Of a stretch of DNA of 53,122 bases, positions 1 through 53,122 are shown one piece after another; positions within the stretch are counted from its first letter, which is position 1, and each line of letters starts with the position of its first letter. A program made the position numbers and the translations under genes. Below the pieces are notes generated by a model. The model made no database searches and was not told the DNA's origin. It worked only from the letters and a program-made list of their open reading frames with translations. This DNA comes from a virus. Where the stretch lies: the IMG/VR virus record IMGVR_UViG_3300017971_000065, one strand, 5' to 3'.

Positions 1-123
1 CATTGTCAGGATTGAAACCGACATTCTGAAAGTGACAAGAGAGAAAGAAGGTAAGGACGTTGTCGTGAACATCGACAGGATAAAGATTGACGATGGCCTA
101 TGTTCAAGACGTTTCAACCAACC
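1..123. repeat. Terminal direct repeat, copy 1 (identical to 53000-53122); signature of a circularly closed or terminally redundant genome
   Basis: Direct comparison: cattgtcaggattgaaaccg...gtttcaaccaacc is present at both window ends, 123/123 nt identical. Confidence 0.95.
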
Positions 124-583
124 AGACACGCTTGGAATGTCAGAACCGAAAGTTCCAAATCTGAATCTGAAGTCCAACTTCGAGATGACATGGGTAGATT
201 TCGGTGACGCTTTGAAGCGTTTCCAGAAAATATCAGACCATGTCAAGATTGCGTGCTTCGAGGAAGGCATTGAACTGTCAGTCGAGGGCGACATCGACGA
301 GTGCGTTGTCAAGAAGCCGAAAGACCTACTGGTATCATACGAGTTCGGCGGTGTCGAGGATGAAACAAGGAAAGACCATATCAGGTCATTGTACCCATTG
401 GACTACATGACCAGTCCATTCAAGTCATCAAAGATGTCTGGCATGAGTCCGTTGTTCAAGCACGAACGATGGCTCAACGTGTGCAAGTTCTCATTGAGTG
501 ATGACTATCCGATCAAGATTGAGGCCCAGAGGAACGGTGTCAGTATAACATATCTACTGGCCCCACGCATTGAGAGTGAATAA
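1..583 (+). CDS. pcn: PCNA sliding clamp (paralogue 1), C-terminal part; continuation of the CDS that starts at 52695
   Basis: The reading frame from ATG 52695 runs through the repeat into position 2 and is in phase with track ORF 32..583. Joined product is about 295 aa. C-terminus ...ITYLLAPRIESE and internal PKVPNLNL/ELSVEGD segments look like archaeal/eukaryotic PCNA. Confidence 0.85.
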   Translation, partial: IVRIETDILKVTREKEGKDVVVNIDRIKIDDGLCSRRFNQPDTLGMSEPKVPNLNLKSNFEMTWVDFGDALKRFQKISDHVKIACFEEGIELSVEGDIDECVVKKPKDLLVSYEFGGVEDETRKDHIRSLYPLDYMTSPFKSSKMSGMSPLFKHERWLNVCKFSLSDDYPIKIEAQRNGVSITYLLAPRIESE

Positions 584-584
584 A

Positions 585-728
585 ATGGCAGACAAGGTGA
601 TATTCAGGACAGGCGTTTATAGGTGTCCGAAGTGCAACCATGAATGGTTGTCACAAGAGAGGCCAGATAAATGTCCTAACTGTGGCTTCAAAGAGTCAGG
701 TGATAAACATGACAAGGCAAAAGTTTAG
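585..728 (+). CDS. Small zinc-ribbon protein (47 aa, below ORF-track cutoff)
   Basis: ATG 2 nt after the PCNA stop. MADKVIFRTGVYRCPKCNHEWLSQERPDKCPNCGF has two CPxC knuckles. Overlaps the next gene start by 20 nt. Confidence 0.45.
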   Translation: MADKVIFRTGVYRCPKCNHEWLSQERPDKCPNCGFKESGDKHDKAKV

Positions 729-1554
729 AGGGAACATCCTATACGAGCCATCTGGTCGGGCATTGGAAACGGCCAGGTTCGTATTCGGCGGTGTGAAACC
801 CATCATCGTGTGCAATCTGGCCAAGTCATGCTCTCATATGTGTTCATATTGTTACTGTCCAACCGTATTGAAAATGACGAAGGAACAGTTTCATAAGAAA
901 GTCGAACTCAAGAACAAGGTGCTTGAGAAGGTGGACAAGGACTTGGACAGGATAAAGTTGAGAGATGACTTCGACCCGAGATTCGTCTATCTGGGTTTCG
1001 TTGGCGATCCGTTCGTCAACGGAAGGCCAGACATTCAGGATATGACAACTCTTGTCATGGAGAGGTTGAGGCATGAGGGATACACGATATGCACTCTGAC
1101 CAAAGGCTCATACATGACGGACAAGATACACTATACACCAGTGATACCAGATTGGTACGGTATCTCACTAGTCAGTCTGGACGAAAAGTTCAGAAGGGAA
1201 CATGAACCGGGTGCGACAAAGTTCTCTGACAGGCTTGCAGGAGCTCAGGCAATGTCTGATGAAGGTGCAAGGCTCTGGGTTTCGATGGAACCTTATCCAA
1301 CACCCAATCTATCAGACCAGAACATCAACTACGTTCTCGAAATGATTGAAAGGGCGACCAATGGTGAGATTGAAAAGTTGATATTCGGCAGGTGGAACTA
1401 CGATACCAGAACAAGAGGGCAAGAGGCAGAGTTGTTCTATATAAAGACAGCAGAAACGGTTGTCGACTTCTGCAAGGAGAATGGTATCATAGTCAAGGTG
1501 AAAGACGACATCCTAAAGACAGTGGATGAAGGCGATCAACATAAACTTAGGTGA
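709..1554 (+). CDS. Radical SAM enzyme, SplB/COG1533-like (DNA repair photolyase-type family)
   Basis: CSHMCSYCYC is a CxxxCxxC radical SAM cluster motif in the C-H-x-C-x-YC(Y/F) form seen in SplB-like proteins. Start taken at internal ATG 709 (MTRQKF); track ORF starts at 640. Confidence 0.75.
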   Translation: MTRQKFRGNILYEPSGRALETARFVFGGVKPIIVCNLAKSCSHMCSYCYCPTVLKMTKEQFHKKVELKNKVLEKVDKDLDRIKLRDDFDPRFVYLGFVGDPFVNGRPDIQDMTTLVMERLRHEGYTICTLTKGSYMTDKIHYTPVIPDWYGISLVSLDEKFRREHEPGATKFSDRLAGAQAMSDEGARLWVSMEPYPTPNLSDQNINYVLEMIERATNGEIEKLIFGRWNYDTRTRGQEAELFYIKTAETVVDFCKENGIIVKVKDDILKTVDEGDQHKLR

Positions 1555-1558
1555 GAAT

Positions 1559-2224
1559 ATGAGTGAGACAATGAAATTGGATTTGAAACAATATATGCTT
1601 GAACACGTTTCCATCAAGGAGCTTGAAGGTTGCGGAGAGATAACGCAACGATTGGCACAGGTCATTCCAGAGAAATTCTGGATGCTTCGGCACATGAAAG
1701 ACAGCAGAAAGAGTATCATGTTGTTGACGTTGCCATTTGACGACCAGATAAGAGTTCTCTCTTATTATCTGCTGACAACGATGAAAGTGAGAAATGAACA
1801 GATTAAACTTCTGGATGGCAACGCCCAGTATATCGAACAGTGTGAGGGAGCGATAGCTGTCCTGAAGGAGATAATCTCTGACCAGAGTGAGATACTTCAG
1901 GGCGACGAGATGTGGGAGGAATGTCCACGATGTGGTGACAATAACAGGTTCATCAAAAATGGTTTCTGTATCTCATGCAATGCCTACATTGACGATGAGA
2001 TAGAGATTATCGGTGTTGACTTCGCCAAAGAAGGTACTGAGTCTTATTCTCCGTGTCCGAAGTGTGGTGAGGACAGGATAAGCAGGGGAACAGCGATATG
2101 GTGTCCACAGTGCGATACCACTGAGGATGAGGAGAGGAAACTGGACGACATGATCGAAATGCAGATTGAACAGAAACAAATAGAGGAACACGAGAAGGAT
2201 GAACATGGCAGTCAAGAAAGTTAA
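1559..2224 (+). CDS. Hypothetical protein with two zinc ribbons
   Basis: GGTGA Shine-Dalgarno 5 nt before ATG 1559. Contains CPRCG...CISCN and CPKCG...CPQCD. Confidence 0.65.
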   Translation: MSETMKLDLKQYMLEHVSIKELEGCGEITQRLAQVIPEKFWMLRHMKDSRKSIMLLTLPFDDQIRVLSYYLLTTMKVRNEQIKLLDGNAQYIEQCEGAIAVLKEIISDQSEILQGDEMWEECPRCGDNNRFIKNGFCISCNAYIDDEIEIIGVDFAKEGTESYSPCPKCGEDRISRGTAIWCPQCDTTEDEERKLDDMIEMQIEQKQIEEHEKDEHGSQES

Positions 2225-2609
2225 GCCGAAATACGAAATCAAGTTCTCGTTCTGCCCAATAGACAAGCACAAGGGAGAACTATGGGAGAAGTTGCAGGAC
2301 AGGGACTTGGACGAACCGTGTGAGATTATCGACATCGACCTGGAATACTCTGATAACATCCTGTTAGGGTGGTGGAGAAAAGACACATTTGATGACTTCA
2401 CAAAAGATGACATCAATCAACTCATAGCAAAGTTCAACAACGGACTTACCAATGTGCCAGGTATCCTCTTGACATTCGATCACATGGACGGAGAGTTCAC
2501 AACATTCAGGACTTGGTCAGCCAGAAAGGTACAATACTACATGATGTTACAGGACGATTGCGAAAAGCTGGCCATAAGAACGCCATTGAACCCAAAGAGC
2601 GTTGCATGA
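2199..2609 (+). CDS. Hypothetical protein (136 aa)
   Basis: Co-directional ORF overlapping its neighbours; no recognisable motif. Confidence 0.55.
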   Translation: MNMAVKKVKPKYEIKFSFCPIDKHKGELWEKLQDRDLDEPCEIIDIDLEYSDNILLGWWRKDTFDDFTKDDINQLIAKFNNGLTNVPGILLTFDHMDGEFTTFRTWSARKVQYYMMLQDDCEKLAIRTPLNPKSVA

Positions 2610-2755
2610 TGATGAGATGTCATATATGTGGTGAGGAAATCGATGTAAAATCTCTCGAAGCATATTTCGATGAGGTTCTTTACGCACACTTTGGACTGGT
2701 AATGACAAGCGAACAGGAATTAGATGAGGTAAAACATTCGAAGGTGATGAAATGA
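2606..2755 (+). CDS. Small hypothetical protein (49 aa)
   Basis: ATGA start/stop overlap with the upstream gene at 2606-2609; MMMRCHICGEE... Confidence 0.4.
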   Translation: MMMRCHICGEEIDVKSLEAYFDEVLYAHFGLVMTSEQELDEVKHSKVMK

Positions 2756-2982
2756 AATTGACATTGAGAGCAGGGCCGATATTCATAAAGACAGACAGTG
2801 TGATGTCAGCGATACTGATGATACCATTATTGCTCATTGGTTTCTACCTATTAAGCTGTCTGGCCCTTTATGCTTGGACAGAATTGACTGGAACTCTTGA
2901 ATTCTCATGGATAAATGCGTTATGGACAATGATTATATTGGGTATCGTGTATTCGATATTCCACCATGAGACAGGTGAGTAA
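2752..2982 (+). CDS. Small membrane protein (76 aa, two hydrophobic helices)
   Basis: ATGA overlap with the upstream gene. Hydrophobic stretches LMIPLLLIGFYLLSCLALYAW and LWTMIILGIVYSIF. Confidence 0.55.
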   Translation: MKLTLRAGPIFIKTDSVMSAILMIPLLLIGFYLLSCLALYAWTELTGTLEFSWINALWTMIILGIVYSIFHHETGE

Positions 2983-3687
2983 TTGCAGACAGTGATCGTG
3001 AACCCAGACAAGTTGAAACAACCAAGACGGCCTGGAAGCGGTAAGCGTAAGCAACCGTCAAGAAAGTCGGCAAAGCATGGATACAAGTACGAGTCCGAAA
3101 CATTGAAATCTCTGGAAAGACTTCAGTTGGACTATCCAGCGTTGTGGTACTATAAGATGGTAGATACTCACTCATACGACTGGATGAAATCAGTGTTGAG
3201 AGAACTTGAACAACTACTGGAACAGATGAATGACTTACCATACATAAGAAAACGGTTCCATGACAAACTGGCGAGGATTAAGGAGATACTCAACGTCCTT
3301 CAAAAGTTTGTCGTGCCAAAAGTTCCAGCAGACATATTCGTTCTTTACAACATGAGGGCTCTTGTCATAGAGTGCAAGAGTTCTCAACGAAAGGGAGGGT
3401 TCGTTCCCTTCGAACCGTATGTAAGTGAACATCAGATCGATGCCGGTCGTCAGATCGAGGGAGCTGGTGTTCCTTACTATTTTTTCATTTGTGATAGAGT
3501 ATATAAAGGAAAGAACAGGACGTTTATGATTAGATATCCAGACTTTATCAAGATGAGAAAATGGTGTGACCGTGAGAATAGGAGAACCATTCCATGGTCA
3601 CGCATGGAAAAATATGCAGAAGCGATTCTGCCAAAACAGAAAGGTCAAGTATTCGACTTACAGCCGATAATGAAACATCTGGAATGA
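2983..3687 (+). CDS. PD-(D/E)XK nuclease, Holliday-junction resolvase (Hjc)/VRR-NUC-like, with basic N-terminal tail
   Basis: HGYKYE...PADIFVL...LVIECKSS matches the E...D...ExK nuclease core. Start codon uncertain (TTG 2983 or GTG 2992). Confidence 0.55.
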   Translation: MQTVIVNPDKLKQPRRPGSGKRKQPSRKSAKHGYKYESETLKSLERLQLDYPALWYYKMVDTHSYDWMKSVLRELEQLLEQMNDLPYIRKRFHDKLARIKEILNVLQKFVVPKVPADIFVLYNMRALVIECKSSQRKGGFVPFEPYVSEHQIDAGRQIEGAGVPYYFFICDRVYKGKNRTFMIRYPDFIKMRKWCDRENRRTIPWSRMEKYAEAILPKQKGQVFDLQPIMKHLE

Positions 3688-3762
3688 CAGGAAATCGTAT
3701 AGGTCAAGAAGAACTTGGGCTAGTTGTTAGAGTGCAACCCATCCCTTCTTATGGCTGGCACT

Positions 3763-3772
3763 TTTTTAAATT
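3763..3772 (+). promoter_or_regulatory. TATA-box-like element upstream of PCNA paralogue 2
   Basis: TTTTTAAATT about 60 nt upstream of ATG 3828, in a 140-nt gap with no convincing ORF. Confidence 0.3.
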
Positions 3773-3827
3773 GGCCTATGCGACCTGAATTCACAGCGAT
3801 ATAATGTCGTTGTGAGGAGCTGATGTT

Positions 3828-4622
3828 ATGGCTAAAAAGACAAAGACGCAGAAAAAGATTGAGGCCGAGATGAAACCTGGCAAGGTGTCATTCAAGACAA
3901 CTTGCGGTCAGTTGAAAGCATTGACATCTCTCACAATGATCATCACAAAGAAAGCGGTGCTCGAATTCACACCGTCTGGACTTGAGGTGAGTGTTGTAGA
4001 TGAGAAGGTAACTCATGCTGGACACATCACCCTTACTGCCGAAGGAATGGAAGGTTACGGACTCGGAAAGAACAAGACCGAATTCCTTTGTGGTATCGAT
4101 TTGAAACATCTGCATGAATTTCTCGGCAATCTCAATGTGAAAGATGAGGTAGAGTGTGACTTCGACGAGGAAAAGATGAGGGCAACATTCAAGTCTGGCA
4201 ACCTGTCCAGAACGGTAGAACTGTTGTTCTCATACGATGACTGGAAAACATGGAGAAAGACCGACCTGAAAATACAGTATCAACACGAGTTCAAGGACAT
4301 CGACAGCAAGGACATACTGATCGGTATGAAGGGAGTCGAGGATGTCAATGATGACGAGGTCATCTTTGAGTCAAACAAGAGTGGCTTCTTGATAATGGCA
4401 GAGGATAGCGGTGACGACATCGAAGTTCCTTTCGGAAAGAAGGGAAAGACAAAGCGGATCAAGTCGAAGTTCAGAGTCGGCCCAGTCAAGGCGATTGTGA
4501 AAGAGATGAACGGAAAAGTGACAGTATCGATGGGCGAACACATCCCAATCGAGTTCTCATGGTTTCCAGCAGAGAACATGGGTGCAACCTTCATGGTGGC
4601 CCCATTGACAAAGGGTGATTGA
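3828..4622 (+). CDS. pcn: PCNA-like sliding clamp (paralogue 2, divergent)
   Basis: 264 aa, the typical PCNA length. GAGGAGC SD upstream. Two-domain pattern, and the C-terminus ATFMVAPLTKGD parallels the LAPRIE end of paralogue 1. Confidence 0.7.
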   Translation: MAKKTKTQKKIEAEMKPGKVSFKTTCGQLKALTSLTMIITKKAVLEFTPSGLEVSVVDEKVTHAGHITLTAEGMEGYGLGKNKTEFLCGIDLKHLHEFLGNLNVKDEVECDFDEEKMRATFKSGNLSRTVELLFSYDDWKTWRKTDLKIQYQHEFKDIDSKDILIGMKGVEDVNDDEVIFESNKSGFLIMAEDSGDDIEVPFGKKGKTKRIKSKFRVGPVKAIVKEMNGKVTVSMGEHIPIEFSWFPAENMGATFMVAPLTKGD

Positions 4623-4624
4623 AT

Positions 4625-4765
4625 ATGGAACATATTATTGTAAAAGTAAAACTGGCAGATTGGCAAGTGGAGAAACTAAAAAATGGCGGTTGTACAGTAA
4701 TTGAGCAACGAGATATAATCGAGCAATCACAACCCAGTAAAGCCAAGAAGGAGGAGAGCGCATGA
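4625..4765 (+). CDS. Small hypothetical protein (46 aa, below ORF-track cutoff)
   Basis: ATG 3 nt after the PCNA-2 stop; MEHIIVKVKLADWQVEKLKNGG... Confidence 0.35.
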   Translation: MEHIIVKVKLADWQVEKLKNGGCTVIEQRDIIEQSQPSKAKKEESA

Positions 4766-4781
4766 TTTCGGATGGGGGTGA

Positions 4782-5099
4782 TTGAAAGTGCCCAGTATGT
4801 CTGAATTTGTGGTAGTTGAATGTCCGAAACACGGGATGGAATTTCCAGAAAAAGAATGCTTTGCTTGTGAGGAATATAACCACACGCTGAAATCATGTGG
4901 GTATAATAAATCACCCAAGGAAGGTGTCAGAATGATAAAGAGACGTTTCCAATGCGAGTCCAGAACTTGCAGATTGGACATGAACGATGACAGTTTTCAT
5001 GGATGTGTTGTTGAAGTCCCAGAGAACCATGTGGCAATACCAATAGTCTGTCCATTGTACGAGGGAAAGGTCATTCAAACATTTGTGGAGCTGAAGTGA
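4782..5099 (+). CDS. Cys-rich hypothetical protein
   Basis: GGGGGTGAT SD at 4772-4780 favours a GTG 4788 or ATG 4797 start; contains CPKHG...CFACEE. Confidence 0.55.
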   Translation: MKVPSMSEFVVVECPKHGMEFPEKECFACEEYNHTLKSCGYNKSPKEGVRMIKRRFQCESRTCRLDMNDDSFHGCVVEVPENHVAIPIVCPLYEGKVIQTFVELK

Positions 5100-5305
5100 T
5101 GACATCAGAGCCACAGGAATTCATCAGGCCACAAAGGAAGGGACGAATGACAGGCGTTGATATCCAAATAGACGGTGAGACTTGGACAGACACTCTACGA
5201 AAGGCAGAAATTCCTTTGGACACTCCTCTCGATGAACTTCGTATCAAACGGTATCCGTGTAAGGGTGGCAGAATAATCCTCAAGGTCAAAAGGATACAAG
5301 CGTAG
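5096..5305 (+). CDS. Hypothetical protein (69 aa)
   Basis: GTGATG-type overlap with the upstream stop; co-directional. Confidence 0.5.
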   Translation: MMTSEPQEFIRPQRKGRMTGVDIQIDGETWTDTLRKAEIPLDTPLDELRIKRYPCKGGRIILKVKRIQA

Positions 5306-5360
5306 GCGTGAGCAGAGAAGCGCGTAGGAAGGCATATAAGAACGATTTTGTATAGGAGAC

Positions 5361-5600
5361 ATGATTATGAACGGTGAGAACATGAATGATGACGCATTCA
5401 AGATGACTATAATATTATCGAGAGAGAAGTGTTTGCCAGTCAGCTTGATACTGAAAGAGAAGTGTGACATCGAGAACATAATGATAGAGGAAGTGAAAGG
5501 CAAGAAAATTTGTGATCGATGTGGTGGCTCTGGCAATGAACTCTTGAGACATTATAAAAAATGTGAGAATTGTTCAGGGACAGGAATGGTGAGCAAATGA
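5361..5600 (+). CDS. Small protein with DnaJ-type CxxCxGxG zinc finger
   Basis: CDRCGGSG...CENCSGTG; GGAG SD upstream. Confidence 0.55.
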   Translation: MIMNGENMNDDAFKMTIILSREKCLPVSLILKEKCDIENIMIEEVKGKKICDRCGGSGNELLRHYKKCENCSGTGMVSK

Positions 5601-5896
5601 CGATATGTCCAGAATGTCTTGATGGACGGGACAACTACGGAAAGAAAGGCTATTGTGAGATATGCAACAAGCGGATAACGAGAAAGATGAGGGTGAGGCC
5701 ACCTCTGTTCGGCAGATTCCACAAGCACAAGTGGGAACTCATAGCCTCTGGCAATATCAAGACACCTCAAGGCCATTTCACTATCGGCCTGTTCAAATGT
5801 AAAAAATGTCAGGCGAGGGATTGGAACTTGACCGGGTTCATAGAACAGGTAGAGAACTTCGAGAGGGCCCACAGCATAGCACAGAGCAAACGATAG
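5597..5896 (+). CDS. Zinc-ribbon protein (99 aa)
   Basis: ATGA overlap at 5597-5600; MTICPECLDG...CEICNK...CKKCQ. Confidence 0.55.
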   Translation: MTICPECLDGRDNYGKKGYCEICNKRITRKMRVRPPLFGRFHKHKWELIASGNIKTPQGHFTIGLFKCKKCQARDWNLTGFIEQVENFERAHSIAQSKR

Positions 5897-5971
5897 GGCT
5901 TTATCTCGGAACGAGACAGACTCTTGAACCTTTTCAGAAAACCCCTATCAGAAACACCCTTTAAGGCACTT

Positions 5972-7030
5972 TTACGACGATGAGGGCAATAGGAGGGCAA
6001 CCTCTGTTCCGAAAACAGGAATGTCTTTCTCTATTCTGGTCGATATAGAAAATCCCTTTCCAAACCGTATGTCAATGTCTTGGGCTCTATGGAGTCCAGA
6101 CACTATATTTTTTGAATTTTGGATTTCGACAATCGTGAGGCCAGGTACAGCGTCTATCATTTCAAGAGCCGTAATCTCCGTATTGATTGTTTTGAACTTG
6201 TTCTCCTCAACTTCTACTCTGGCTTTCTCATAACATTCGGCTGCACTCAACAGAGAGTCATCATAGATCGGATTGCCAGCAAATGTCCCATCGACAGCCA
6301 TTCTATGTGCTGAAGTGTATGTGGCTCTGACACCATCTTTACCAATGACAGTCTGCTTATTGATCACACCATAGGTCTTTGCCTTCGGTTCTCCTTTTAT
6401 GAGATTGTCACCACCAGTCAGAGTGAACCATGAATTTGCCTCTACAAGTTCAGGTTCTTTTCTGAAGAACAGCTTGTCGCCTTCCTCATAGAGAAAGTAG
6501 TACAACGGCCTCTTACCAAACTCTGAATCGTCATAAGCCATATCACGAAGTTGCTTTATGGCTGAATAGACAATTATTCCACGACCATATCTGAAATCAT
6601 CTGGTACAAAAACAGATGGATTTGTTCCATTGAATCGTGTAGTGAATGAGATGTCAAGATTGTCGATAAGTGAATATATGGCCTGTGAGACTTCAAGACC
6701 ATCCAGATTACTGTATTCATCTATTATGACAGAGTCCTTATTAGCTGAATAGAGCCGACCATGAAGTGCCAGTTGTTTTGTCCTCTCTCCCAATTCAGAT
6801 GTCACGAAACCAGTGAATGTTGGCTTGTCTGGAAGTTCATCAAGCCCGAGATAAATCTTTATGACATCGAGAGATGAGAAGTACTCGAACAATCGGCCAT
6901 TTGGATTTGGATAGACTAGTGAAGCTGTCCAGATTTCTCTCTGTTTCTTTATGGTTCCAGAGTTAGGGTTATCGAAGCCACTATCATTCACGGTGACTTC
7001 GATCTTGGGTTTTCTCAATAATCGTACCAT
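5972..7030 (-). CDS. Putative tail tip / baseplate hub protein (last gene of the tail module)
   Basis: 352 aa, second gene downstream of the tape measure; assignment by position only. Confidence 0.45.
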   Translation of the reverse strand: MVRLLRKPKIEVTVNDSGFDNPNSGTIKKQREIWTASLVYPNPNGRLFEYFSSLDVIKIYLGLDELPDKPTFTGFVTSELGERTKQLALHGRLYSANKDSVIIDEYSNLDGLEVSQAIYSLIDNLDISFTTRFNGTNPSVFVPDDFRYGRGIIVYSAIKQLRDMAYDDSEFGKRPLYYFLYEEGDKLFFRKEPELVEANSWFTLTGGDNLIKGEPKAKTYGVINKQTVIGKDGVRATYTSAHRMAVDGTFAGNPIYDDSLLSAAECYEKARVEVEENKFKTINTEITALEMIDAVPGLTIVEIQNSKNIVSGLHRAQDIDIRFGKGFSISTRIEKDIPVFGTEVALLLPSSS

Positions 7031-7039
7031 GTGAACACC

Positions 7040-8911
7040 TCACACTTCCGACCTCTCGAACACCCTGAACCCAAACGACCAAGTCACATAGTTTCTCGTT
7101 GTCTGTGTAATGCGATATCCAGTAATCCTTCCATCAAGCCTAACGGTTATCCCATCCTTCTCGTCAATGATCTCAATTCTTGTGTATTCCTGAGTTTCCT
7201 GACGTTCTCTTATCTTGTCGATATCGTCTTTGAAGTCCTGTCTGGCAGATAGTCCATTGATTGTATAGACTCTGTTTCTTATTGCATATGGTAGGTCAAT
7301 CTCTCCAACACCGTCCATGATTGATAGTTCTTCAGCGTCGGAAGCCCTGCTCTCCTCTCTCATGCTAACAGTGGTGTTCGGCCCGAACTCCAAGAGCGTT
7401 GGATCTCCGCTTATGACTGTGACATCTTCTCCTTCTCCAACGCCCTGCGTATATGTCTCACCAGTATCGGTGAATATTCTCAACCTGATTTCCTGACTTG
7501 AAGTTGGAACGACATCGAATACAGGCCCCTCGTCAATATGCCATGAACCATTCACATAGTAGTCATACTGGCTTATCAAAGCATCGGAGGCCACTGGTTG
7601 AGATTTCGCTCCAATACATCTTACACTCTCACCAGATACAACTTCAAGAGGTCTGACGATTAGAATTGCCTCTGGCGTTGTATCATCCACCGTCTTTGTA
7701 CAGACAGTATCGAGGTCTGACCAGTAACCATCGGAACTTTCAAGTCTGCCTTTTATGACTTTGGCCCCTGTTTCAGAATATCTGTGATATATTGTGAACG
7801 ATGTCTTTTCAATATCGCTCTCTATCCAGTATCCATCAACTGCGTCACCCCATTCTACATAGGCTCTCTTGCATGGAATTGTTGAGTTCAATGTTATCGA
7901 TACCAGTTCTCCGACATCAACATTCTCAGTTGCTTCTGAATGTGTGCAATCTGGTCTTATGAATGTGACAACACCTGAATATGTGGCATCATCACCAGTA
8001 TTCTCATTGTCCTCTGCCGTCACCATGTAGTAGTAGTTCTGATTTTCGGACAGAGCAGATGTGTCAATGTAGAAGTTTGTGGACGGGTCTGTTATCGTTG
8101 CTATCAGCGTGGCACTACTCGGAACTGTAAATGGTGTTGTCTTACGATAGACTTTGTAAGCTGTAAAGCCAGCATCACTAACCTTTCCCCAATCGAGTCT
8201 TGGTTGTTCTGGATTGTCTGGATTTGGTTTGATCGTCAGGAACGAGTCCTCATCTATGAACGCTTCCGGTGGATAGTCACGATAGATGATACGAAGTACT
8301 GGACGATATGATGGTGTAGCATTTTCTCTCGAACTGAATGATACGCCTTTGTTCTGAAGGTCAACGAGGTTACGAAGATAGAACGACTTCTTCTGTCCGA
8401 ACCCGAGAACCTTCGTCAAGTCAAACTCGACCCATGAACCTATCGTTGGCCCTGCCTGAACGGACTCGATGGCGACAGCGTCCTCGGCTGCAAGAGAGTC
8501 GTGATCTGTGGAATTAGCCCAGATAAGAGCATCATCTCTCTTGTCCCAGTTACAGTATCCAGCACCACCAGTTTGTGTTCCTTCTTGCCACAAAGAGTCA
8601 TCTTCCGACAGAGGAAATATACCAACACCAGTCGGCGTAGCACTTCCTGCTGTCTGAACTCTCAATCTCAATAGGATTTGCTGGATTTCATCTGCTTCTG
8701 GCAAGTCTCTGGAATATGGCATCGTGACTTCTATAATCGCCATCTCTCTGGAATACGGATCTGTGTCATACTCATTTACAGCCAGGAGAGAACTGTGACC
8801 ATAGTTAGATGTTCTCATATCTTTATTTACCCACGAATCCTTTGATACACCGATCAGGTCAGAGTCGTAGTCCTGATAATCAACAGTCACAAGCTTGAAT
8901 TTATATGCCAT
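7040..8911 (-). CDS. Distal tail protein with FN3/Ig-like domains
   Basis: ATG 8911 lies 2 nt after the tape-measure stop. The segment DWGKVSDAGFTAYKVYRKT...YYYMVTAEDNEN looks like fibronectin type III. Confidence 0.55.
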   Translation of the reverse strand: MAYKFKLVTVDYQDYDSDLIGVSKDSWVNKDMRTSNYGHSSLLAVNEYDTDPYSREMAIIEVTMPYSRDLPEADEIQQILLRLRVQTAGSATPTGVGIFPLSEDDSLWQEGTQTGGAGYCNWDKRDDALIWANSTDHDSLAAEDAVAIESVQAGPTIGSWVEFDLTKVLGFGQKKSFYLRNLVDLQNKGVSFSSRENATPSYRPVLRIIYRDYPPEAFIDEDSFLTIKPNPDNPEQPRLDWGKVSDAGFTAYKVYRKTTPFTVPSSATLIATITDPSTNFYIDTSALSENQNYYYMVTAEDNENTGDDATYSGVVTFIRPDCTHSEATENVDVGELVSITLNSTIPCKRAYVEWGDAVDGYWIESDIEKTSFTIYHRYSETGAKVIKGRLESSDGYWSDLDTVCTKTVDDTTPEAILIVRPLEVVSGESVRCIGAKSQPVASDALISQYDYYVNGSWHIDEGPVFDVVPTSSQEIRLRIFTDTGETYTQGVGEGEDVTVISGDPTLLEFGPNTTVSMREESRASDAEELSIMDGVGEIDLPYAIRNRVYTINGLSARQDFKDDIDKIRERQETQEYTRIEIIDEKDGITVRLDGRITGYRITQTTRNYVTWSFGFRVFERSEV

Positions 8912-8912
8912 C

Positions 8913-10091
8913 TTATCCACCCCTTCCAGAATTTGACAGTATCTCCAATTCACTTGTCATGTAATCGACCATGTCCGTTGATACAACTGAATTCTCTGGA
9001 ATGTTAAAGATGACCGTCATGTTCGAGCCGACACTTGAAGGTGTCATCATGCCAGCACGACCAAGAACCTCTCCTCTGTGAGCATAGATAAGACCAGTGT
9101 CCTCAACTGTTCGAGCATAACCTGGCGCGGTCTGACCTTTGAAAGCGATAGCACCGATACCTGCGACAGCTCCTGCAATAATTCCAATCATGGCCGCAAC
9201 GTATGGGGCCGCACCTATTCCAAATGTGGCAGATCCGACCTTGGCCGCACCTTTGGCCACTTCTGCCGCCGTCTTAATCCAGTCCATGACAGCGGAAGCT
9301 TTGGTAATGGCCGTGTAGGCAATGATGGCTGCACCAAGACCTATGAGGACAACCCTCAACGCCCCACCTGCCTGAGTGAGTCCTTTCCACAACAGATAGA
9401 CACCGCCGAGCATTATCATCCATTTAGCCATTGACAACATCAATGCCTTATTCTCCATGTTCATGAACTGCATGGCTGCGGTCACGACTTGGATTGGGCC
9501 AAGCATGAACCTAACGGCTGTCGCTGCCTCTCTGAAAGAATTGGCCAGCATCTCATTCTCACCAGACATCTTCGCCATAGTTTCGAGAGTCTGGGTCATT
9601 GTTATACCCATGACGAACATACCGATTGACGCTTGCATTAGTTCTCTGCGTCTTGATTTTTCGAGATTGAGAAGTTCTGCCTTTCTTATAGCATCTTGTT
9701 CCTCTTGGATGGCGAGTTCCTTTTCTGCCTGTAACATTTCTCTGGCCGCAAGAATAGAGTCCTCCATTGACATTCCATATTCTTGCTGTACCCACACAGC
9801 ACGTTCAAGTTCGGCATTGTTTTGTTGAAGCTGATAAGAATTCTGTTCCCATTCTACTCGTTGTCTGGCAAGTTCAAAATTAGCGGTCTGGTCAACACCA
9901 ATCATCTCCTTTGTGATCATGTTCTTGCGTTCCATTTCGATGATGGTTTTCTCACGCCTCAACCCAGCTATCTTTTCTGCTTCAGTCTGTGTAAGCGTGT
10001 TCTGATAAACCTTCCTCAAATGGCTCTCAAGTCTTGCGATTTCTTTTTCACCAGTAACGGTGGCCTTCAGACCGAGATATATTTCTGCCAT
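8913..10091 (-). CDS. Tail tape measure protein
   Basis: Coiled-coil N-terminal half, Gly/Ala-rich hydrophobic C-terminal half, and position immediately after the frameshifted chaperone pair. Confidence 0.7.
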   Translation of the reverse strand: MAEIYLGLKATVTGEKEIARLESHLRKVYQNTLTQTEAEKIAGLRREKTIIEMERKNMITKEMIGVDQTANFELARQRVEWEQNSYQLQQNNAELERAVWVQQEYGMSMEDSILAAREMLQAEKELAIQEEQDAIRKAELLNLEKSRRRELMQASIGMFVMGITMTQTLETMAKMSGENEMLANSFREAATAVRFMLGPIQVVTAAMQFMNMENKALMLSMAKWMIMLGGVYLLWKGLTQAGGALRVVLIGLGAAIIAYTAITKASAVMDWIKTAAEVAKGAAKVGSATFGIGAAPYVAAMIGIIAGAVAGIGAIAFKGQTAPGYARTVEDTGLIYAHRGEVLGRAGMMTPSSVGSNMTVIFNIPENSVVSTDMVDYMTSELEILSNSGRGG

Positions 10092-10097
10092 TGTGCC

Positions 10098-10807
10098 TCA
10101 CTTTTCATCGGGATGTTTTAATGAACTCTTATAGTATTCGCTGTATTTAGATTTGTCGAAGTCTGGTTTGTGTTCTGGGTCGAATAGTTCAGGGTATTGC
10201 TCTTTCATTGAGTCGAGCCATCCCTCGATTGCGAACAACCCTATCGGGTTGTCTGGATTTGCCATCCAGTCAATGTCGTAAGGATATGGGATATTGAGGC
10301 CAAGATTATTGGCATTGGATATTACGGTCAGGAAATCGTGGACTATTCCTGACCTACCACGTTTTTTGCTTCGTCCACTTCTCTCTGTGTCAATCCAGCA
10401 AATGTGCCAAGCCTGGAATTTACAAGATAGACAATACTATCCCATACACCTGCTGGCTTGGTCGCTTTCAGATTAACTACATCGATGTGGTCAAGTCCAA
10501 GTGCCTCTGCCACGACCAGTTCATTCTCGAATTCCTTTGCGGTCATCGGGTCTTTTGGAAAGCGTTCCTGTGCTATTGCAGTCAGGTCTGCCTTCTTACT
10601 GGCCGGGAATGTGGTTATGTCGAGTTTCAGACGGTATGGTTGTTCTTGTCCGTTCTCCTCTACAACATAGTTCACATAGTCCGTGAAGCTTCCAAGCTGT
10701 TTCTGATTGCAGAAATCAGAAGTCAGCGTTACAGATTTCACTGGTAAGACACCAACGTGTGCCTTTTTCTTGTCCTCAGTTCCTTTTTCCTCATCTTTCT
10801 TTGCCAT
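10098..10807 (-). CDS. Tail assembly chaperone, -1 frameshift fusion product (gpGT-like)
   Basis: After A_AAA_AAC (10361-10367) the -1 frame stays open for about 87 codons. It stops at TGA 10098-10100, 6 nt before the tape-measure ATG (10091). Confidence 0.65.
10343..10807 (-). CDS. Tail assembly chaperone (gpG-like, zero-frame product)
   Basis: Directly upstream of the tape measure. GAGGTGATGTGATG start context. Slippery heptamer five codons before its stop. Confidence 0.7.
   Translation of the reverse strand: MAKKDEEKGTEDKKKAHVGVLPVKSVTLTSDFCNQKQLGSFTDYVNYVVEENGQEQPYRLKLDITTFPASKKADLTAIAQERFPKDPMTAKEFENELVVAEALGLDHIDVVNLKATKPAGVWDSIVYLVNSRLGTFAGLTQREVDEAKNVVGQE
10361..10367 (-). promoter_or_regulatory. 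-1 programmed ribosomal frameshift slippery heptamer A_AAA_AAC
   Basis: Zero-frame codons are GCA AAA AAC, which fits the X_XXY_YYZ pattern in correct phase. Confidence 0.65.
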
Positions 10808-10816
10808 CACATCACC

Positions 10817-11065
10817 TCATTCATCTGGGTGTTTCAATTTCGATCTGTCGGTTTCAAACCGACGAGTCTCTCTCATATTGGCATCCTCGATCAATGACAC
10901 ATTGGTAGCATCTACCCACGAGTTTACTTCTCTGCCACTTTTCGAGTCTATACCATGAATGTGATATTTACCAGTACCTTGATCAAAAGTTACTTTACCG
11001 ATTACGGTAATAGACTTATTGAACTGTATCTTGCACAGTTCCCCTTTAGGTCTTTTCGTTTCCAT
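10817..11065 (-). CDS. Hypothetical tail-module protein (82 aa from ATG 11065)
   Basis: GTGATGTGATG start context at 11065; the track ORF extends to 11167 without SD support. Confidence 0.5.
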   Translation of the reverse strand: METKRPKGELCKIQFNKSITVIGKVTFDQGTGKYHIHGIDSKSGREVNSWVDATNVSLIEDANMRETRRFETDRSKLKHPDE

Positions 11066-11195
11066 CACATCACGTTTTTCGAGGAGGTCGAAGAGCCCAT
11101 CCAGACGAACAAAATTCGTCAGGAGGTAAATCTGTCGAAAGGATGTAAAGCCCAGATGGGCTCTCACCGACCATAGTCGACTATTTTACATCTGA

Positions 11196-12146
11196 TTAGG
11201 CAAGTGGTGGATTTTTCAATCCATAGTCGTAATCGAATATGGATATATCCACAGTTGTTATTCCCGGTGATACGACGATCTCCGAGATATTGTCGAAGTA
11301 TTTCTCTCCGAGCAATGAGGCTTCTTGGGCCGTGAATACCTCGCTGAATGGCTGTCTGCACACATTCAGGCCCTTCACGGTTATCGTGCCTGTTCCAGTG
11401 AGGTTATCGAGCAGGACATTGAGCCTTGTATGTTCTCTTGGTTGTGCTGATGGCGAATAGCTTCCAGGCCCAACACCAGTATCGTCATAGATTGTCTGCT
11501 GATTTGTCGGGAACACGAACTTTTTGAACCGTCTGAAATACCTTCTGGTGACAGGTACGGTCAGACGGATGGCAGAGTCATCTGACTCCTCAAGCGAGTC
11601 GAACAGGCAGAACATATGCTTGATTAACATATCGCACTTGACGGCGTTCATGTTCATCAGGATATTTCCGTTAGCATCTCTTGGATTGCGGAGAACCCAG
11701 ATATCGAACCAACGAAAATATCTGCCAGGTTCAAGACTCAGTCTGTCTGGATTCCACTTTCCGTCACAGGCCCCTTCGAGCCTGTTCTCTCCCTTTGGCT
11801 TGTCGAAAGACATATTGCCAGAGTACATTGAGTGACCCTTGACAAAGTCTTTCTCTCTTGCCGTGTCTTGAGAGTCGATCTTGTCCGGTTCATTCTTGAA
11901 GCCGAGTGCTGTCTGTCCGAATAAGATTTCAAAAGATGGTCGCCATGCTTTCGATTTCACGAAGGTTGGATCTGCCTCACATGGTACTGGAAGTCCATCG
12001 TCATCCCCCTGTTCCCAAGTCGGTTCTCCATCCCTGTTTATAGTTCCAAGAGGAGGGATGTTACAAACGTCTGTTCCTACGTTGGGGAACCCAGTTTCAA
12101 TGCTTTTTATCACGATGAGAGTGTCCTTCGTGTTCTCTAAATCCAT
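11196..12146 (-). CDS. Putative major tail (tube) protein
   Basis: Position upstream of the chaperone/tape-measure genes. AGGTGA SD 5 nt before ATG 12146. Has its own TATA box upstream. Confidence 0.45.
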   Translation of the reverse strand: MDLENTKDTLIVIKSIETGFPNVGTDVCNIPPLGTINRDGEPTWEQGDDDGLPVPCEADPTFVKSKAWRPSFEILFGQTALGFKNEPDKIDSQDTAREKDFVKGHSMYSGNMSFDKPKGENRLEGACDGKWNPDRLSLEPGRYFRWFDIWVLRNPRDANGNILMNMNAVKCDMLIKHMFCLFDSLEESDDSAIRLTVPVTRRYFRRFKKFVFPTNQQTIYDDTGVGPGSYSPSAQPREHTRLNVLLDNLTGTGTITVKGLNVCRQPFSEVFTAQEASLLGEKYFDNISEIVVSPGITTVDISIFDYDYGLKNPPLA

Positions 12147-12178
12147 AAGACTCACCTACAAACCAATATCGTTATTAC

Positions 12179-12186
12179 TATATAAA
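12179..12186 (-). promoter_or_regulatory. TATA box (TTTATATA on minus strand) for the tail tube operon
   Basis: About 33 nt upstream of ATG 12146, in the 40-nt intergenic gap. Confidence 0.4.
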
Positions 12187-12195
12187 TATGTTTGC

Positions 12196-12807
12196 CTAAT
12201 AAACATTTATGTCGCCAAGTACGTTTTTCACGATGAGAGATGAGATGAATTGTGGCGGTGGTGAAACAATCTCCAATTCCTTGAGCTTTCTCTCAACCGC
12301 TTCTTTCAGGACATCTTCTATTCTCCTTGAGGCAATGTTCATGAACGGTCTGGCAATAGTGATTCCACTCTTACCATCATGTACATCACCGATATAGACT
12401 GGCTCTGTAAAGTTCGTGCCGATTCTGACCTCTTTTCCTCTTGTGATACTTACACTGCCAAGTGGTTGATTGAGAACTCCTTTATGAAGATCACCAGTTA
12501 GAATTCCAAGACCATGACTTATTCCACCATATCCTTCTATGATTATCCCTCTGTCAAAAGAATACAATGGTTCTCCTTTCGACTTTTTGACTGCATATCC
12601 ACCAATGTTGTCTGGTATTTCAGCAGACGGTTCACCAGTTTCTATGACTTCGGCTGCAACCTCTTTTACAGCATCGAACACATCATACAGGATTTCTGCC
12701 AGAAAATCGGTGAATCCGTCTTTTTGTAGATGTTCGAGATTTGACAGAGTCTCTACGAGATTTCTGGTTATGATGTCAAGATGTATTGAACTCATCATAT
12801 ACCTCAC
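12196..12807 (-). CDS. Head-tail joining / tail completion protein candidate
   Basis: 203 aa, between the connector-region genes and the tail tube gene. GTGA overlap with the upstream gene; ATG 12798 is an alternative start. Confidence 0.5.
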   Translation of the reverse strand: MRYMMSSIHLDIITRNLVETLSNLEHLQKDGFTDFLAEILYDVFDAVKEVAAEVIETGEPSAEIPDNIGGYAVKKSKGEPLYSFDRGIIIEGYGGISHGLGILTGDLHKGVLNQPLGSVSITRGKEVRIGTNFTEPVYIGDVHDGKSGITIARPFMNIASRRIEDVLKEAVERKLKELEIVSPPPQFISSLIVKNVLGDINVY

Positions 12808-13331
12808 AGATATTCTTTCTGGAAAATGACATCAAAAGACACCTGTATGCACGAAAGACCTGGATTTCTGTTGTAATTCAGTATCCAAAGTTCACCAATC
12901 GGCATGATATTGTCAAACTTGATACCAGTGATGTCATTGTTGAAGTAGTCATAATTCTCCGAGACAATACGATAGATTATATCTCTGATGACAGTGATAC
13001 CATCCTCTGCCCTCTTGTAATGTCTGCCAAAGTAGTCGAACTCGTTGTTATCGTGCATGAGTATTTCCATCACGATCACTTTCTTTATGATGTCTGCTCT
13101 TGCACCTTCCTTCGAGACTGGTTGGCCCCATTTCGCTTCTCGCCATCTGCCCATGAACAGACGAATTCCAGGCACTTTGCCATAGTCCTCTGGTGCTCGA
13201 AGTTTTATGATACGGATATCCTTTATAATCGTGTCGAGTTCATGGTTCTTGAACTTGTCCTCAAGCAAAGCTTTGAACAAGTCAAGTTCAGAATATCCAA
13301 CATCAAATGCCTTTGATCGCTGTTGTGCCAT
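12804..13331 (-). CDS. Head-tail joining protein candidate
   Basis: 175 aa; assignment by position only. Confidence 0.5.
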   Translation of the reverse strand: MAQQRSKAFDVGYSELDLFKALLEDKFKNHELDTIIKDIRIIKLRAPEDYGKVPGIRLFMGRWREAKWGQPVSKEGARADIIKKVIVMEILMHDNNEFDYFGRHYKRAEDGITVIRDIIYRIVSENYDYFNNDITGIKFDNIMPIGELWILNYNRNPGLSCIQVSFDVIFQKEYL

Positions 13332-13340
13332 TTAATCACC

Positions 13341-13601
13341 TCAAATTCGTGATACGCCTGTCGGAGGATCTGGTCTGACAATCGAGTACGACTCCTCGAA
13401 TATGTCTACCTTACACGGATACCTTTCACCTGCAATACCGATCAAGAGATAATCACCGGGTTGTCCAGTGACTCTCCCTTCTGGTGTATCGACAAAGAAT
13501 TTTGTGGACATCTTGAGTGCCTTTATAATTACTGGCTTCTTTTTCGCCCGAACATCGAAGGCAGACTCAGGTATCGTATTCCCGTTAATTCCTTCAGACA
13601 T
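13341..13601 (-). CDS. Hypothetical protein (86 aa), first gene after the promoter at 13628-13640
   Basis: GGTGATGTGATG start context; QPGDYLLIG...ERYPCKVDIFEESY. Confidence 0.55.
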   Translation of the reverse strand: MSEGINGNTIPESAFDVRAKKKPVIIKALKMSTKFFVDTPEGRVTGQPGDYLLIGIAGERYPCKVDIFEESYSIVRPDPPTGVSRI

Positions 13602-13627
13602 CACATCACCGTATCATTATTCTTTAT

Positions 13628-13640
13628 GTAGTATTTAAAT
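13628..13640 (-). promoter_or_regulatory. Archaeal TATA-box promoter, TTTAAATACTAC (minus strand)
   Basis: Shares the TTTAAATACT core with the elements at 31239-31250, 31442-31452 and 43776-43786; about 30-35 nt upstream of ATG 13601. Confidence 0.5.
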
Positions 13641-13772
13641 CATTCGAGCAAATACAGACCCAGACATATCAAAATGAAAGCAAGAAAGTCGAGAAATAGA
13701 AATATCTTGATTTGTCTCCTACGTCTCCTTATTCCAGCTTTGTAGCCATTCGGATCATCATCTGATGTTAAC

Positions 13773-13781
13773 AAAAAAAAA
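13773..13781 (-). terminator. Oligo-T terminator (T9 on the minus strand, preceded by a C-rich run)
   Basis: Minus-strand CCTCCCCCCTTTTTTTTTGT about 20 nt after the stop of gene 13803..14495. Confidence 0.5.
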
Positions 13782-13802
13782 GGGGGGAGGTAATCGTGAA
13801 GG

Positions 13803-14495
13803 TTACTCTTGGACTAGTCTGAATGTGTACACCCCACTTTCAGAAATCTCCTGAATAGCAGAGTCCTCATATCCAGCCATCTTGAGCTTGACTTCATATG
13901 GGTCTTGTGTTTCTGTATCAATGGCCAGTAGTTCAATATCGACAATGCCATCTTTCCAAGTTGTACTCACCCATTCATTATTGACATAGACTCTTGCACC
14001 TGGCAGTTCATCATCTGTCGCGTCATCGATCGCTTTAATCTCAACCTGAATCGAAGGTGGATAAGTCGTATCAGCCCGAGGTTTTGTATATGGATAGAAC
14101 TGAGTCTTAATCCATGCTTCATTGATCTCATAGTCTCTCTTGTAATCGGCCATGACCTGTGCATAGTTTGGTGTCCCACCCGGAATATTGAGCCTGTTTG
14201 CCTGTATCATCATCAGGACTCTGACGACAACTCTGAAAAGGACAACATCTTCCGCAATGGATAATAGATTACTGGCTTGAGGATTGTTATCGAGGTCTGA
14301 ACGTAGAATACCTACAAATGCGTAGAATTTGGCTTCCTCTTTGTCACACCACCGACTTATAACATCGTCCATCGTGGCAAGGTCAAAGTGGGTCTGGGTA
14401 TCCCTGTTCAGAATCTTTTGAAGCTCACGCTTAACGTCCTCTGGCGTACAGAGTTGTTTGCCTTCTCTATCTTCTGAGTCAGGAACTTCTCCCAT
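13803..14495 (-). CDS. Head-tail connector (gp6-like N-terminus) with C-terminal Ig/carboxypeptidase-regulatory-like domain
   Basis: TPEDVKRELQKIL... resembles the gp6-type connector N-terminus. The C-terminal beta-rich segment ARVYVNNEWV...GVYTFRL looks like an Ig-type fold. Confidence 0.45.
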   Translation of the reverse strand: MGEVPDSEDREGKQLCTPEDVKRELQKILNRDTQTHFDLATMDDVISRWCDKEEAKFYAFVGILRSDLDNNPQASNLLSIAEDVVLFRVVVRVLMMIQANRLNIPGGTPNYAQVMADYKRDYEINEAWIKTQFYPYTKPRADTTYPPSIQVEIKAIDDATDDELPGARVYVNNEWVSTTWKDGIVDIELLAIDTETQDPYEVKLKMAGYEDSAIQEISESGVYTFRLVQE

Positions 14496-14503
14496 TGCCT
14501 CAC

Positions 14504-17341
14504 CTATGGATAATCGATGTACCGATCAACCTGTTTCCACTTCTTGCCATTCGCTATGAACGTGAACAGATATTTACCAGACGGAAGTCCACCAACATAG
14601 TGTCCGAATTGATTCGTGAAGTTATCGTATGGTGGATTGGGGCCAAGTATTGGGACGTTGACATCGACAGGGTCGTACAGGTACGCTTTGATACGACAGA
14701 TTAGAGGCTGTCCAGCGTCATCCCTTATAGGCCCTGCCATTTCGTCTGTCCACTCGTGCTTGATACCGAACTCGTCTATCCAACCATCATGGTCGAACAC
14801 AATTGTACTTGGCGGTATGGCCCCACCTATCGCCTCGTTGATTTGTTTTTCAGAGGCAGGGCGTAGGCACAACTCGAAGTCGAATGGATAGTCTCTTGTC
14901 TGGCCATCAACTTCTACGCCGATAGTTCCAGACCTCTTGCCAGCAACTACATCAAGAGTGTAGTCGATGTATCCGATATATCTCCCTTCCGCAGCCTCCC
15001 ACGCCATTGTCGATGTTTTCTCGACACCAACGAGGTCATGGACAATGCTGAACGATGGCAGAGAGTCGGCCTGGATGTTCGGCTGTCCATCCTTTCTACG
15101 AAGTGCTATGTGGAACATCATCCTCGTCAACTCGTAGATGGACTCTCCAACATCATGGTCTTTCGATGTCGGTGACATCGTGATTACATCATCGACAATG
15201 CCTGAATAGTATAACTGCTCCTCGTTTGGGCCATCCTTGTCAACGATGATGATACCGCCATCAGAACTGAACGTCTCACCAGTTCCAGGCACAAGTGGAA
15301 GTTCAGTTGCGCCAGTCAGGATTGGATTTTCACTGTCAATGATGGAATAGCCAGACTTGATGAAGCCTGGGTTTGCCCACGATATGACACCTTCAACATC
15401 ATCCCTAATGGTTTCCACGATTGCCTGGTTCTCATCGATTTCAGATGTCAGATGACCTTCCATAGATGTCAACTGTTCTGGAATTGTCGGGGATGGCGTT
15501 CCAGCACCAGTCTTGATATAGATTGCACCAGTATCAGCTTTGATTTCTGCCAGCTCGTCATCATAGTCAGTTACCTCTGTCACACGGATTAGGACTCTCG
15601 GGTTGCCTCCCTCTACTGCGTCAACCTGAACGGCGACAGCACCAAGAGTATCGTCAAAGGCTACATTGATGGTATGTTCATAATGTCCTGTTCCTATCTT
15701 TGTCATCGTTGTTGAAGCGAAGTAACTTCCACCGCTCACGTAGTCTCCCTTGATCGATGGGTCAGCGTCGAAGTCCTCCATGTTTCCAACAGAGTCATAG
15801 TTCAGGACAATGAACTTGTATGGCTTCGTTCCAGTATCAGGCCGGACTAGTCTCTCTGGCACGATGAATACTGTTGTGATGTTGTTCTGGATTTGAATGA
15901 TGGCATTGTAATTGGCCAGAAGTTGAGCATCGACAAGGTCGAACCTGTTGTTCATGTCTGTCATCAAGTCGACTATCGGTGTTCCAATTATAGACTTGAT
16001 ATCAGTATCATGCGTGGCCAGATTGCCAGTCAGAGTTATTATGAGGGCTTCGTTGGCATCAATCTCTGCCTTTATGTCAGTCCAAAGGTCTGTCGGTGGA
16101 AGTCCTATTCTGGACAGTATCGTGTTGATGTCAGTCTGGATATTGTCAATCTTTCCTTCATTAACATTGATCTCGGCAATGATGTTCGCTTCGGCGGTGT
16201 CCAGTTCTGCTTTTGTCGGTGGATCATAAGCTACAAGAGAAGCCGTTGCCTGTGTCTGAATGTCATTCAAATCGGCAGTATCGAATCCACCGTCAGAATC
16301 GGCAGTTCCTCTCAACTTCGCTTTTGATGGCAACTTGCCCTGAATTTCATTAGAGTCAACGAGGACATCTGACAGAACCTTTCCAGCATCCTGACCAGTG
16401 TATGGGCCTGGAACATCTTCAGACCAGACAGCACTTGCGATTGCACTCGGTGTCAATGCACTTCCTGCCGATGTGAACCTTGAGATTATCACGAATGGAT
16501 CATCACCGGATGGTGTTGAGGAGAACGCTGTATCGACAGTGATGAACTTCGTTGCTGAAACGTAGTCCGAAATTCTCCTTGCCTGTCCTTTCAATGCACC
16601 ATCCAGAAATAGAATCTGAAGGTCATTGTAGAAGTCATTGACTGCACTTGGAAGGTCTGTCTTGAATGTCAGAGATGTGTTGCTTCCATCTGTTACGACA
16701 ATTCCATATTGCATGGAAGTTTCCTGTGGTGTATAGCGTTGGAGAACGTAGATATGATTTCCGTCGCCAGGTGTAGTATTGAATGGACGATCAACAGTAA
16801 CAATCTTGTTCGTTCCATCATAGTCAACAATTCTCCTTACTTGAGTATCATTTGGGCCTGTGTTGAAAACGATCATCATATCAACGTAGAACCCATCTAC
16901 ACTTGATGGTAGATTTGTCTTGAACTGACTTGGAGAATTGCTTCCCCAAGTCTGAATCTGGCCACCGTACTTGCATGTCACATCGAACAGAACGTCAATG
17001 TTTGTTGAAATATCAGACAAACCATTCCACAAGTTGTTTGCGTAGAATTCCTCAGTCACATACGCAGGAATCGTAGTCTCCTCGTAATACACAACGAAGA
17101 TGTCATTTGAACTTCCAACACCAGTAGATGAGAAATTGAAGTAGTATAGACCGTTCCCGATCTCCGTCATGGCATTATCATATTTCGTTGCTTGCCATGT
17201 GGAACCAGTTCCGTTCCACCACTGACCATCGGAAGCTCTCCTGATGGAACAATCCACCGACTTTCCTGTTGCTGGACTACCATCAGCATTCAGTATAAGA
17301 ACGGTCATCTGCTTCATTGCTTGTGTAGGTATTAGGCTCAT
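14504..17341 (-). CDS. Fibre-like structural protein (945 aa) with tandem domain duplication and coiled coil
   Basis: Two about 65-aa repeats (FKTNLPSSVDGFY...ITVDRPF / FKTDLPSAVNDFY...ITVDTAF) and a heptad-like central region (NIQTDINTILSRIG...). Confidence 0.6.
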   Translation of the reverse strand: MSLIPTQAMKQMTVLILNADGSPATGKSVDCSIRRASDGQWWNGTGSTWQATKYDNAMTEIGNGLYYFNFSSTGVGSSNDIFVVYYEETTIPAYVTEEFYANNLWNGLSDISTNIDVLFDVTCKYGGQIQTWGSNSPSQFKTNLPSSVDGFYVDMMIVFNTGPNDTQVRRIVDYDGTNKIVTVDRPFNTTPGDGNHIYVLQRYTPQETSMQYGIVVTDGSNTSLTFKTDLPSAVNDFYNDLQILFLDGALKGQARRISDYVSATKFITVDTAFSSTPSGDDPFVIISRFTSAGSALTPSAIASAVWSEDVPGPYTGQDAGKVLSDVLVDSNEIQGKLPSKAKLRGTADSDGGFDTADLNDIQTQATASLVAYDPPTKAELDTAEANIIAEINVNEGKIDNIQTDINTILSRIGLPPTDLWTDIKAEIDANEALIITLTGNLATHDTDIKSIIGTPIVDLMTDMNNRFDLVDAQLLANYNAIIQIQNNITTVFIVPERLVRPDTGTKPYKFIVLNYDSVGNMEDFDADPSIKGDYVSGGSYFASTTMTKIGTGHYEHTINVAFDDTLGAVAVQVDAVEGGNPRVLIRVTEVTDYDDELAEIKADTGAIYIKTGAGTPSPTIPEQLTSMEGHLTSEIDENQAIVETIRDDVEGVISWANPGFIKSGYSIIDSENPILTGATELPLVPGTGETFSSDGGIIIVDKDGPNEEQLYYSGIVDDVITMSPTSKDHDVGESIYELTRMMFHIALRRKDGQPNIQADSLPSFSIVHDLVGVEKTSTMAWEAAEGRYIGYIDYTLDVVAGKRSGTIGVEVDGQTRDYPFDFELCLRPASEKQINEAIGGAIPPSTIVFDHDGWIDEFGIKHEWTDEMAGPIRDDAGQPLICRIKAYLYDPVDVNVPILGPNPPYDNFTNQFGHYVGGLPSGKYLFTFIANGKKWKQVDRYIDYP

Positions 17342-17352
17342 TATCTCATCTC

Positions 17353-18333
17353 CTAACTATATGTCGCAGCACCCTTGATTTTAGTGCTGTCCCAGTCATA
17401 TTTCAATTTGAATTCGGTCAAACTCATAGTGTGATTTCCAGACCCAGCTGGATTGTATGTCACATTGTCCACATATGCCCACAACTCGACATGGTCATCT
17501 GCATTGAATGGGCCAAGATCGTCAGAAAGAACCAAGTCCAGAAAGTCGTTAGAATCCATTCTTGTATCGAACTCTGAACCTATCGGTGAACCGTTCTTGT
17601 ATATCTTGGCTATTCCATTCGGGATGAACATTATCTCGAACATGAAATCGTATGATGAATATTCCTGAGTTGATACTGGAGGTGTTCCAGTACAGAAGAA
17701 CGAGAAGCTCTCGACATCTGCATTGCGATAGAACGTCCTGATATAGTTACTTGCGTCACCATTATCATATTCGAGAAACACATAATAACCATTCGGAAGT
17801 TCATATCTTGGATATGAATTAGTGAACTCATACCAAGTGGCAGTTCCAGATATCGTGCTGACATCTATCGAACCAATCGTGTCCTTAATAGTTCCGGCTG
17901 GTTGATGAACACGAACATAAAGAGTCCCTGTCGGGTTTCCTATTTTCTGCAACTTGACCTTGATTTTCCATATGGCAGAATTATTCAGACCGGGAGCACA
18001 TTTCATACCGACCCATGCCTTTCCACCAGCTGGCCCTTCAGCCCCACCACCAATAGACTGTTGCTGAACGCCAGTCGTTTGAGATATATCATAGCTTCCA
18101 GCAACGAGATTTCCAAGAACACTTGCCCTCACTTCATCAAGTATCTCATTGTCAAGAGTGGCAATGCACTTCCCTTCTGAAGCCAGACTTCTTTGTAGGT
18201 CGATGGACAACTGCTTTGTATATGATGACTGATTAACAGCTTTTGGAACACCACTATGAGCAAGTCTATCAGTATCCGAAGCGATAATCGGATAGATATG
18301 CGTATGAATTTCAGGCTTCGCTGTTTTCGACAT
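17353..18333 (-). CDS. Structural protein, beta-sandwich-like (326 aa)
   Basis: Long ORF in the structural block; no specific motif. Confidence 0.5.
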   Translation of the reverse strand: MSKTAKPEIHTHIYPIIASDTDRLAHSGVPKAVNQSSYTKQLSIDLQRSLASEGKCIATLDNEILDEVRASVLGNLVAGSYDISQTTGVQQQSIGGGAEGPAGGKAWVGMKCAPGLNNSAIWKIKVKLQKIGNPTGTLYVRVHQPAGTIKDTIGSIDVSTISGTATWYEFTNSYPRYELPNGYYVFLEYDNGDASNYIRTFYRNADVESFSFFCTGTPPVSTQEYSSYDFMFEIMFIPNGIAKIYKNGSPIGSEFDTRMDSNDFLDLVLSDDLGPFNADDHVELWAYVDNVTYNPAGSGNHTMSLTEFKLKYDWDSTKIKGAATYS

Positions 18334-18342
18334 TGAATTTCC

Positions 18343-18636
18343 TCAGTTGGCGAGTTTATCCATATACGAGTTGATCTCGTCCTTCACCCATAGGGCCCCA
18401 GAATGTGTGTAGATGTCGATTTTCTCACTGATCGCTTTCTTGATGATTTCGTTCTTGATACGTTTCTGAACCTTGCTGTCAACGTGTTTCCCGAGTTCAG
18501 TAAAAGCATTATCAACAAGATTACTGATGAAGGCTTTTATCTCCTTTTGATACTTGCGCCAGATAATCCTCCATGCCTTGCGACACCATGCCACAAACCT
18601 GTCCCAGCGGGTTTTCTCAGTCATCTTGAACACCAC
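18343..18636 (-). CDS. Hypothetical protein (97 aa)
   Basis: Co-directional ORF; Trp/Lys-rich N-terminus. Confidence 0.5.
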   Translation of the reverse strand: MVFKMTEKTRWDRFVAWCRKAWRIIWRKYQKEIKAFISNLVDNAFTELGKHVDSKVQKRIKNEIIKKAISEKIDIYTHSGALWVKDEINSYMDKLAN

Positions 18637-18665
18637 ACCTTTTATTGTCGTTAGACTATATAAAG

Positions 18666-18872
18666 TTAGTTATTCGAGTGATTTGTACGAAGCGACAGTT
18701 CATGTCCGTTTGGACATCGATACTTCGCTGTCGTGCCTTCAATACTCTCCTCAACAGGCTGTCCACAGACCAGGCAAACCCTCATGGATTCGCTGATCGT
18801 TATCATGCTTTCAGCCCATTCTTTCTCCCTTTCATAGTCTGCAACTATCTCTTTTGCGCTTTTGTCTTTCAT
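18666..18872 (-). CDS. Zinc-ribbon protein (68 aa)
   Basis: AGGTGATGTGATG start context; CLVCG...CPNGH. Confidence 0.5.
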   Translation of the reverse strand: MKDKSAKEIVADYEREKEWAESMITISESMRVCLVCGQPVEESIEGTTAKYRCPNGHELSLRTNHSNN

Positions 18873-18884
18873 CACATCACCTGA

Positions 18885-19052
18885 TTATACTATACCAATG
18901 AAGTTCAGTAATTGACCAGTGGCCAGGAATATGTTGGCAACGACCAATGCCCAGATTAACTTCGTCAATCTCTTTTCTCTCTTTTCGGAGAGATCGAGAG
19001 TTGTATTCCACATGGTCATGGTCTGTTTATTGTTATCATTCCAGACTTCCAT
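18885..19052 (-). CDS. Small C-terminally membrane-anchored protein (55 aa, below ORF-track cutoff)
   Basis: Hand translation: MEVWNDNNKQTMTMWNTTLDLSEKREKRLTKLIWALVVANIFLATGQLLNFIGIV. Fills a gap in the minus-strand operon. Confidence 0.4.
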   Translation of the reverse strand: MEVWNDNNKQTMTMWNTTLDLSEKREKRLTKLIWALVVANIFLATGQLLNFIGIV

Positions 19053-19060
19053 TGCTGTGT

Positions 19061-19225
19061 TCAACCTGACGAGTTCCTCTGCAACACTCGTGCCAATACC
19101 CCCTTCTTACCGTTTCCATTGAGTTTATTGTATCTTTGTTCGACCTTTTCCATAACTTCTGACTGTAATACGAGATTTTCCTCTGCCTTCTCTCTCTGGG
19201 CCTTTAGTTCATCGACTGCCGTCAT
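19061..19225 (-). CDS. Small coiled-coil protein (54 aa, below ORF-track cutoff)
   Basis: Hand translation: MTAVDELKAQREKAEENLVLQSEVMEKVEQRYNKL...; starts 4 nt after the upstream stop. Confidence 0.4.
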   Translation of the reverse strand: MTAVDELKAQREKAEENLVLQSEVMEKVEQRYNKLNGNGKKGVLARVLQRNSSG

Positions 19226-19228
19226 GGA

Positions 19229-19330
19229 CTACTCCTCGAACTCTACGTCAGTCGAACCGCACTGGTCACAAGATGTTTCTGAGCCTGTCGCCGTATATCT
19301 TACTTGACAATTCAGACAGTGTAGCTTCAT
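19229..19330 (-). CDS. Mini zinc-ribbon protein (33 aa, below ORF-track cutoff)
   Basis: MKLHCLNCQVRYTATGSETSCDQCGSTDVEFEE; ATGA overlap with the upstream gene. Confidence 0.35.
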   Translation of the reverse strand: MKLHCLNCQVRYTATGSETSCDQCGSTDVEFEE

Positions 19331-19629
19331 TGAGTTACCTCCCAGAAATATGACTTGCCGTTTGTGTTCAGATATGTGTTCTGGACAGTAAAGCCAGTAT
19401 CGGTTCTCACGATAGCGTCAACGAGTTCATAGCGTTTCATCACGAACACGCCGGACACCTCGACCTCTCTATATGCAAAAACAGATGAATTGATAAGTTC
19501 GGCATAGTTGCCGTCCTCATCGAATATCTTGACTCTCTTTGGGTAGAAGTTACATTCGATGTTCTGGCTCGATTCTCCATCACCTGTGTACTCACCAGAG
19601 AACACAGCACCTACTGGCGTTCCTACCAT
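19327..19629 (-). CDS. Hypothetical structural protein (100 aa)
   Basis: ATG 19629 overlaps the stop of the upstream gene. Confidence 0.5.
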   Translation of the reverse strand: MVGTPVGAVFSGEYTGDGESSQNIECNFYPKRVKIFDEDGNYAELINSSVFAYREVEVSGVFVMKRYELVDAIVRTDTGFTVQNTYLNTNGKSYFWEVTQ

Positions 19630-20825
19630 TCTACAACACCCCCGCAACAGTGAACCTCGTTACCTCCTCCACCGCTTGCTTTCTGTATCTGAACCTCAAA
19701 TATGTGTTCAGCGGTTGGAAGGTTGGAAAGTGAACCCATGTCCTGTTTCGAGAAGTTTGGTTCTGCACCTGGATCAACATTACTTATAGAACAGATAACA
19801 GCATCTCCATTGTCGGCATCGACTATTCTTGCATTGAGTGTCGTAGAACCAAATCCAGCACGAGCCAGTAACAGTTTGATATTTGTTGGCGTTCCCATTT
19901 CTGTTGTTCCTCTGAATATGAACCTGAAGAAAGTTACCCAACTAGTGCTTGTAGAATACAGTTGAGTTCCACCAATGTTCTGAACTTTCTGTTTTTGCGG
20001 GTCTGCAAGTTCTCCACTCAACCCATCAACATTCATCTCTGCTGAACCGCCATCTTCGATGTCATCTGGTAGAGTATATCCACCAGGGACATTCTGCCAT
20101 GAACAAGAACCATCTCCATCCTCTCTCAAGAACTTGACAGCACCAGTTTCACCAGTGGACTTTATCTCAGTTCCTTCATGGGTGTGTGGTGAGCCATTAA
20201 TCTTGAACGTTTCACCAGACTGAAGGTTTATGCTACCAGATTTCTGTATAACGACATTTTTGACTGGCGTTCCGAAGTTTCTGATATATAGATTTCCAGC
20301 AGAGTCATCGAATAGAAGTCCCGCCCAACTTGATGGAAGTCTTGAAGCACTGTAAACACATCTTGAGTTCATGAACACAGCAGAACCACAACCAGAAAGG
20401 TCACTATCTCCAAAGTCGCATTCCTCCATGTGAAGTGTGCCAAGGCCAGATATGTCCTCAGTCTGAACATTATCAAGAAACAAGTGACCATCAAACGCCG
20501 TAATCTCTGGTATCCACGTATATCTTGTTCCAGTAAGTCCACCAATTCCTGTAATCGAGAACCTCCCCTCGCTGAAAGCGATAGACCCTTCGCTTCTGTA
20601 ATCAGCACCATCAATGATTATAGCGAACTGGTATAGTAATGGGTCTGGTAGAGCATTACCAACAGCAATCGCCTTTCCTATTGTCTGGAATGGTTTATAT
20701 GGTGAACCATCATTATCATCATCATTTCCACGTTCCTTTGACACATAGAAAACAACAGGACATTTATCAAAGTCAACGACTTCATTGATTATTGTCCTAC
20801 ATCCCGGTGGAAATTCTGTCGGCAT
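19623..20825 (-). CDS. Putative beta-helix fibre/receptor-binding protein (400 aa)
   Basis: Gly/Asp/Ser-rich repetitive beta-strand pattern, typical of right-handed beta-helix tailspike-like proteins. Confidence 0.45.
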   Translation of the reverse strand: MPTEFPPGCRTIINEVVDFDKCPVVFYVSKERGNDDDNDGSPYKPFQTIGKAIAVGNALPDPLLYQFAIIIDGADYRSEGSIAFSEGRFSITGIGGLTGTRYTWIPEITAFDGHLFLDNVQTEDISGLGTLHMEECDFGDSDLSGCGSAVFMNSRCVYSASRLPSSWAGLLFDDSAGNLYIRNFGTPVKNVVIQKSGSINLQSGETFKINGSPHTHEGTEIKSTGETGAVKFLREDGDGSCSWQNVPGGYTLPDDIEDGGSAEMNVDGLSGELADPQKQKVQNIGGTQLYSTSTSWVTFFRFIFRGTTEMGTPTNIKLLLARAGFGSTTLNARIVDADNGDAVICSISNVDPGAEPNFSKQDMGSLSNLPTAEHIFEVQIQKASGGGGNEVHCCGGVVEW

Positions 20826-20833
20826 TTTATCAC

Positions 20834-21196
20834 CTAATCCTTGAACGGCCCATAGTGTCCAGCTATCGCACTGGTTACGGTTTTCGTTCCTGTATCAGTG
20901 TTAGTGATTTTGATTTTCAGGAAGTCTGCGAATGGAATGACATCGATGGTATGCTGTCCAACATCGAGATATCCAGCAAGTGTCCCAACAAGATCGCTTC
21001 CATTCTCATCCCTGTAAAACAGAAGTTCGAGTTCTCCCTTGTCCTCTGCTATATCATGCGTGATCAGGCCGACAATCCTCTTGATGTGTGAGATAGGAGT
21101 GAGTTCAGTCTCAAGAGAAGCACTTGCCTCAATGTCCTCCTCAAAGACATCCATGACCTTGTCGAAAGCTAATCCGACACCAACTTGTCTTTCCAT
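20834..21196 (-). CDS. Hypothetical structural protein (120 aa)
   Basis: GGAGGTGA SD 5 nt before ATG 21196; the track ORF start at 21286 overlaps the upstream gene. Confidence 0.5.
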   Translation of the reverse strand: MERQVGVGLAFDKVMDVFEEDIEASASLETELTPISHIKRIVGLITHDIAEDKGELELLFYRDENGSDLVGTLAGYLDVGQHTIDVIPFADFLKIKITNTDTGTKTVTSAIAGHYGPFKD

Positions 21197-21197
21197 C

Positions 21198-21383
21198 CTA
21201 CTCACCTCCGCAGTCGTAATCATGCCAGCCATCCACCCCGTCAGAAATGAAGGCTTCTGGCAGGTAGTAGTGAACGATGTTCTCACCGCTTCCAGTTGTT
21301 ATATGCTTGTGCGGTATCTCACCCTGACAGTTCTTGCACGTTGGCACTTCGTGAATGTTCCAGTTAGATGGATAGTCTGGCAT
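21198..21383 (-). CDS. Small Cys/His protein (61 aa)
   Basis: CKNCQGEIPHKH; packed between neighbouring genes. Confidence 0.45.
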   Translation of the reverse strand: MPDYPSNWNIHEVPTCKNCQGEIPHKHITTGSGENIVHYYLPEAFISDGVDGWHDYDCGGE

Positions 21384-22057
21384 CAGTTCACCCCCTCAAG
21401 AAAGAGATAATAAGTCATTATCCCTCCTGTGTTATTCGTGATGATGAACTCGCACCACGAGGCCATTGCTGGGATGTCGATCATCATGTCCTGATTGGAC
21501 AAGTCCAGCTTGATTATTCTTGTCTTTCTGACGTACTGTGTCATTCCGTTGTAGAAGTATATGTCCTTCCACCTTATAGTCAGAGTCGCACCAGGAACTT
21601 CAGCATCGTGTCCAAGTCTGCCCTGAATTCTCCTGAACTTGTGATTCTGTATGCTGTCAATCTGGGCATAGTTTCCATCGTCAATCTGTGCGAAGTTTGG
21701 CATACCGTGAATGAATTCTGAGTGCATAGCACCTATTCCGACCTCAAGACCCCTTCTCGGAACGTATGGCGCATAGTATGGATAACATATCTGATCCTCA
21801 CCAAGAAATGGAAGTGGCTTTGCTGGATTACTATCTGGCGCAGATGGTTCGGCACACATGATCATTGCGCCAAGACCAAGTTGACCATCCTCCTCCAAGT
21901 TTCCGACGAATGCCCTGTCATCTGAATTGTGATCCTTGATTTCAACCGCACCTATTTCGAGGTCACTGACTTCGAGATTGGCATCTACCTTGAGTCTGCC
22001 TCCCTCAAACTCGATTTTCTCAAGCCTGTCAACGATGATGTCCAGATATTCCACCAT
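21383..22057 (-). CDS. Hypothetical structural protein (224 aa)
   Basis: AAGGAG SD before ATG 22057. The track ORF start at 22120 runs through a palindrome and lacks an SD. Confidence 0.55.
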   Translation of the reverse strand: MVEYLDIIVDRLEKIEFEGGRLKVDANLEVSDLEIGAVEIKDHNSDDRAFVGNLEEDGQLGLGAMIMCAEPSAPDSNPAKPLPFLGEDQICYPYYAPYVPRRGLEVGIGAMHSEFIHGMPNFAQIDDGNYAQIDSIQNHKFRRIQGRLGHDAEVPGATLTIRWKDIYFYNGMTQYVRKTRIIKLDLSNQDMMIDIPAMASWCEFIITNNTGGIMTYYLFLEGVN

Positions 22058-22100
22058 TTTCTCATTCTCCTTATACGTTTTTTCATATTTTCTTTCCCAA

Positions 22101-22132
22101 AATAAGTAAGTAAGTATCAATACTTACTTATT
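22101..22132. repeat. Palindrome AATAAGTAAGTA-(8 nt)-TACTTACTTATT; part of a motif shared with 48411-48430
   Basis: 12-nt perfect inverted repeat read directly. On the minus strand it reads TTTCCATTAATAAGTAAGTA. Confidence 0.8.
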
Positions 22133-22195
22133 AATGGAAAGATTTTGGGGGGAAGGGCGTAAGGACAGAGTCATCTGCCCTTCCCATTTCCAAGC

Positions 22196-22384
22196 CTACT
22201 TGTCCTCTTTCTTGGACTTGTCCTCTTTCTTTTCCTTCGGAGCCTCTGCCTTGTTCGTTGGTGTGGCCTGAGTGCCTCTCTCGATCCGCATGAACGGTTT
22301 GGACTTTTTCTCATGGCGGGTAAGAGCCTCGACACCCATGTATGTGTGTTGATAGGCAACATGGCTCGGTTTCTTTTTGCTCAT
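22196..22384 (-). CDS. Small basic Lys-rich protein (62 aa) downstream of the capsid gene
   Basis: GGAGGTCATGTGATG start context; KEKKEDKSKKEDK tail. Confidence 0.5.
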   Translation of the reverse strand: MSKKKPSHVAYQHTYMGVEALTRHEKKSKPFMRIERGTQATPTNKAEAPKEKKEDKSKKEDK

Positions 22385-22424
22385 CACATGACCTCCCTGA
22401 TTTCAGGTTCATTCACTTTGACTG

Positions 22425-22465
22425 GCAATAAAGATAAAAGGCTTACACCGATTACTCAGTGTAAG
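22425..22465 (-). terminator. Hairpin plus T-rich tract overlapping the capsid gene stop (possible attenuator/terminator)
   Basis: Minus-strand CTTACAC-(10 nt)-GTGTAAG followed by CCTTTTATCTTTATT. Confidence 0.35.
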
Positions 22466-23531
22466 CGTTTATCTGTCCGTTGATGAGTATCCTCATCCAA
22501 CGGGGCCTGATGACGGCGGGATAGGATTTCTCCCATGCCTGAACCCAGACATCGTCTGGCCTCTTCTGGAGCTTGTCGGTTCTTGTGTTCATTTTCCTCT
22601 TGTAAACCATTGTGCCGAACTTGGGCCCTTTCAGAAGTGCAATCGGGACGTTGTCATAGGTTGTGTCAGTGGTCAGGACATCCATTCCGGCTGCCTTTCC
22701 AATCTGACCGTTCATGATCCGCTGATCACCCATTGCCGAAGCGTGGATGAAGCGGTCATCCTTCAGGAGCATCCCCTCGGTTTCCTCGTCAACGACGACA
22801 GTATCGAAGGAGATGAACTCCTTCCTCCCAGCTGTCCGAAGGTTAACGAGGTCGTTGTACGAGACTACTCCCTCATCAACTGCCAGAACGTATTGTCTTT
22901 CGTCGCACCAGACGTATGTAATGGTCGAAGCACCGGGATCACCGCTGAACACTATGTGTCCAGTACGGTAATCCAGATTGTCCCACGTAACTGGGTTGGT
23001 CGTTGTGATCGAGACTACACCGAGAATAGCCTCGTCTGGGCCACCAGAGTTTGTTCCGTGAGACAAGTCGAATTCGGTTGCTCCACCGGCGATCGCTTCG
23101 TCCTCGACAAGAGCCGCATTGAGAATTTCGTTCCAGGCTCTTGCGTCTGCCTTGATGGCCATTGCGTCTGCAATGCCTTCGAGTTGCTCTTTGATCAAGT
23201 CAAAGTCAGCGTCATCGATTGCCTGTCCTGTGATCTCATCCCCACCACCGAAGTAAGTGGGTGTGACATCGAAGTTGTCCCATCTGGGTGAGACAGAAAT
23301 ATCTGGAACGTCATTGCCCTCGTCGAAGTCCTCTGCCACCATCCTGTTGACCTCGCGCCTCAAGGTCAGCTTGTCGTGTCCCTTCTGAACGGTTTTCTCA
23401 CCGAGCAGTTGAAGCGAGACCATCTTGGGCATGGCGAGTTTGTTGATGATCTTGTCCAACTGAGGCTTGATACCGCTATCCAGAACATCTGTGCTGTCCG
23501 TGAACTCATCATATTCTTTCATGTTTTTCAC
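22452..23531 (-). CDS. Major capsid protein (HK97-fold candidate)
   Basis: 359 aa, immediately downstream of the acidic scaffold gene in the order terminase-portal-protease-scaffold-capsid. Confidence 0.7.
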   Translation of the reverse strand: MKNMKEYDEFTDSTDVLDSGIKPQLDKIINKLAMPKMVSLQLLGEKTVQKGHDKLTLRREVNRMVAEDFDEGNDVPDISVSPRWDNFDVTPTYFGGGDEITGQAIDDADFDLIKEQLEGIADAMAIKADARAWNEILNAALVEDEAIAGGATEFDLSHGTNSGGPDEAILGVVSITTTNPVTWDNLDYRTGHIVFSGDPGASTITYVWCDERQYVLAVDEGVVSYNDLVNLRTAGRKEFISFDTVVVDEETEGMLLKDDRFIHASAMGDQRIMNGQIGKAAGMDVLTTDTTYDNVPIALLKGPKFGTMVYKRKMNTRTDKLQKRPDDVWVQAWEKSYPAVIRPRWMRILINGQINAYTE

Positions 23532-23565
23532 CTCAATGTTTCCGTTACCTTAACCGTCAGGGCGG

Positions 23566-24126
23566 TTAAAGTTTCCCTGCCTCCCGAGACTTTTTCATGT
23601 CGACCATGACACGCCTGATGTCATCGTCAACCCCACTGTGTTCAGCTTCCTCTTTGGTGGACTTTTCCTCAGTCTCTACGGACTTGGCCTTGGCAGAGTC
23701 CTTCTCGTCTTTTTTCTCCTCCTCCTTCTCCTCGTCCTTCTTCTCCTCGTCAGGCTTCTCTGGTTCCTCGTCTGGTTTCTTCTCCTCTTGTGACTTCTCC
23801 ACATCGGCTAACTTGGATTCGAGAGCGGCGACCTTGTCTTTAAGGTCATGGTTCTCTTTCTCAAGAGTAACCACACGTTCAAAAGCACCCGCCAGTTTTG
23901 AATAGTCATAGGTACTCGTCTTACCGATCAGACCTCCCTTCGGGTCGTCTATCTTGAAGTTCTCCATGTAGCCCTTCGGGAAAACAGTCAGACCGGACTC
24001 TGTGAAGAACACCCCGCCGATTTCAGAAGGCTCAAACGACTGAACCGTGAGTTCAGCCTTCGCCTCCTGCTTCGGCTCAGTCTGTTCCTCAAGTTCCTCA
24101 ACAACAATTTTGTCTTTCTGTTCCAT
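23566..24126 (-). CDS. Scaffolding protein
   Basis: Coiled-coil, highly acidic, with an E/K/D low-complexity stretch (EEKKPDEEPEKPDEEKKDEEKEEEKKDEKD); sits between the protease-containing gene and the capsid gene. Confidence 0.65.
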   Translation of the reverse strand: MEQKDKIVVEELEEQTEPKQEAKAELTVQSFEPSEIGGVFFTESGLTVFPKGYMENFKIDDPKGGLIGKTSTYDYSKLAGAFERVVTLEKENHDLKDKVAALESKLADVEKSQEEKKPDEEPEKPDEEKKDEEKEEEKKDEKDSAKAKSVETEEKSTKEEAEHSGVDDDIRRVMVDMKKSREAGKL

Positions 24127-24177
24127 AGGAATTCCTCCGAATTGACGGTTGTATTCCGTGACGGTGATATGTAAGTT

Positions 24178-24190
24178 CGAGTATTTATAT
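24178..24190 (-). promoter_or_regulatory. TATA-box promoter ATATAAATACTCG (minus strand) for the scaffold/capsid genes
   Basis: In the 86-nt gap between 24213 and 24126; shares the AAATACT core with the other promoters. Confidence 0.4.
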
Positions 24191-24212
24191 TTTTACCTAT
24201 CGATAGATTAAG

Positions 24213-27197
24213 TTACTTGCAGACTCGTTTTCTGGTCTTTGGATCTGTGTAACACCGTTCATGGATATCGGCTGCTGGTAGTTGAGGAGAAGTCGTCAAT
24301 GCACCGCCAACGGCATCTATGTCATAGGCCCATTTCTTTCCGTCAGAACGGACTTCGAATTCCCTGAACAGTTCGGCAGAGATGTTATTGATGTTCTCAT
24401 TTAATATTTCATTGACAGCGACAGGGTGAGTGATTATGGCTTTGTACATGACCGCACCCTTTCCGTGATCGTGGTTGATTGGGTCTATCCATGTGACATC
24501 GGCATCCCACCAGAGGTCAGATAGAATTCCAGCCTTCAGGTATTCTGTCTTGTCGTGATAGAAGTTGAAATAAACGAGAGACTCGCCTACTCTTGGCTTC
24601 AGCTTCATTTTCATTAGTTCAGGGTCATCGTAGTTCATTTCTTTGTGTTCGCCTCTGTGAAAAAAGACACCAGAAATCTCAACGGAGAATGGGTTGTCAT
24701 CGTATCTCTTGACATTGTCCATCGAGAAATAGACATCGATCAATGACGAATGCTCTGACTCCTGTTTAGGTTTTTTTTTATCGGATTGTCTTTCGAGGAT
24801 TGAACGTAGATTGGCAACTATCTGATCTCTCTGCTCTCTTGGAATTGGATTTCCATCCTTGAGTTTGACATGGGAGACTCTGGCTATCGCATTGCGAAGG
24901 TGAGGCAGGTCGATGTTGCCTCTCTCGTCTTTGTATGGAAGGTGTCGGAGAGTTCGGGGAACGGTCTTGCCCTGTTCGTCCTTCTTTCCACCAGACTCGA
25001 CTAGTGCGAAGGCAGAGTCGGGAAGGTCGTTGATGTATTTGGTATCCCAGACTTCATGGAGTCTGAATACAACGCCTTTGTGAGAGTGATCACCAGCTGA
25101 GGAACGGATATGGCTTCCAGTTGAACCAGATAGTCTGGCATGGAATTCAACGCTCTCCATGAGCTCGTTCTCGTCCTTTGCCTCTGTAATCTCGATCAAT
25201 TTCATGTGTTCTGTCATGCCAACTACGTACTCAAGTGCCTGAAGTCTCTCATGCAGAGGTTTGTCCTTGACACATTGACCATCAATCCATCTCAAATCGA
25301 ACACGGTTGAATACATTCCAGTGTCATTGGACTTGATCTTTCGGCCAAGATACTTGATGACAGGTTCCTCACCATAGAACTTTCCTTTGCGGTATCCTTG
25401 CGCCCAACCAGTGATGAAAGCGTCGATTGTGAAGTTATGTTCTATTCCTGCCAGTTCTTTTATCAAGACTGGGAACTTGACAGAGCAATCTACTTCGTTC
25501 TCTCCGTCTATCGCATGGATGGTGACTTCATCCCCTCTCTTTCTGATGACGCAATGCAGACCATCTGGCATTTCGTGGACTATGGCCGGGAACGTGAACG
25601 ATTTGTTTATCTCGTTAATCAGGGTATCTGGCGTGTAGATGTTGTTATCGTATTCCTCTATTTCAAATTCGTCAATGGAATAGACACCTTCATGTTTCAT
25701 CGGGAAGTTCGATACGAGTGGCCAGTTAGCGGTTGTCTTTTTGTCGCCTTTCTTGAGTGATGGGATGGAACGAGGTGAAGTTACCTTCTGGACATGGAAT
25801 CCAGCAGACTTCATTTTCTTGATCCATTCAGGCTCGTCGCCTATGGAACAGATGAACTTGCCTTTGATATCCGACAGTATGTCGATGAATTCATCGAGGT
25901 CAACCTGTCCGATCTTGAATGACGCAGCCCTCTTGTCGCCAGACTGGTAATAGGGCGGGTCGATGTAAAAGAACGTGTCTTGGCCATCATGTCTTTCTAT
26001 CGAGTCCCTGAAGTCCTCTCTGGTTATCTCCGCGTTCTTCATTCTATCACGGATACGTTCAAAACGCTTTGGCTGATTGAGAGTGCAAGTGTGACCTTCG
26101 TCAGAGCTGTCGAATGACTTGCCCATCGAACCGAATGAGAATGTGGTCTTGTACAAGAACCAGTGAAGCCAATCCACCTTTGACGATGGTGCTGTCATGT
26201 TAACGATTTTCTTGTGGTATTTGGCAGAGCCAGTCCAGTTCTTCTTGACAAGTGTTCTGATTTCGGCATCGGTGATCGTTTTGAGAGATTTCAATGCCCT
26301 GACGTATTCTGGGTTGAGGTCGTTCAGGATTTCGGGGCCATCGGTTGGGTTCTTGGAAAAGAATATCGTTGCCGAACCGCAGAACGGTTCAACGAACTTC
26401 GAGTGCTTCGGAATGAGTGAGATAATGCGTCTGGCTTGGAGCATTTGACCTGCTGGATGTCCAAAGGCTCTGGCAACAGCGAATTCATCGTATTCCATGT
26501 CTTTTCTCTGGCCAGGAACGGCAGAGCCAGACTTCTCCTTTCCAATGCCAGGTCTATCAAGCCGTCTCATATCTCCACCACATTCAGGGCATTTAATCTC
26601 CTCACAGTGTTTATCAGAGTCCATGATATATTCACAGGTAAGACATTCGCATTTGTACATCTCGAAGTCTTTCGGTGGGCCAGGTTGGGGTGGAATTCCG
26701 ACAGGTGGTTCTTGAGGCGGTATCTTAACACCTCTGAGTGGCCTACGGAATTCGTGAGTGTGTCCATCAGTCTCTTGAATCTCCCACTCGACTATCTTGT
26801 GCCTATGGCCCAAGTCCTTTGAAGTCCATCCGTTGCCTTCGTCATCAACTTCAATCGCATGGTCATGTCCTACTTTCACTGTCGTTCTAATCTCCTCAAA
26901 GACTTCATGAGCCTCAAAATACGGATGTCTGCCCTGTTCTACAAGTGAAGTGTTGCCGACGTAGTTTGAAATGTATTTCTCATCGACAGACTTCACCTTC
27001 ACCCATGCATTATCCTTCACTTTGTGTTCTCTGTTCCAGATAGACCAGGCTACGGCTTCAGGAGATCTGACCTTGCGCTTCTCTCTCTTTATAGCGTCAC
27101 GGATCTCGGCCCACCTGTTCGCTTGGGCGAGTGTCAGAGGAATTCCTCTGTGCTTCTTTATGCTATCAGGCACTTCTGTCAAATTTGACCAGGGCAT
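24213..27197 (-). CDS. Multidomain virion-assembly fusion protein: ChaB-like N-terminus, His-rich region, zinc ribbon, Dam-type N6-adenine DNA methyltransferase, degenerate ATP-dependent-ligase-like domain, prohead-protease-like C-terminus
   Basis: FVEPFCGSA (motif I) and FFYIDPPYY (motif IV) mark a D12-class methyltransferase. VHEMPDGLHCVIRK / FTIDAFITGW / VFDLRWIDG...PLHERL follow ligase motifs I/III/IIIa but lack the catalytic Lys. FYHDK...ISAELF...GGALTTSPQLPAA resembles an S78-type prohead protease. Located between portal and scaffold. Confidence 0.7.
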   Translation of the reverse strand: MPWSNLTEVPDSIKKHRGIPLTLAQANRWAEIRDAIKREKRKVRSPEAVAWSIWNREHKVKDNAWVKVKSVDEKYISNYVGNTSLVEQGRHPYFEAHEVFEEIRTTVKVGHDHAIEVDDEGNGWTSKDLGHRHKIVEWEIQETDGHTHEFRRPLRGVKIPPQEPPVGIPPQPGPPKDFEMYKCECLTCEYIMDSDKHCEEIKCPECGGDMRRLDRPGIGKEKSGSAVPGQRKDMEYDEFAVARAFGHPAGQMLQARRIISLIPKHSKFVEPFCGSATIFFSKNPTDGPEILNDLNPEYVRALKSLKTITDAEIRTLVKKNWTGSAKYHKKIVNMTAPSSKVDWLHWFLYKTTFSFGSMGKSFDSSDEGHTCTLNQPKRFERIRDRMKNAEITREDFRDSIERHDGQDTFFYIDPPYYQSGDKRAASFKIGQVDLDEFIDILSDIKGKFICSIGDEPEWIKKMKSAGFHVQKVTSPRSIPSLKKGDKKTTANWPLVSNFPMKHEGVYSIDEFEIEEYDNNIYTPDTLINEINKSFTFPAIVHEMPDGLHCVIRKRGDEVTIHAIDGENEVDCSVKFPVLIKELAGIEHNFTIDAFITGWAQGYRKGKFYGEEPVIKYLGRKIKSNDTGMYSTVFDLRWIDGQCVKDKPLHERLQALEYVVGMTEHMKLIEITEAKDENELMESVEFHARLSGSTGSHIRSSAGDHSHKGVVFRLHEVWDTKYINDLPDSAFALVESGGKKDEQGKTVPRTLRHLPYKDERGNIDLPHLRNAIARVSHVKLKDGNPIPREQRDQIVANLRSILERQSDKKKPKQESEHSSLIDVYFSMDNVKRYDDNPFSVEISGVFFHRGEHKEMNYDDPELMKMKLKPRVGESLVYFNFYHDKTEYLKAGILSDLWWDADVTWIDPINHDHGKGAVMYKAIITHPVAVNEILNENINNISAELFREFEVRSDGKKWAYDIDAVGGALTTSPQLPAADIHERCYTDPKTRKRVCK

Positions 27198-28481
27198 CTA
27201 TTCATCCTCCTGTTCGGGTACTTTTGGAAGTCTCGTAGGTGGTGGAGATGAACGAACGATGTTCAACGCCTCGTCCACGAGTTTTTGAATTTCAGGGTCA
27301 GTAGGATTTATCAATCCATCGACCTGTCCAAGCCGTCTTATCCGCATGACAAATTCCTTTGCGGCCTTCTCCGAGAGTTTACCATATGTGACCTTGAGTC
27401 CTTTCCAATCTATCTCTGCCGATTTGTTGTCTCTGCTCTCATTCCAGTTGATCACGTTCTTGACGATTTTCTCGATTTTCATCTTGCGCTGGAACGCTCT
27501 GAACTTGATTTCGAACCAGTCCAAGAGATACTCAAGAGTCGCTCTGTTCTCTCCGTCACCTGATTGAAGGAGAAGGGCTACTGGCGTTTGAAGGACTGCG
27601 GCCTGAAGCTTTGTAGTATAGATTAATTGATTAATGATTGTGTCTTTAATCTCTATCATTGGTGGCCATTGGACATTCATTTCAGAGGCAGGGACTACAA
27701 CGAAGTCCATGTCTGGATCAGCGAGGTCTTGTGCAAGTCGGATTGCTTTTGATTCGAGTTGGGCTGTTGCTGGATTGAGAACAGTTCCATAGTTGACGAT
27801 CGGCTTTTTCCATGCCATATCGTATGCTGTCTGTACTCTGGCCTGTTCCAAGTTCTCTTTCAGGGTCGAGTCCCTGTAAGCCTGTTCGACCATTCCAAGC
27901 CCGAGCTGAGTGTGAGTCACCTGAACCCATGGTCGCCAAGACATCTCCAAGTCTGGAATGTATTGAGCCTTCTGACCGCCTCTCGTTTCAAGTTCGTATG
28001 CCTTTGGTCTGCCGAGTCTATTCACAACCACAACATCGGAGCCAGGATATTTCTTGAGAAATCCGTTCATAATCTTTGCGTCAACGGTTAGAAAATCAGT
28101 GATGTGCTTTTTCTTTCCAAAGATATGTTCAAGCCACCAGTTACCGAATATACAAGTATGAAGTGGAAATTTCTCAACGGACTCCTCGTACAATGTCGTG
28201 TCCATGAACAACTCATCGATGAGGGCCTGGGTTTTCTCCTTGTCTGCATAGACTTTGTATCCAGCGTCCTCTATCAACATCTGCCATCCTATAATTCCTC
28301 CACCGAGGATAGGCTCGTCATAAAACATATTTTCCAGAAAGATTGGATCGACACGATCAGTATCGAGTTTAGAAGTCGGTGAAGTCTCAGTCTTTGCTTT
28401 CACCTTGCCACCGCGTGGCTCAAGTTCGTAATGAGCTTCCTGTTTTCCGAGACTTCGTATCTTGTCAATTATACTTGGCAT
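27198..28481 (-). CDS. Portal protein
   Basis: 427 aa, immediately downstream of the large terminase. Confidence 0.65.
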   Translation of the reverse strand: MPSIIDKIRSLGKQEAHYELEPRGGKVKAKTETSPTSKLDTDRVDPIFLENMFYDEPILGGGIIGWQMLIEDAGYKVYADKEKTQALIDELFMDTTLYEESVEKFPLHTCIFGNWWLEHIFGKKKHITDFLTVDAKIMNGFLKKYPGSDVVVVNRLGRPKAYELETRGGQKAQYIPDLEMSWRPWVQVTHTQLGLGMVEQAYRDSTLKENLEQARVQTAYDMAWKKPIVNYGTVLNPATAQLESKAIRLAQDLADPDMDFVVVPASEMNVQWPPMIEIKDTIINQLIYTTKLQAAVLQTPVALLLQSGDGENRATLEYLLDWFEIKFRAFQRKMKIEKIVKNVINWNESRDNKSAEIDWKGLKVTYGKLSEKAAKEFVMRIRRLGQVDGLINPTDPEIQKLVDEALNIVRSSPPPTRLPKVPEQEDE

Positions 28482-28485
28482 CTGT

Positions 28486-30000
28486 TCATCTCCCTTTAGG
28501 CCGGGTAAAGCCCTTCGGTTTTGTTGTTCGAGGCCGATTGATTTTTCTTGGAACGATAGGTTTCAGTTCTCCCGGTTCCAGAGAGTCTTGTGGCCTCGTA
28601 CAGAGGGCAAACCATGTCAGGGCGAGTGAGTCACCATAGTCGTCATGCTTGTTTCGTTGGTTTGGGGCTGCGACTTTAAATAGATTTCCAACCCATTTGG
28701 CCGTCAACGAGGTCATCTGATCCTCGAAGCGATAGCGTTCAACCCTGTCCACAGCTGGATAGGTGAAAGACTGGTTGACGATGGCCTTTCTCAATTCCTG
28801 CCACATGAATGACTGGATGTTCTTTTCCATCGGCACTCGTGCGACAGGGATGTGTTCAGGTAGGAAATCACTTATTCCTTCGCCGTGTAAAGTGTCTATG
28901 TTGACAACAAAGATATTGGGAAAGCCCTTTAAAATACTTTCGATGTCTGTTGCTTGAGTCTTGTAATCGTCACCTCTCCATTCTGCCCAGAGGTTGATGT
29001 GAGGCTTTCCGATCATGCTCATTATTGTCATCACTGTTGAATCATTTACTCTGGCTGGGTCAATCCCAACGACTACTGGCTCATCATTCTGAAGTATCAG
29101 GTTGCCATTCTGAAGTTCAACTAGTTCCTCAATGGTGCAGAAGTTGGACGATACTGACACCCATTCGAGCTCGTACTGAGTTTTGAAGTAGTCGGACTCT
29201 CGCCCATGCTTGTTCATTTCTTTCGTGACATAGATTTCATAATCTTTTGCGTACTTGTCCGTTGCCTCTCTAACGACATCTCGCCAATTGCTTACATAGA
29301 TATTCGGGCCAGCACGACTTGAGATGTTGTAGAAGTGACCGAGTCGTTCAGGTGTTGGATTTCCAGTAAGGATACGAGTTCCGTTTGTTGCGGCGCACAT
29401 CGGATAGATGGAATTGAGAAGTCTGGTGTCTGTGATGTTCTGCGCTTCTTCACAATAAGCGAGATCCAATGTCAATCGTTCTATCATGGCATTGATGGAC
29501 GCTGTTTCACAATATATACGTGTGCCATTTGACAGCCATAGTTCTTCGGAATTGTTCTTTATGGTCTTGATACCGAGATGGTCGTGCATGAAATGAGTGT
29601 CATGGAAGAACTTGTACATATTGAAGGCGTGGATGGCTTGAGAGTGTTTGGGGCCGAATATGCCTGCCTGAAAGCCGTCCTTCATCGGCTTGTATATTGT
29701 CGGAAGGGATGAAATGAAATGAAGTCCAGCACCAGGAAGTCCAGTGGTCTTTCCAGACTGTCTTGACAACATGACCACTATCTCAAGCCCGAGCCTGTTC
29801 ACGACTGATTCTACAACTCTCCATGCTGGTCGAATTTGATATGGTCTGAGTTTGATACGTCTCCTGCCAGTATATCCACCATAGATACATGAGGCAAGAG
29901 TGAAGTTGTACAAATCCTCTGGCTTCAGTTCCTCAACGATGAACGGCTCACCAGTGGAACACTTGTCGGCCATGTCCTGAAAGACTTCCTTATCTCCCAT
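28486..30000 (-). CDS. terL: Terminase large subunit
   Basis: Walker A VVMLSRQSGKTT, C-terminal RNaseH-like nuclease segment VVGIDPARVNDSTVMTIM, 504 aa. Confidence 0.85.
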   Translation of the reverse strand: MGDKEVFQDMADKCSTGEPFIVEELKPEDLYNFTLASCIYGGYTGRRRIKLRPYQIRPAWRVVESVVNRLGLEIVVMLSRQSGKTTGLPGAGLHFISSLPTIYKPMKDGFQAGIFGPKHSQAIHAFNMYKFFHDTHFMHDHLGIKTIKNNSEELWLSNGTRIYCETASINAMIERLTLDLAYCEEAQNITDTRLLNSIYPMCAATNGTRILTGNPTPERLGHFYNISSRAGPNIYVSNWRDVVREATDKYAKDYEIYVTKEMNKHGRESDYFKTQYELEWVSVSSNFCTIEELVELQNGNLILQNDEPVVVGIDPARVNDSTVMTIMSMIGKPHINLWAEWRGDDYKTQATDIESILKGFPNIFVVNIDTLHGEGISDFLPEHIPVARVPMEKNIQSFMWQELRKAIVNQSFTYPAVDRVERYRFEDQMTSLTAKWVGNLFKVAAPNQRNKHDDYGDSLALTWFALCTRPQDSLEPGELKPIVPRKINRPRTTKPKGFTRPKGR

Positions 30001-30001
30001 G

Positions 30002-30592
30002 TCACACCTTCACTAGTTCTTTCTCTTTCTTTTCGAGTTCGGCCTTGAGTTTCTCATCTTCTTTGTCCTTTTCCTTCTCTCTGGCGAATATCTTGTCGAG
30101 CGTTTTCCTTCTGTCCTCAACCTCTCTGTCATGAGACTTTTCAGAGGCCCAACCCATGAACCTTCCGAAAGCTACCATCTGGCCACCATTGATGGCAGTA
30201 ATGGCCTGGTAGTTTTTCATCAGGGTGTTGAGGGTATCTCCCTTCGTTCCAATAGTTGAGAAATCTCGTCTGGACAGTTCACGTTCCATCCTGTTGAGAA
30301 GTAATCTATTGAAGCGTAACTGGTCTTTCATTGCTTGATAGACCTTCCATTGCTCGTCGAAGTCCTTGACCTGATCCGCAAGTTCAAAGAAACAGAGTCC
30401 ACCTGGTGCTTTTTCGGCATAGGCGCAAGTGTTGATTGGACAGTCCTTGCACTTCATAAGAGCATATTCAGTCTCCCTGTTCAACTGCTCTCGATGTTTG
30501 TGACAGTATCCAGAGGAGTCATCAGTACGAAGTCTGCACCGTTCTCCTGTGTCATCTTTAATTCCAGCACATTGAACCTTGTTCTTATCCAT
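30002..30592 (-). CDS. Putative terminase small subunit
   Basis: Immediately upstream of terL. Cys-rich N-terminus and coiled-coil K/E-rich C-terminus. Assignment by position only. Confidence 0.4.
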   Translation of the reverse strand: MDKNKVQCAGIKDDTGERCRLRTDDSSGYCHKHREQLNRETEYALMKCKDCPINTCAYAEKAPGGLCFFELADQVKDFDEQWKVYQAMKDQLRFNRLLLNRMERELSRRDFSTIGTKGDTLNTLMKNYQAITAINGGQMVAFGRFMGWASEKSHDREVEDRRKTLDKIFAREKEKDKEDEKLKAELEKKEKELVKV

Positions 30593-30604
30593 AGGAACAC
30601 CTCA

Positions 30605-30748
30605 CTATTCCTCTGGCGATAAGTCAAGACAATCCTCGCAAGTGACTTCTTCCCAGTTGTCGGTCAAGTCATCCTCAACGACTTCAGCTTCGGTATCACA
30701 AGCATAAAGACTTGTCCCGCCAGCTATAATCCTCTTGTGTTTCACCAT
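30605..30748 (-). CDS. Small protein (47 aa, below ORF-track cutoff); paralogue-like to 30748..30954
   Basis: MVKHKRIIAGGTSLYACDTEAEVVEDDLTDNWEEVTCEDCLDLSPEE. Shares the Y-x-C...VTC-x-x-C pattern with the upstream gene. Confidence 0.4.
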   Translation of the reverse strand: MVKHKRIIAGGTSLYACDTEAEVVEDDLTDNWEEVTCEDCLDLSPEE

Positions 30749-30954
30749 TATAACGCACCTTCCTTTTTCAGTAATCTGATACAGTTCTTACAGGTCACAT
30801 CCTCTATTCGTTTAGCGATTTTCTCTGGTGTAGTTGAACTTGAACCAATGCATATATAGACAGGTTCTCTTGGTTCACTTCCCCCATAGGTTGTTGTCCA
30901 GTGTAGAATATGAGGGTTCTTGATCGAATGGGCGTATCTACTCGGCATCAGCAA
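30748..30954 (-). CDS. Small hypothetical protein (68 aa)
   Basis: PVYICIG...EDVTCKNCIRLL. Confidence 0.45.
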   Translation of the reverse strand: MLMPSRYAHSIKNPHILHWTTTYGGSEPREPVYICIGSSSTTPEKIAKRIEDVTCKNCIRLLKKEGAL

Positions 30955-31207
30955 TCCCCCATGTCATGAACCATCCTTCCTTACTGCCGATGTCCTCAAC
31001 GTGTTCCCTGAGTGCAATGTCGAAAGCACTGCCTCTCGATTGATTGTGAACGTCCAGTATCTTGTCGTGAAGCTCCTCTCGTTCAGAATCCATGTAACCC
31101 AAAGACACACCGATAGGCATCTCCTTACCTTTCTCGATCATGTGCCTGACCTTCTCAATGTATTCAGCCAGTACCTCATCATCAACGTCGATATCGGCTA
31201 TCTTCAT
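30938..31207 (-). CDS. Hypothetical protein (89 aa), first gene of the minus-strand operon
   Basis: AGGTGATGTGATG start context at 31207; TATA box at 31239-31250. Confidence 0.55.
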   Translation of the reverse strand: MKIADIDVDDEVLAEYIEKVRHMIEKGKEMPIGVSLGYMDSEREELHDKILDVHNQSRGSAFDIALREHVEDIGSKEGWFMTWGIADAE

Positions 31208-31238
31208 CACATCACCTTGAGGTACATTATGGAATGTC

Positions 31239-31250
31239 AAGTATTTAAAG
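31239..31250 (-). promoter_or_regulatory. Archaeal TATA-box promoter CTTTAAATACTT (minus strand) driving the packaging/head operon
   Basis: About 35-40 nt upstream of ATG 31207, at the edge of the AT-rich divergent region. Confidence 0.5.
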
Positions 31251-31441
31251 TTGATTATGGAAGGATACATTGACCAAAAATTGTAGATGTATTCGTTTAT
31301 ATGGATTTTTATATTCGGAATTTTATAAATCTATTCGTTTAAAATCATATATATAAAAGATCAAATATATATTAAGGCCATAATAATAAATATATATTCT
31401 ATATAGACCTATATAGGGATATATATTATATATAGAAAAGA

Positions 31442-31452
31442 TTTAAATACTT
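31442..31452 (+). promoter_or_regulatory. Archaeal TATA-box promoter TTTAAATACTT driving the plus-strand early block
   Basis: In the AT-rich divergent intergenic region 31208-31515; same core as the other promoters. Confidence 0.5.
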
Positions 31453-31515
31453 ATATGCCTTTCTTACTGGTGGAGATAAAAAATATCTCTGACAAAAAAA
31501 TCAGGAGGTAAAAAA

Positions 31516-31755
31516 ATGGATGATATAGATAATATCTTATCTCTAAACCTTCCATCCGAAAACTCGAACGCTGGACGATGGAAGGGGGGGAGATATGATA
31601 CCAGTAAGAAAGAAGAAATGCAGAAATGGAACAACCTTAAGAATATGGTAAGGTATCAAGGAGACAATAACGTTGAGGTAAAAAATCGACTTGACAATCT
31701 CGCCTCTGCAATCGACCAAGGAATACTGGAAATAAGAAAAGTCAAGACGAAGTAG
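31516..31755 (+). CDS. Hypothetical protein (79 aa)
   Basis: AGGAGGT SD 7 nt upstream. Confidence 0.6.
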   Translation: MDDIDNILSLNLPSENSNAGRWKGGRYDTSKKEEMQKWNNLKNMVRYQGDNNVEVKNRLDNLASAIDQGILEIRKVKTK

Positions 31756-31821
31756 TTTTGATTTTTCTCTCTTTATTTTTTTTACCTATTGATTAAAATC
31801 TATGATTAAAAATATTAATGG

Positions 31822-32169
31822 ATGGATGGATGTATGACTAAATATATTGATGGAGAATTATATAATCTTATCTATCTGACATTTAAATCGATGACGAGAG
31901 ATACAAATAGATTAGGAGGGTATTATTACATGGGACGGGATTCAGCGCGACTTCAGGAGGAAATGGAAATAAGTGTGATAATTGGGACAAGAGAGAGAAT
32001 GGCCAGAAAAGAGGATAACTCTTTCAGGAAGTCAATAAACTTCGGCAAGGTAACGTCAACGATCTTGTCCGACTGTAATCGGTGTGGACATGAGAATAAC
32101 CTGACAAAGAGTAAGTCAGTATTCTGTTCAAAATGTGGAGCACTATTGACCAATAGGAGATATGGATAG
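31822..32169 (+). CDS. Hypothetical protein with C-terminal zinc ribbon
   Basis: CNRCGH...CSKCG; start ATG 31822 or 31834. Confidence 0.5.
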   Translation: MDGCMTKYIDGELYNLIYLTFKSMTRDTNRLGGYYYMGRDSARLQEEMEISVIIGTRERMARKEDNSFRKSINFGKVTSTILSDCNRCGHENNLTKSKSVFCSKCGALLTNRRYG

Positions 32170-32312
32170 AGTCAAAAACCCACAGATGGTATCCTAAATC
32201 ATGGGAAAACTACGACAAGTGTCGATGTATTCAGATTATTCAATTTACTGATTGTCGAGTCTGGACACAAAATGACGATATACAATTCGGCAATAGTCGT
32301 ATCAATTCAATG

Positions 32313-32322
32313 TTAAATACTT
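32313..32322 (+). promoter_or_regulatory. TATA-like element TTAAATACTT
   Basis: Same AAATACTT core; about 45 nt upstream of the small ORF at 32365. Confidence 0.3.
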
Positions 32323-32364
32323 GGAACTTTTTTAAGTATAGACATACATCCCAACCCAGATACC

Positions 32365-32511
32365 ATGATGGAGGGATTAAGCGGTCAGAGGATTGAAACA
32401 TATCATCTGTATCAGAATGACCTTCTGATTTTTCCGCTTCTCGTATCTGTCATGGTATCTATCTTTATGGGGATTGATTGGTTAAAGTCCAATAATCTCA
32501 GTGAGGGATAA
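32365..32511 (+). CDS. Small membrane protein (48 aa, below ORF-track cutoff)
   Basis: MMEGLSGQRIETYHLYQNDLLIFPLLVSVMVSIFMGIDWL... Confidence 0.3.
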   Translation: MMEGLSGQRIETYHLYQNDLLIFPLLVSVMVSIFMGIDWLKSNNLSEG

Positions 32512-32512
32512 T

Positions 32513-32656
32513 ATGGAAGCAAGACAACTACCGATATACGAGATAGACGGTGTGCAATGGTTCAGGGATAAAAGACTTGGAGAATACAGACAGGTCAGAA
32601 ATCCACACGAGCGAATGACTCTCGATGAGGGAGATAGAAAGGTGAACAACTCATAA
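32513..32656 (+). CDS. Small hypothetical protein (47 aa, below ORF-track cutoff)
   Basis: ATG 2 nt after the upstream stop; MEARQLPIYEIDGVQWFRDKRLGEYRQV... Confidence 0.3.
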   Translation: MEARQLPIYEIDGVQWFRDKRLGEYRQVRNPHERMTLDEGDRKVNNS

Positions 32657-32681
32657 GCGGATCGACACTAATCAGGAGGAT

Positions 32682-33056
32682 ATGAACATGGTGAAAGACA
32701 CGCAAACTCTTTTCGAGAAGGAAAGGGGTGGGTTAACAAAGAATGCATGGAGTCAGCGCAAGAAAAAATACAGACTCAACGGATTGAGACAGGGAGACTG
32801 GCATATAATCAGACCGAATGATTTGTCAATAGACCATGTCCGAACAGGGATGACAATCCAGAATACCCAACACGAACATCTGATATATCGTATAGTCAGG
32901 ACGAGAGGAATAACAGGAAGGCCACTAACTGTCAGAAAGGGTTTCAATCAGGGACGCAGATGTATTCTGGTCATCGAGACAAAGGATATCGGAACGGAGA
33001 AACCGCCATCAAAGGAACTGATGGACTTGTCCCGGTTCAGGTTGGTGATACCGTGA
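32682..33056 (+). CDS. Hypothetical protein (124 aa)
   Basis: AGGAGGA SD upstream. Confidence 0.6.
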   Translation: MNMVKDTQTLFEKERGGLTKNAWSQRKKKYRLNGLRQGDWHIIRPNDLSIDHVRTGMTIQNTQHEHLIYRIVRTRGITGRPLTVRKGFNQGRRCILVIETKDIGTEKPPSKELMDLSRFRLVIP

Positions 33057-33175
33057 CTTCGATATGGTGGAATACGGACATGGGAGAACCAGACCAAGTT
33101 ACGATAGAATTTCATCAGGTGATTGTGGTCGTGAACGGAACACGGAGAATATACTCGCTCAAGGATGTGATTTGA
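33053..33175 (+). CDS. Small hypothetical protein (40 aa, GTG start)
   Basis: GTGA overlap with the upstream stop; the frame gives IWWNTDMGEPDQVTIEFHQVIVVVNG... Confidence 0.25.
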   Translation: MTSIWWNTDMGEPDQVTIEFHQVIVVVNGTRRIYSLKDVI

Positions 33176-33360
33176 TGGTCGATGTCAGATGTATCGGGGA
33201 TTGCCAGAACTGTCATCTCCCGGTCTGCGTTGAGGCAGAGGACAGAATCGTTCTCGATGAAGTGAGCAGAAAGCCCGAGATCACGGTCAGGGAATGGAAA
33301 CCAACGAGAACGCAACATCCAGTATCTCGTCAGAAGGCGGTGAATAGATGGTCTATGTAA
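33175..33360 (+). CDS. Small Cys-rich protein (61 aa)
   Basis: TGATG overlap; GGATGTGAT SD-like context; CIGDCQNCHLPVC. Confidence 0.4.
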   Translation: MVDVRCIGDCQNCHLPVCVEAEDRIVLDEVSRKPEITVREWKPTRTQHPVSRQKAVNRWSM

Positions 33361-33557
33361 ATCCAAACTTCAGAACCAAGAAGGAACTCAAACAGGCAGT
33401 AGAGAGCGGTGACAATGTCAGGGCATATCAACCTGGGCCATTCGGTTCAGATGTGAAAGACGGAAAGCATTGTGCTGAAGGCCCGCACTATCCAGAACCG
33501 CATAGGTGGTATGCAACCATCGAGGTCAAGGATGGGAAAGTCGTGAAGGTGAAGTAA
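33348..33557 (+). CDS. Hypothetical protein (69 aa)
   Basis: GGTGA SD 4 nt upstream; QPGPFG...EGPHYPEPHRWYA. Confidence 0.5.
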   Translation: MVYVNPNFRTKKELKQAVESGDNVRAYQPGPFGSDVKDGKHCAEGPHYPEPHRWYATIEVKDGKVVKVK

Positions 33558-34154
33558 ATGTCAGGACATGAGAAAATGGAAATAGAGGTGTTGTGTTATA
33601 ATGGACATCTATCCTATCTGTCGCCAGCAGACTTGGATTACAATGACAAGACAGCGGTTATGAAATTCGTGAATTCGCAGACTTGTCCGATTAGGGACTG
33701 CAACTCGAAGATATACAGTTACGATGTTCAGGAACGAGAGGAACATCTGCCAGAACAGGAACTTCAGGACAAGGCAATCAAAGTTCACGAGTGGATGATG
33801 GAAAAGGACAGTCCAGAACAAGTCTGCATGATGAAAAGTCGGATGCTCGAAATCAGACAATGCTATAACGGATGTAGAAAATGCCTATTCCCACCGAGAT
33901 ATTTCATCACATTGAATGGAAAACAGGAATATTTCTGTGAGAAACACGGAGATTTCAAGACTCTCGAAGCGGTGTCCGATGATGGTGAGGTCGGAGAGTA
34001 TTTGGCAGAGGAAATCGAATGTATCGAGTGCGATGGCAGAGGACTCGTTGATTACGGTGTCGGAGAAGGAGAGGCAACCTGTGTCCAATGCAACGGTTCA
34101 GGATGGATGAAAAACGACAAGTATCAGGAGGTCATCAATGTCAACAGAGATTGA
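33558..34154 (+). CDS. Cys-rich protein with DnaJ-type CxxCxGxG repeats
   Basis: CIECDGRG...CVQCNGSG at the C-terminus. Confidence 0.6.
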   Translation: MSGHEKMEIEVLCYNGHLSYLSPADLDYNDKTAVMKFVNSQTCPIRDCNSKIYSYDVQEREEHLPEQELQDKAIKVHEWMMEKDSPEQVCMMKSRMLEIRQCYNGCRKCLFPPRYFITLNGKQEYFCEKHGDFKTLEAVSDDGEVGEYLAEEIECIECDGRGLVDYGVGEGEATCVQCNGSGWMKNDKYQEVINVNRD

Positions 34155-34284
34155 ACATCTCATGCAACAGGCCGTAGAGGATGGAGTCATAGTCTGTGGT
34201 GGATGTGGCAAAATCCTCGAACCCGACGCGGAGAAGTGCGGGTGTGGATGGTTAAATCCATTGAGAGACTTGGGGTTCATCTGA
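34138..34284 (+). CDS. Small zinc-ribbon protein (48 aa, below ORF-track cutoff); coordinates anchored on neighbouring track ORFs
   Basis: AGGAGGT SD; MSTEIEHLMQQAVEDGVIVCGGCGKILEPDAEKCGCGW... Confidence 0.35.
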   Translation: MSTEIEHLMQQAVEDGVIVCGGCGKILEPDAEKCGCGWLNPLRDLGFI

Positions 34285-34403
34285 TGGCCAACTACAAAGT
34301 TGGAACTAATTGCAGTCTGACAAAAAAGAAATGCAAACATCTTGTTTGTGAACTGTGTCCAGTATATGACCGGGAAGTTGTCAATAGACGCAGAGGGAGA
34401 TAA
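34284..34403 (+). CDS. Small Cys-rich protein (39 aa)
   Basis: TGATG overlap; MANYKVGTNCSLTKKKCKHLVCELCP. Confidence 0.3.
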   Translation: MANYKVGTNCSLTKKKCKHLVCELCPVYDREVVNRRRGR

Positions 34404-34648
34404 TGGCGACCTGTGACAAGTGCGGTCAGAGTGGTATCAAACCTGGCAAGATGAAGCGTCATCAGGCGTTGCATTGTAAAGGTCGTCAGAGAAAGAAACC
34501 AAAAAATAAGAAACGTCAAGGAACAGGATTATTACCAGACGAATTAATCAGGAGAAAAGAGGGTGGGACGATAGTGCTGACAGGAGGAGATGCTGTTCAG
34601 CGCGAGATCGTCAAGAAGTCATTGGAGAAAGGTGAATTGGATGAATGA
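34403..34648 (+). CDS. Basic zinc-knuckle protein (81 aa)
   Basis: CDKCG...HQALHC, followed by a K/R-rich segment. Confidence 0.5.
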   Translation: MATCDKCGQSGIKPGKMKRHQALHCKGRQRKKPKNKKRQGTGLLPDELIRRKEGGTIVLTGGDAVQREIVKKSLEKGELDE

Positions 34649-35354
34649 ACAAAAGATTGGAACTGAAACGATGGATTGTCCTGTATGCCAGCGGGATAGA
34701 GAGTTTGAAGTGTTCGAGTCAATCGGCACATTTCTGGGCGAGAAGTATGTCCATACAAAAAAGTCATGCTCTCATTGTGGGACATCGAGCAGATATTCAA
34801 GTCATTGGGGAAAAGGAGCAGAGTGTTGGGTCGTTGGGACTTGTACGATTTGTGGAAAGAGTGCAGCCTACAACACGCCATACATTCGTTCAGATAACGG
34901 AGAGTTAATCTGCAATCGATGTGGGGATGAAGGAAAGCCGGAGGACGTTGTCCTAATCGGTGTCGACCAACATCTAAAGAATGGGAATTACGTGTTCAAG
35001 GGTCGGGTAACAGCATATATCCTGAATAGGAATGTCATTTGGATCAAACCAGACGGTTCATTCGATTCGATGTGGACTCACGGTGGAACTCATGCTTTCA
35101 GACTCAGAGACGAGGAGAAAAGCATGGACTTGCTCGAAGTGTTCGACCTGATGAGCATGGTCGCCTATGATGGACACTATCGATGTTCAACGTGCAATCA
35201 GGACTTTGAGGGTGAGCCAGCCGGGTATCCTCTGTTCGCAGGTATCAACTGTGAGACTTGCTGGCAGAAACATCTTGGACATCTACAAAAACAACGGAAG
35301 GAAGGGAAAGTCTGTCGGATGTGCGGTCAGCCATACGGGGCGTGTTGCTGTTGA
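34641..35354 (+). CDS. Multi-zinc-ribbon protein (237 aa)
   Basis: At least five CxxC pairs; ATG 34641 overlaps the upstream stop. Confidence 0.6.
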   Translation: MNEQKIGTETMDCPVCQRDREFEVFESIGTFLGEKYVHTKKSCSHCGTSSRYSSHWGKGAECWVVGTCTICGKSAAYNTPYIRSDNGELICNRCGDEGKPEDVVLIGVDQHLKNGNYVFKGRVTAYILNRNVIWIKPDGSFDSMWTHGGTHAFRLRDEEKSMDLLEVFDLMSMVAYDGHYRCSTCNQDFEGEPAGYPLFAGINCETCWQKHLGHLQKQRKEGKVCRMCGQPYGACCC

Positions 35355-35515
35355 TAGAAATCAAGTTATGTTCAACTTGCGAAAGGATGTTCAGGCCAAA
35401 ACCTGGCGTGGATATCATCATCGTTGACAGGATTACAGAGTGCTTCATGGCAAGTCCAGAGGCACTCAGCATGGAGAAAGTATCAAGAGTCTTGGAGTTG
35501 AGAGTTCATGGATGA
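35342..35515 (+). CDS. Small hypothetical protein (start uncertain)
   Basis: Fills the gap between 35354 and 35508; GTG 35342 or ATG 35387. Confidence 0.25.
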   Translation: MLLLIEIKLCSTCERMFRPKPGVDIIIVDRITECFMASPEALSMEKVSRVLELRVHG

Positions 35516-35939
35516 AGTCAAGAAACAGATGATAGATGATGCCAAGAGGCAGATCAACAAGCAGTTCGAGGGCGACCATGTCAACATTGACATAATCAAC
35601 ATCTATGACGATGCCTCTGGACTATCTGGATTGAGGCACATGAGATGTTCATGTTGTTCAAGTGAGGTGTTCGATGACACATTGAGGGATAACATCCAAA
35701 AGTATTTCGCTCTGGACGACCAGAAAGAGATAGCACTTCACTTCGTAAGGTGTCTAATCAGATACTATGACTTGGTGGAGATCGAGTCGATGAGCAAGGA
35801 AACGAGAGAACATCTTCATAAGGTGTTGGAATATCTCTGGAAAGACGAACAGAGGCACTATGAGGAATGTGACGAGGAGGGCCGGGACAATCATATCTTT
35901 GTCAGTATGAAAGCGGTCAATGACTGGATATCACAATGA
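35508..35939 (+). CDS. Hypothetical protein (143 aa)
   Basis: Co-directional ORF with ATGGATGA overlap. Confidence 0.55.
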   Translation: MDEVKKQMIDDAKRQINKQFEGDHVNIDIINIYDDASGLSGLRHMRCSCCSSEVFDDTLRDNIQKYFALDDQKEIALHFVRCLIRYYDLVEIESMSKETREHLHKVLEYLWKDEQRHYEECDEEGRDNHIFVSMKAVNDWISQ

Positions 35940-35951
35940 GGGGTGCAGGGG

Positions 35952-36197
35952 ATGGAGAACTTGAAACTGGAAATGGATGTCAAGATGAACAGGACAATCG
36001 TCAGGAAAATATCTCAAGGTGGAAGTGCAACCCTTACAGCAACGAGAACGATTAGAGTGCCAAGAGAGACTGTCGAGGCTACATTGACATCGGGAGAAAA
36101 GGTTAAGATTGACATCGGCGGTTATGAAAGACCAGTCGAAGTGAAGTTCCATTTCGTTAGGGACAAGTCCAGAGGAGGTAGTCATCATGGAAAATAA
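35952..36197 (+). CDS. Hypothetical protein (81 aa)
   Basis: GAGGGGTG SD before ATG 35952. Confidence 0.45.
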   Translation: MENLKLEMDVKMNRTIVRKISQGGSATLTATRTIRVPRETVEATLTSGEKVKIDIGGYERPVEVKFHFVRDKSRGGSHHGK

Positions 36198-36462
36198 GTG
36201 TTCAGTGTGTAGAAAGCCAGTTGAGATTACCCATGACAAGACGAATGTATGTTCAGAGTGCGGAAAGGCATTCTGTGAAGATCACAATACTGTTGGCAAT
36301 CAATGGAACGGAAAGGATAGAGAAACAGAACATCTGGCAACGCAATGTGAGGATTGTGCGATTGCATGGATTTCAGGTCAGGCAGACTATTTGAAAGACT
36401 TCTATGACGATAGACATCTTGGAGTCAGGGTCAACGTAGATGAGTTAGACGAATTCAGGTGA
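36187..36462 (+). CDS. Zinc-ribbon protein (91 aa)
   Basis: CSVCRK...CSECGKAFC. Confidence 0.55.
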   Translation: MENKCSVCRKPVEITHDKTNVCSECGKAFCEDHNTVGNQWNGKDRETEHLATQCEDCAIAWISGQADYLKDFYDDRHLGVRVNVDELDEFR

Positions 36463-36466
36463 TTAA

Positions 36467-36559
36467 GTGAGCGAGGAATTAGAACGGATCAACGCCGAAC
36501 TTGATGAAATCAATCGGCGGTTAGAACGATGTAGGGTGAGATGGTATGACAGACGATGA
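36467..36559 (+). CDS. Mini coiled-coil peptide (30 aa, GTG start)
   Basis: AGGTGAT + 3 nt + GTG, the same start context as other genes. Confidence 0.2.
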   Translation: MSEELERINAELDEINRRLERCRVRWYDRR

Positions 36560-36815
36560 GATACTGACATCAGATCTCGGTGGAGAACTCGGAGACATGA
36601 TTGACCGTTTAAGCGGTCACGACTTCGATTGCACTTGCAGTCATTCATTCGAGTTAGGCCGTGATACTGACTTCGTTGGATACATACATGACGGCGGTCT
36701 GGCAGACAAGGTCGGTGTAAAATACTGGCTATACACTGTCTGTCCAGATTGCGGTTATCAGTGGGCATGGCACAAGATTGAAGCGATACTGGTAAGGGCC
36801 GGGGTCTTGAAGTGA
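36546..36815 (+). CDS. Hypothetical protein (89 aa) with CPDCG motif
   Basis: Co-directional ORF. Confidence 0.5.
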   Translation: MTDDEILTSDLGGELGDMIDRLSGHDFDCTCSHSFELGRDTDFVGYIHDGGLADKVGVKYWLYTVCPDCGYQWAWHKIEAILVRAGVLK

Positions 36816-36949
36816 GCGAAAGAACCTGTCCTCTCAAAAAGAGGTCATGTGAACACAATCACATGAACCAATGCACTCTGGATGAAGAACCAGAGTTCGA
36901 CACACAGAATGGGAAAAAGATTTGCAGGTCATACGCCATTAAGGTGTAA
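36812..36949 (+). CDS. Small Cys-rich protein (45 aa, GTG start)
   Basis: GTGA overlap with the upstream stop; fills the gap to 36952. Confidence 0.25.
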   Translation: MSERTCPLKKRSCEHNHMNQCTLDEEPEFDTQNGKKICRSYAIKV

Positions 36950-36951
36950 TC

Positions 36952-37239
36952 ATGGAACCACATAGACCAGTAGTTACAAACAAAGCAAGGCGTTGGAAAT
37001 CATATTACCTGTTCAACGGACTGGTCAAGGACTTACAACTTGAGGGACTTCAGGAACAGCACATCATCCGTGTCTGCGTTCATGTGTACAAGCGGATAGC
37101 GGAAAGAAAGATGTTCGGCAATCAGTATTCGATTGACAGGGCATGGGACGCTATGAACATTGCCCTACTGGACAATCTGAAGTGCGACATCAAGTTGATA
37201 GAGGCGACGATGAAGGAAATGACAGGAAACTCAGGATGA
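36952..37239 (+). CDS. Hypothetical protein (95 aa)
   Basis: AAGGTG SD upstream. Confidence 0.55.
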   Translation: MEPHRPVVTNKARRWKSYYLFNGLVKDLQLEGLQEQHIIRVCVHVYKRIAERKMFGNQYSIDRAWDAMNIALLDNLKCDIKLIEATMKEMTGNSG

Positions 37240-37254
37240 ACTCTTCCCCACTGG

Positions 37255-37342
37255 GATTGACTTCGGTCAATCCTTCGGAGCGTGGGATTATCTCTCTCCA
37301 ACCCGAGAACTTCACTTGGCGTTGTTCTCGAACCCACGCTCC
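37255..37342 (+). ncRNA. Structured RNA element (UUCG-capped hairpin plus nested 10-bp/7-bp helices) followed by a T-rich tract; terminator or small ncRNA
   Basis: GATTGAC-TTCG-GTCAATC (37255-37272). GGAGCGTGGG (37277-86) pairs with CCCACGCTCC (37333-42) and encloses CGAGAAC/GTTCTCG (37304-10/37324-30). Then ATTATTTATTT. Confidence 0.35.
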
Positions 37343-37496
37343 ATTATTTATTTAATGTCTTAATGAGTGCGATAAATAGAGTAAATCTGGTCAGACTGGA
37401 TATGGACAGAAAAACGATCGTCCATGTTCGACATGGCGTAAATCACTCTTGTTGGTTTCAATACCAACCGCACTCTCCTAATCATAAGGTGAGAGC

Positions 37497-37637
37497 ATGA
37501 GAACAAGACGATTCACAATGGAAGTTACAGATACTCTGAACTTTCAGTTCGGAGGCATAACACCAGATGCTATCCAGAACCATATGATGAGTTTAGCACC
37601 TGGGATTTATGTGAATGTGATGGAGGTGAATGAATGA
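37497..37637 (+). CDS. Small hypothetical protein (46 aa, below ORF-track cutoff)
   Basis: AAGGTGAGAGC-ATG context; ATGA overlap with the downstream gene. Confidence 0.35.
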   Translation: MRTRRFTMEVTDTLNFQFGGITPDAIQNHMMSLAPGIYVNVMEVNE

Positions 37638-38026
37638 CATTGACAGAGCAAGAAGTGCGTGAACTGGAAAGCGAACTTGGTGGCTTCATAGGAACGGAAC
37701 AGTATTACAGGGTTCTACCGTTCAGTCCGATTGTCTGTACCGATGGTGTCCAGTATCTACAACTGAAGAGCCAATGCAACTGGCTTCTGGTCGATATAAT
37801 CTCGTATCAGACAGACCCGAGAATAGCGAGTCAGAAGTTCCAGCTCTGGATACTAAAGGTCGATTTGGAAAAGCAGACAGCGGTACTGACAATGCAGAGC
37901 GATTCAGACCGCCCGGTTCTGGTCAGGAAGGAATACCAGTTTACAGACTTTCCACTGGCAGAGATGAAGTTGTATTACATCGATGACGGAACGTACAAGG
38001 TCATTCTCTTGCCATCAGAGTATTGA
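37634..38026 (+). CDS. Hypothetical protein (130 aa), DUF6876-like by recollection
   Basis: GTEQYYRV...CTDGVQYL...NWLLVDI pattern. Confidence 0.5.
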   Translation: MTLTEQEVRELESELGGFIGTEQYYRVLPFSPIVCTDGVQYLQLKSQCNWLLVDIISYQTDPRIASQKFQLWILKVDLEKQTAVLTMQSDSDRPVLVRKEYQFTDFPLAEMKLYYIDDGTYKVILLPSEY

Positions 38027-38035
38027 GGTGAGAAC

Positions 38036-38395
38036 ATGGAACAGGGAGAAAGTCGTGAGATGACGAAAGATGAAGCGGTCGCTTATATAGGCAAACAGGC
38101 TGTTCAAATCAACGACCTTGAAGGTCAGATTAAATTGCTGGCAGGACACATCGAGAAGGATTATCCAGAGTCAATAGTCGATGGCGAGATGGTCGTTGAG
38201 ACAGCAGTCAAGATAATGAAAGACCAGAAAGACGAAATCAGAAAGTTAAACGAAGGCATGGGTCAGATGGACATCTACATCCAGAAGTTAGAGAGAAGGG
38301 TTACTCAACTTGAGGAAGCCAGTTTGAAGTGTCCAGAGTGTGGCAATGTAATCTATTCAACAAGCGATCATCATGAGGATTGTTCGAGAGGATAA
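38036..38395 (+). CDS. Coiled-coil protein with C-terminal CPECG motif
   Basis: GAGGTGAG SD. Confidence 0.55.
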   Translation: MEQGESREMTKDEAVAYIGKQAVQINDLEGQIKLLAGHIEKDYPESIVDGEMVVETAVKIMKDQKDEIRKLNEGMGQMDIYIQKLERRVTQLEEASLKCPECGNVIYSTSDHHEDCSRG

Positions 38396-38399
38396 AGTC

Positions 38400-38843
38400 A
38401 TGAAGTCGGAGAAGGATGAGTTCATAGACCACATGACCTACGTCTTTTCAGCACCCATCATCCAGCATCCTATGTGGCCAATCCCAGACAAGATAAAGGA
38501 TGAGGCGACATTATATCGACTGGCAGAAGTCCAGACTATCAAAAATAAGATGGCAACTGGGTGGGAAGTGATGGGGTATCTATCCACTCAATCACTAGTC
38601 GGCCCACTCGACCATCATTGGTATCAGATTTATATGTATTTGTTCAGAAAATATATGCCAGAACAGGCAAAGATGATTGACATCGAGGAAATAGAACTTG
38701 GAATAATGGAACAACAAATGTTGGAGAGAATTCAGCGGTGGATGTTCAAACAGCAGTGGGATCACATCAAGGTCAAGAGAAAAGAGTCGGAAGCGGAGAA
38801 ACAAAAGACTCTTGACATAGTATTCGAGGAAGTGAAAGCATGA
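38400..38843 (+). CDS. Hypothetical protein (147 aa)
   Basis: ATG 38400 lies 5 nt after the upstream stop. Confidence 0.55.
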   Translation: MKSEKDEFIDHMTYVFSAPIIQHPMWPIPDKIKDEATLYRLAEVQTIKNKMATGWEVMGYLSTQSLVGPLDHHWYQIYMYLFRKYMPEQAKMIDIEEIELGIMEQQMLERIQRWMFKQQWDHIKVKRKESEAEKQKTLDIVFEEVKA

Positions 38844-39469
38844 ATGAAACCAAAGAAGGATTGTCGACCATTATCGTGGTCGGACAGGCGAATGGAAAGT
38901 ATGTCAACGAGGCTGTGACAAAGGAATTCGAGGGCAAGGTATTGATAACGGCGAGGCCCGATGGTGCAGTCATCGTTCATAATCTTTCGGCAGGTGTACG
39001 ACCCATCTGTTACATAGATGGTGGGGCCGAAGTATCGATAGCGAGGAATGTCATAGACGCAGAGATTGAAGTGTTCTGCAAAACGGAAAGCGGTGAGAAC
39101 TTGACACTCTCATTCACTGAGGTCATGGCAATACAGGGAATTCCAGACAAGGAATGTGATAGTCTTGCTCTGGCAATCCTGAAGTGCGTGTTCGATATGG
39201 GTGGGAACTATGGAAGGACGACAATAGCAAGAGTATTGACCGGGTCAGTATCCAAGAAGGTGCTGACGATCAACGTATCGAAGTTGAGTCATTATGGTGT
39301 GGCCAAGAGTCACAACATGAAAGAAGTCCTGACATTGATTGACTGGCTCATCGAGGAGAACTACATTGCCTACGCAGAGGACACGGAATTTCCGGTTCTC
39401 GTCATCACATCGAAGGGACTCGATATACTGGCAGGTGGAGATGAGCTTCCAGTGGAAGTGAAGGCGTGA
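38840..39469 (+). CDS. NucS-N-terminal-like beta-barrel fused to an RQC-like winged helix
   Basis: GKVLITARPDGAVIVHN...P..Y resembles GDRVIIIKPDGSFLIHQ of the NucS N-domain. GRTTIARVLTGSVSKKVL...LSHYGVAK...LIDWLIEENYI resembles the RecQ RQC winged helix. Confidence 0.55.
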   Translation: MNETKEGLSTIIVVGQANGKYVNEAVTKEFEGKVLITARPDGAVIVHNLSAGVRPICYIDGGAEVSIARNVIDAEIEVFCKTESGENLTLSFTEVMAIQGIPDKECDSLALAILKCVFDMGGNYGRTTIARVLTGSVSKKVLTINVSKLSHYGVAKSHNMKEVLTLIDWLIEENYIAYAEDTEFPVLVITSKGLDILAGGDELPVEVKA

Positions 39470-39870
39470 TCGACTGCAAGGTGACATTATATCAGCCAGG
39501 AACAGAAACGAGGTATCTGCTCGTTCATGGTCTGGTTGATGACCCAGAGGATGCCAGAACGATAGGATGTCAGGTCGGCTCACTATTTCTGGCATGGGAA
39601 GGTCACGGGGCCTATTACTTCTCCGAAGGAACAGTCCCGACATATCTGGCAGAGAAGTTCAGGATACAGAACTTCATGCTGGATGCAATCGCACTAGTCC
39701 AGTTCGTCAGAACGAGGCTCGGAATTCCATTGATGCTCGGGCCTCATGTCCATGATACCATGTGGTGTATCTGTCCGATATGCAAGTTGCCATATCAACA
39801 CAAGAACGCTGAAAGCAGATGTTACTGCTATGGAGTCGGATACCATGAAACTGTACTCTCTGATGATTAA
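39466..39870 (+). CDS. Hypothetical protein (134 aa)
   Basis: GTGA overlap; co-directional. Confidence 0.5.
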   Translation: MIDCKVTLYQPGTETRYLLVHGLVDDPEDARTIGCQVGSLFLAWEGHGAYYFSEGTVPTYLAEKFRIQNFMLDAIALVQFVRTRLGIPLMLGPHVHDTMWCICPICKLPYQHKNAESRCYCYGVGYHETVLSDD

Positions 39871-40021
39871 CGGTGAGTATTACATCTGGAAAGAGGGAAA
39901 GCTCAAGGACAAAGTCAGATTGCTGACAGGAGAGGAGATAAGGCCGATCGTGAGAAAGCTTCTCAACGAGAAATCAAGGAACGAGATAGGTGATGTATTC
40001 ACCGTGAGAAGGGTGAGATAG
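39845..40021 (+). CDS. Small hypothetical protein (58 aa)
   Basis: Internal ATG of track ORF 39746..40021. Confidence 0.35.
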   Translation: MKLYSLMINGEYYIWKEGKLKDKVRLLTGEEIRPIVRKLLNEKSRNEIGDVFTVRRVR

Positions 40022-40099
40022 TGAGAAAGAAAAGATTTGGATGTTGCCAGTTACCAGATGATTATATGCACAACTGGTTGACGGCAATAAGAAGGAGAG

Positions 40100-40483
40100 A
40101 TGACAATGGTAGTGAAATGTCCAATTTGTGAGAAAGGCGTAACTGACTATGAGGTATGTCAGAGGTGTGGTGGCAAAGGATATTTGCTCAACCATTGGAG
40201 AACTCGTGATGGCACGATTCTGTCCATTCCAGATATGGACAATAAACACATTCTGAACTGTATAAGGATGCTGGAACGGAATGTAGGCAACTTCAGGCTC
40301 TATTACGAAATGTCCTATGTAATCAATTTGCCAAGACCGAGAACAGACCATGTACAGGACGCAATAGATTCTGAACTTGATTACATGGTGAGAATGGACA
40401 ACCAGACATGGTTGGAACAGTACCACGAGACGTACAAAGAATTGGTCAAAGAGGCCAGAGACAGAGGAATTCTCAATGAGTAA
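40100..40483 (+). CDS. Zinc-ribbon protein (127 aa)
   Basis: CPICEKG...CQRCGGKG; AAGGAG SD (ATG 40106 is better spaced). Confidence 0.55.
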   Translation: MTMVVKCPICEKGVTDYEVCQRCGGKGYLLNHWRTRDGTILSIPDMDNKHILNCIRMLERNVGNFRLYYEMSYVINLPRPRTDHVQDAIDSELDYMVRMDNQTWLEQYHETYKELVKEARDRGILNE

Positions 40484-40688
40484 GACAGACATGATAATCA
40501 TTCACGACGCATTGTGTTTCGTGATGAAGCCAGAGGTCGAGGAAGCCTTTGACAAGTTCATCAAACGGAACATGAGAAAGAACCCAGAGGTCTGTGATGA
40601 ATGGAACAGCGGAAAGAAAGCTGGTGGAGGACATGAACTAATCGGCAGGATAGTCGATATCATCAGCGACTTGGGGGAGTCAGAGTGA
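40476..40688 (+). CDS. Hypothetical protein (70 aa)
   Basis: Overlapping co-directional ORF. Confidence 0.45.
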   Translation: MSKTDMIIIHDALCFVMKPEVEEAFDKFIKRNMRKNPEVCDEWNSGKKAGGGHELIGRIVDIISDLGESE

Positions 40689-41263
40689 AGCGTGTATTCG
40701 AGATGAAGGGCATAATATATTCGGACAACAAGGTTCAGATTAAAGGTCTGATGAAAACCTACGGTCTGAAGTGGGTAGGCAGTCAGTTCAATGCAATCTG
40801 GAAGTCCGATGACGAAACCATCAAGGCAGAGTTCCAGCGGGATAACGGTGTGACAACCCATGCGACATTGACGTATTGGGGGCCAGGAGATACAGAGTTC
40901 ATCGACCAGTTCACGAAGTATCTGTTACATCTTGGAGCTGAAGGTCATGACGAGGATCACAATCAACAGAATGCCGATATCGAGAAGCTGATAGACGCGG
41001 AGATGAAAACCTGGGACTTGGTTCATAAACCAAACGTAGAGGCCATGAGGAAACCGAGTCATGTAGGAATACATCATGGCGCACCTGAAAGTTTCATCGA
41101 GGCAGCACTCAGGGACTATGAAAAGAAGCGTCTAATCAAGGTTCAAGAGGTCAGGGAACAGGTGATGAAAGATCACGGTCTGACCGATAAGAAAGAGGAC
41201 AAGAAAGAAGCGACAAAAGAGGAAAAGGAACAGATGTCCATCGATGACATACTGGCGTTGTGA
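40685..41263 (+). CDS. Hypothetical protein (192 aa), K/E-rich C-terminus
   Basis: GTGA overlap. Confidence 0.55.
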   Translation: MKRVFEMKGIIYSDNKVQIKGLMKTYGLKWVGSQFNAIWKSDDETIKAEFQRDNGVTTHATLTYWGPGDTEFIDQFTKYLLHLGAEGHDEDHNQQNADIEKLIDAEMKTWDLVHKPNVEAMRKPSHVGIHHGAPESFIEAALRDYEKKRLIKVQEVREQVMKDHGLTDKKEDKKEATKEEKEQMSIDDILAL

Positions 41264-41850
41264 TTGCATTGATTGACATAGAAGCGTTGAGGAACAATTC
41301 TCTGGCATGGCTTCAACGTGGAGAGGCAGAGCATTACGAACTCAGCAGGGAGGAACGTCGTAAGGAAATGACATGGTACAACGAACAAGTCCAGAAGTAT
41401 GACGCAGACATGAAATGGGCGTTATATTGCTATCCGAACAAGACCGAATATCTTGAACGAGCAATCAAGTTTCTGGAACTCAATGAAGATGATGTCTTAT
41501 TAGACATTGGGGCCGGTGATGGTCGTCTTTCATTGATGGCCATTCAGCAGTTCAATATCAAACAGGCAATCGCAATCGAGTGGTGCGATAAGTGGGTTCA
41601 GGCAACCAACGAGTATGTCAGCGAACATGGAGGATTTCCAGAGAATATGACATATAAACAGGGAACATATCAGGATTTCGAGTTTCCAGAAAGCGTGACC
41701 AAATGCGTCTTTCTGGCACATCATAATGGAGAGATTACGAAGTTGAATATCCTAAAGAAGTTGTCCAGAACGAATTGTACTCTATTCGTTCACAACTTCA
41801 TGAAACAAGGAGAATTAATCGGAGAGGTGTTGAAGCATGGAAAAAGATAG
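41260..41850 (+). CDS. Class I SAM-dependent methyltransferase (substrate unknown)
   Basis: Motif I VLLDIGAGDGRL. Confidence 0.65.
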   Translation: MIALIDIEALRNNSLAWLQRGEAEHYELSREERRKEMTWYNEQVQKYDADMKWALYCYPNKTEYLERAIKFLELNEDDVLLDIGAGDGRLSLMAIQQFNIKQAIAIEWCDKWVQATNEYVSEHGGFPENMTYKQGTYQDFEFPESVTKCVFLAHHNGEITKLNILKKLSRTNCTLFVHNFMKQGELIGEVLKHGKR

Positions 41851-42271
41851 GGAAACAGTCAAGGAGAATGAGTATGCTTACTTGAAGTATGAAGGTCAAA
41901 AAGTCTCAAAAAATAAAAAGGCGTTGGATGTTATGGGTTATCGCAATGAGGGACATCCAGGTGCGAACGCTCTTTTCTGGCCAGCAGAACTTGGATATGC
42001 GTGTCCGATTTGTGGCTATGACAATCTTGATAGGCTTCAATGGTCTGAATATGCAGGATTTATTTGGTGTCCAGAGTGTAATCTCGACATCCCTTCCTGT
42101 CTTTGTGTTAAGTTTCCAGAACCGAGACTTGAAGATGTTGAACCATTAAGCAAGAAAGAACAGGTAATCAGGGCGACAGAGATATTTCTGGCAACGATTG
42201 AGACTCAGGTTAAAAGAACATTGAAAAAAGAACGTGGTGAGAAGCATGGACGAAATGAAAGACAATTGTAA
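41837..42271 (+). CDS. Zinc-ribbon protein (144 aa)
   Basis: CPICGY...CPECN. Confidence 0.55.
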   Translation: MEKDRETVKENEYAYLKYEGQKVSKNKKALDVMGYRNEGHPGANALFWPAELGYACPICGYDNLDRLQWSEYAGFIWCPECNLDIPSCLCVKFPEPRLEDVEPLSKKEQVIRATEIFLATIETQVKRTLKKERGEKHGRNERQL

Positions 42272-42359
42272 GAACTACGACAGGACAAAACAAAGATGTA
42301 GGGAGTGTACAGACTACAAGCCATACTGGAATGATTGCTATGAGCCAACGGAGGAATGA
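42246..42359 (+). CDS. Mini Cys-rich protein (37 aa, below ORF-track cutoff)
   Basis: GGTGA SD 5 nt upstream; ATGA overlap with the downstream gene. Confidence 0.3.
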   Translation: MDEMKDNCKNYDRTKQRCRECTDYKPYWNDCYEPTEE

Positions 42360-42586
42360 ACATGGTAGAAGTGACAGGAACGGTTGAAGTCGAATATGAC
42401 GGTGAGATAACTATCAGCATGAACGAACTGGACAGGGACAAGGCAGAGGAATTACTACTGGCCCTGATGAGTACATGGTTCATCCAGAAGGCAGACTTGG
42501 ACAGAGTGCCAGAGGTGAAGATACCAGTAGTCTTTGCCTTCGAGACAGAGGTTACTCTGGAACACGAACCAATGGACTATCCGTGA
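42356..42586 (+). CDS. Hypothetical acidic protein (76 aa)
   Basis: Co-directional ORF. Confidence 0.45.
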   Translation: MNMVEVTGTVEVEYDGEITISMNELDRDKAEELLLALMSTWFIQKADLDRVPEVKIPVVFAFETEVTLEHEPMDYP

Positions 42587-42591
42587 TCGAC

Positions 42592-42828
42592 ATGAGAGAG
42601 TTAAAAGAACACGAACTGATGAAAAAGAAAAAGGGCAGACCACAATATTCTGGCTATCCCTATGTCGAGGCGTGTGAGAAATCTCTGTGCTTCAGATGTC
42701 GAAATGCAGATACTTGTCACAAGCCGGATACCAACAGGCCAAAGAATCTGTGGTTCAAACCAATAGTTGAATGTACCAACTTCGATGAGGTTGAGGATGA
42801 AGAAGTGCTGGACGGTGTGATAGAATGA
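42592..42828 (+). CDS. Hypothetical protein (78 aa)
   Basis: Internal ATG of track ORF 42475..42828, just after the upstream stop. Confidence 0.45.
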   Translation: MRELKEHELMKKKKGRPQYSGYPYVEACEKSLCFRCRNADTCHKPDTNRPKNLWFKPIVECTNFDEVEDEEVLDGVIE

Positions 42829-43292
42829 CAGGAACAGAAGGATTGAATATGCTAATCAGCAAGAACTGGGAAACATTCAAGTCCCAGATTGTTGACGAGA
42901 ATATTCAGGATGAGGATGAGAAGCTCGTGGACGCATTGAACAGGTTGTTCAAGAAGGCAGGAGTTGAAGCGTATGTCAAGTTCGAGGGCAGTACATTCGC
43001 CCACGATGAACCATACAGTCATTCGATTAGAATGAGGATTAACTTAAAGGGTTCATCAATGGTTGACATCGTGATAATGCTGAAGGAATTCTGTGAGAAG
43101 TACGAATTCTTCAAAGACCTTCACTACATACTGGACATAGGGCCGACACCGATATATCTTGAGGACAGGAAGAAATGGTATGCTGTCTGGTGTCAGATAT
43201 CTGGATTCCTCACATACTACTTCTGCACAACAGATGAATACAACCAGATCACAGAGGCCATAGCAAAGGACAATGGAGGCATGAGACGATGA
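42825..43292 (+). CDS. Hypothetical protein (155 aa)
   Basis: ATGA overlap. Confidence 0.55.
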   Translation: MTGTEGLNMLISKNWETFKSQIVDENIQDEDEKLVDALNRLFKKAGVEAYVKFEGSTFAHDEPYSHSIRMRINLKGSSMVDIVIMLKEFCEKYEFFKDLHYILDIGPTPIYLEDRKKWYAVWCQISGFLTYYFCTTDEYNQITEAIAKDNGGMRR

Positions 43293-43723
43293 TGTTGAAG
43301 GAAATCAAGTATGAGTTTCATAAATGCAGACAGTGTATCTACAAGGAGAACGTGCCAGGTGACGCACATATTCAATGTTCATTCGACTGGATAACAGCGT
43401 TGAAAAACATGACAGTTCCATACTATCCAATCGGGACAAGACATGGTATCAAGCATGGATGGTACAACTTCCCATTCTGTTTCGACCCATTGTGGATGGC
43501 AATGCCATGTCCAGCATTTCACGATAAGGACTATGAAGGTGATGACACACCGCCAGTAATGAGAAGTGACGAATCTTTGAGAGTCGTCATGATGATAGAG
43601 TTCAGAAAGAAGGCGTTTGAGAGCAGGATCACGGAGGAACAGTTCAACGATTACATTCAAAAATATAACAGGGTAATGAGGGAACTGAAAGAAACAGACA
43701 CGGAGGACTCTGACAAGTCCTAA
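43289..43723 (+). CDS. Hypothetical Cys-rich protein, paralogue of 49110..49613
   Basis: Shared blocks C..C.YK...P...HIQC..DW and (F/Y)DP.WM...C.AF. Confidence 0.55.
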   Translation: MMLKEIKYEFHKCRQCIYKENVPGDAHIQCSFDWITALKNMTVPYYPIGTRHGIKHGWYNFPFCFDPLWMAMPCPAFHDKDYEGDDTPPVMRSDESLRVVMMIEFRKKAFESRITEEQFNDYIQKYNRVMRELKETDTEDSDKS

Positions 43724-43775
43724 TATATAGAACAATTTGTATCTATATATACCTATATAATATATATAGGCACTC

Positions 43776-43786
43776 TTTAAATACTC
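43776..43786 (+). promoter_or_regulatory. Archaeal TATA-box promoter TTTAAATACTC
   Basis: In an AT-rich 123-nt gap. Followed by the hairpin TCGCCC-TAGT-GGGCGA (43802-43817) and an AGGAGGT SD. Confidence 0.5.
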
Positions 43787-43846
43787 ATAACCCTTATAAG
43801 GTCGCCCTAGTGGGCGAGCGATTTAGAAAGTCAGGAGGTAAAGACA

Positions 43847-44206
43847 ATGGTCGAGATAACCAAGGTGAAGTATCGAAGGACAATAATACCAGATAACAAA
43901 GAACCGAACATGAGCATAAGAACGTATGAAAACGAGAGTTTTGAATTTGAGGCCATCCCTGAAGGTGACGAGACGACAAATGATGTCGTTGACGCTCTGG
44001 AAAGGGAAGTTCTGAAACAGCATGAACGATTAGAGGAAATCAGAAGGCTGCGACGGGACTCCGTTGACATAGAGGATGAGCTTGCGGATATCGAGTCCAA
44101 ACTCAAGGCAGTTCAAGACGGCGACAAGGATGCCATGTGGGACGAAAAGAAGCTTACAAAGAGAAAGGTTGAATTATCAGAGCTTCTTGGTCGGCTGGGA
44201 AAGTAA
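43847..44206 (+). CDS. Acidic coiled-coil protein (119 aa)
   Basis: AGGAGGT SD. Confidence 0.55.
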   Translation: MVEITKVKYRRTIIPDNKEPNMSIRTYENESFEFEAIPEGDETTNDVVDALEREVLKQHERLEEIRRLRRDSVDIEDELADIESKLKAVQDGDKDAMWDEKKLTKRKVELSELLGRLGK

Positions 44207-44409
44207 TGGAACAGGACTCAGTGGAAACAACAGAACACTACGAGGCAAAGATCGAGATTGTCCGTAGTCAATCAAGTCCGAAAGTCGTTGTATCATTGAA
44301 ACTCGTTGCCAGTCTGGACAAGTTCGACAAGATGCCAGAGATGATAGCCAAAGGAACGAAGGACATTTACGACCAGGCGAGTAAGCTTGGATTGTCATTG
44401 ATGGCGTGA
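44206..44409 (+). CDS. Hypothetical protein (67 aa)
   Basis: TAATG overlap. Confidence 0.45.
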   Translation: MEQDSVETTEHYEAKIEIVRSQSSPKVVVSLKLVASLDKFDKMPEMIAKGTKDIYDQASKLGLSLMA

Positions 44410-44413
44410 TGTC

Positions 44414-44614
44414 ATGAAGTTTAGGATAGACTTCGGTAGCACATCTAACAGACCAGGCTCAAAACCATGCAAGTCGGCGTATAATCGTGGATTGTATTGG
44501 TTCGTAGAAATAAACACATTAGAGGAATTGCTGGCACTACAAAAAGAGGTCAATGAACAAATCATATTGAGAGGTGATAACTCGATATTGATTTATGATA
44601 CTTGGTTGGAGTGA
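44414..44614 (+). CDS. Hypothetical protein (66 aa)
   Basis: Co-directional ORF. Confidence 0.45.
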   Translation: MKFRIDFGSTSNRPGSKPCKSAYNRGLYWFVEINTLEELLALQKEVNEQIILRGDNSILIYDTWLE

Positions 44615-44619
44615 ACATC

Positions 44620-44808
44620 ATGGGGGATGAGATAGACGAACAACAGCGGATTGACGAAATCTTGAGAAATAAGAGGATGGCGAACATCCAGTCAATCCCA
44701 TCACATCAATCTCCTTTCCGTTCTGGAACGGTACGTCGAAAGGAAACAACAAATATAGGAGGTAAAAGACATGGGAAAAGCAACAAAAGAGTCCGACATC
44801 GTCTGTGA
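44620..44808 (+). CDS. Small basic protein (62 aa), uncertain
   Basis: Internal ATG; overlaps the strongly SD-led next gene by 38 nt. Confidence 0.25.
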   Translation: MGDEIDEQQRIDEILRNKRMANIQSIPSHQSPFRSGTVRRKETTNIGGKRHGKSNKRVRHRL

Positions 44809-45175
44809 TGTCGAGGGCCTCAAGGGTGACACCTTTGAGGGAACGATTGAGAGCGTCTCGGTGGAAACAAGGGAAATAACAATAGACGAGGGAAAGGACA
44901 CCGAAAGGAAAGAGAAGCGGGACTACATACACATCGAACTTGAGGTTCCGTTCATGCAGGACGACACCTTCAAGGTCGATCTGCCAGTAAGTGACCGGGC
45001 CGAGTCAGGCTGGGGATACTGGTTGAAGGCGTTGAAGGATGACTGCGGTATCGAGATTGAGAAACTCAAAGACCTTGAGGGACTCAAGCTTGAGTTCGAG
45101 AGACGCCCGATCGTTCTTGCTTCTGGCTTCCAGGCCAAGAAGGACTGCCCGATGCCTATCGCTGACCTCAGTTAG
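44771..45175 (+). CDS. Hypothetical protein (134 aa) upstream of the recombinase-like ATPase
   Basis: TAGGAGGT SD. Confidence 0.55.
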   Translation: MGKATKESDIVCDVEGLKGDTFEGTIESVSVETREITIDEGKDTERKEKRDYIHIELEVPFMQDDTFKVDLPVSDRAESGWGYWLKALKDDCGIEIEKLKDLEGLKLEFERRPIVLASGFQAKKDCPMPIADLS

Positions 45176-45196
45176 ATAGGCCGGGTCACAAACATT

Positions 45197-45224
45197 GGAG
45201 AGAGAGGGTCAAACTTCTCTCTCC
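45197..45224 (+). terminator. Hairpin GGAGAGAGA-(10 nt)-TCTCTCTCC in an intergenic gap
   Basis: 9-bp perfect stem read directly; no strong T tract follows. Confidence 0.25.
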
Positions 45225-45288
45225 ACCCAACATATCTTTATCATGTCTGGACGGTTAAAATCCGTCAGACTTGCAGGAGGTAAAACTC

Positions 45289-46152
45289 ATGGCAGTGAAA
45301 AAGACAAAAAAATTGGACGAGGACAGAGATGATGACGCTCTTGAACGATTAGGCAAGAGTGAGAAAGGAGGAAAGGATATAAGTGCCACCATGTCCAAAC
45401 TCGTCGATACTGCCGACAAGGTCGAATGGGAGGAATTGCCAGAACTGGACATTCCACCTATGGCCGTTGAGTTCATAGGAGAACAAGGTTCAGGAAAGAC
45501 ACATTGTGGTCTTTCATTCCCAGAGCCAGCTCTCTGCGACACAGAGGGTAAGGGTTGGGTTGTTCTCAAGAAGTTCGGAAATAATCGTTGGTTCAGGGCA
45601 AGAACCTTCGGAGATGTTCTGGACTTTGTCAATACGATACTCAATGACGATTCGATCAAGACGGCGGTATTCGACAGTTCAAGAGACATTGTGGACATGG
45701 CAGAGAGGTTCGTGCTGAAGGAACTTGGTAGAGACACGTTATTCTCGACCAAAGGCGCGGTATTGTACTCTCATGTCTATGGAAAGATTGACTGGATAAT
45801 CCAGACATTGAGGATGGCAGGAAAGAACGTGGTCTTTACATCCAGGCTCAAGGATGAGTACATAGATGACAGGAGAACTGGAAATCAGATCACAGACGGC
45901 TACAAGAAGGCAGGGTATCAGGTTGACCTTCAAATCCGTTTCACGACACGGATAAAGTGGAACGATGAAACCCATGTAGTCATCCAGCCAGTTGGTTATG
46001 TATTGAAGGATGGGTTCATCAGGCGTGGTGTCTATGCACCATACATCAAGGACGCAACCTTCGATGGTATCTGTGAGAACCTGCTCGAACCAATCGAAAG
46101 CACAGACAAGTACATGACCAAGTTCCTCAAGGACTTGGGGTTGACGGAATGA
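45289..46152 (+). CDS. RecA-superfamily ATPase, Sak4/AAA_24-like
   Basis: AGGAGGT SD before ATG 45289; FIGEQGSGKTH (Walker A) followed by PALCDTEGKG. Confidence 0.7.
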   Translation: MAVKKTKKLDEDRDDDALERLGKSEKGGKDISATMSKLVDTADKVEWEELPELDIPPMAVEFIGEQGSGKTHCGLSFPEPALCDTEGKGWVVLKKFGNNRWFRARTFGDVLDFVNTILNDDSIKTAVFDSSRDIVDMAERFVLKELGRDTLFSTKGAVLYSHVYGKIDWIIQTLRMAGKNVVFTSRLKDEYIDDRRTGNQITDGYKKAGYQVDLQIRFTTRIKWNDETHVVIQPVGYVLKDGFIRRGVYAPYIKDATFDGICENLLEPIESTDKYMTKFLKDLGLTE

Positions 46153-47078
46153 GCAAACAAAAGACACTCGTTCCAATAGACGCTCCGAAGCCAGGTGAGG
46201 AATTCATTCAGACAAAAGAGATAGACGACATCCAAGTGATGAAGTTCAGAAGGCAGAAACGAGACTTCAAACCGTACAAAATCAAGACAAGGGATGGTGG
46301 ACAGCATTGGTTAAAGAAGGTCAGCCAGAACCCGAAGCACCTGATATTCGTAAACCATAAACCAGTAGCAACCTGTTCTGTCAACTATACACCAGTAGCA
46401 CACAGTAGGTTGAAGGATACTTGTCTGGAAACTCTCTCTCAACTGAAGTTGAAGCCGTTGGACATTGAAATCAGGATACCAAAGACGTATCAATGGGTGA
46501 TGACGGTAACTCTGGAAAGAGATTACAAGTTGCCCATAGGACACCTTCGACAGTTCGAGAACTTCGATTGGGGCATTGCCCTGACGAATTCCTACGACTT
46601 GAGCATGGGCATCAACGCCATGATCTATGTCTATCGACAGATATGCAGTAACGGACTCTACGGATACGACCCTATCGACAGGAAACGATTCATCCACATC
46701 GAGAGGGAACGTGACCAGGCAGTAATCAGGGAAAGGGTCAGGTCTTGCATTGAGGACACGGTCAACCATGTCAAGGACTACTTCAAGATACTTGAGGAGA
46801 TGTCACAGAGAACACCAACGAGAGAACAGATGGCACTCATATTCAATCGATTGAACATCAGAAAGACGGAGTCTGTCTGGTTGAAGGATTTCGGTGTTGA
46901 GATAGAATGGGACAAGTCCGACATCGATACTGTCAATCTCGATGGCGACCTGGCGAACACAGAGTACGACCTACTCAACGCGATAACATCTATCTCTGGA
47001 CGAGTTGAACAGGTATCCAGAATGTTCGAGCTTCAGTTTGGCATCATGGAAACGATACAGAGGGCAAGGAACGGATAA
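46149..47078 (+). CDS. DUF932-like protein
   Basis: WGIALTNSYDLSMG...YRQICSNGLYG matches the NS.D.S...R.vCsNG signature. Confidence 0.55.
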   Translation: MSKQKTLVPIDAPKPGEEFIQTKEIDDIQVMKFRRQKRDFKPYKIKTRDGGQHWLKKVSQNPKHLIFVNHKPVATCSVNYTPVAHSRLKDTCLETLSQLKLKPLDIEIRIPKTYQWVMTVTLERDYKLPIGHLRQFENFDWGIALTNSYDLSMGINAMIYVYRQICSNGLYGYDPIDRKRFIHIERERDQAVIRERVRSCIEDTVNHVKDYFKILEEMSQRTPTREQMALIFNRLNIRKTESVWLKDFGVEIEWDKSDIDTVNLDGDLANTEYDLLNAITSISGRVEQVSRMFELQFGIMETIQRARNG

Positions 47079-47079
47079 T

Positions 47080-48240
47080 ATGGCAACAAACACCACAGGA
47101 TTATATGACGAGATAATAGCACATCTCAAGAGAAAAAAGAGGATGCTGTTCGTTGACGAACTGGCCCCACCTGCGATATGTTCTGTTGGTGCTCTGATAG
47201 CCAACCTTCGACAGAAAGAGGAACCATTCCATTTCGTAGCCGGTGACAATGAGGACTTAGGTTTGAACCTAACCTATGTCGGCCCATCTGGACTGAGCAA
47301 GTCACACGCCATGAAACAGTTCATGAAAAAGGATGTTGGACTTTTACCTCATGCAGTAATAAAATCTGCGTTCAGAGGGAAAATAACCGAAGCTGGGTAT
47401 ATTGGAACAATCAAGGAAGGAGAACCAAAGTATGGTGACGCATACAGATTTGCCGAAGGCATTCTGGGTTTCAACGAGATTACTAATCTATTCTTGGCGA
47501 CACAACAGGAACATTCAGGAGAACTAATCAATCAAGTCATGGAAAGTCTAACAGAGAGACAGGTATCCAAATCCCTCGGAGGTGCTGAACCACTCGAATA
47601 CGAGACATGGGTAACGATATGGGGTGGTGTCCAACCAAAGAGGTTTGACTTCTCACAGGGACTTGCCAGAAGGTTTTTCTTTGTGGCAAGGAACTGGACA
47701 TTTCAGGACTTGAAGGCATTGAAAGACAGGAGAAACGACAGGGGCCGTGAGAACCGTATCGACATGAAAGAGGTCGAGTCTATCAGACGACAGATTGCCA
47801 AAGCTGTCAAGACATTCGCAGCCAACGACATTCAATGGGACGAGAAAATATACAAGTATCTTTACAACAACACGGAGTCACATCTCGATATGTATCTTGT
47901 CGAAAAGATACTAATCGGCAGAGAAGTCATAGACCAATGGGAGAACGATGTAGTTGTGATCCGTGACAACCAAACGAACAGAGGACTCGTTGACATGACA
48001 ATCCGTATGCAAGAGATGGTGTCCGAAGGAAGCGACGTTTCTCTTATGATTAACGTACTGGAAAGCCACGATGGAGGGCCTATGCCAGTATCGGCACTAT
48101 GGTCGGACTTCAGGCGTTTCTCATATCAACTCAACACATTCTTTCAACTACTGGACACCTGTAAGCGAATGAAAGTCGTCAAGGTCACACACAATAATGG
48201 ACAGCAGATTGTGACTCTCAATAGGAGAAGGAAAAAATGA
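47080..48240 (+). CDS. AAA+ ATPase, MCM-core-like (putative replicative helicase)
   Basis: GPSGLSKSH (Walker A, compare GxPGxAKS), ILGFNEITN (Walker B-like), GLARRFFFV (compare the SRFD arginine finger). Confidence 0.55.
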   Translation: MATNTTGLYDEIIAHLKRKKRMLFVDELAPPAICSVGALIANLRQKEEPFHFVAGDNEDLGLNLTYVGPSGLSKSHAMKQFMKKDVGLLPHAVIKSAFRGKITEAGYIGTIKEGEPKYGDAYRFAEGILGFNEITNLFLATQQEHSGELINQVMESLTERQVSKSLGGAEPLEYETWVTIWGGVQPKRFDFSQGLARRFFFVARNWTFQDLKALKDRRNDRGRENRIDMKEVESIRRQIAKAVKTFAANDIQWDEKIYKYLYNNTESHLDMYLVEKILIGREVIDQWENDVVVIRDNQTNRGLVDMTIRMQEMVSEGSDVSLMINVLESHDGGPMPVSALWSDFRRFSYQLNTFFQLLDTCKRMKVVKVTHNNGQQIVTLNRRRKK

Positions 48241-48362
48241 CGTTCACCTGTAAGACATGCGGATTGCGTGACCATAATACTGGCGTATGCAGTAGGTCTG
48301 GAAAAAAGGTCAAGGATACGAACTCATGCACAAAGCACACAAGAATAGAATACAAGCGATAA
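48237..48362 (+). CDS. Mini zinc-knuckle protein (41 aa, below ORF-track cutoff)
   Basis: ATGA overlap; MTFTCKTCGLRDHNTGVCSRSG... Confidence 0.35.
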   Translation: MTFTCKTCGLRDHNTGVCSRSGKKVKDTNSCTKHTRIEYKR

Positions 48363-48364
48363 TG

Positions 48365-48392
48365 ACTATATGTCAATCATAAGACATATAGT
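48365..48392 (+). terminator. Hairpin ACTATATGTC-(8 nt)-GACATATAGT right after the operon end
   Basis: 10-bp perfect inverted repeat. Confidence 0.3.
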
Positions 48393-48410
48393 TCCCTTTT
48401 ACACAAATTC

Positions 48411-48450
48411 TTTCCATTGTTAAGTAAGTAAGTATAAGTAAGTAAGTAAG
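48411..48450 (+). repeat. TTTCCATTGTTAAGTAAGTA motif followed by a (TAAG)3-TA-(TAAG)4 microsatellite-like tract
   Basis: Read directly; 18 of 20 nt identical to the minus-strand sequence at 22140-22121. Confidence 0.8.
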
Positions 48451-48460
48451 AATAGAAAGA

Positions 48461-48472
48461 ATTTTATATAAT
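48461..48472 (+). promoter_or_regulatory. TATA-like element ATTTTATATAAT
   Basis: About 60-70 nt upstream of ATG 48534. Confidence 0.35.
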
Positions 48473-48533
48473 CCCGATATACCCTTAAACTGTCAGAAAG
48501 GTTAAAATCCTTAATGACGGACAACTTTATAGG

Positions 48534-49109
48534 ATGGTATGCACGATGAGAACAGCTGATGAGGAAACTACGAGAGTGAATTACTCTATATTCAGAAGGC
48601 AGGACAAAGCACTTCGAGATTTGGATAAGAAAACTCCGGTCAAAGGTGGAATAAGCGGTCATGTACGAATAGCGATTGATAACTATCTGGATATGTCGCC
48701 AGAGGAAAGGGAACGTGAAGTTCCAAAACATTTCCAGCACATAATCACATTGCTCGAATACATGAAAATGAAAATTGCCAAAGGCAAGAAAATGAGCGAG
48801 TGGAACATATCGAAGGGAGAGATGATGACTCTTGGCTTCGGGAAATACTGGTATGAATTCTCGGCAGTTGTCGAGATGATGGTTCACTCACTCGGGATGA
48901 AAAAGATTGACGTTCTGCATGAGAGCGTTGTTGCCGAATTGGAAGGATCACAAGACCGTGTAAGAAAGGAACGGCTCGGGTTCAAGATTGTATTCATGGT
49001 TCCAGTAACTCGAAACAGAATGTGCCAGATAAGAAATGCAATCGAGGATGACCTGAAACACTTTGGCAGAGTGAAACCTCTCGTAAACGGTGAGAAGCTC
49101 GGTGAGTAG
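48534..49109 (+). CDS. Hypothetical protein, possible ribbon-helix-helix regulator N-terminus
   Basis: TTRVNYSIFRRQDKALRDLDKK resembles an RHH beta-strand/helix; first gene after the repeat element. Confidence 0.45.
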   Translation: MVCTMRTADEETTRVNYSIFRRQDKALRDLDKKTPVKGGISGHVRIAIDNYLDMSPEEREREVPKHFQHIITLLEYMKMKIAKGKKMSEWNISKGEMMTLGFGKYWYEFSAVVEMMVHSLGMKKIDVLHESVVAELEGSQDRVRKERLGFKIVFMVPVTRNRMCQIRNAIEDDLKHFGRVKPLVNGEKLGE

Positions 49110-49613
49110 ATGTCAGAGTATATATCACCAGACGCAGACAAGTTACTGGCACTCGTCAAGAAAGTTGGTGGTGACAGGAATAGATGTAACCTTCCTATCA
49201 AGTTCGCAAATGTCGAGGATAAGGCCAGATGTTCGATATGCGTCTATAAAAGGTCGATACCAAACAACACTCATATCCAATGTGCGTATGACTGGTTGAA
49301 GGGTCTTGAGATGGGGAAGGTCAATATAATTCCACTTGGCAGTTCATCTGGAATAGGTCAGGGATTGTATATGTTTCCAGTCCTATATGACCCAATCTGG
49401 ATGATGATTAAGTGTCAGGCGTTCAACACTGTCATGGATGAACAGATGACATTAGATGGCAGAAAAGACGCTATCGTTCCTATGATGGCAGTATTCCAAC
49501 TCATAACGTGCTATTCATTGAAATCAAAGTCAGGAGGTATAGATAATGAAGGAACAGGAGAAGAAACCAAAGAAGTTGTCGAAACTTCAGAAGCAGGAAC
49601 AGAAGTTGATTGA
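49110..49613 (+). CDS. Hypothetical Cys-rich protein, paralogue of 43289..43723
   Basis: Shared sequence blocks (see 43289..43723). Confidence 0.55.
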   Translation: MSEYISPDADKLLALVKKVGGDRNRCNLPIKFANVEDKARCSICVYKRSIPNNTHIQCAYDWLKGLEMGKVNIIPLGSSSGIGQGLYMFPVLYDPIWMMIKCQAFNTVMDEQMTLDGRKDAIVPMMAVFQLITCYSLKSKSGGIDNEGTGEETKEVVETSEAGTEVD

Positions 49614-49935
49614 TCAAGTCGATGACTTGGGCCTAATCAGACACGTTCATCACGAATACTTCGACGAGCCGAAAGAAGTGAGAGGAGAACATGGCCATAT
49701 GTTCATCTCACATGAAACCTGTGTCGAACTCTACAATGCGAACAACTGGGTCAATATAATGAAGGGCAAGAGAGAAGGAACTGTTGACCAGTATCCAAGA
49801 GAACTGTTAGAGCCTGTTGGCATTGGATTTGCCAGATGTTCCGTGAAGGACAACTTCAACAGGAGAGTTGGTCGTGTAATTGCGACCAGTCGTGCGATAA
49901 GTTCATTCCTGAACTCAGAACATCTGAACAAGTGA
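49546..49935 (+). CDS. Hypothetical protein (129 aa), basic N-terminus
   Basis: AGGAGGT SD; overlaps the upstream gene by 68 nt. Confidence 0.5.
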   Translation: MKEQEKKPKKLSKLQKQEQKLIDQVDDLGLIRHVHHEYFDEPKEVRGEHGHMFISHETCVELYNANNWVNIMKGKREGTVDQYPRELLEPVGIGFARCSVKDNFNRRVGRVIATSRAISSFLNSEHLNK

Positions 49936-49939
49936 TAGG

Positions 49940-50104
49940 ATGGACGAGGTAAAGACGGGCATTTGTCCAGTTCATCTGGCCTCATTGGTGAATGGACAAT
50001 GCCCACTATGTCTTGGAACGAATAATGAGGCAATGGAAGGTGATGATAATGCACAAGAAAATACCAGACGAATTCAAGTCAAAAAAGGAACTGGACAAAA
50101 TTAG
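49940..50104 (+). CDS. Small Cys protein (54 aa), uncertain
   Basis: ICPVH...CPLC; overlaps the next gene. Confidence 0.25.
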   Translation: MDEVKTGICPVHLASLVNGQCPLCLGTNNEAMEGDDNAQENTRRIQVKKGTGQN

Positions 50105-50309
50105 AAGCCGTGTATGGTATCAGAGATACAAATCACTTGCGGAACTGCTCAAGAAAGGAAACTGTGAGAACCCGGTTGAAGTCCTGAAGCAAGTGGACAA
50201 GACGATAAACGATGCCAGAGGATACGGATATGACCATGTTGCGTGTTCGGCCTGGGAATCGCTACAACAAGTCGTCGAGGACATGGGATGGGAATGGAAA
50301 GACAATTAG
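50049..50309 (+). CDS. Hypothetical protein (86 aa)
   Basis: GGTGATGATAATG start context. Confidence 0.45.
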   Translation: MHKKIPDEFKSKKELDKIRSRVWYQRYKSLAELLKKGNCENPVEVLKQVDKTINDARGYGYDHVACSAWESLQQVVEDMGWEWKDN

Positions 50310-50698
50310 AACCTGTCCCAAAAATCCTCTATCATTGCACCAGACTTGACAAGGTCGATACGATACTGAAGGAAGGTCTGAAGGTCAATACACCATTGAG
50401 TCCTGTCAACAAGAGAGTTTACAACAAGAAGGGCGTATATCTATCAACAGAGATGTTTGGATGGATGTATTGGGCAACTGACGATCACACACATAGAGGA
50501 GCTGTAATCACAATCAATGTTGAAGGTCTGGAACTCATTGAGGACAGTGACCTTCTGGTAATCAGCGAGGCAGACGGAGAGGTAAAGAACAGAAATCTCA
50601 TGGACTACATTTGTCCTAACGATATTGAACCAGAGAGAATAATTGCTGTGTCCAGAGAGCAGGATGACAATAGTTTCGTAGAGGAGAGGATAAGATGA
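50294..50698 (+). CDS. ADP-ribosyltransferase-fold protein resembling the NAD-binding C-lobe of RNA 2-prime-phosphotransferase Tpt1/KptA
   Basis: PKILYHCT..VDTILKEGL...GVYLS...HRGAVITINV parallels the E. coli KptA segment PQFLYHGT..LDEIKKQGL...YVHLS...HGSPVILTV. Confidence 0.5.
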   Translation: MERQLEPVPKILYHCTRLDKVDTILKEGLKVNTPLSPVNKRVYNKKGVYLSTEMFGWMYWATDDHTHRGAVITINVEGLELIEDSDLLVISEADGEVKNRNLMDYICPNDIEPERIIAVSREQDDNSFVEERIR

Positions 50699-50949
50699 CA
50701 GATAGAATGGATGAATTCGTTGAAGTGTATCAACGAGTATTCGACAGGAGAAAGAGTGACGAAATGCCAAAGAAATCGACAGTACCAATGCTGTTCAAGG
50801 AAATGAAAAATAAACAGTGGATAGCGGTACTTGAGGACGCAAATTCACAAGAACCATTTGTTCTTGTTCAAGGCGTAGGCAACACTCCTCTGGCAGCGAT
50901 TCACTCTCTTGAGAAGCAACTTGAGATATATATAAATGACCCTATATAA
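50695..50949 (+). CDS. Hypothetical protein (84 aa)
   Basis: ATGA overlap. Confidence 0.5.
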   Translation: MTDRMDEFVEVYQRVFDRRKSDEMPKKSTVPMLFKEMKNKQWIAVLEDANSQEPFVLVQGVGNTPLAAIHSLEKQLEIYINDPI

Positions 50950-51041
50950 TCCAGCAGGAGCGAAACGCTTATATAGGCACAAATCTATCACCATTCGGAC
51001 ATGAAGGGATATAAACCTACATGACCGTATAAGGTGATGTG

Positions 51042-52064
51042 ATGAAACAGAAATATGAGTCATACAATATGACACAGCGACTTCTCGACCAGATTAAAGT
51101 TATCAACGGTGTTGTTGAGTCCTATGCCAAACAGGGCTATAAATTGACATTGAGGCAACTGTATTACCAGTTGGTTTCCAGAGGAATAATCCCAAACAAA
51201 GACACCGAATACAAGAAACTATCAGATTTACTCGTAAAGGCGAGGATGTCTGGTCTTGTCGATTGGGACGCGATAGAGGACAGGACAAGGGTTCCGAAGC
51301 TCGATTACTCAGTTGACGACATTCCAGATGCCATTGACGATACCATCAGTCAGTACAAGTTAGAACGATTACAAGACCAGAAAGTGTATATCGAAGTCTG
51401 GTGCGAGAAGGACGCATTGAGCAACATCCTTCGGAGAATGACCAACAAATTCCATGTCAGGTTGATGATAAACAAAGGATACTCAAGTGCAAGTGCAATG
51501 TATCGTGCGGCCCAAAGGTTCAGGAGACACGGAACAGGAAAGAAAAAGATACTTCTGTATCTTGGTGACCATGACCCTTCGGGACTCGACATGATAAGGG
51601 ACATAGGCGATAGATTGAATACATTCGGCGTAAGACTGGACACACCAGACGGTTATCCGATTCACTTGGGTATTACAAGAGAACAGGTCGAGGAATACGA
51701 ACCGCCTGAAAATCCAGCAAAGATTACTGACCCACGAGCCGAGTGGTACATCGAAGAACATGGAGAAAGTTCATGGGAAGTCGATGCTCTCGAACCATCA
51801 GTCCTAAACGAGTTGATCGAGAACGAGATATTCGAGTGGATTGATGAGGACAGGTTCAGGAACAAAGTCAAGCAAGAGAACGTTGACAAGTTGAAACTTG
51901 AAAATCTCAAGGACTTGATCGATGACCTCGATGTAAATATCGAAGTGTCATGTGTGAACTGTTCTGAACAAGTCCAGGCCGATGACGATGATACTATATA
52001 CGACATGGATGATGACAAATGGTTCTGTGGTAATGAGTGTCACGATGAATACAATGCCGAGTAA
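51042..52064 (+). CDS. Topoisomerase VI subunit A / Spo11-like protein (mini-A type: 5Y-CAP plus Toprim) with C-terminal zinc finger
   Basis: TLRQLYYQL (catalytic-Tyr motif, compare RDIYY), VWCEKDAL (Toprim Glu), LGDHDPSGLDM (Toprim DxD). GGTGATGTGATG start context. Confidence 0.7.
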   Translation: MKQKYESYNMTQRLLDQIKVINGVVESYAKQGYKLTLRQLYYQLVSRGIIPNKDTEYKKLSDLLVKARMSGLVDWDAIEDRTRVPKLDYSVDDIPDAIDDTISQYKLERLQDQKVYIEVWCEKDALSNILRRMTNKFHVRLMINKGYSSASAMYRAAQRFRRHGTGKKKILLYLGDHDPSGLDMIRDIGDRLNTFGVRLDTPDGYPIHLGITREQVEEYEPPENPAKITDPRAEWYIEEHGESSWEVDALEPSVLNELIENEIFEWIDEDRFRNKVKQENVDKLKLENLKDLIDDLDVNIEVSCVNCSEQVQADDDDTIYDMDDDKWFCGNECHDEYNAE

Positions 52065-52084
52065 TCGGCAACCTTTACCTTTAT

Positions 52085-52235
52085 GGGTCTGTGGCTCAGT
52101 TAGGCAGAGCGTCGGGCTTTTAAGGTCATGTGGCGAGGTTCACTATCTCCGTTCCAAGCTGAATGATGAGAAACTGATTGACCCACATGATTTGGAGATA
52201 CCCGATGGTCGCAGGTTCAAATCCTGCCAGACTCG
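52085..52235 (+). tRNA. tRNA-Lys (anticodon UUU) with a 77-nt intron at position 37/38 (52123-52199)
   Basis: Hand fold: acceptor GGGTCTG/CAGACTC, D arm GCTC/GAGC, anticodon stem TCGGG/CCCGA, loop CTTTTAA, T arm GCAGG-TTCAAAT-CCTGC. No encoded CCA. Confidence 0.85.
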
Positions 52236-52260
52236 TAATCATACGCAACAATAACTCAAG

Positions 52261-52397
52261 AGCGAGGTAGGGTAGTCTGGTAATCCCAATGGGCTCATGA
52301 GTCGGATGTGAAGTTTCTGCCCTGATCCTCCACTGATGACACCAGTCACCATGATTGAGAAACCCATTAATCTGTGGTTCGAATCCACACCTCGCTA
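52261..52397 (+). tRNA. Initiator-like tRNA-Met (anticodon CAU) with a 62-nt intron (52300-52361) in a canonical bulge-helix-bulge context
   Basis: A1:U72. Anticodon stem ATGGG/CCCAT gives three G:C pairs at 29-31:39-41. T arm TGTGG-TTCGAAT-CCACA. Central 4-bp helix CTCA/TGAG flanked by 3-nt bulges TGA and AAA. Confidence 0.8.
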
Positions 52398-52399
52398 TC

Positions 52400-52557
52400 G
52401 GGTAACACCGACACATGGCAGGTAGCATGAAGTCCGGTCTATCTGAAGTCGCCGAATGCGTGTACTGGTGGCTATCGGGCGTGATGCCACATCTTCTTTG
52501 CTGGCTGGCATTAGAAACTCCAACAGAGCACGATACTACGGTTTGTCGGTGTTATCC
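52400..52557 (+). ncRNA. Unclassified structured element: 14-bp long-range helix enclosing 130 nt
   Basis: GGGTAACACCGACA (52400-13) pairs with TGTCGGTGTTATCC (52544-57), one G:U. An inner hairpin GTGGC/GCCAC lies at 52468-52490. Confidence 0.35.
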
Positions 52558-52561
52558 ATAT

Positions 52562-52666
52562 CCGTCGATGATGAGTGCGACCAGAGTTGATCCATCAGAT
52601 GCTTGAGAAAAGGGACTGCTGCACTGCCCTGTTGGGAGATGACATAGTTCCTCTAAACTGAGACGG
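52562..52666 (+). ncRNA. Box C/D sRNA candidate
   Basis: Terminal stem CCGTC/GACGG, C box ATGATGA (52568-74), 12-nt spacer, TTGA (52587-90), AGATGA (52637-42), D box CTGA (52658-61) abutting the stem. Confidence 0.4.
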
Positions 52667-52694
52667 ATAATCATTCGCATATGGATGTGATGTG

Positions 52695-53122
52695 ATGGCT
52701 GTAAAGAAAAAGCAAGATAAACTGGCCAAAGAGCCAGCAAGTGCCAATTTCAAGGCAAGGATTGAGTGCAGTCTGCTTCGTGGAATTGCGTCAAGTATTT
52801 CCATGTTGACAGATGAGGCGAAGTTCAAGATTGGCAAGAAAAAGTGGGTTATACAGGTCGTTGATCCAGCACACATTGCCATGCTTGAATTGGAGATTGA
52901 TGTCAGCAACTTCGAGGATTATATCTGCAAGAAAGAAGGTGTCGTAGGAGTTGACATAGACAAATTGCATGACGCAATCAAGTACGTCAAGGACAGGGAC
53001 ATTGTCAGGATTGAAACCGACATTCTGAAAGTGACAAGAGAGAAAGAAGGTAAGGACGTTGTCGTGAACATCGACAGGATAAAGATTGACGATGGCCTAT
53101 GTTCAAGACGTTTCAACCAACC
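52695..53122 (+). CDS. pcn: PCNA sliding clamp (paralogue 1), N-terminal part; runs off the window end and continues at position 1/124
   Basis: GGATGTGATGTGATG start context. MAVKKKQDKL...FKARIECSLLRGIASSISMLTDEAKFKIGKKKWVIQVVDPAHIAMLELEID is PCNA N-domain-like. Not in the ORF track because no stop lies within the window. Confidence 0.85.
   Translation, partial: MAVKKKQDKLAKEPASANFKARIECSLLRGIASSISMLTDEAKFKIGKKKWVIQVVDPAHIAMLELEIDVSNFEDYICKKEGVVGVDIDKLHDAIKYVKDRDIVRIETDILKVTREKEGKDVVVNIDRIKIDDGLCSRRFNQ
53000..53122. repeat. Terminal direct repeat, copy 2 (identical to 1-123)
   Basis: Same 123-nt string as 1-123; the repeat extends to the window edge. Confidence 0.95.

Follow-up and report, generated by a model that had tools for sequence, protein, structure and literature searches.

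Polyvalent proteins of phages and conjugative elements – large, multidomain, DNA-modifying proteins encoded among virion genes – are predicted to enter the host together with the DNA (Iyer et al. 2017), and the delivery of multidomain effectors by capsids is well established as a theme (PMC5512222). Polyvalent proteins combine an SNF2 helicase with a methyltransferase of the EcoKI/TaqI-like type; a zincin-like metallopeptidase is their recurring peptidase and MuF the recurring domain associated with the head. The term 'DNA ligase' is absent from the text of that study (PMC5512222). The head of phage P1 packages about 40 copies of the 250-kDa protein DarB, and the darB gene adjoins the P1 portal and protease genes (PMC9024508). 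Head proteases can also be fused to other proteins, as in the protease-capsid fusions reported for thaumarchaeal proviruses (PMC6563490).

Here, we describe a 994-aa protein of an uncultivated tailed virus in which a D12-class DNA methyltransferase domain and a degenerate DNA ligase domain precede a predicted prohead-protease domain. Capsid-targeted effector fusions are already known as a kind, and the fusion of a methyltransferase and ligase to a protease is a new variant. A preliminary description of this DNA had supposed the domain combination to be undescribed, and we found no description of it in the literature searched; nor was any methyltransferase/ligase-protease fusion found in 50,697 GenBank phage records at the sensitivity of tblastn, where all of the matches in deposited phages are free-standing methyltransferases.

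Gene and head module

The window, which is the whole stretch of DNA analysed, is a 53,122-nt genome (IMG/VR record IMGVR_UViG_3300017971_000065) that ends in a 123-nt terminal direct repeat and is therefore complete. The gene for the 994-aa protein is in the ORF list at 24213..27197 on the minus strand, the strand of all features given below, with its stop codon at 24213-24215. It begins with an ATG that has the Shine-Dalgarno sequence AGGAGG 9 nt upstream and that directly abuts the stop codon of the preceding 427-aa gene (27198..28481). The latter lies between the terminase gene and the 994-aa gene, and is a putative portal gene on the strength of this position and of weak matches (PDB portal 11bp, E=0.033; one family member against PF04860, E=0.1). 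The terminase assignment is solid (phrog_2, E=1.5e-23). Downstream are a 186-aa acidic scaffold-like protein (23566..24126), recognised from its sequence and motif analysis, and an HK97-like major capsid protein (22452..23531), which we assign with moderate confidence from weak Phage_capsid_4, phrog major-head and N4-gp56 capsid hits together with motif analysis. The 994-aa gene is thus real and lies within the head module, between the terminase and portal-position genes on one side and the scaffold-like and capsid genes on the other, as first proposed.

The same order of terminase, portal, fusion gene, scaffold-like gene and capsid gene is seen in relatives at loci L001, L005 and L008. At L007 a portal/MuF fusion is followed by the 817-aa P0008, and at L004 the order is portal, MuF, the XkdF-type 993-aa P0013 and the capsid gene. 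No second ORF in the window matches either the profile of the new protease family described below or the XkdF profile, and a PHROGs search returned no protease among ten other structural-module ORFs. The 994-aa gene is the only recognisable capsid-maturation (prohead) protease gene in the complete genome.

Domain organisation

Five modules precede the protease: an N-terminal domain, a His-rich segment with a zinc ribbon, the D12 methyltransferase, the degenerate ligase domain and a conserved LPDSAFA module. The boundaries given in the preliminary description for the three main domains differ from ours by no more than about 15 residues. The first module (aa 1-70, MPWSNL...AVAWSIW...; 26988..27197) is a small conserved domain, which an in-house HMM detects also at the start of an unrelated fusion protein, P0018/P0019 (E about 1e-22); P0019 has a Mu-like_Pro match (E=2.7e-5) that at 24.3 bits falls short of the gathering score of 25.2. 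An earlier reading of this N-terminus as ChaB-like failed every test run: the isolated N-terminus has no match to ChaB (PF06150) in Pfam at E<=10, and a profile of six such N-termini matches no ChaB chain in the PDB. The His-rich segment (about aa 95-160; 26718..26915), with its GHDH..., GHRH... and GHTH... repeats, is directly visible in the sequence as originally noted; no family match was found for it, and it is variable, being missing from the relatives P0003, P0004 and P0005. A four-cysteine zinc ribbon (CxC...C...CxxC, aa 182-216; 26550..26654), likewise noted at the outset, is backed by the rubrerythrin-like domain model NF033497 (E=7e-6) and by DUF7129 (E=3e-4).

The D12-class N6-adenine DNA methyltransferase domain occupies aa 241-501 (25695..26477). 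It matches PF02086 over aa 256-453 with E=1e-14 and 55.3 bits, above the gathering score of 22, and phrog_56 with E=6.5e-39, and it aligns to the T4 Dam structure 1yfj (E=9e-6). The AdoMet-binding motif I (FxGxG), present as FVEPFCGSA at aa 268, and the catalytic motif IV, DPPY at aa 413, are in the expected order, and both are strictly retained across P0001-P0008. Judged from these residues, the catalytic motifs are intact and the enzyme looks intact. The domain had been called 'Dam-type', of which the D12 class stands and membership of the Dam family proper does not, the TIGR00571 score of 59.3 bits being under the cut-off of 114.85. GATC is under-represented in the genome (observed/expected 0.42).

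The methyltransferase is followed by a catalytically degenerate ATP-dependent DNA ligase adenylation (nucleotidyltransferase) domain (aa 519-735; 24993..25643). The PF01068 match (aa 544-683, E=4.4e-5) has 23.7 bits, just below the gathering score of 26.2, and several NCBIfam ligase models match weakly; the region is also collinear in alignments with relatives whose scores reach E=5.5e-25, its alignment partners including proteins with intact ligases (P0007, P0012, P0038 and P0047). The adenylated lysine of motif I (KxDG) is replaced by Met543 (EMPDG), the glutamate of motif III by Phe (IDAFITGW) and the EGxxxK of motif IV by TGSHIR (GSTGSHIRS), and the lysines of motif V (LxKxK) are absent. 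There is no OB domain; the LPDSAFA module comes next, unlike the segment after the ligase in P0006 and P0007. The domain is accordingly predicted to be catalytically dead, and the degenerate ligase fold of the preliminary description is borne out. Among relatives, the PF01068 threshold is passed by P0006, P0007, P0012, P0016, P0027, P0028, P0031 and P0038-P0040, the motif I lysine is kept in P0007, P0012, P0016, P0038, P0039, P0040 and P0047, and many retain all of the ligase motifs. Catalytic residues have been lost repeatedly while the fold was kept, in the clade of the 994-aa protein and in P0006, P0027, P0031, P0049 and P0052, and inactivation was independent in several lineages.

The conserved 'LPDSAFA...RHLPY...LPHLRNAIARV' module (aa 740-811; 24765..24980), defined with an in-house HMM, adjoins the protease domain in many family members. 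The HMM also matches P0002, in two copies, P0006, P0022, P0024-26, P0030 and P0043; the Pfam signal consists of a weak DUF6582 match in P0002 only (E=5e-4), with none in the 994-aa protein.

The C-terminal 177 residues (aa 818-994; 24216..24746) form the predicted prohead-protease domain, of the assemblin/HK97 fold according to alignment, AlphaFold, Foldseek and hhalign. No model in Pfam, PHROGs or NCBIfam and no PDB sequence matches this region. In Pfam, neither the domain nor any of the 38 family members matches PF04586 (S78) at E<=10; PF14550 (XkdF) does not match the domain and matches one of the 38 at E=0.032. The AlphaFold model of the domain is confident (pLDDT 92.3, pTM 0.85), and a Foldseek search of the PDB places the HCMV, VZV and HSV-1 proteases, which are herpesvirus assemblins, on top (best E=8.5e-3, probability 0.99). 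Against BFVD there are 165 matches at E<=1e-3, and prohead proteases account for most of the entries with names in the top 50. TM-scores are modest (0.3-0.4 against solved assemblins, 0.5-0.6 against predicted phage proteases).

An alignment of 38 sequences has invariant G, H, G, S and P residues and two conserved C-terminal cysteines; H64 and S123 of the domain correspond to His881 (codon 24555-24557) and Ser940 (codon 24378-24380), the likely catalytic pair. Profile-profile comparison by hhalign with the XkdF-type C-termini of P0009 and P0012-16 gives a probability of 89.9% and E=1.7e-6 with the His and Ser aligned. Against an eight-sequence HK97-family profile it gives 37.9% and E=3.4e-4, with the His65, Ser114 and 'PA' columns aligned, and the accepted XkdF family does no better against that profile (21%, E=1e-3). 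The domain is best modelled as a separate sequence family with the S78/XkdF fold and catalytic His/Ser register, such that the S78-protease-like C-terminus first proposed holds for fold and register and not for membership of PF04586 or PF14550.

A set of 1.84 billion representatives yields 43 clusters of the new family at 50% identity, and in about 20 of the 43 a methyltransferase and/or ligase lies ahead of the protease; the link of ligase to protease is at least as common as that of methyltransferase to protease. Either enzyme domain also precedes XkdF-type proteases (P0009 and P0012-P0016), and the architecture arose at least twice, with two protease families. By these comparisons the 994-aa gene is one reduced representative of a family that is widespread and whose ligase often remains intact. 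Elsewhere, the protease domain stands alone in proteins of 165-320 aa (P0029, P0036, P0037, P0041, P0045, P0054 and P0059), is N-terminal in longer proteins (P0056, P0058, P0062 and P0063), and in P0008 a scaffold-like tail of coiled coil comes after a protease-like domain, a distribution that fits the behaviour of a head protease.

Proposed packaging of the passenger domains and its alternatives

We propose that the protease carries the domains fused to it into the virion, and give this packaging-and-delivery explanation as a whole a probability of about 55%. As other prohead proteases do, the C-terminal protease would assemble together with scaffold and capsid proteins within the procapsid, and the passenger domains would be carried in along with it. 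Once activated, it would cleave both the scaffold and its own inter-domain linkers, with candidate cut sites at acidic-then-aromatic/His motifs at aa ~238, ~510 and ~816; two of these motifs recur at the capsid N-terminus and the scaffold C-terminus. Being too large to exit the shell, the freed methyltransferase and ligase-like domains would accompany the packaged DNA into the next cell. In that cell the methyltransferase could modify the genome as it arrives, and the dead ligase domain could bind to nicks or DNA ends that it cannot seal; the intact ligases of relatives could seal them. Both packaging through the protease and ejection as anti-restriction cargo, as the preliminary description had it, are plausible from the position of the gene and from the analogy of P1 DarB and T4 internal proteins.

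The linkers offer some evidence for such processing. Among all six-frame ORFs, E.[DE]H[SQ] occurs only twice, in the pre-protease linker (KQESEHSS) and the scaffold (KEEAEHSG), and EY[DE]E[FYH] also only twice, in the pre-methyltransferase linker and the capsid N-terminus (MKEYDEF), these candidate cleavage motifs having been defined post hoc, after inspection of the sequence. Both pairings are retained in relatives, and two extra [DE][DE][FYH] matches fall inside the methyltransferase domain. Prohead proteases usually destroy themselves together with the scaffold, and the passengers could therefore simply be digested, which speaks against packaging. That the ligase appears dead here, and was inactivated independently in several lineages, argues against a sealing role in this virus, and the strong avoidance of GATC would be unexpected if a GATC-specific methyltransferase protected the DNA reliably.

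A wider and more tentative suggestion, which we think somewhat less likely to be right than wrong, is that a broad group of uncultivated tailed viruses use protease fusion to load a methylation and end-sealing toolkit of D12 methyltransferase and ATP-dependent ligase. The virion-borne enzymes would modify and repair or circularise the incoming genome before viral expression, and the ligase domain of the 994-aa protein would be a non-catalytic binder of DNA ends or nicks. We know of no tailed virus for which delivery of a DNA ligase in the virion has been demonstrated.

Fusion to the protease could instead be a means of late expression, which the position in the head module gives. Progeny DNA would be methylated before or during packaging, by the full-length protein or by fragments freed from it, in the cytoplasm, where S-adenosylmethionine is present as it is not inside the capsid, and DNA so methylated is already protected in the next host; only the protease would act in the procapsid, the passengers being excluded or digested and never delivered. 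Most phage Dam-like methyltransferases are free-standing and cytoplasmic, and the tblastn matches in deposited phages conform to this. Late expression leaves three things unexplained, however: the fusion, in many lineages, of the protease to a ligase that is often intact; the constant choice of the protease over any other late protein as fusion partner; and the origin of the arrangement with two protease families. Moreover, prohead proteases normally gain activity only when they are concentrated in the procapsid, which makes release of the passengers in the cytoplasm unlikely. We consider this explanation unlikely, although it deserves serious weight.

Less probable still is a structural role, in which the passengers are an internal head core or extended scaffold that sets head size or organises the DNA, with enzymatic activity secondary or lost. 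That ligase catalysis was lost repeatedly and the fold retained would point to selection for some function other than catalysis, the N-terminal half varies in its modules (a His-rich segment, a zinc ribbon or a second LPDSAFA module), and P0008 joins its protease-like domain to the scaffold-like tail. Yet FxGxG and DPPY are strictly kept in P0001-P0008, every ligase motif is kept in many relatives, and a separate scaffold-like gene lies immediately downstream. Finally, the joining of separate methyltransferase, ligase-like and protease genes by a sequencing frameshift or assembly error, a possibility raised in the preliminary description and for which we found no supporting point, can be dismissed, because an identical 994-aa product is encoded on 14 independently assembled contigs from three independent sources (JGI, ENA and Logan), the fusion is retained in homologs at 44-79% identity and in far more distant representatives, and no ORF in another frame spans the region.

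The locus defines a predicted prohead-protease family, with likely catalytic residues, that is unmatched by Pfam, PHROGs and NCBIfam and fills a 'missing protease' gap in very divergent viral genomes. The repeated fusion of enzymes, with two protease families, to a protein that is guaranteed to be inside the procapsid suggests a general and genetically simple route of encapsidation, and hints that tailed viruses may counter defences with DNA modification or repair enzymes brought in by the virion. The recurrent loss of ligase catalysis from a retained fold would be a clear and testable reuse of an enzyme domain in a non-catalytic role. If N-terminal fusion to the protease does carry cargo into the head, as packaging and delivery would have it, the arrangement would also offer a route for packaging cargo proteins in capsids.

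Comparison with known systems

The predicted protease domain has the same fold as the HK97-type (MEROPS S78, PF04586), XkdF (PF14550) and assemblin proteases by AlphaFold and Foldseek, and in the profile comparisons the invariant His and Ser of the new family align with His65/Ser114 of HK97 and with the His/Ser of XkdF. The genes of S78 and XkdF proteases likewise lie between portal-position and scaffold/capsid genes. The new family differs in its conserved two-cysteine tail, and the 994-aa protein in the roughly 820 aa of N-terminal passengers that it adds. The ligase-like domain resembles ATP-dependent DNA ligases (PF01068 plus an OB fold) in the collinear order of its motifs I, III, IIIa, IV and V, as compared with the intact ligases of relatives, and departs from them in the replaced motif I Lys, motif III Glu, motif IV Glu/Lys and motif V lysines and in the missing OB fold.

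Like polyvalent proteins and MuF-fused effectors, the 994-aa protein is a multidomain product of a virion gene, with at least five modules and a place in the head module. None of the hallmark domains of the polyvalent network (zincin metallopeptidase, MuF, SNF2-methylase-LPD36, ART and ArdC) was found in it with Pfam and PHROGs; here a methyltransferase of the D12 class is paired with an ATP-dependent ligase domain, and both are attached to a prohead serine protease as the carrier.

The proposed concept, of enzymes loaded in the head and delivered with the DNA, is that of P1 DarB and the T4 internal proteins and Alt. DarB and the T4 internal proteins are separate gene products with short N-terminal capsid-targeting sequences, whereas covalent fusion to the protease is proposed here, and delivery has been shown for P1 and T4 and is proposed for the 994-aa protein. 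In the MuF-, scaffold- and capsid-fused proteases of tailed viruses the protease is similarly part of a larger head protein, a known example being the 'capsid maturation protease and MuF-like fusion protein' of actinobacteriophages, and the structural matches to the protease domain include large fusions of about 1000-1300 aa, such as those of Gordonia phage Pupper and Microbacterium phage OneinaGillian. The partners in these known protease fusions are morphogenetic – MuF, scaffold or capsid protein – whereas those in the 994-aa protein are enzymes of DNA metabolism.

A single fusion gene within the head module

The minus-strand open reading frame at 24213-27197 encodes 994 amino acids; the 427-aa gene before it ends in a TAG immediately adjacent to its ATG, and an AGGAGG is located 9 nt upstream of this start. 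JGI, ENA and Logan assemblies together contain the identical protein on 14 contigs, of which 11 exceed 50 kb, and the continuous reading frame is kept both in the close relatives P0002-P0005 (71-79% identity) and in more distant homologs, as expected of a real and single gene. Positions 1-123 of the window are repeated exactly and in the same orientation at 53000-53122 (123 nt), and the window therefore represents a genome that is complete, with 52,999 unique bases, and is either circular or provided with terminal repeats.

The head-module genes are all on the minus strand and, in order of transcription, begin with a 196-aa Cys-rich protein in the small-terminase position (30002-30592), which has a weak N-terminal DUF5763-like match (E=1.2e-4), followed by the large terminase (28486-30000; phrog_2, E=1.5e-23). 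The 427-aa protein in the portal position (27198-28481) has weak portal matches (PDB 11bp, E=0.033; one PF04860 match, E=0.1), and its assignment as a portal is tentative. The fusion gene follows, and then a 186-aa protein that is acidic and scaffold-like in sequence (23566-24126), and the major capsid protein (22452-23531), with several weak HK97-type capsid matches. The same gene order surrounds the homologs at three of the relatives' loci (L001, L005 and L008). At another (L007) the gene upstream of the homolog is a Portal_Mu/MuF fusion, and at L004 a 993-aa relative with an XkdF-type (PF14550-type) prohead protease is located between the portal/MuF and capsid genes.

Several other features of these genomes were recorded. 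L005 likewise has a Cys-rich DUF5763-like protein in the small-terminase position, and L009 (1-2578), which carries P0005, has an intein (Hint, Intein_splicing, LAGLIDADG_3) in the gene at the large-terminase position, two upstream of the fusion gene. In the 136-kb relative encoding P0012 (L006, 213-7855) a sugar-modification block comes before the fusion gene and encodes glycosyltransferases, DegT aminotransferases, methyltransferases and an acetyltransferase. The structural module of the window lies on the minus strand with plus-strand modules on both flanks, and the sign of both GC skew and AT skew flips near 5900 and again at about 31000-32000, matching the coding-strand switches. A radical SAM protein (640-1554, plus strand; PF04055, E=5e-9) is followed by a double-zinc-ribbon protein (1526-2224). 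A repeated element based on TAAGTAAGTAAGTA is present at 22079-22146 (minus strand) and 48397-48464 (four matches, where chance would give none); the copy that lies downstream of the capsid operon folds into a strong hairpin (-23 kcal/mol, z = -6.9), and the element is probably a terminator or regulatory element.

There are no tRNAs in the window. Among deposited terminases the closest are those of Streptomyces and Bacillus phages, at 29% identity, which are uninformative as to host, and a search for the protease domain in GTDB genomes and IMG/VR contigs gave no confirmed relative and no host assignment. Some small domains show hints of an archaeal type (DUF7129, NF033497, DUF5763), which are not decisive.

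Methyltransferase, ligase-like and smaller domains

The methyltransferase domain (aa 241-501) matches PF02086 at 55 bits (gathering score 22) and phrog_56 with E=6.5e-39, can be aligned to T4 Dam structures, and has intact FVEPFCGSA (aa 268) and DPPY (aa 413) motifs that are conserved in relatives. It had been described as 'Dam-type', and while its place in the D12 class stands, Dam proper does not: the TIGR00571 dam model scores 59 bits, below its 115-bit cut-off, and so class membership is established and GATC specificity is not. Several palindromes are strongly avoided across the whole window, with observed/expected ratios of 0.20 for CTAG, 0.33 for CGCG and 0.42 for GATC, and ACATGT is absent where 15.4 occurrences are expected. 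This suggests restriction pressure, which is noteworthy in a virus with its own D12 methyltransferase.

The ligase-like domain (aa 519-735) scores 23.7 bits with PF01068, slightly below the gathering score of 26.2, and is matched weakly by five NCBIfam ligase models. The decisive evidence for this assignment is homology to strongly scoring relatives, as the region is collinear with P0006, P0007, P0012 and P0016, for which PF01068 E values range from 1e-11 to 5.5e-25. Motif I is intact as QKYDGMR in P0007 and PKYDGLR in P0012 and reads EMPDGLH (Met543) in the 994-aa protein; motif III is IDAFITGW against DAELTGW in an intact relative, motif IV is GSTGSHIRS against GSEGAMIKS, and the motif V lysines are absent. 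P0006 and P0007 continue past the ligase domain with a segment that has no counterpart here, and the domain thus fits its description as a catalytically degenerate ligase fold. The motif I lysine has been lost independently elsewhere (Asn in P0006 and P0031, Tyr in P0027, Met in P0049, Arg in P0052), and across the clade of the 994-aa protein and other lineages the substitutes are Met, Val, Leu, Asn, Tyr or Arg. The fold is retained despite this loss, and other family members keep all motifs. A LigD-type 3'-phosphoesterase was suspected in the long relatives P0006 and P0007 and found no support in a PDB search; the sole LigD signal is a weak LigD_N match in P0009 (E=0.0012).

Matches to family models support the zinc ribbon. 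The N-terminal 70 residues form a conserved module that also heads P0018 and P0019, which represent a separate fusion protein (P0019 has a sub-threshold Mu-like_Pro match). The preliminary description called this N-terminus ChaB-like, an assignment that Pfam and PDB profile searches did not support. A further module, 'LPDSAFA...RHLPY...LPHLRNA' (aa 740-811), lies beside the protease domain in many family members; DUF6582 was not recovered for it in the 994-aa protein, and the sole such signal is a weak match in P0002.

Prohead protease fusions are recurrent

The C-terminal domain (aa 818-994) has no credible match in Pfam at E<=10, nor among PDB sequences with either a 7-sequence or a 38-sequence profile, and PHROGs and NCBIfam scans of the whole protein gave no protease family. 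With the 7-sequence profile, HMMER found the domain in 43 clusters among 1.84 billion representatives scanned, at the extreme C-terminus in nearly all of them, in proteins of 165-1782 aa. Five columns (Gly, His, Gly, Ser, Pro) are invariant in the 38-sequence alignment, the His and Ser corresponding to His881 and Ser940. AlphaFold modelling with seven close sequences was unusable (pLDDT 46), and was reliable only with the 38-sequence alignment (pLDDT 92.3, pTM 0.85). With this model, all 12 of the best Foldseek matches in the PDB are herpesvirus assemblins – from HCMV, VZV and HSV-1 – with a best E of 8.5e-3 and probability of 0.99. There are 165 BFVD matches at E<=1e-3, and most of those that carry a name among the best 50 are prohead proteases, HK97-family proteases, COG3740 or XkdF.

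Profile comparisons tentatively place the likely catalytic residues in register. P0009 and P0012-16 have XkdF-type C-termini to which the family aligns by hhalign at 89.9% probability, His against His and Ser against Ser, and a profile built from HK97 gp4 plus seven relatives (E=3.4e-4) brings His65, Ser114 and the 'PA' motif into line. The eight-protease profile is needed, single-sequence HK97 gp4 giving 0.2% probability against the family profile; for comparison, XkdF, itself a recognised family, does no better than the new family against the same HK97 profile. Individual family members also have weak matches to DUF2213, Peptidase_S78_2 and Mu-like_Pro. The protease-like C-terminus proposed earlier is thus borne out, and from the model and alignments we identify the domain as a putative prohead protease of assemblin/HK97 fold, in a sequence family that has no curated model among those searched. 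No other six-frame ORF of the window matched the new-family or the XkdF profile, and PHROGs found no protease among ten other structural-module ORFs. Because the genome is complete and has no other protease match in these searches, the 994-aa gene is most likely the source of the maturation protease.

Architectures across the family were mapped with in-house HMMs and Pfam. The methyltransferase-ligase-protease order is found in P0001-7, P0027, P0031 and P0038, methyltransferase then protease in P0024, and ligase then protease in P0028, P0039, P0040 and P0046-52. The protease stands alone in seven clusters (165-320 aa), is N-terminal in the longer proteins P0056, P0058, P0062 and P0063, and in P0008 a protease-like domain follows a zinc ribbon and methyltransferase and precedes a coiled-coil scaffold-like tail. 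Independently, D12 methyltransferases precede the XkdF-type protease in P0009 and P0012-16, with ligases also in P0012 and P0016 and a second methyltransferase in P0016. Methyltransferase and/or ligase have therefore become linked to a prohead protease repeatedly, and with two families of protease; judged by its sequence, the window's gene is a reduced family member with a dead ligase. The preliminary description knew of no earlier account of the combination, and the searches agree: tblastn of 50,697 deposited GenBank phage records with the 994-aa protein, P0014 and P0012 found only free-standing methyltransferases and no such fusion, and the literature searched describes no fusion of methyltransferase or ligase to prohead protease.

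Possible packaging of the passenger domains

We propose that the protease domain brings its passengers with it into the procapsid, where it would cleave the scaffold and its own inter-domain linkers; the folded passenger domains would stay inside the head and exit with the DNA. Two linkers contain motifs that may be protease cleavage or docking sites. KQESEHSS (aa 810-817, 24747-24770), directly before the protease, resembles KEEAEHSG of the scaffold (aa 160-167, 23626-23649), and E.[DE]H[SQ] is found only at these two places among the six-frame ORFs of the genome. MEYDEFAV (aa 234-241, 26474-26497), before the methyltransferase, resembles the capsid N-terminus MKEYDEF (about 23499-23522), and the EYDEF-type pattern again has just two matches in the genome. 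L008 and L005 retain both pairings, L009 and L010 retain them in part, and a third acidic-then-aromatic motif, SIDEFEIEEY, lies at the junction of the methyltransferase and ligase-like domains. Since the patterns were defined post hoc and two similar tripeptides are found inside the methyltransferase domain, these are leads and not findings.

The main rival explanation, that this is a polyprotein for late co-expression whose passengers are not delivered, we regard as unlikely. That the passengers have a structural or core function is improbable, even with the repeated loss of ligase catalysis in its favor. An artefactual ORF, through frameshift or chimeric assembly, is excluded by the identical product on 14 contigs and the intact frame in homologs.

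Delivery of proteins from the phage head is a known phenomenon, as with the internal proteins and Alt that T4 packages. Part of the HK97 protease is reportedly enough to bring foreign proteins into proheads, in work attributed to Duda, Oh and Hendrix (J Mol Biol 2013). As a general idea, capsid-targeted effectors and protease fusions are already known. The P1 head packages approximately 40 copies of the 250-kDa DarB, and darB adjoins the genes for the portal and the protease (PMC9024508). Effectors of the polyvalent and MuF-fused kinds are likewise an established theme (PMC5512222); the survey of polyvalent proteins in which they are described does not contain the term 'DNA ligase', has 'prohead protease' once, and deals with a methyltransferase class that differs from the D12 class found here.

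Follow-up and report, generated by a model that had tools for sequence, protein, structure and literature searches.

The question raised by this locus is what a protein resembling the A subunit of DNA topoisomerase VI (Topo VI-A) and Spo11 does in a virus for which no B subunit could be detected. The window, that is, the whole 53,122-nucleotide stretch of IMG/VR record IMGVR_UViG_3300017971_000065 that was analyzed, contains a circular genome of 52,999 bp with a 123-bp terminal repeat. It had been predicted from the letters of the DNA that a stand-alone mini-A protein of 340 aa is encoded near the end of the window. The open reading frame (ORF) is real: its translation bore out the predicted length, and every one of the motifs listed in the original prediction (LRQLYYQL, CEKDAL, GDHDPSG, and the C-terminal Cys pairs) is present in the product. 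An alternative GTG start occurs in the ORF listing at 51039, one codon 5' of the ATG; the ATG at 51042 agrees with the JGI gene call and with the homologues. The features of the locus are collected in Table 1.

Table 1. Features of the Mini-A gene, its product, and the genes that follow it (window positions)
Feature	Coordinates	Strand	Basis or remark
Mini-A gene, 340 aa + stop	51042..52064	+	Translation, phrog_6247 match, homologues, Foldseek
5Y-CAP (winged-helix) domain, ~aa 10-100	51069..51341	+	AF2 helices 12-30, 37-46, and 54-69, then short strands
R38-Q-L-Y41-Y42 motif	51153..51167	+	Conservation, RxxY/FY rule (PMC7671362)
Toprim domain, ~aa 112-250	51375..51791	+	AF2 strand/helix alternation over 115-245; Foldseek Toprim matches
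E122, Toprim metal-binding glutamate (C121-E122-K-D-A-L)	51405..51407	+	Invariance; aligns with the Top6A "IAIE" glutamate
D176-H-D178-P-S-G181, DxDxxG metal-binding motif (after G175)	51567..51584	+	Invariance; hhalign pairing with Top6A "DGDPWS"
W245-E-V-D-A-L, Mini-A-specific "T2BI box"	51774..51791	+	Published xWELDAL signature; conservation
C-terminal helical region, aa 252-295, family-wide	51795..51926	+	AF2 helices 252-266 and 269-295; within phrog_6247 profile
Clade-specific zinc-finger tail, aa 300-340, FCS/FLZ-like (C304-x2-C307 ... F328-C329-x3-C333)	51939..52061	+	Cys conservation, AF2
tRNA-Lys(UUU) gene, ~77-nt intron after position 37	52085..52235	+	Rfam RF00005, 55.2 bits, 78-nt insertion in anticodon loop
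tRNA(CAU) gene, ~62-nt intron	52261..52397	+	Rfam, 48 bits
PCNA gene (295 aa), 5' part	52695..53122	+	Gene crosses the 123-bp terminal repeat and ends at window position 583

The viral protein is a bona fide Mini-A, a member of the third type IIB topoisomerase A subfamily, the one carried by viruses. This was deduced from its matches to phrog_6247 and to phage proteins, from the presence of all published signatures, and from a predicted fold that retrieves Top6A first. The phrog_6247 "DNA topoisomerase" profile matched aa 1 to 295 (E=1.4e-86), and tblastn matched 84 GenBank phage records (E of 1e-49 to 1e-86, 37 to 47% identity), many of them annotated "DNA topoisomerase"; among the matches are the phages of Listeria, Pseudomonas, and Salmonella from which Takahashi et al. 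2020 (PMC7671362) defined Mini-A as a type IIB topoisomerase A subfamily. [quoted passage not shown] The family comprises at least 7,994 protein clusters and extends to bacterial and archaeal proviruses. PADLOC and NCBIfam searches gave no match for the protein. The finding is correct yet already known: a very large family has been published, and cultured phages carry it. In keeping with the accompanying statement on activity, the literature searched contained no biochemical report on any Mini-A.

The catalytic motifs were assigned from conservation. The residues around the tyrosine read L37-R38-Q-L-Y41-Y42-Q-L and conform to the RxxY/FY rule for the 5Y-CAP motif (PMC7671362); Y42 is predicted to be the catalytic tyrosine, and the conserved R38 is the arginine expected to contact DNA. 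Farther along, S-W245-E-V-D-A-L differs from the xWELDAL T2BI box, the signature by which Mini-A is told apart from Topo VI and Topo VIII (PMC7671362), by a single conservative L-to-V change that is common to the whole local clade. In an alignment of 120 sequences, E122, D176, D178, G181, W245, E246, and D248 were invariant and R38, Y41, and Y42 were conserved in at least 90%; all 10 residues were invariant in an alignment of 22. All 74 of the sampled viral Mini-A ORFs carry R..[YFM]Y, D.D..G, and WE.D[AS]. Judged by this conservation, the motif matches in the present ORF are not due to chance. The same pattern bears on whether the protein is catalytic at all. A role in DNA binding or as a decoy, for example, in blocking host Topo VI or a Wadjet-type defense through mimicry of the A or JetD subunits, would have no direct support beyond homology to subunits of host complexes and a patchy distribution like that of an accessory gene. 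Such a role is considered extremely improbable, given that the catalytic Tyr and Arg and the three metal-binding acidic residues are conserved across thousands of divergent homologues, as selection on catalysis predicts.

The predicted fold agrees with the family assignment. The AlphaFold (AF2) model (pLDDT, 86.9) has the two-domain 5Y-CAP plus Toprim arrangement, and when it was compared with the PDB by Foldseek, the first three matches were Top6A chains of M. mazei and M. jannaschii (E of 4.5e-4 to 9.7e-4, probability of 0.99 to 1.00, 317 to 328 aligned columns). The expected Topo VI-A-type fold was recovered. The TM-scores against Top6A were low, ~0.3, which was attributed to a differing orientation of the two domains between the monomer model and the solved structures. 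At the level of sequence profiles, similarity to Top6A/Spo11 did not reach significance. Neither the protein nor its alignment gave a relevant match, to Spo11 or otherwise, when PDB sequences were searched by HMM and profile methods, and Foldseek against BFVD gave no useful full-length match. A four-sequence Top6A/Spo11 alignment was taken from the sequences printed in PDB-search alignments, and hhalign between the resulting shallow profiles gave E=0.023 over the DxD region only. Under permissive settings the motifs were collinear, LTLRQLYY pairing with STLRELYY, E122 with the Glu of IAIE, and DHDPSG with DGDPWS, at an E of 0.07 that is below significance.

The fourth Foldseek match was the MksG nuclease (E of 1e-3), and later matches had an E of 0.05 or worse. 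This match raises the alternative that the protein is a hydrolytic Toprim nuclease of the MksG/JetD type, which would cut without a covalent intermediate or religation, for example, in degrading host or competitor DNA, with the tyrosines serving only in DNA binding. MksG is a dimeric, ATP-independent homologue of Topo VI-A (PMC10123090), and Pfam DUF2399 was the best Toprim-family match, although at E=0.14 it was below threshold. MksG, however, has no tyrosine at the 5Y-CAP position (PMC10123090), the very position at which R-x-x-Y-Y is retained in at least 90% of the 120 aligned homologues and R..[YFM]Y in every sampled viral ORF. Furthermore, no SMC-like JetABC genes were found in the window by Pfam scans. 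A purely hydrolytic enzyme is therefore considered rather unlikely. Nor was the protein placed in an unrelated Toprim family such as JetD or DnaG-like proteins, the contrary outcome named in the original prediction: there was no match at E<=10 to PADLOC, whose models cover known defense systems, the DUF2399 match was as weak as stated, and the T7-primase-type Toprim matches in Foldseek spanned only ~88 columns at E>0.05.

The absence of a B subunit was examined next to this assignment, since it had been claimed that no GHKL ATPase gene is present anywhere in the genome. Pfam scans of 40 ORFs, comprising all those of at least 250 aa and most of those of at least 140 aa that were judged coding, gave neither a HATPase nor a Topo VI-B family match at E<=0.01, and the N-box/G1/G2 series of Bergerat motifs was absent from all stop-to-stop ORFs of at least 120 aa in the window. 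In the replication module just one large protein, of 386 aa, is without annotation; it was considered as a cryptic "Mini-B" and rejected, as its predicted fold is MCM-like AAA+ rather than GHKL. These data support the claim, and a B subunit is absent from the 52,999-bp circular genome as far as is detectable. The search was also extended to other Mini-A loci. BLAST clustering of 2,284 ORFs from Mini-A loci and the window (~82 sources) gave no conserved partner, with no neighboring protein family present in more than 6 of ~74 viral loci. When the families of the 150 nearest large neighbors of Mini-A genes were ranked by frequency, GHKL was missing from the top 25. Searches with jackhmmer showed no recurrence of the window's Sak4-like, Holliday-junction resolvase, DUF932, MCM-like, and RQC proteins beside other Mini-A genes.

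An ATPase could still act in trans, making the protein the A subunit of a full type IIB topoisomerase completed by host Top6B or by a very divergent viral Mini-B. TOPOVIBL-type B subunits have diverged enough to escape sequence searches, many ORFs in the window have no annotation, and the option was left open by Takahashi et al. (PMC7671362). Several observations speak against it, and we regard it as highly unlikely. Viral Mini-A is without ~60 N-terminal residues of Top6A, among them the Top6B-binding segment of the 5Y-CAP domain (PMC7671362); the shortening is evident from the position of the tyrosine, at residue 42 compared with 106 in M. mazei Top6A. No neighbor is conserved over the ~74 loci, no window ORF carries the Bergerat series, and the one large unannotated replication protein is MCM-like. 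Mini-A is also abundant in phages of bacteria, and most bacteria are not known to have Topo VI.

On balance we lean toward the view that Mini-A works as a homodimer and, without ATP, breaks and rejoins viral DNA by means of Tyr42 and Mg2+ in replication or recombination. Each of the two active sites of the homodimer would be composite: Tyr42 from the 5Y-CAP domain, placed by Arg38 and Tyr41, would attack a DNA phosphodiester next to an Mg2+ ion held by Toprim residues Glu122, Asp176, and Asp178, in covalent catalysis whose product would be a resealable 5'-phosphotyrosyl DNA break. Since there is no GHKL ATPase, ATP-gated strand passage by Mini-A would not be expected, and the ATP-independent activity may be either nicking-closing or the formation of Spo11-like double-strand breaks. 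Archaeal Top6A requires Top6B and ATP for DNA cleavage, so an A-like protein on its own need not be active. Precedents for partner-free catalysis are provided by mouse SPO11, which alone forms covalent double-strand breaks in vitro (PMC11922746), and by the MksG dimer, which cleaves DNA without ATP (PMC10123090). The enzyme would act on the viral genome, and its putative coworkers are the viral MCM-like helicase, the two PCNAs, the Sak4-like annealing protein, the Holliday-junction resolvase, and a ligase domain.

The genomic setting is that of a tailed virus, with genes for a large terminase subunit and a capsid protein, and the virus is archaeal, its hallmarks being PCNAs, an MCM-like helicase, and intron-containing tRNAs. 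The terminase shares only 29% identity with those of Streptomyces and Bacillus phages and is uninformative on the host. Assignment of a host from the nearest genomic Mini-A matches (Woesearchaeota, 59%; Cellulophaga, 55%; Paceibacterota, 56%) was rejected as unreliable because these mix archaea and bacteria and are mostly MAG contigs. Mini-A lies on the replication/recombination strand together with the Sak4-like protein, the MCM-like protein, the PCNAs, and the Holliday-junction resolvase. As predicted, it is directly upstream of an RNA island and a PCNA gene: two intron-containing tRNA genes follow, the first of which (tRNA-Lys) was missed by ARAGORN, and then the PCNA start. The PCNA assignment was based on translation across the junction, a PCNA_C Pfam match on 32-583, and a JGI call with PCNA_N and PCNA_C; a second PCNA gene lies at 3828-4622. 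Folding of the 297-nt spacer at 52398-52694 was only modestly better than that of shuffled sequences (z = -1.86). The order Mini-A, tRNA, PCNA is retained in 2 of 3 related viruses of the zinc-finger-tailed clade, and in relatives L001 and L167 an intron-less tRNA-Met(CAT) gene directly follows Mini-A. Elsewhere the surroundings differ; Mini-A lies between a ligase and a RecA-like ATPase, RecB-like exonuclease, and helicase in Pseudomonas phage JG054 and adjoins the lysis cassette in Xylella phage Salvo. Mini-A neighborhoods are too variable to pin down a pathway.

A more specific role, proposed for skuldviruses of Asgard archaea (Asgard-virus preprint) and restated in 2026, is that of a replication initiator. 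Mini-A would nick one strand at a specific origin, stay linked to the 5' end via Tyr42, and prime rolling-circle (sigma) replication of the circularized genome in the manner of an HUH endonuclease. This is consistent with the assembly of the genome as a circle with a terminal repeat and with the finding that no initiator, primase, or DNA polymerase recognizable by Pfam or PHROG was found in the window. Mini-A is not the sole replication protein here, however, as the virus has the MCM-like helicase and two PCNAs; it is also common in phages with complete primase/helicase or PolA modules and occurs in at least 585 viral contigs, whose replication modules differ widely. A universal initiator role predicts a conserved adjacent origin or partner, and neither was seen. 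Initiation is therefore considered unlikely, and the breaking and rejoining of DNA in replication or recombination is preferred.

The new detail at this locus is the predicted C-terminal CxxC...FCxxxC zinc finger, which is limited to a small clade of six close homologues. Its four cysteines and phenylalanine are kept in all 6 tailed homologues (P0002-P0007), and AF2 models the tail as four short strands and a helix (pLDDT, 85 to 89). The Pfam zf-FLZ match was below the cut-off (E=0.14), homologue P0005 has a precomputed PF06467 zf-FCS match, and the tail alone gave no informative match to PDB sequences. Only 2 of the 74 sampled viral Mini-A ORFs have the tail, which is absent from the other 72, and zinc is not mentioned in the founding Mini-A paper (PMC7671362). 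The putative FCS-like finger is an added module, which probably directs the enzyme to a nucleic acid or protein partner. A scan of Mini-A for a PCNA-interacting (PIP) motif found none. It is conceivable, if rather doubtful, that the tail couples Mini-A to the archaeal-type viral replisome of MCM-like helicase and two PCNAs, either as an ATP-independent swivel or as a Spo11-like programmed breaker feeding recombination-dependent replication by the Sak4-like protein, resolvase, and ligase. Programmed breakage of the latter kind would, if true, be a viral counterpart of meiotic break-induced recombination.

The type IIB topoisomerase/Spo11 superfamily has three branches, of which Mini-A is the only one without an ATPase, and it may resemble an ancestral stand-alone A protein (PMC7671362). 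Knowledge of its function would bear on ATPase-free DNA cleavage by Spo11-type enzymes and on the control of DNA topology or of the start of replication in viruses. To this, the locus adds a complete archaeal-virus genome context, with the MCM-like helicase, two PCNAs, and recombination genes, together with a zinc-finger-tailed variant that was previously unremarked, and the ~74 viral loci add evidence that no partner gene is conserved beside Mini-A. Function is no easier to test at this locus than in the cultured Mini-A phages of Pseudomonas, Listeria, and Flavobacterium.

Among known systems, Top6A (PDB 1d3y, 2q2e/9o8p, and 2zbk) is the best structural match, almost over the full length, with Arg/Tyr, Glu, and DxD in the same order; viral Mini-A differs in its T2BI box, in having no Top6B gene, in a sequence similarity below significance, and in being viral rather than chromosomal. 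With Spo11 it would share the character of a Top6A-like DNA breaker rather than that of a strand-passage enzyme, whereas Spo11, a eukaryotic protein under the control of TOP6BL and many accessory factors, lacks the zinc-finger tail. MksG/JetD of Wadjet (PDB 8b7f) likewise has a Top6A-like fold without an ATPase domain, and MksG is dimeric and uses divalent cations; MksG, however, lacks the 5Y-CAP catalytic tyrosine and works with an SMC-like complex, whereas Mini-A keeps the tyrosine and has no such operon. Topo VIII is also type IIB, restricted to mobile elements, and without the N-terminal 5Y-CAP segment, but it is a plasmid-borne fusion of B and A with a Bergerat ATPase and an RVELNAM box (PMC7671362), in contrast to the 340 aa, the WEVDAL box, and the lack of an ATPase region in viral Mini-A. 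The closest system is the Mini-A family itself (PMC7671362; phrog_6247), with which the protein shares the ~295-aa core, RxxYY, the Toprim E and DxDxxG, WE(L/V)DAL, a viral location, and the lack of a B subunit nearby, and to which it adds a 45-aa C-terminal CxxC...FCxxxC zinc finger in a virus with archaeal hallmarks.

The open reading frame originally predicted to encode a mini-A protein proved real, and its 340-aa translation contained all of the motifs that had been claimed for it (see the table). In a PHROG search, residues 1-295 matched phrog_6247 ("DNA topoisomerase") at E=1.4e-86, and tblastn matched 84 GenBank phage records at 37-47% identity, including phages of Flavobacterium, Listeria, Pseudomonas, Xylella, Salmonella and Roseobacter, with the protein annotated as a DNA topoisomerase in several of them. 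At least 7,994 matching clusters were found in the protein collection at E<=1e-5; these were mostly about 290 aa, and none among the matches listed carried a Pfam domain. Pattern scans confirmed Mini-A on at least 585 viral contigs and at 210 sites in the genomes of bacterial and archaeal species. The Mini-A subfamily was defined by Takahashi et al. as viral proteins of about 300 aa whose 5Y-CAP domain is missing the N-terminal stretch that binds Top6B and which carry the signatures RxxY/FY, E, DxDxxG and a subfamily-specific xWELDAL "T2BI box" (PMC7671362). Each of these features was present in the window protein, including the T2BI box as S-W245-E-V-D-A-L. Across an alignment of 120 sequences, W245, E246, D248 and the residues that bind metal were invariant and R38, Y41 and Y42 were kept in at least 90% of sequences, while the same motifs were found in 74/74 Mini-A ORFs extracted from other viral loci. 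The window protein is one more member of a family that is already published and very abundant.

The 45-aa C-terminal tail is predicted to be an FCS/FLZ-type zinc finger. Its four cysteines and the phenylalanine are kept in the six closest homologues (P0002-P0007, 67-78% identity), one of which (P0005) has a precomputed zf-FCS match; Pfam zf-FLZ gave a sub-threshold match to the tail itself (E=0.14). In the AlphaFold model the tail consists of a small module rich in beta strands, with a helix after it (pLDDT 85-89). Among 74 sampled viral Mini-A ORFs, the tail was found only in the window and its relative L001, another Mini-A locus, and zinc is not mentioned in the founding paper (PMC7671362). 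A motif scan of the window protein found no PIP-box-like motif. The tail and the archaeal-virus replisome context are modest novelties, and the window gene offers no more direct access to Mini-A function than the cultured phages already carrying the family.

Kinship with Topo VI-A (Top6A) was deduced mainly from structure, for which the evidence is clearer than that from sequence profiles. Plain HMM searches of PDB sequences gave no match. Using a small Top6A/Spo11 alignment assembled from sequences printed in PDB-search alignments, hhalign returned a marginal local match covering the DxD motif only (E=0.023). At a permissive setting the two profiles were collinear in an alignment that was not significant (E=0.07), pairing LTLRQLYY with STLRELYY, E122 with the "IAIE" glutamate and DHDPSG with DGDPWS. 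The AlphaFold2 monomer model (pLDDT 86.9, pTM 0.76) was compared with the PDB, and ranks 1 to 3 were Top6A chains, M. mazei 9o8p_A, M. jannaschii 1d3y_B and M. mazei 9o7o_A (E 4.5e-4 to 9.7e-4, probability 0.99-1.00, 317-328 columns). Rank 4 was the MksG nuclease 8b7f (E 1e-3), and matches beyond it, at E-values of 0.05 or worse, were partial Toprim matches such as T7 primase. The TM-scores to the matched structures were low (about 0.3), which was attributed to the two domains being oriented differently to one another in the monomer model. Mini-A gave no match in NCBIfam, nor in PADLOC even at E<=10. Placement in an unrelated Toprim family such as JetD, which had been named as the outcome counting against the assignment, was not observed. 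The mini-A assignment is supported by the family matches, the published signatures and the Top6A-like model together.

The original prediction had also stated that the genome encodes no GHKL ATPase, and this was supported. Pfam scans of 40 window ORFs (all of at least 250 aa plus most of at least 140 aa judged coding) returned neither a HATPase nor a Topo VI-B family at E<=0.01, no window ORF of at least 120 aa showed the Bergerat series of N-box, G1 and G2 motifs, and the only large unannotated protein of the replication module, of 386 aa, was MCM-like. A cryptic B subunit was ruled out for this last protein, as its model is not that of a GHKL ATPase. When 2,284 ORFs, taken from the window and the fetched loci, were clustered, no neighbouring family was present beside Mini-A in more than 6 of about 74 loci with a full Mini-A ORF. 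Pfam counts for the 150 nearest large neighbours gave scattered replication and recombination functions (SF2 helicases in 8; PolA, RecA, Mu Gam, Rad52 and SNF2 in 2 each), with GHKL not among the 25 most frequent families. The window's own replication proteins, used as jackhmmer seeds, did not recur beside other Mini-A genes. That Mini-A is an A subunit borrowing an ATPase partner in trans is less well supported. Since neither a conserved neighbour nor a B subunit was found, Mini-A behaves as a stand-alone, freely exchanged gene; Takahashi et al. likewise found no "Mini-B" (PMC7671362).

The window is a complete viral contig (JGI 3300017963 Ga0180437_10000890), and 11 contigs from JGI, ENA and Logan data represent the same virus. 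Its exact direct terminal repeat of 123 bp indicates a complete genome, either a circle of 52,999 bp or terminally redundant. Mini-A lies, as predicted, directly upstream of an RNA island of two tRNA genes followed by a PCNA gene. ARAGORN detected neither tRNA gene; their insertions look like archaeal-type introns. The spacer between the second tRNA and PCNA (297 nt) has no ORF and no Rfam match, and its predicted folding is only modestly more stable than that of shuffled sequence (z = -1.86). An intron-less tRNA-Met(CAU) occupies the same position directly after Mini-A in L001 and in a further locus, L167. The order in L167 (Mini-A 78% identical) is Mini-A, tRNA-Met and PCNA, the last 45% identical to that of the window, and in L001 (Mini-A about 75% identical) there is no PCNA, and a radical-SAM gene and small ORFs come after Mini-A and tRNA-Met. 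Gene order within this small clade of relatives is partly conserved. The radical-SAM gene lies downstream of Mini-A in both L001 and the window, there after the tRNAs and PCNA; its subfamily is uncertain, and it weakly resembles the PA0069 and Rv2578c families as well as viperin.

Features of the window, with Mini-A motifs by residue of the 340-aa protein
Feature	Position	Strand	Remark
Mini-A gene	51042-52064	+	340 aa
5Y-CAP motif	L37-R38-Q-L-Y41-Y42-Q-L		Mini-A protein
Toprim glutamate motif	C121-E122-K-D-A-L		Mini-A protein
DxDxxG motif	G175-D176-H-D178-P-S-G181		Mini-A protein
C-terminal cysteine motif	C304-x2-C307 ... F328-C329-x3-C333		Mini-A protein
Direct terminal repeat	1-123 and 53000-53122		exact
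tRNA Lys-UUU gene	52085-52235	+	~77-nt anticodon-loop insertion, at or near position 37/38
tRNA gene, CAU anticodon	52261-52397	+	~62-nt anticodon-loop insertion, at or near position 37/38
Spacer	52398-52694	+	
PCNA gene	52695-53122 continuing to 583	+	295 aa; across terminal repeat, spans contig ends
Second PCNA	3828-4622	+	264 aa; NCBIfam archaeal sliding-clamp model, E 6e-18
Radical-SAM gene	640-1554	+	4337-5176 in L001
MCM-like protein	47080-48240	+	386 aa
Holliday-junction resolvase, Sak4-like, RQC set	2983-3687, 45271-46152, 38840-39469	all +	recombination toolkit
994-aa fusion protein	24213-27197	-	zinc ribbon + Dam-type N6-adenine methyltransferase + ATP-dependent DNA-ligase-like domain
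151-aa ORF	50243-50698	+	PARP catalytic (ADP-ribosyltransferase) PF00644, sub-threshold, E 8e-5

The virus looks archaeal, as deduced from its two PCNAs, which are divergent from each other, the MCM-like helicase, the intron-bearing tRNA genes and at least nine zinc-ribbon ORFs. The 386-aa protein had no Pfam, PHROG or NCBIfam match and only 38 homologues in a 5.8-billion-protein collection; its AF2 model was confident (pLDDT 89.1), and MCM2-7 or archaeal MCM made up 50/50 top PDB matches (best E 3.5e-13). It is predicted to be a very divergent AAA+ helicase of the MCM type that is truncated at its N terminus ("mini-MCM") and carries a winged helix at its C terminus. Recombination proteins of the virus are a Holliday-junction resolvase (phrog_843), an ssDNA-annealing protein resembling Sak4 (phrog_124 / AAA_24) and a DNA-binding protein of RQC plus NucS-N-like type; the genome showed no recognisable gene for a DNA polymerase or a primase. 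The methyltransferase/ligase-like fusion is unusual and sits among structural genes, and the ORF with the PARP match lies two genes upstream of Mini-A. The nearest relatives of Mini-A in genomes (GTDB loci L087-L166) are from DPANN archaea (Woesearchaeota 59%, Nanoarchaeota), CPR bacteria, Bacteroidota and Nitrosopumilaceae, a mixture suggesting either that the gene often moves between viruses of bacteria and of archaea or that viral contigs were mis-binned.

Top6A and Spo11 act as dimers with two composite active sites, in which one subunit supplies the tyrosine that attacks DNA next to Mg2+ held by the partner's Toprim domain, leaving a break with a 5'-phosphotyrosyl link. The conserved Arg38/Tyr41/Tyr42 and Glu122/Asp176/Asp178, together with the Top6A-like fold, point to this chemistry, and Mini-A would then be a dimer with composite sites making 5'-phosphotyrosyl breaks; a decoy without catalysis is less well supported. 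ATP-gated strand passage would be impossible without a GHKL ATPase, so ATP-independent breakage and rejoining is expected, and the activity may be nicking-closing or Spo11-like double-strand breakage. The replication and recombination context in the window and in phage JG054 suggests that the substrate is the viral genome during these processes. A rolling-circle-type initiator, as proposed for skuldviruses, is a reading with less support than this topoisomerase-like chemistry. No biochemical characterisation of any Mini-A was found in the literature that could be searched. Precedents for action without a partner among Top6A-like proteins are mouse SPO11, which alone makes covalent double-strand breaks in vitro (PMC11922746), and dimeric MksG, the Wadjet nuclease, which cuts DNA without ATP (PMC10123090). 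A hydrolytic nuclease of the MksG kind is a less well supported reading of Mini-A, in which the 5Y-CAP tyrosine is conserved, whereas MksG lacks it (PMC10123090).

Follow-up and report, generated by a model that had tools for sequence, protein, structure and literature searches.

The DNA stretch of 53,122 nucleotides analyzed here, to whose full length we refer as the window, carries the tRNA-Lys(UUU) gene of an apparently archaeal tailed virus, interrupted by an intron of 77 nt. With a probability of about 85%, we consider this to be a functional viral gene with an archaeal-type intron located one nucleotide 3′ of the anticodon, whose transcript would be spliced by the host, aminoacylated and used in translation. 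The intron belongs to a set of bulge-helix-bulge (BHB) introns that are gained and lost by tRNA genes within this viral lineage.

The gene occupies positions 52085–52235 of the plus strand. Its 5′ exon (52085–52122, nt 1–37) contains the anticodon TTT at 52119–52121, and its 3′ exon (52200–52235, nt 38–73) ends with a discriminator G, does not encode CCA and contributes to a G2·U71 wobble pair; both were delineated by sequence inspection, Rfam and ARAGORN with intron search. The intron between them (52123–52199) is found at the canonical position 37/38. It had been claimed in the first-pass annotation that a full cloverleaf can only be drawn after removal of this segment, and this holds: taking out 52123–52199 yields a 74-nt cloverleaf with the anticodon UUU and four intact stems, in which U8, A14, G18G19, A21, U33, G53-U54-U55-C56, A58, C61 and the G15:C48 Levitt pair are present both by inspection and in the ARAGORN model. 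The Rfam tRNA family RF00005 (gathering score 29) matches exactly 52085–52235 with 55.2 bits (E = 3e-9 for the whole window) and aligns over its full length (model positions 1–71), the anticodon loop being extended by an insertion of 78 nt. With its intron search, ARAGORN calls a tRNA-Lys(ttt) with a 77-nt intron after CUUUUA, and placing the intron at 38/39 instead of 37/38 gives the same mature sequence. The proposed identity, intron length and intron position are thereby borne out by both programs. In its default, bacterial-style mode without intron search, ARAGORN reports no tRNA gene in the whole window. The predicted exon–exon junction reads GGGCTTTTA|ACCCGATGG (also written GGGCTTTTA|ACCCGATGGTC), and the predicted junction of a circularized intron ...TTTGGAGAT|AGGTCATGTGG. 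Lysine codons are the top codon family of the virus (72 per 1000), with AAG as its commonest single codon.

In archaeal introns at position 37/38, nucleotides 32–35 are paired with a stretch of four nucleotides that ends two positions before the 3′ end of the intron; one bulge is formed by nucleotides 36 and 37 and the first nucleotide of the intron, and the other by the last two intron nucleotides and nucleotide 38. The junctions of the tRNA-Lys gene follow this scheme, as judged by sequence inspection, constrained folds, shuffles and covariation. The central helix H pairs C32, U33, U34 and U35 (52117–52120) with GGAG (52194–52197) in the four base pairs C32-G52197, U33-A52196, U34·G52195 and U35·G52194, two of which are G·U. 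It is bordered by a 5′ bulge U-A|A (52121–52123) and a 3′ bulge A-U|A (52198–52200), each of 3 nt, the latter with the splice site after 52199. The flanking helices are the 5-bp anticodon stem h and an outer helix h′ of 10–11 bp, which pairs 52124–52133 with 52183–52193 in the minimum free energy (MFE) fold as well as in constrained folds. Both pairings that had been read from the letters, CTTT (52117–52120) with GGAG and GTCATG (52125–52130) with CATGAT (52186–52191), are found in the sequence at these positions.

The exact register of the 5′ bulge is ambiguous. In the strict register with two 3-nt bulges, G52124·U52193 and G52125·U52192 are paired and U52191 is bulged out (-25.0 kcal/mol), whereas a rival register that pairs A52123 with U52193 and leaves a 2-nt 5′ bulge reaches -29.8 kcal/mol and is favored by 4.8 kcal/mol; folding without constraints gives an MFE of -31.4 kcal/mol. 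Both registers imply identical splice positions relative to the central helix. The motif had been described as a relaxed BHB; the BHB stands, and it is closer to canonical than to relaxed. One register has two 3-nt bulges around a 4-bp helix with the splice sites after the second bulge nucleotide, and the preferred register differs in its 2-nt 5′ bulge. When the intron was shuffled and the positions were kept fixed, 106 of 20000 sequences gave a complete four-pair central helix together with two or more base pairs of h′, and the tRNA-Lys BHB is more than chance.

A second interrupted tRNA gene, which the first-pass annotation did not mention, starts 25 nt downstream of tRNA-Lys. It is an initiator-like tRNA(CAU) (52261–52397, plus strand) with a 62-nt intron (52300–52361), detected by Rfam (48 bits), ARAGORN with intron search, and a pair list and fold; like tRNA-Lys, it is visible to ARAGORN only when the intron search is switched on. 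It features A1-U72, G11-C24 and a GGG/CCC anticodon stem (G29–31:C39–41), which we take to be initiator marks in archaeal tRNAs. Its BHB has four Watson-Crick pairs between CUCA (52294–52297) and UGAG (52356–52359), bulges U-G|A and A-A|A and an outer helix of 4 bp, and was matched by only 5 of 20000 shuffles. The spliced anticodon loop is predicted to read CUCAUGA, i.e. with G37, and the predicted exon junction is GGGCTCATG|ACCCATTAA. The intron is laid out like a small box C/D RNA, with CUGA (52322–52325) and UGAUGA (52334–52339) separated by 8 nt, and a degenerate C-like GGAUGU and D-like AUGA at its ends across spacers of 12 and 11 nt; the corresponding introns of three relatives described below (L069, L077 and L295) do not share this layout.

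Positions 1–123 of the window are repeated exactly at 53000–53122, so that the genome is complete, either circular or terminally redundant, with a size of approximately 52,999 bp. Downstream of the tRNAs, a gene for the sliding clamp PCNA (plus strand; Pfam PCNA_N and PCNA_C) crosses the genome junction: it starts at 52705, runs to 53122 and, because of the repeat, continues at 124–583. It is followed by a radical SAM gene (640–1554), which also occurs at or near that position in three relatives (L072, L073, L074), and a second gene of the PCNA family is found at 3828–4622 (NCBIfam PRK01115 subfamily, 6e-18); L073 likewise has two. The virus further encodes a large terminase (TerL; phrog_2, 1.5e-23), a Sak4-like ATPase and several domains that are typical of archaea. 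Capsid and portal proteins were not identified by profile, and nucleotide comparison revealed no similar phage isolate, the terminase being at most 29% identical to that of any. The exact same virus is present in several public assemblies.

The nearest cellular relatives of the viral PCNA (34–36% identity) come from Methanomassiliicoccales and other Thermoplasmata. A search with viral PCNA motifs in GTDB, with one genome per species, gave 71 loci, nearly all from Thermoplasmatota and mostly from Methanomassiliicoccales; the remainder belong to a few metagenome-assembled genomes (MAGs) labelled only Methanobacteriota or ‘methanogenic archaeon’ and to one Halobacteriales MAG. The first-pass annotation had presumed an archaeal virus as carrier, and TerL, the PCNA_N/PCNA_C clamp, the second clamp and the archaeal PCNA relatives together mark it, at the level of predicted genes, as an archaeal tailed virus (Caudoviricetes). 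Judged from the similarity of one gene family, PCNA, its hosts are probably Methanomassiliicoccales-like archaea; no CRISPR-spacer link was found, and a search with TerL in GTDB genomes returned no provirus. In 0.5 Mb of the MAG genomes recovered with the PCNA motifs, we found tRNA-Tyr and tRNA-Phe genes with introns of 27–39 nt, which suggests that the likely host lineage splices tRNAs.

As relatives, we considered the contigs that encode the closest viral PCNAs. They share a locus in which a topoisomerase-like gene is followed by tRNA(CAU), a non-coding RNA and PCNA. The topoisomerase-like gene serves as the synteny anchor; in the window, it is found at 51039–52064 on the plus strand (phrog_6247, ‘DNA topoisomerase’), and the same gene of 341–344 residues precedes the tRNA in L069, L073 and L076. 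Used as a synteny query in IMG/VR, it yielded 62 mostly phage-like loci and no intron-containing tRNAs at the locus, and searches of IMG/VR with PCNA, both as a single sequence and as an alignment, indicated that the lineage is essentially absent there. Every relative examined retains at this locus a tRNA(CAU) whose 1:72 pair is weak (A-U or U-A); the spliced loop would have G37 in the window and L069 and A37 in the remaining relatives.

This tRNA(CAU) is interrupted in some relatives and uninterrupted in others. Ordered by PCNA identity to the window, for which the values stem from two different alignment methods, it has an intron of 75 nt in the closest relative, L069 (64–65%), of 48 nt in L295 (47–50%) and of 84 nt in L077 (38%), and no intron in L072, L073/L074 and L076 (47–53%). 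The exons of the interrupted L295 gene and the uninterrupted L076 gene are 90% identical, and L076 matches the spliced form of L295 across the junction. The orthologous viral tRNA(CAU) genes thus display a precise presence/absence polymorphism of the predicted intron.

By contrast with tRNA(CAU), the tRNA-Lys gene was seen in the window genome only and is absent from all relatives examined, including L069, so that there is no conservation evidence for this gene itself. It lies between tRNA(CAU) and a conserved TCGGCAAC that comes after the stop codon of the upstream gene. An exact 21-mer of its anticodon arm was found in IMG/VR only in an intronless tRNA-Lys, which is part of a multi-tRNA cluster on two viral contigs of 100 kb.

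The splice motif can nevertheless be compared across the five viral introns, i.e. the two of the window and those of L069, L077 and L295. Their junctions were aligned without gaps over the anticodon stem, nucleotides 32–37, the first 5 and last 10 nucleotides of the intron, and nucleotides 38–43. Pairs of the hBHBh′ architecture are formed in 95.4% of the cells, compared with 26–43% when the 3′ partners are slid by 1–3 columns. In nine of the 13 pairs, both partners have changed, and the observed covariation score is reached by none of the shuffles. The inner strand of the BHB follows the loop that it faces: it is GGAG opposite CUUU in tRNA-Lys and UGAG opposite CUCA in three genes; in L295, GGAG opposes CUCA, leaving three of the four central pairs.

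Upstream of tRNA(CAU), L073 (5701–5738), L076 (2157–2193) and L295 (400–437) share an AATAA(A)TG motif, a covarying hairpin (GUCAC...GUGAC) and an A(A/T)ATCTTAA directly before nucleotide 1 of the tRNA. Of this element, which may serve as a promoter or as a signal for processing, only TCTTAAC is left in L069, and the window has CCTTTACCTTTAT before tRNA-Lys.

Could the tRNA-Lys gene be dead, either broken by an insertion or decaying after its uptake from a host, and not be spliced into a working tRNA? Its occurrence in a single genome, its absence from the site in L069, the two G·U pairs of the central helix and the ambiguous register at the 5′ bulge would all fit such a fate. However, none of the tRNA-defining nucleotides is mutated, the four stems are intact, the insertion sits exactly at 37/38 and its inner BHB strand is complementary to the gene's own anticodon loop, and the neighboring tRNA as well as three relatives keep the same architecture under covariation. 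We therefore consider a dead gene quite improbable. Integration into tRNA genes is common among archaeal viruses (PMC8651126, PMC4090602), which raises the thought that the interrupted gene may be a recombination or integration feature, such as an attP-like tRNA fragment, or else may harbor a self-splicing intron of bacterial type. But both tRNA genes are complete rather than fragments, no integrase family was matched among the ORFs scanned, and the size of 77 nt is far below that of group I and II introns, which would need more than 200 nt and a ribozyme core; Rfam gave no intron family at E ≤ 10. The completeness of the gene and the size of the intron effectively refute both variants.

Greater weight, though still that of an unlikely alternative, may be given to the idea that the intron of tRNA-Lys, of tRNA(CAU) or of both encodes a functional small RNA that is freed by splicing, for example an L7Ae-binding RNA of box C/D type or a stable circular RNA, comparable to the Haloferax tRNA-Trp intron. 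The ATGATGA (52163–52169) and the two CTGA motifs (52159–52162 and 52174–52177) that had been noticed in the Lys intron are all in place and form the string CUGA-A-UGAUGA-GAAA-CUGA at 52159–52177; the two boxes of the tRNA(CAU) intron would make a plausible C′/D′ K-loop; and a separate, canonical-looking box C/D RNA 170 nt downstream gives the impression that the virus uses k-turn RNAs. On the other hand, D′ and C′ of the Lys intron are only 1 nt apart and C and D only 4 nt, so that no guide spacer, K-loop or C-stem fits. The L069 intron, which is the most similar one, has only degenerate versions of the three motifs (CUUGA, GUGUGA, CUGU), and the putative guides have no complement among the viral tRNAs. 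In Rfam, the Lys intron matched no family at E ≤ 10 except for SNORD73 at chance level (17 bits, E = 7.4). The earlier doubt about a guide-RNA spacing was hence justified, and we reject a box C/D guide role for the Lys intron on the spacing and the non-conservation of the motifs.

If the tRNA-Lys gene is functional, as we favor, its maturation would proceed along a standard archaeal route. There is no oligo-T stretch between tRNA-Lys and the neighboring RNA genes, and an AT-rich AATACAAT is found about 33 nt upstream of tRNA-Lys. The tRNA would be transcribed together with tRNA(CAU) and the downstream non-coding RNAs, and the ends of its precursor would be trimmed by RNase P and RNase Z of the host. 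The junctions would fold as hBHBh′, with the anticodon stem, the 4 bp of CUUU/GGAG between two 3-nt bulges and an outer helix of about 10 bp. The host endonuclease EndA would then cut after 52122 and after 52199, the host ligase RtcB would join the exons and probably circularize the intron, and the CCA-adding enzyme of the host would finish the 3′ end. The likely benefit of the mature tRNA-Lys would be decoding of AAA and AAG, the codon family that the virus uses most. In about 50 viral ORFs scanned with Pfam, NCBIfam and PHROGs, with small ORFs partly covered, we found no EndA, RtcB or RNA ligase. Splicing should therefore depend on the host, in line with what the first-pass annotation had presumed. 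The Lys intron itself is most simply seen as a tolerated passenger, which is cheap where the host already splices tRNAs.

Not far upstream of the tRNAs, a 151-residue ORF (50243–50698) has a sub-threshold match to the PARP catalytic domain (22.6 bits; cut-off 26.7) and a pattern LYHCT...GL...VYLS that recalls enzymes of the ADP-ribosyltransferase fold. We considered it as a Tpt1/KptA-like splicing factor and rejected this assignment, given that the PARP match is below threshold and that nothing was found in PDB or PHROGs.

Where did the Lys intron come from? In global alignments, it resembles the tRNA(CAU) intron of L069 (z = 5.2, with none of 1000 shuffles reaching the score), and the resemblance persists in the interior of the two introns without the BHB-constrained ends (z = 4.6; 2 of 2000 shuffles). 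No other pair of introns is significant, not even the two that interrupt the orthologous tRNA(CAU) genes in the window and in L069. As a control, the comparison was slid along both strands of the whole genome, where 16 of 106,092 windows, in about three places, reached the score of the true pair. When the window was searched with the L069 intron and the relatives with the Lys intron, neither blastn nor nhmmer recovered the other intron, so that the case for homology stands on the global-alignment statistics, and we grade it as suggestive. A tentative, and on balance doubtful, scenario is that BHB introns are mobile in this virus lineage: the Lys intron would be a copy from the tRNA(CAU) of a sister virus, with UGAG re-fitted to GGAG, and tRNA(CAU) orthologs would gain and lose introns precisely.

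Two further structured RNAs were observed next to the tRNAs. RNA ‘X’ is a conserved non-coding RNA of about 160 nt between tRNA(CAU) and PCNA (52400–52557), with counterparts in L072 (~5784–5950), L073 (~5811–5980), L076 (~2266–2445), L295 (~557–735) and L297 (~80–239). A covarying closing helix of about 11–17 bp appears in every MFE fold, 19 of the 36 pairs in the alifold consensus show compensatory changes, and the segments GCAUGAA..UCC, AGUCG, GGCGUG and GGUUUG are invariant. Rfam gave no match at E ≤ 10, and a gapped pattern retrieved no true matches from IMG/VR. A role as a minimal RNase P RNA was considered for a remembered resemblance only (GAAGUCCGG) and was rejected, as it finds no support in Rfam. 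An element of 163 nt downstream of the tRNA(CAU) of L077 (1865–2027) resembles the start of RNA ‘X’ in its 5′ part; it has a 7-bp acceptor-like stem (GGGCAGG/CCUGCCC) followed by ACCA, and a T-arm-like hairpin (loop UGCAAAU) before the stem, and is not called as a tRNA by ARAGORN or Rfam.

The other RNA, at 52560–52668 (L069 1897–2002), is box C/D-like. Its perfect C box GAUGAUGA (52567–52574) and its D box CUGA (52658–52661) lie within a terminal stem of 7 bp (AUCCGUC/GACGGAU), and the RNA is kept in L069, including the 9 nt UCCUCUAAA that adjoin the D box. Its length of about 105 nt is on the high side for archaeal sRNAs, and its C′/D′ boxes are only degenerate. No target was found among the viral RNAs: an 8-bp match made tRNA-Lys a candidate, which we reject because the guide segment is conserved in L069, a virus that has no tRNA-Lys at the locus. 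A 15-mer of this RNA had only chance matches in IMG/VR and a metagenome collection. To our knowledge, no virus of archaea has been reported to encode a box C/D RNA.

The viral introns have several counterparts in cells and viruses. Cellular archaeal introns at 37/38, which are processed by EndA and RtcB, share the position, the 4-bp helix between 3-nt bulges and the flanking helices, and are cleaved after the second bulge nucleotide on each strand. The viral introns differ in being virus-encoded and longer than the 27–39 nt in the Thermoplasmata MAG fragments, and the Lys helix has two G·U pairs. In Haloferax volcanii, the intron of pre-tRNA-Trp is a box C/D guide for Cm34/Um39. The Lys intron resembles it in its position, its similar size and its UGAUGA and CUGA motifs, but its spacing bars guide duplexes, no complementarity to its own exons was found and its motifs are not conserved. 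The tRNA endonuclease of eukaryotes measures from the mature domain and does not require a BHB in the same way. Intron-containing tRNA genes are also reported from giant eukaryotic viruses (e.g. PMC3673656, PMC9894930); they parallel the present case in that viral tRNAs need the protein-based splicing machinery of the host, but the hosts and the endonuclease are eukaryotic. In Thermoproteales, similar introns interrupt tRNAs that differ in identity (Fujishima et al., 2010; reviewed in PMC4090602). This intron transposition resembles our case in the similarity across tRNA identities and the patchy distribution among close relatives; unlike there, the similarity between the introns of the viral tRNA-Lys and the sister tRNA(CAU) is only suggestive, all positions are canonical, and the carriers are viruses and not Crenarchaeota.

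The closest precedent is the tailed archaeal virus HGTV-1 (NC_021328), where positions 49226–49328 are annotated as ‘tRNA Ala (tgc) + Intron’ and ARAGORN finds an intron of 31 nt in the anticodon loop; according to a paper from 2026, one tRNA gene of this virus has an intron (PMC13532342). As this intron of tRNA-Ala(UGC) is already annotated in GenBank, the present case is not a first. It is the sole precedent that we found; the searchable literature yielded nothing further on interrupted tRNA genes in viruses of archaea, which agrees with the initial impression that they are rarely noted. The two viruses are otherwise quite different. HGTV-1 is a haloarchaeal myovirus of 144 kb with approximately 34–36 tRNAs, one of which has an intron, and has RNA-repair genes of its own, encoding RtcB, Rnl2-type ligases and a CCA-adding enzyme (PMC8651126). 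The present virus has 53 kb and a different host lineage, both of its two tRNAs have long introns (62 and 77 nt), no RNA-repair or splicing genes were detected, and introns are present or absent among its close relatives.

The phenomenon thus has a precedent and its mechanism is standard; worth following are the gain, loss and possible transfer of introns at the level of a lineage, and the conserved RNAs beside the tRNAs. Standard phage annotation would miss such tRNA genes, and since default ARAGORN finds no tRNA here, intron-containing tRNAs of archaeal viruses are probably under-counted. Once recognized, an intron-containing tRNA may serve as a cheap marker for the archaeal host of an uncultured tailed virus. 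For two parts of its translation, the tRNA for its most used codons and an initiator-like tRNA, the virus apparently leans on splicing and ligation by its host. Snapshots of how tRNA introns are gained and lost have been called for in reviews on their evolution (PMC4033280), and a tRNA gene that is interrupted in some close relatives and uninterrupted in others, with a precise junction, is such a snapshot; an intron of similar sequence may, in addition, sit in a different tRNA. If this is true, the intron moved between tRNA genes of different identity and its inner strand was re-fitted to the new loop, and archaeal viruses would constitute a natural record of tRNA intron transposition as well as possible vehicles for introns between tRNA genes and hosts.

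Follow-up and report, generated by a model that had tools for sequence, protein, structure and literature searches.

A probable initiator-type tRNA-Met gene with an archaeal-type intron and G37 in the genome of an uncultivated tailed archaeal virus

The inspection of a 53,122-nt stretch of viral DNA (referred to here as the window) revealed a tRNA(CAU) gene that is split by an archaeal-type intron and, on balance, probably functional, specifying a virus-encoded tRNA-Met of the initiator type. The window is the whole genome, in circularly permuted form, of a tailed archaeal virus that has not been cultivated; among its products are a large terminase (phrog_2, E=1.5e-23), a DNA methyltransferase-ligase fusion, a tail protein and PCNA. 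The same 53-kb genome was found, circularly permuted, in JGI 3300017963 Ga0180437_10000890 (53,122 bp), ENA ERZ27256783 and Logan SRR6963352; the three assemblies are identical across the tRNA region and probably share one sample of origin. No close relative of this genome was detected among GenBank phages. Viral tRNAs, an intron-bearing viral tRNA (in halovirus HGTV-1) and intron-bearing initiator genes in archaeal metagenomes are already known. What is new is the combination of an initiator-type gene on an archaeal virus, a canonical intron and a G at position 37 that is conserved in a diverged relative. A literature search found no paper describing an intron-bearing initiator-type tRNA with G37 on an archaeal virus, and no full-length match to an archaeal initiator was present in GenBank archaeal viruses.

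The Rfam tRNA model RF00005 matched the gene with 48.0 bits, the gathering score being 29 (E=2.9e-7 for the whole window), and aligned over model positions 1-71 with an insertion in the anticodon loop. ARAGORN missed the gene under default settings; when introns were allowed (-i), its call was tRNA-Met(cat), interrupted by an intron of 62 nt and having ctcatga as its anticodon loop. No protein gene was called at this locus in the three assemblies. All four stems of the cloverleaf pair, except for a U13·U22 mismatch in the D stem; the acceptor stem has 7 bp and the anticodon stem reads AUGGG/CCCAU, with a 5-nt variable loop and an ordinary T arm. A1 lies at 52261, U72 at 52396 and A73 at 52397. 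The GGG at 52291-93 pairs with the CCC at 52363-65 (G29-31:C39-41), and the anticodon CAT (52296-98) is followed by G37 at 52299. The initial annotation had given coordinates for this gene, and every one of them proved right when the sequence was re-read. The predicted spliced tRNA is AGCGAGGTAGGGTAGTCTGGTAATCCCAATGGGCTCATGACCCATTAATCTGTGGTTCGAATCCACACCTCGCTA. The features of the locus are collected in Table 1.

Table 1. Coordinates of the tRNA(CAU) gene, its parts and neighbouring genes in the window
Feature	Position	Strand	Remarks
'Topoisomerase'-like protein	51042-52064		phrog_6247
tRNA-Lys(UUU)	52085..52235	+	77-nt intron 52123-52199 at 37/38; Rfam 55.2 bits; ARAGORN -i
tRNA(CAU) gene, predicted initiator-type	52261..52397	+	no encoded CCA; Rfam RF00005; ARAGORN -i
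5′ exon, tRNA positions 1-37	52261..52299	+	A1; D arm; anticodon stem AUGGG; C32 U33 C34 A35 U36 G37
Bulge-helix-bulge, 5′ half	52294..52304	+	CUCA 52294-97; bulge UGA 52298-300, predicted cut after G37 52299; outer GUCG 52301-04
Intron, 62 nt, canonical 37/38 site	52300..52361	+	homologous to the 75-nt intron of L118
Bulge-helix-bulge, 3′ half	52352..52362	+	outer UGAU 52352-55; UGAG 52356-59; bulge AAA 52360-62, predicted cut before A38 52362
3′ exon, tRNA positions 38-73	52362..52397	+	A38, CCCAU, variable loop UAAUC, T arm, acceptor CCUCGCU, A73
T arm of tRNA(CAU)	within 52362..52397	+	UGUGG-UUCGAAU-CCACA
Conserved structured non-coding RNA, 158 nt	52400-52557		directly after tRNA(CAU)
Box C/D-like small RNA	52562-52666		just upstream of PCNA; by inspection only
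PCNA-like sliding-clamp gene 1	52695-53122 + 32-583		spans the window ends; PF00705
PCNA-like sliding-clamp gene 2, divergent	3828-4622		NCBIfam NF002222, 6e-18

The intron has the hBHBh′ layout, that is, a 4-bp central helix, opposite 3-nt bulges and an outer helix of at least 2-3 bp. The central helix is formed by nucleotides 32-35 (CUCA) and UGAG; the anticodon-stem helix h has 5-6 bp, and the outer helix GUCG/UGAU comprises 4 bp (U-A, C-G and two G·U). This geometry is that drawn for the Haloferax volcanii pre-tRNA-Met (PMC2584109, Additional file 3), in which the helix involves positions 32-35, the 5′ bulge consists of 36, 37 and the first intron base, and the 3′ bulge of two intron bases plus 38 (PMC2584109). 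Outer helices of 2, 3 and 8 bp are found in H. volcanii tRNA introns, 2-8 bp being normal there. The bulge-helix-bulge of the viral gene was established by explicit geometry, as free-energy folding does not recover it: the free MFE fold lacks the motif and has -42.3 kcal/mol, versus -37.2 kcal/mol when the motif is constrained. An unconstrained 3-4-3 scan of positions 52241-52420 returned two candidates, of which only the canonical one fits the cloverleaf; the other would destroy the D and T arms. The motif had been described as 'textbook', a term that suits its geometry but not its outer helix, which is weak (two G·U pairs), nor the free MFE fold, from which the motif is absent.

Euryarchaeal-type splicing endonucleases require a strict 3-4-3 bulge-helix-bulge at 37/38. 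Cleavage two bases into each bulge would yield ...CUCAUG and ACCCAU..., and position 37 is predicted to be G because canonical cleavage permits no other register. A register giving CUCAUAA (A37) would need a GCUC/UUGA central helix, which is unable to pair; in the related virus contig L118 (see below) this register is also ruled out, as no AA is offered by the 3′ exon. The junction reported by ARAGORN agrees with the loop CUCAUGA and with G37, so that this part of the initial annotation stands. The predicted exon-exon junction is GGGCUCAUG/ACCCAUU (in its longer form, GGGCTCATG/ACCCATTAA), and that of the circular intron is ...GATTGAGAA/AGTCGGATG. The intron includes at 52322-52339 the sequence CUGA-N7-CUGAUGA, which resembles a D′/C′ box pair (K-loop). 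An intron-encoded box C/D guide RNA, as in pre-tRNA-Trp, was considered and rejected: the intron has no proper terminal C or D box, the flanking 12-mers are not complementary to the tRNA (by inspection), CUGA-N7-CUGAUGA is not kept in the L118 intron, and there was no Rfam C/D match.

The class of the tRNA was judged by the defining features and by comparison with reference sequences; for H. volcanii these were its initiator, its elongator Met and its Ile2(CAU) tRNA, as given in PMC2584109. Archaeal initiator tRNAs are characterised chiefly by A1-U72 and by the pairs G29-C41, G30-C40 and G31-C39, and aIF2 has a preference for A1-U72 (PMC6412873). The viral tRNA(CAU) has both A1:U72 and the three G:C pairs. 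Once spliced, it shows 68% identity to the H. volcanii initiator, 73-77% to environmental archaeal initiator genes (AGCGGGG...CCCCGCUA) and 79.5-82% to an initiator-like tRNA encoded in a Natronosalvus rutilus plasmid; the values for the H. volcanii elongator Met and Ile2 are 51 and 53%, respectively, in a multiple alignment, and 59 and 60% in pairwise alignments. The viral tRNA(CAU) is thus assigned to the initiator type with moderate confidence, considering that the references for the two rival classes come from a single organism, H. volcanii. The earlier reading of the gene as an initiator-like tRNA-Met, made on A1:U72 and the G:C run, is in line with the listed features (PMC6412873) and with the spliced sequence being nearest to initiator types.

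The tRNA could alternatively be an elongator or dual-use tRNA-Met with an inherited initiator-like acceptor end, serving internal AUG codons, which we consider unlikely. Syntenic relatives often lose the three G:C pairs and the canonical T-arm features yet keep the CAU anticodon, and G37 deviates from the initiator loop CUCAUAA (A37), which the viral loop CUCAUGA does not match. However, A1:U72 (or U1:A72) is retained across the viral family; A1:U72 is preferred by aIF2 and separates initiators from elongators, and the copy in the window carries the full GGG/CCC signature. The elongator Met features, namely a strong G1:C72 pair and the lack of a GGG/CCC run, are absent from the viral tRNA; the H. 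volcanii elongator Met has a GCCCGGG.. acceptor and the anticodon stem CCGCA (PMC2584109), and identity to it was the lowest of the three classes (51% in the multiple alignment).

It is quite unlikely that the gene codes for a tRNA-Ile2 in which C34 would be converted to agmatidine by the host TiaS, allowing it to read AUA. Such a tRNA, together with tRNA-Lys(UUU), would compensate for A-ending codons poorly decoded by a higher-GC host, the classical codon-compensation role of viral tRNAs. The anticodon alone leaves CAU tRNAs ambiguous (PMC8450103), and the only other tRNA of the virus is precisely tRNA-Lys(UUU). This alternative stays alive because the viral ORFs use AUA for 32% of their Ile codons and AAA for 41% of their Lys codons. 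The features of the tRNA itself nevertheless point elsewhere. It has A1:U72 rather than G1:C72 with a GGGCC-type acceptor (GGGCCC-type in H. volcanii Ile2), A27:U43 rather than C27-G43, a listed archaeal Ile element (PMC9976931), and G37 rather than the A37 on which t6A37 forms; its identity to the H. volcanii Ile2 is 53-60%, versus 68-82% to initiator types.

Exact-pattern scans for the tRNA gene in IMG/VR and in the JGI metagenome collection gave no match, the window itself being absent from both. The IMG/VR relatives of the topoisomerase-like protein (L001-L062) were mostly unrelated phages lacking this tRNA. Eleven further contigs were reached via homologues of the flanking proteins; relatives in which these proteins are 47-79% identical to those of the window have a tRNA(CAU) gene with A1:U72 and A73 in the same position. 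In the informative case, contig L118, a neighbouring protein is 74% identical to that of the window, and a 75-nt intron lies at the same site, with the same CUCA/UGAG helix, 3-nt bulges (UGA and ACA) and G37. The outer helix of L118 extends to 10 bp and contains the same GUCG core, while the intron sequence has diverged. The persistence of the motif in a diverged intron speaks against its being a chance pairing. Since the intron and G37 are common to both viruses, they predate the split between the window virus and L118. The exons of the two are 79% identical and differ by pair-preserving double changes at 27:43, 28:42, 31:39 and 49:65. In an alignment of 12 sequences, 96.8% of the cloverleaf stem cells pair, versus about 44% when the partners are slid, and 20 of the 21 cloverleaf pairs show a compensatory change. 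This conservation pattern argues for a tRNA gene that is maintained and functional.

At the syntenic spot of L115, L116, L117, L123 and L124/L125, an intronless tRNA(CAU) of 71-72 nt was found with A1:U72, A73 and A37; in some of these intronless relatives only two of the three G:C pairs are present, with A29:U41 or U29:A41 in place of the third, or the T stem is degenerate. In L126 the gene contains a 48-nt intron, U1:A72 and A37, with no strict bulge-helix-bulge. Not all members of the viral family have thus kept the full initiator signature. Although the degenerate T arms of these relatives, the U13·U22 mismatch and the observation that about half of the bacterial G37 loci (see below) are 3′-half, att-like fragments could suggest a decaying or non-translational tRNA-like element (for instance a host gene that was captured and is turning into a pseudogene, a site of recombination, or a signal used in processing the small RNAs nearby) in which G37 is a tolerated defect, this is very unlikely given the intact cloverleaf of the window gene, the compensatory changes relative to L118 in three stems, the bulge-helix-bulge geometry kept despite a diverged intron sequence, and a gene position kept across viruses whose flanking proteins are only 47-79% identical.

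Position 37 distinguishes this gene from most initiators, as G37 breaks the otherwise near-invariant loop CUCAUAA. An intronless initiator-like pattern with G37 (GGGCTCATGACCC followed by the T loop) was found at 39 loci in 185,579 species-representative genomes, all of them bacterial and none archaeal; roughly half of the 39 are 3′-half fragments resembling attachment-site remnants. Full-length fMet-type initiator genes with G37 (CUCAUGA) were observed in L076, L078, L081, L085, L088, L101, L108, L109 and L114, contigs of a few bacterial species (Bacillota, Nitrospiraceae, Myxococcota and Actinomycetota MAGs). The intronless G37 pattern also occurred in 10 IMG/VR contigs, whereas its A37 version gave at least 120 matches there. 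When the search was made with an intron-bearing initiator-like pattern (R37), 34 metagenome contigs were recovered, 32 with A37 and two with G37. The latter two (L258 and L271) contain one identical sequence with U1:A72. G37 thus proved as unusual as the initial annotation had supposed, in the intronless scan and in the intron-bearing set alike. The accompanying idea that t6A37 is near-universal in AUG decoders needs qualification: A37 is indeed usual (32 of 34), but H. volcanii carries t6A37 in its elongator Met tRNA and not in its initiator. In E. coli, A37 is a minor MetRS identity element of the initiator. We presume that the viral G37 would probably become m1G37 via the archaeal Trm5. A radical SAM enzyme encoded beside PCNA (640-1554) was considered as a wyosine enzyme (Taw1/TYW1) acting at G37, and was discarded as not TYW1/Taw1-like; it weakly matches PA0069/Rv2578c-type and viperin-type models.

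The tRNA(CAU) genes of L258 (956-1040) and L271 (102-186), from JGI Ga0164310/Ga0164311, combine the three G:C pairs and a TGCGGGG...CCCCGCA acceptor with a canonical intron of 51 nt, the 5′ bulge of which is likewise UGA; both contigs are short, and no viral or cellular markers were recognised in them. G37 recurs in the diverged virus L118 and in the independent L258/L271 lineage, all of these genes being intron-bearing and having a weak 1:72 pair. It seems fairly unlikely that G37, and perhaps the intron with it, arose as an adaptation that sets the viral initiator functionally apart from that of the host. One possibility under that proposal, by analogy with phages, would be that the viral tRNA withstands a host nuclease which attacks the anticodon loop and so stops initiation upon infection. 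In bacterial phage tRNAs, anticodon-loop substitutions have been proposed to allow escape from host anticodon nucleases, the classical targets of which are tRNA-Lys(UUU) and the initiator tRNA (eLife 2023, PMC10264068). The Lys(UUU) and initiator tRNAs of the window virus correspond to the classical targets of PrrC and VapC and might then act as a pair in counter-defence, a coincidence that is suggestive only. The likeness to the phage case lies in a virus-encoded copy of a nuclease-targeted tRNA class bearing an anticodon-loop substitution; however, that case concerns bacteria only, and the tRNA-Lys loop of the archaeal virus is canonical (CUUUUAA). Another possible adaptive effect would be an altered start-codon stringency favouring viral mRNAs.

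The PCNA of the virus provides the sole taxonomic hint as to its host. Its identity to halovirus PCNAs is only about 26%, and the nearest cellular PCNAs are those of Methanomassiliicoccales and Thermoplasmata (35-36%). Two PCNA-like genes are present in the window virus, and its relative L124 also has two. In the lineages indicated by PCNA, the splicing endonucleases are presumably of the euryarchaeal type and need a strict bulge-helix-bulge, which the viral tRNA(CAU) supplies. No virus-encoded splicing, ligation or tRNA-modification enzyme was found among the ORFs scanned, and maturation would therefore depend on the host. If the gene is functional, this uncultivated virus family depends on the tRNA splicing machinery of its host, which points to an archaeal host, most likely within Thermoplasmatota.

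Expression, splicing, charging and use in initiation can be envisaged as follows. The tRNA(CAU) would be transcribed within a small RNA-gene island located between the topoisomerase-like gene and PCNA, and its ends trimmed by the host RNase P and tRNase Z. The host splicing endonuclease would act on the two 3-nt bulges of hBHBh′, cutting behind G37 and ahead of A38, and an RtcB-type host ligase would join the exons. Because no CCA is encoded, this end is proposed to be supplied by the host CCA-adding enzyme. MetRS would charge the tRNA through its CAU anticodon, and A1:U72 plus G29-31:C39-41 would direct the Met-tRNA to aIF2 and to the ribosomal P site, where it would supplement or replace the host initiator during infection. 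An extra supply of initiator is the simplest reading of why the virus carries this tRNA. As the initial annotation suggested, it might give the virus a direct handle on translation initiation.

With archaeal initiator tRNAs-Met the viral tRNA shares A1:U72, A73, G29-31:C39-41, C32, U33, CAU and A38 (68-77% identity). It differs from them in having G37, in being virus-borne and in its acceptor, AGCGAGG rather than AGCGGGG/A. The environmental intron-bearing initiator genes, common in metagenomes (34 contigs), also form their central helix from CUCA and UGAG. Within annotated collections, the best match found was the tRNA of N. rutilus plasmid unnamed3 (NZ_CP100358.1, 14240-14315), a 58-kb extrachromosomal element; the two have in common the acceptor AGCGAGG/CCUCGCU and GGGCUCAU..CCC. 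The plasmid gene, however, lacks an intron, has A37 (CUCAUAA) and a longer D loop, and belongs to a haloarchaeal replicon; it is not a gene entry in the PLSDB table, which carries no RNA genes. Among archaeal tailed viruses, halovirus HGTV-1 (KC292026) has a tRNA set in which the GenBank record lists a 'tRNA Ala (tgc) + Intron', the intron being of the archaeal type, and is a precedent for host-dependent splicing of a viral tRNA. Its intron is nonetheless in tRNA-Ala, and its own tRNA-Met(CAU) lacks A1:U72 and GGG/CCC. In phages, initiator-type tRNA-Met genes are frequent, and viral tRNAs are commonplace. Taken alone, the gene described here adds to the many viral tRNAs one that is unusual at a single base, a modest curiosity rather than a new type of system. 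If functional, it would be a natural initiator-type tRNA in which the near-invariant CUCAUAA loop is altered and which an archaeal virus brings along. It might be used to test the role of position 37 in archaeal start-codon selection, in MetRS/aIF2 recognition and in Trm5 modification, and could show whether archaeal viruses, like phages, carry replacement tRNAs against host tRNA attack.

Several additional tRNA-like genes were noticed during the searches. Contig L263 (JGI Ga0180438_10001757, 37.6 kb, from the same lake series) is an unrelated virus contig, with PolB (phrog_262) and a tail spike, that contains at 5457-5541 an intron-bearing tRNA(CAU) with the three G:C pairs, U1:A72 and A37. 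U1:A72 was also observed in the metagenome matches L273, L269 and L265 and in the relative L126; archaeal viruses may thus repeatedly carry tRNA(CAU) genes in which the 1:72 pair is weak. The syntenic contigs L119 (1814-1929) and L120 (1464-1579) contain an interrupted tRNA-like gene (Rfam 34.5 bits) with A1:U72 and a 46-55-nt insertion, which ARAGORN reads as Val(GAC) with an intron at 32/33. In L117, a second gene-like stretch at about 1960-2130 (GGGCCTGTAGTTCAGTGGTAGAGC...GGGTTCAACTCCCGTCAGGCCC), with a long insertion, was called by neither tool.

The RNA-gene surroundings of the tRNA(CAU) are arguably more interesting than the tRNA itself. The topoisomerase-like gene and PCNA are separated by 630 nt that make up an RNA-gene island, holding tRNA-Lys(UUU), the tRNA(CAU), a 158-nt structured RNA and a box C/D-like RNA. 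In the bulge-helix-bulge of tRNA-Lys(UUU), the central helix is CUUU/GGAG with two G·U pairs and the bulges are UAA and AUA; the outer helix has only two G·U pairs in strict register, although a shift by one base would allow a helix of 9 bp (GUCAUGUGG/CCACAUGAU). Its intron includes CUGA-A-UGAUGA-GAAA-CUGA (at about 52157-52176) and gives a weak SNORD73 C/D match (17.3 bits, E=6.6).

The 158-nt RNA shows a 14-bp closing stem (GGGUAACACCGACA/UGUCGGUGUUAUCC) and a 7-bp hairpin whose invariant loop, CAUGAAGUCCGGU, is able to pair with ACGGUUU near the 3′ end; this loop-to-3′ pseudoknot covaries from CCG/CGG to CCA/UGG, and two further helices follow. In the sequences of the window, L116, L123, L124 and L119, 90% of the cells pair, versus about 35% when slid, with a compensatory change in 21 of the 48 pairs. 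An Rfam search with this RNA gave no match at E<=10. Its loop resembles the CR-I/P4 strand (GAAAGUCCGG) of RNase P, but the topology does not fit. In the box C/D-like RNA the ends pair as a stem (CCGUC...GACGG); its C box is GAUGAUGA (52567-74), and CUGA at 52658-61 is its D box. These boxes, as well as the guide-like stretches CGACCAGA and UCCUCUAAA, are conserved in L118; by inspection, no complementarity to the two viral pre-tRNAs was found. Finally, the stop codon of the topoisomerase-like gene is directly followed by the motif TCGGCAAC(C/T)(C/T)TTAA (52065-52084), which adjoins the first tRNA on its upstream side. It is conserved at the nucleotide level in L115-L118, where the proteins are only 74-78% identical, and could be a processing or promoter element.

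What the first reader, a model, noticed from the sequence alone, without database searches (positions are those of the whole stretch)
52400..52557. A 14-bp long-range helix closes a 130-nt segment immediately after the tRNAs
GGGTAACACCGACA (52400-13) is complementary to TGTCGGTGTTATCC (52544-57): 13 Watson-Crick pairs plus one G:U. A match this long at a spacing of 130 nt is very unlikely by chance in 53 kb. It starts 3 nt after the tRNA-Met discriminator base. The enclosed segment holds a GTGGC/GCCAC hairpin extended by ATC/GAT. It also holds a 63-codon ORF (52415..52606) that has no Shine-Dalgarno sequence, unlike nearly all other genes here. Possible roles are a processing stem like those flanking archaeal rRNA and excised circular RNAs, a novel ncRNA, or a translational trap for the small ORF.
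Basis: seen in the sequence. Interest (0 to 1): 0.6.

Follow-up and report, generated by a model that had tools for sequence, protein, structure and literature searches.

The report
Double-pseudoknot RNA in archaeal viruses
The 14-base-pair helix is the closing stem of a conserved, tightly knotted ~150-base non-coding RNA that several viruses of Thermoplasmata-type archaea carry right behind a tRNA gene; it matches no catalogued RNA family, occurs in a circularly rearranged form, and is a good candidate for a new ribozyme.

Summary
The helix is real (52400-13/52544-57), but not rare on its own: 0.16-0.39 such helices are expected per window. Relatives show what it is. The window is a circular 53-kb tailed archaeal virus. 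Seven other viral contigs carry the same element (five full-length, one partial, one circularly permuted). The closing stem changes sequence but keeps its pairing in five of the six unpermuted copies. Three inner helices and one pseudoknot show compensatory changes; a second pseudoknot shows only G-C to G-U changes. 46 of 108 core columns are invariant. The 63-codon ORF is not conserved (10-63 codons). In six of seven complete copies the fold starts 2 nt after a tRNA discriminator, so host RNase Z probably releases it. Rfam gives no match and I found no paper. It resembles the P1/P4 core of RNase P but fails that family's tests, and those of theta/HDV, group I, group II and guide RNAs. Best reading: a new class of stable viral structured RNA, more likely catalytic than not among the named options; function and expression are unshown. 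The scan had not noted it on other DNA.

The parts
52400..52557 (+). Whole structured RNA (158 nt), + strand
   Evidence: Homologs L183 8293-8456, L185 559-723, L253 8804-8962, L254 2268-2436, L192 about 80-240, L248 1-75 (3' half), L216 minus 3267-3140 (permuted). Wobble variants are G-U on the + strand.
52400..52413 (+). P1, 5' arm (closing stem; pairs with 52544-52557)
   Evidence: Cognate arms pair in 5 of 6 unpermuted copies, 0/2000 shuffles each (L192 392/2000); window arms pair poorly with arms of other copies
52544..52557 (+). P1, 3' arm
52414..52418 (+). Invariant CAUG plus one G/U linker; may pair with the self-complementary CAUG at 52426-29 to form a third, H-type pseudoknot (inferred, untestable by covariation)
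   Evidence: P2 is 7 bp and the linker 1 nt in all seven copies
52419..52445 (+). P2 hairpin (52419-25 with 52439-45) with a 13-14 nt loop that carries the 5' strand of pseudoknot 1
   Evidence: 6 of 7 pairs with double-sided changes, 98% of cells paired
52431..52436 (+). Pseudoknot 1, 5' strand: 2 bp, bulged U (1-2 nt), 3 bp; pairs with 52539-52543, which runs straight into P1
   Evidence: CCG/CGG, CCA/UGG and CGG/CCG variants, all paired in 7 of 7
52447..52457 (+). Conserved junction: AGU (can pair with ACU 52535-37, invariant), CGCC (pseudoknot 2, 5' strand), GAAU (invariant, unpaired)
52458..52466 (+). P3, 5' strand (pairs with 52525-52533, with an A-A mismatch)
   Evidence: 5 of 8 pairs with double-sided changes
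52467..52491 (+).
   Evidence: 5 of 9 pairs with double-sided changes; pseudoknot 2 paired in 7 of 7 with two C-G to U-G changes; L248 adds a G-C to G-U change if its missing partner is unchanged
52492..52524 (+). Variable arm (26-38 nt); the point at which the L216 copy is opened
52525..52543 (+). 3' core strand: P3 3' strand, invariant UACU, pseudoknot 1 3' strand
   Evidence: lies 49 nt upstream of the core in L216
52261..52397 (+). Initiator-type tRNA-Met with intron; its 3' processing would create the RNA's 5' end
52085..52235 (+). tRNA-Lys(UUU) with intron, first gene of the cluster
52559..52669 (+). Box C/D sRNA-like gene that follows P1 after one base (8-bp terminal stem, box C 52568-74, box D 52658-61)
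   Evidence: Only such stem-closed C/D pair in the window; conserved in L182

Best explanation
The element is a stable, free-standing non-coding RNA of a group of tailed viruses that probably infect Methanomassiliicoccales or other Thermoplasmata. Shown: a conserved fold with a long variable closing stem (P1), helices P2-P4, two pseudoknots and invariant junction bases, on the tRNA strand, in two circular permutations. Inferred, step 1: it is co-transcribed with the tRNA cluster and host RNase Z cleavage at the tRNA 3' end gives its 5' end; P1 shields the ends. Inferred, step 2: the three short core helices and the invariant linkers pack into a compact, metal-binding core. Inferred, step 3 (my commitment, about 40%): that core is catalytic and cuts a phosphodiester bond, either in itself or in the viral tRNA/sRNA precursor, helping the virus process its own RNA cluster. 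The RNA itself (steps shown) I hold at about 97%, release as a stable RNA at about 70%.
For: Covariation: 94% of cells paired, 18 of 41 pairs with double-sided changes, against 1-5 when partners are slid and 0/500 shuffles; core with L216: 11 of 20 pairs. 46 of 108 columns invariant, mostly in linkers and pseudoknots. The paired structure begins 2 nt after a tRNA discriminator in the window, L183, L185, L253, L254 and, through a different helix, in permuted L216; L182 has a C/D sRNA at the same 2-nt distance. RNase Z release of a tRNA-linked sRNA is proposed for Nanoarchaeum (PMC3491384). Natural circular permutation is known in few RNAs, several of them ribozymes (PMC10085705). Ribozymes next to phage tRNAs have precedent (theta, PMC10879173). 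Present in the deepest branch of the viral PCNA clade and in a separate virus lineage.
Against: Only seven complete sequences, related to each other, so shuffle counts are not probabilities. Pseudoknot 2, the AGU/ACU helix and the CAUG pairing lack double-sided changes. An alternative nested pairing of 52451-54 with 52539-42 fits six of seven copies. Invariant junctions and pseudoknots also mark ligand- and protein-binding RNAs. The RNA is missing next to PCNA in L182, L193 and L250, so it may be dispensable. L192 has a weak P1 and no tRNA in the 80 nt held upstream.
Confidence: 0.4

Rival explanations
1. Same stable RNA, but non-catalytic: a decoy or scaffold that binds a host or viral protein or a small ligand (for example a defence nuclease, a translation factor or a signalling nucleotide).
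For: Same conservation pattern; long protective P1; patchy presence among relatives, typical of accessory counter-defence functions (own knowledge).
Against: No partner gene identified that tracks with it; no complementarity beyond 7 nt to the viral tRNAs.
Confidence: 0.33
2. A drastically reduced, rewired RNase P RNA (this is a sub-case of the catalytic reading): P1 stacked on a bulged-U pseudoknot helix acts as P1/P4 and trims tRNA 5' leaders with host proteins.
For: Three motifs recall CR-I, CR-IV and CR-V in the same order (window 52429-36, 52447-57, 52535-43, against the Rfam consensus); pseudoknot 1 abuts P1 as P4 does; location in tRNA clusters; some RNase P RNAs lose P2, P3, P15 or the specificity domain (PMC12974513); this scan reports miniature RNase P RNAs in phage tRNA clusters (unchecked).
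Against: The helix has 5 bp, not 8; the bulge varies between 1 and 2 nt; no P5, J5/15 or P15, though P1-P4-P5 is said never to be reduced; the A-rich CR-V and its final A are absent; no RNase P model scores at E up to 10.
Confidence: 0.13
3. A cis-acting leader (riboswitch-like) that controls the PCNA gene.
For: It ends shortly upstream of PCNA in L183, L185, L192, L248, L254.
Against: A C/D sRNA lies between in the window, a K-turn-like RNA in L253; in L216 it sits inside a tRNA cluster over 1 kb from PCNA; the ribosome-binding site is outside P1 in L183, L185 and L254.
Confidence: 0.07
4. An atypical modification guide (C/D or H/ACA).
For: Neighbouring C/D sRNA; box C- and D-like words occur in L183, L192 and L248.
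Against: Those boxes are lost in the window, L185, L253, L254 and L216; no conserved ACA tail or guide pocket.
Confidence: 0.05
5. A splicing-endonuclease processing stem, a translational trap for a real ORF, or chance.
For: Helix length alone; adjacent tRNAs use bulge-helix-bulge splicing.
Against: No conserved bulge-helix-bulge; ORF not conserved; interior far more conserved than the stem.
Confidence: 0.03

Closest known systems
RNase P RNA catalytic domain (Rfam RF00010, RF00373; reduced archaeal and mitochondrial forms)
   Same: Long variable closing P1 directly followed by a pseudoknot helix with a bulged U; motifs reminiscent of CR-I, CR-IV, CR-V in order; found among tRNA genes.
   Different: 5-bp rather than 8-bp helix, variable bulge, no P5/P15/specificity domain, CR-I-like strand is the loop of a 7-bp hairpin, extra pseudoknot, natural permutation; no model match.
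Theta ribozymes / HDV-like ribozymes (PMC10879173)
   Same: Double pseudoknot; starts within 5 nt of a viral tRNA 3' end.
   Different: About twice as long; 5' and 3' ends closed by P1; no 7-bp P1 with nested P1.1/P3; the C before GAA is U in L183; the strand next to the tRNA differs between permutations, so it cannot cut at a fixed tRNA junction.
Group I intron / lariat-capping ribozyme P3-P7-P8 core
   Same: Strand order ACU, pseudoknot strand, long stem, then AGUC recalls P7-P3-P8-P7.
   Different: The G-C guanosine-binding pair would be U-C; the partner of the P3-like strand is in the wrong place; no P4-P6 order, no splice sites.
Dicistronic tRNA-sRNA precursors (Nanoarchaeum tRNA-Val/sRNA8, PMC3491384)
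   Same: Stable RNA placed immediately after a tRNA so that RNase Z makes its 5' end.
   Different: The passenger here is a multi-pseudoknot RNA, not a C/D guide, and it is viral.

Membership tests
RNase P RNA | Match to an Rfam RNase P model | tested here: not met
RNase P RNA | P1 adjacent to a pseudoknot helix with a bulged U | tested here: met
   (5 bp, bulge of 1-2 nt)
RNase P RNA | 8-bp P4 with one invariant bulged U | tested here: not met
   2+3 bp, bulge U, UU or CU against the consensus
RNase P RNA | CR-I sequence | tested here: inconclusive
   close in L183/L192/L254, one base short in window, L253, L216
RNase P RNA | A-rich CR-V ending in A before P1 | tested here: not met
RNase P RNA | P5, J5/15 and P15 | tested here: not met
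   no such helices in the covariation model; P1-P4-P5 described as never reduced
RNase P RNA | Pre-tRNA 5' leader cleavage | not testable with these tools
   needs an assay
Theta / HDV-like ribozyme | 5' end within 5 nt of a tRNA 3' end | tested here: met
   2 nt in six copies
Theta / HDV-like ribozyme | Nested P1-P1.1-P2-P3-P4 topology beginning at the cleavage site | tested here: not met
   covariation gives a different strand order; no Rfam match
Theta / HDV-like ribozyme | Invariant catalytic C at the start of J4/2 | tested here: not met
   the only candidate (52453) is U in L183 and is paired in pseudoknot 2
Group I / lariat-capping ribozyme | P7 with G-C guanosine-binding pair next to a bulge | tested here: not met
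   invariant U opposite invariant C at that place
Group II intron domain V | Triad helix with 2-nt bulge, followed by domain VI | tested here: not met
   the D5-like pairing is broken in L216, where pseudoknot 1 is kept by a double change; no RF00029 match
Box C/D or H/ACA guide RNA | Conserved C and D boxes, or K-turn hairpin with ACA 14-16 nt from a pocket | tested here: not met
Splicing-endonuclease (BHB) processing stem | Two 3-nt bulges around a 4-bp helix | tested here: not met
Protein-coding gene | Conserved open frame | tested here: not met
   63, 13, 30, 37, 20, 27, 10 codons

The most novel reading that the evidence does not exclude
A new structural class of natural ribozyme, encoded by archaeal viruses, with a core of two or three pseudoknots, present in two circular permutations, that processes the viral tRNA cluster; in the extreme, the smallest and most rewired RNase P-like RNA.
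Probability: 0.35. Interest if true: 0.92.

Novelty: categorically new. Interest (0 to 1): 0.72.

Why it matters
New classes of large, multi-pseudoknot natural RNAs are rare, and almost none are described from archaeal viruses. This one is small enough (about 150 nt, 100-nt core) to transcribe, probe and assay directly, and its natural permutation and seven variants give ready-made controls. If catalytic, it adds a ribozyme class or a new minimal solution to RNase P chemistry. If it binds a host factor, it is a new type of RNA-based virus-host tool in methanogen-related archaea. 'New' here means no match in Rfam 15 and none in my literature searches, which do not cover most subscription journals.

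Tried and rejected
No whole genome is held. Helix-arm pattern in IMG/VR gave only chance hits. Mini-A relatives in IMG/VR (62 loci, most of them rescanned with the model) carry no copy. Capsid and radical SAM queries found no IMG/VR relative. Three core-motif scans of IMG/VR gave no true copy. The metagenome scan gave one true copy among 30 hits. The GTDB scan gave 16 chance hits and no true copy; its pattern fits five of the seven known copies, so cellular copies are not excluded, and I could not run the RNA model over Thermoplasmata genomes. Cultured phages and plasmids: nothing. Rfam at E up to 10: nothing credible. Considered from recall and rejected on topology, not by alignment: glmS, hairpin, hatchet, FMN and cobalamin riboswitches, 5S, SRP, Y RNA, raiA. 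A retron reading was dropped because the stem is closed off in the permuted copy and no reverse transcriptase appeared among the 20 proteins scanned (not all ORFs were scanned). Sigma-70-type promoter scan uninformative.

Full report
Context. The window is a complete circular genome (123-nt terminal repeat) of a tailed virus: terminase and major capsid matches, PCNA across the ends. The nearest cellular PCNAs are from Methanomassiliicoccales and other Thermoplasmata, which suggests but does not prove the host. Between the Mini-A gene (ends 52064) and PCNA (starts about 52692) lie two intron-containing tRNA genes, 52085-52235 and 52261-52397, the element in question, and a box C/D sRNA-like gene at 52559-52669.

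The observation. The statistical claim is wrong as stated: a 14-bp helix with at most one G-U is expected 0.39 times per window within 300 nt and 0.16 times within 160 nt, and another exists at 31459-31612. Within the intergenic region alone the chance is 0.5%. Single-sequence folding is not significant (z = -1.4). Rfam has no match.

Relatives. Viral PCNA homologs led to syntenic contigs. L183/L184, L185, L253 and L254 carry the element directly after an initiator-type tRNA-Met gene; L192 carries it upstream of PCNA with a weak closing stem; L248 holds its 3' half. A motif scan of metagenomes added L216, a contig of a more distant virus with PCNA and twelve tRNA matches. L182, L193 and L250 lack it beside PCNA; these are fragments, so it may lie elsewhere. 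On a PCNA tree it is present in the deepest branch of the clade (L253) and in the separate L216 lineage, which fits an old feature with some losses. Six further assemblies of the same virus have an identical copy.

Structure. P1 differs in sequence between copies but cognate arms pair at -18 to -30 kcal/mol, beyond all 2000 shuffles in five of six copies, while the window's arms pair poorly with those of other copies. Inside are P2 (52419-25/52439-45), P3 (52458-66/52525-33) and P4 (52467-76/52483-91), each with five or more pairs showing double-sided changes. The P2 loop pairs with 52539-43, the strand that runs into P1: this pseudoknot is kept in all seven copies, with double-sided changes at two positions. 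52450-53 can pair with the P4 loop in all seven, varying only to G-U. Over the six unpermuted copies, 94% of cells pair and 18 of 41 pairs change on both sides, against 30-44% and 1-5 when partners are slid. With seven related sequences many unrelated column pairs also look compatible (63), so single pairs prove little; the stacked runs and the slide control carry the argument. RNAalifold prefers a nested pairing of 52451-54 with 52539-42; L216 breaks it while keeping the pseudoknot, so I favour the pseudoknot, though a switch is possible. 46 of 108 core columns are invariant, mostly in linkers. Two invariant CAUG words flank the 5' strand of P2; with a constant 7-bp P2 and 1-nt linker this is the geometry of an H-type pseudoknot (inference from general RNA geometry, not testable here). 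Wobble variants are G-U on the + strand, the tRNA strand.

Circular permutation. In L216 the 3' core strand lies 49 nt upstream of the 5' core and nowhere else on the contig; it complements P3 at 6 of 6 and pseudoknot 1 at 5 of 5 positions, and P1 is a closed hairpin. The motif's frequency in all loci held is about 3 per million bases, known copies included. The molecule is opened at the variable arm. Its paired region again begins 2 nt after a tRNA discriminator (tRNA-Trp, 3270). This rests on one contig.

The ORF. From the conserved AUG the frame runs 63, 13, 30, 37, 20, 27 and 10 codons, and a 1-nt indel shifts it between copies. It is not a gene.

How it probably works. The 2-nt distance holds for both permutations and for the C/D sRNA in L182. 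Since different helices face the tRNA in the two permutations, the RNA is unlikely to act on the adjacent tRNA end in a fixed geometry as theta ribozymes do (PMC10879173). More likely the position serves its own birth: RNase Z cuts after the discriminator and frees the 5' end, as proposed for the Nanoarchaeum tRNA-Val/sRNA8 precursor (PMC3491384). The product is a stable RNA with clamped ends and a compact invariant core. Such cores serve catalysis or tight binding. Natural circular permutation is recorded for hammerhead and twister ribozymes, group II introns, 5S rRNA, tmRNA and SRP RNA (PMC10085705), so it tilts towards, but does not show, catalysis. I put phosphodiester catalysis of any kind at about 40% (RNase P-like about a third of that), protein or ligand binding at about 33%, and the rest on cis-regulation, guiding or other roles. 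None of these steps is shown.

Comparison with known families. The closest resemblance is to the P1/P4 core of RNase P: a closing stem that abuts a bulged-U pseudoknot helix, and three motifs that recall CR-I, CR-IV and CR-V in order (compare). It is not a member: the helix is 5 bp, the bulge varies, CR-V is not met, P5 and P15 are absent although P1-P4-P5 is described as never reduced (PMC12974513), and no RNase P model scores. Theta/HDV, group I, group II domain V, C/D, H/ACA and bulge-helix-bulge tests also fail. Literature searches found no description, and the scan's own index holds no note on this sequence in another genome.

Verdict. A real and, as far as I can find, undescribed class of structured RNA in archaeal viruses. 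Structure well supported, function open and directly testable. Interest 0.72.

Noticed in passing
window 52559-52669; L182 1896-2003: Box C/D sRNA-like gene with an 8-bp terminal stem; the stretches next to box D and next to an inner D'-like box are conserved between the two viruses, which suggests host RNA targets. No convincing target in the viral genome.
   Followed up: partly
window 52123-52199 and 52299-52360: Both tRNA introns contain box C- and D-like words; the L182 tRNA-Met intron has a different sequence, and L183, L253 and L254 have the tRNA without a long intron.
   Followed up: no
L253 8967-9003: A short stem with box C and box D words (K-turn-like mini RNA) between the structured RNA and PCNA, in the slot of the window's C/D sRNA.
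   Followed up: no
L185 424-557: A tRNA-Met-like gene with an intron that Rfam did not report; it precedes the RNA at the usual 2-nt distance.
   Followed up: no
L183 8190-8208, L185 410-427, L254 2167-2183, L253 8707-8722, window 52055-52070: A small hairpin shortly upstream of the first tRNA in several relatives, followed by a T/A-rich word; possible transcription or processing signal.
   Followed up: no
L216 minus strand 3139-3020: After the permuted RNA: a short repeat of the tRNA-Phe 3' end and trailer, then several strong hairpins; possibly another structured RNA or a recombination scar.
   Followed up: no
L192 87-104: An 18-nt insertion between P1 and the invariant linker, and no tRNA directly upstream; may be a decayed or rearranged copy.
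   Followed up: partly
window 31459-31612: A second 14-bp long-range helix (13 consecutive Watson-Crick pairs) in the A+T-rich region where GC skew changes sign, a likely divergent promoter or origin region.
   Followed up: no
window 50243-50698: Small ADP-ribosyltransferase-fold protein (weak PARP match), also present in L183/L184, close to the RNA cluster.
   Followed up: no
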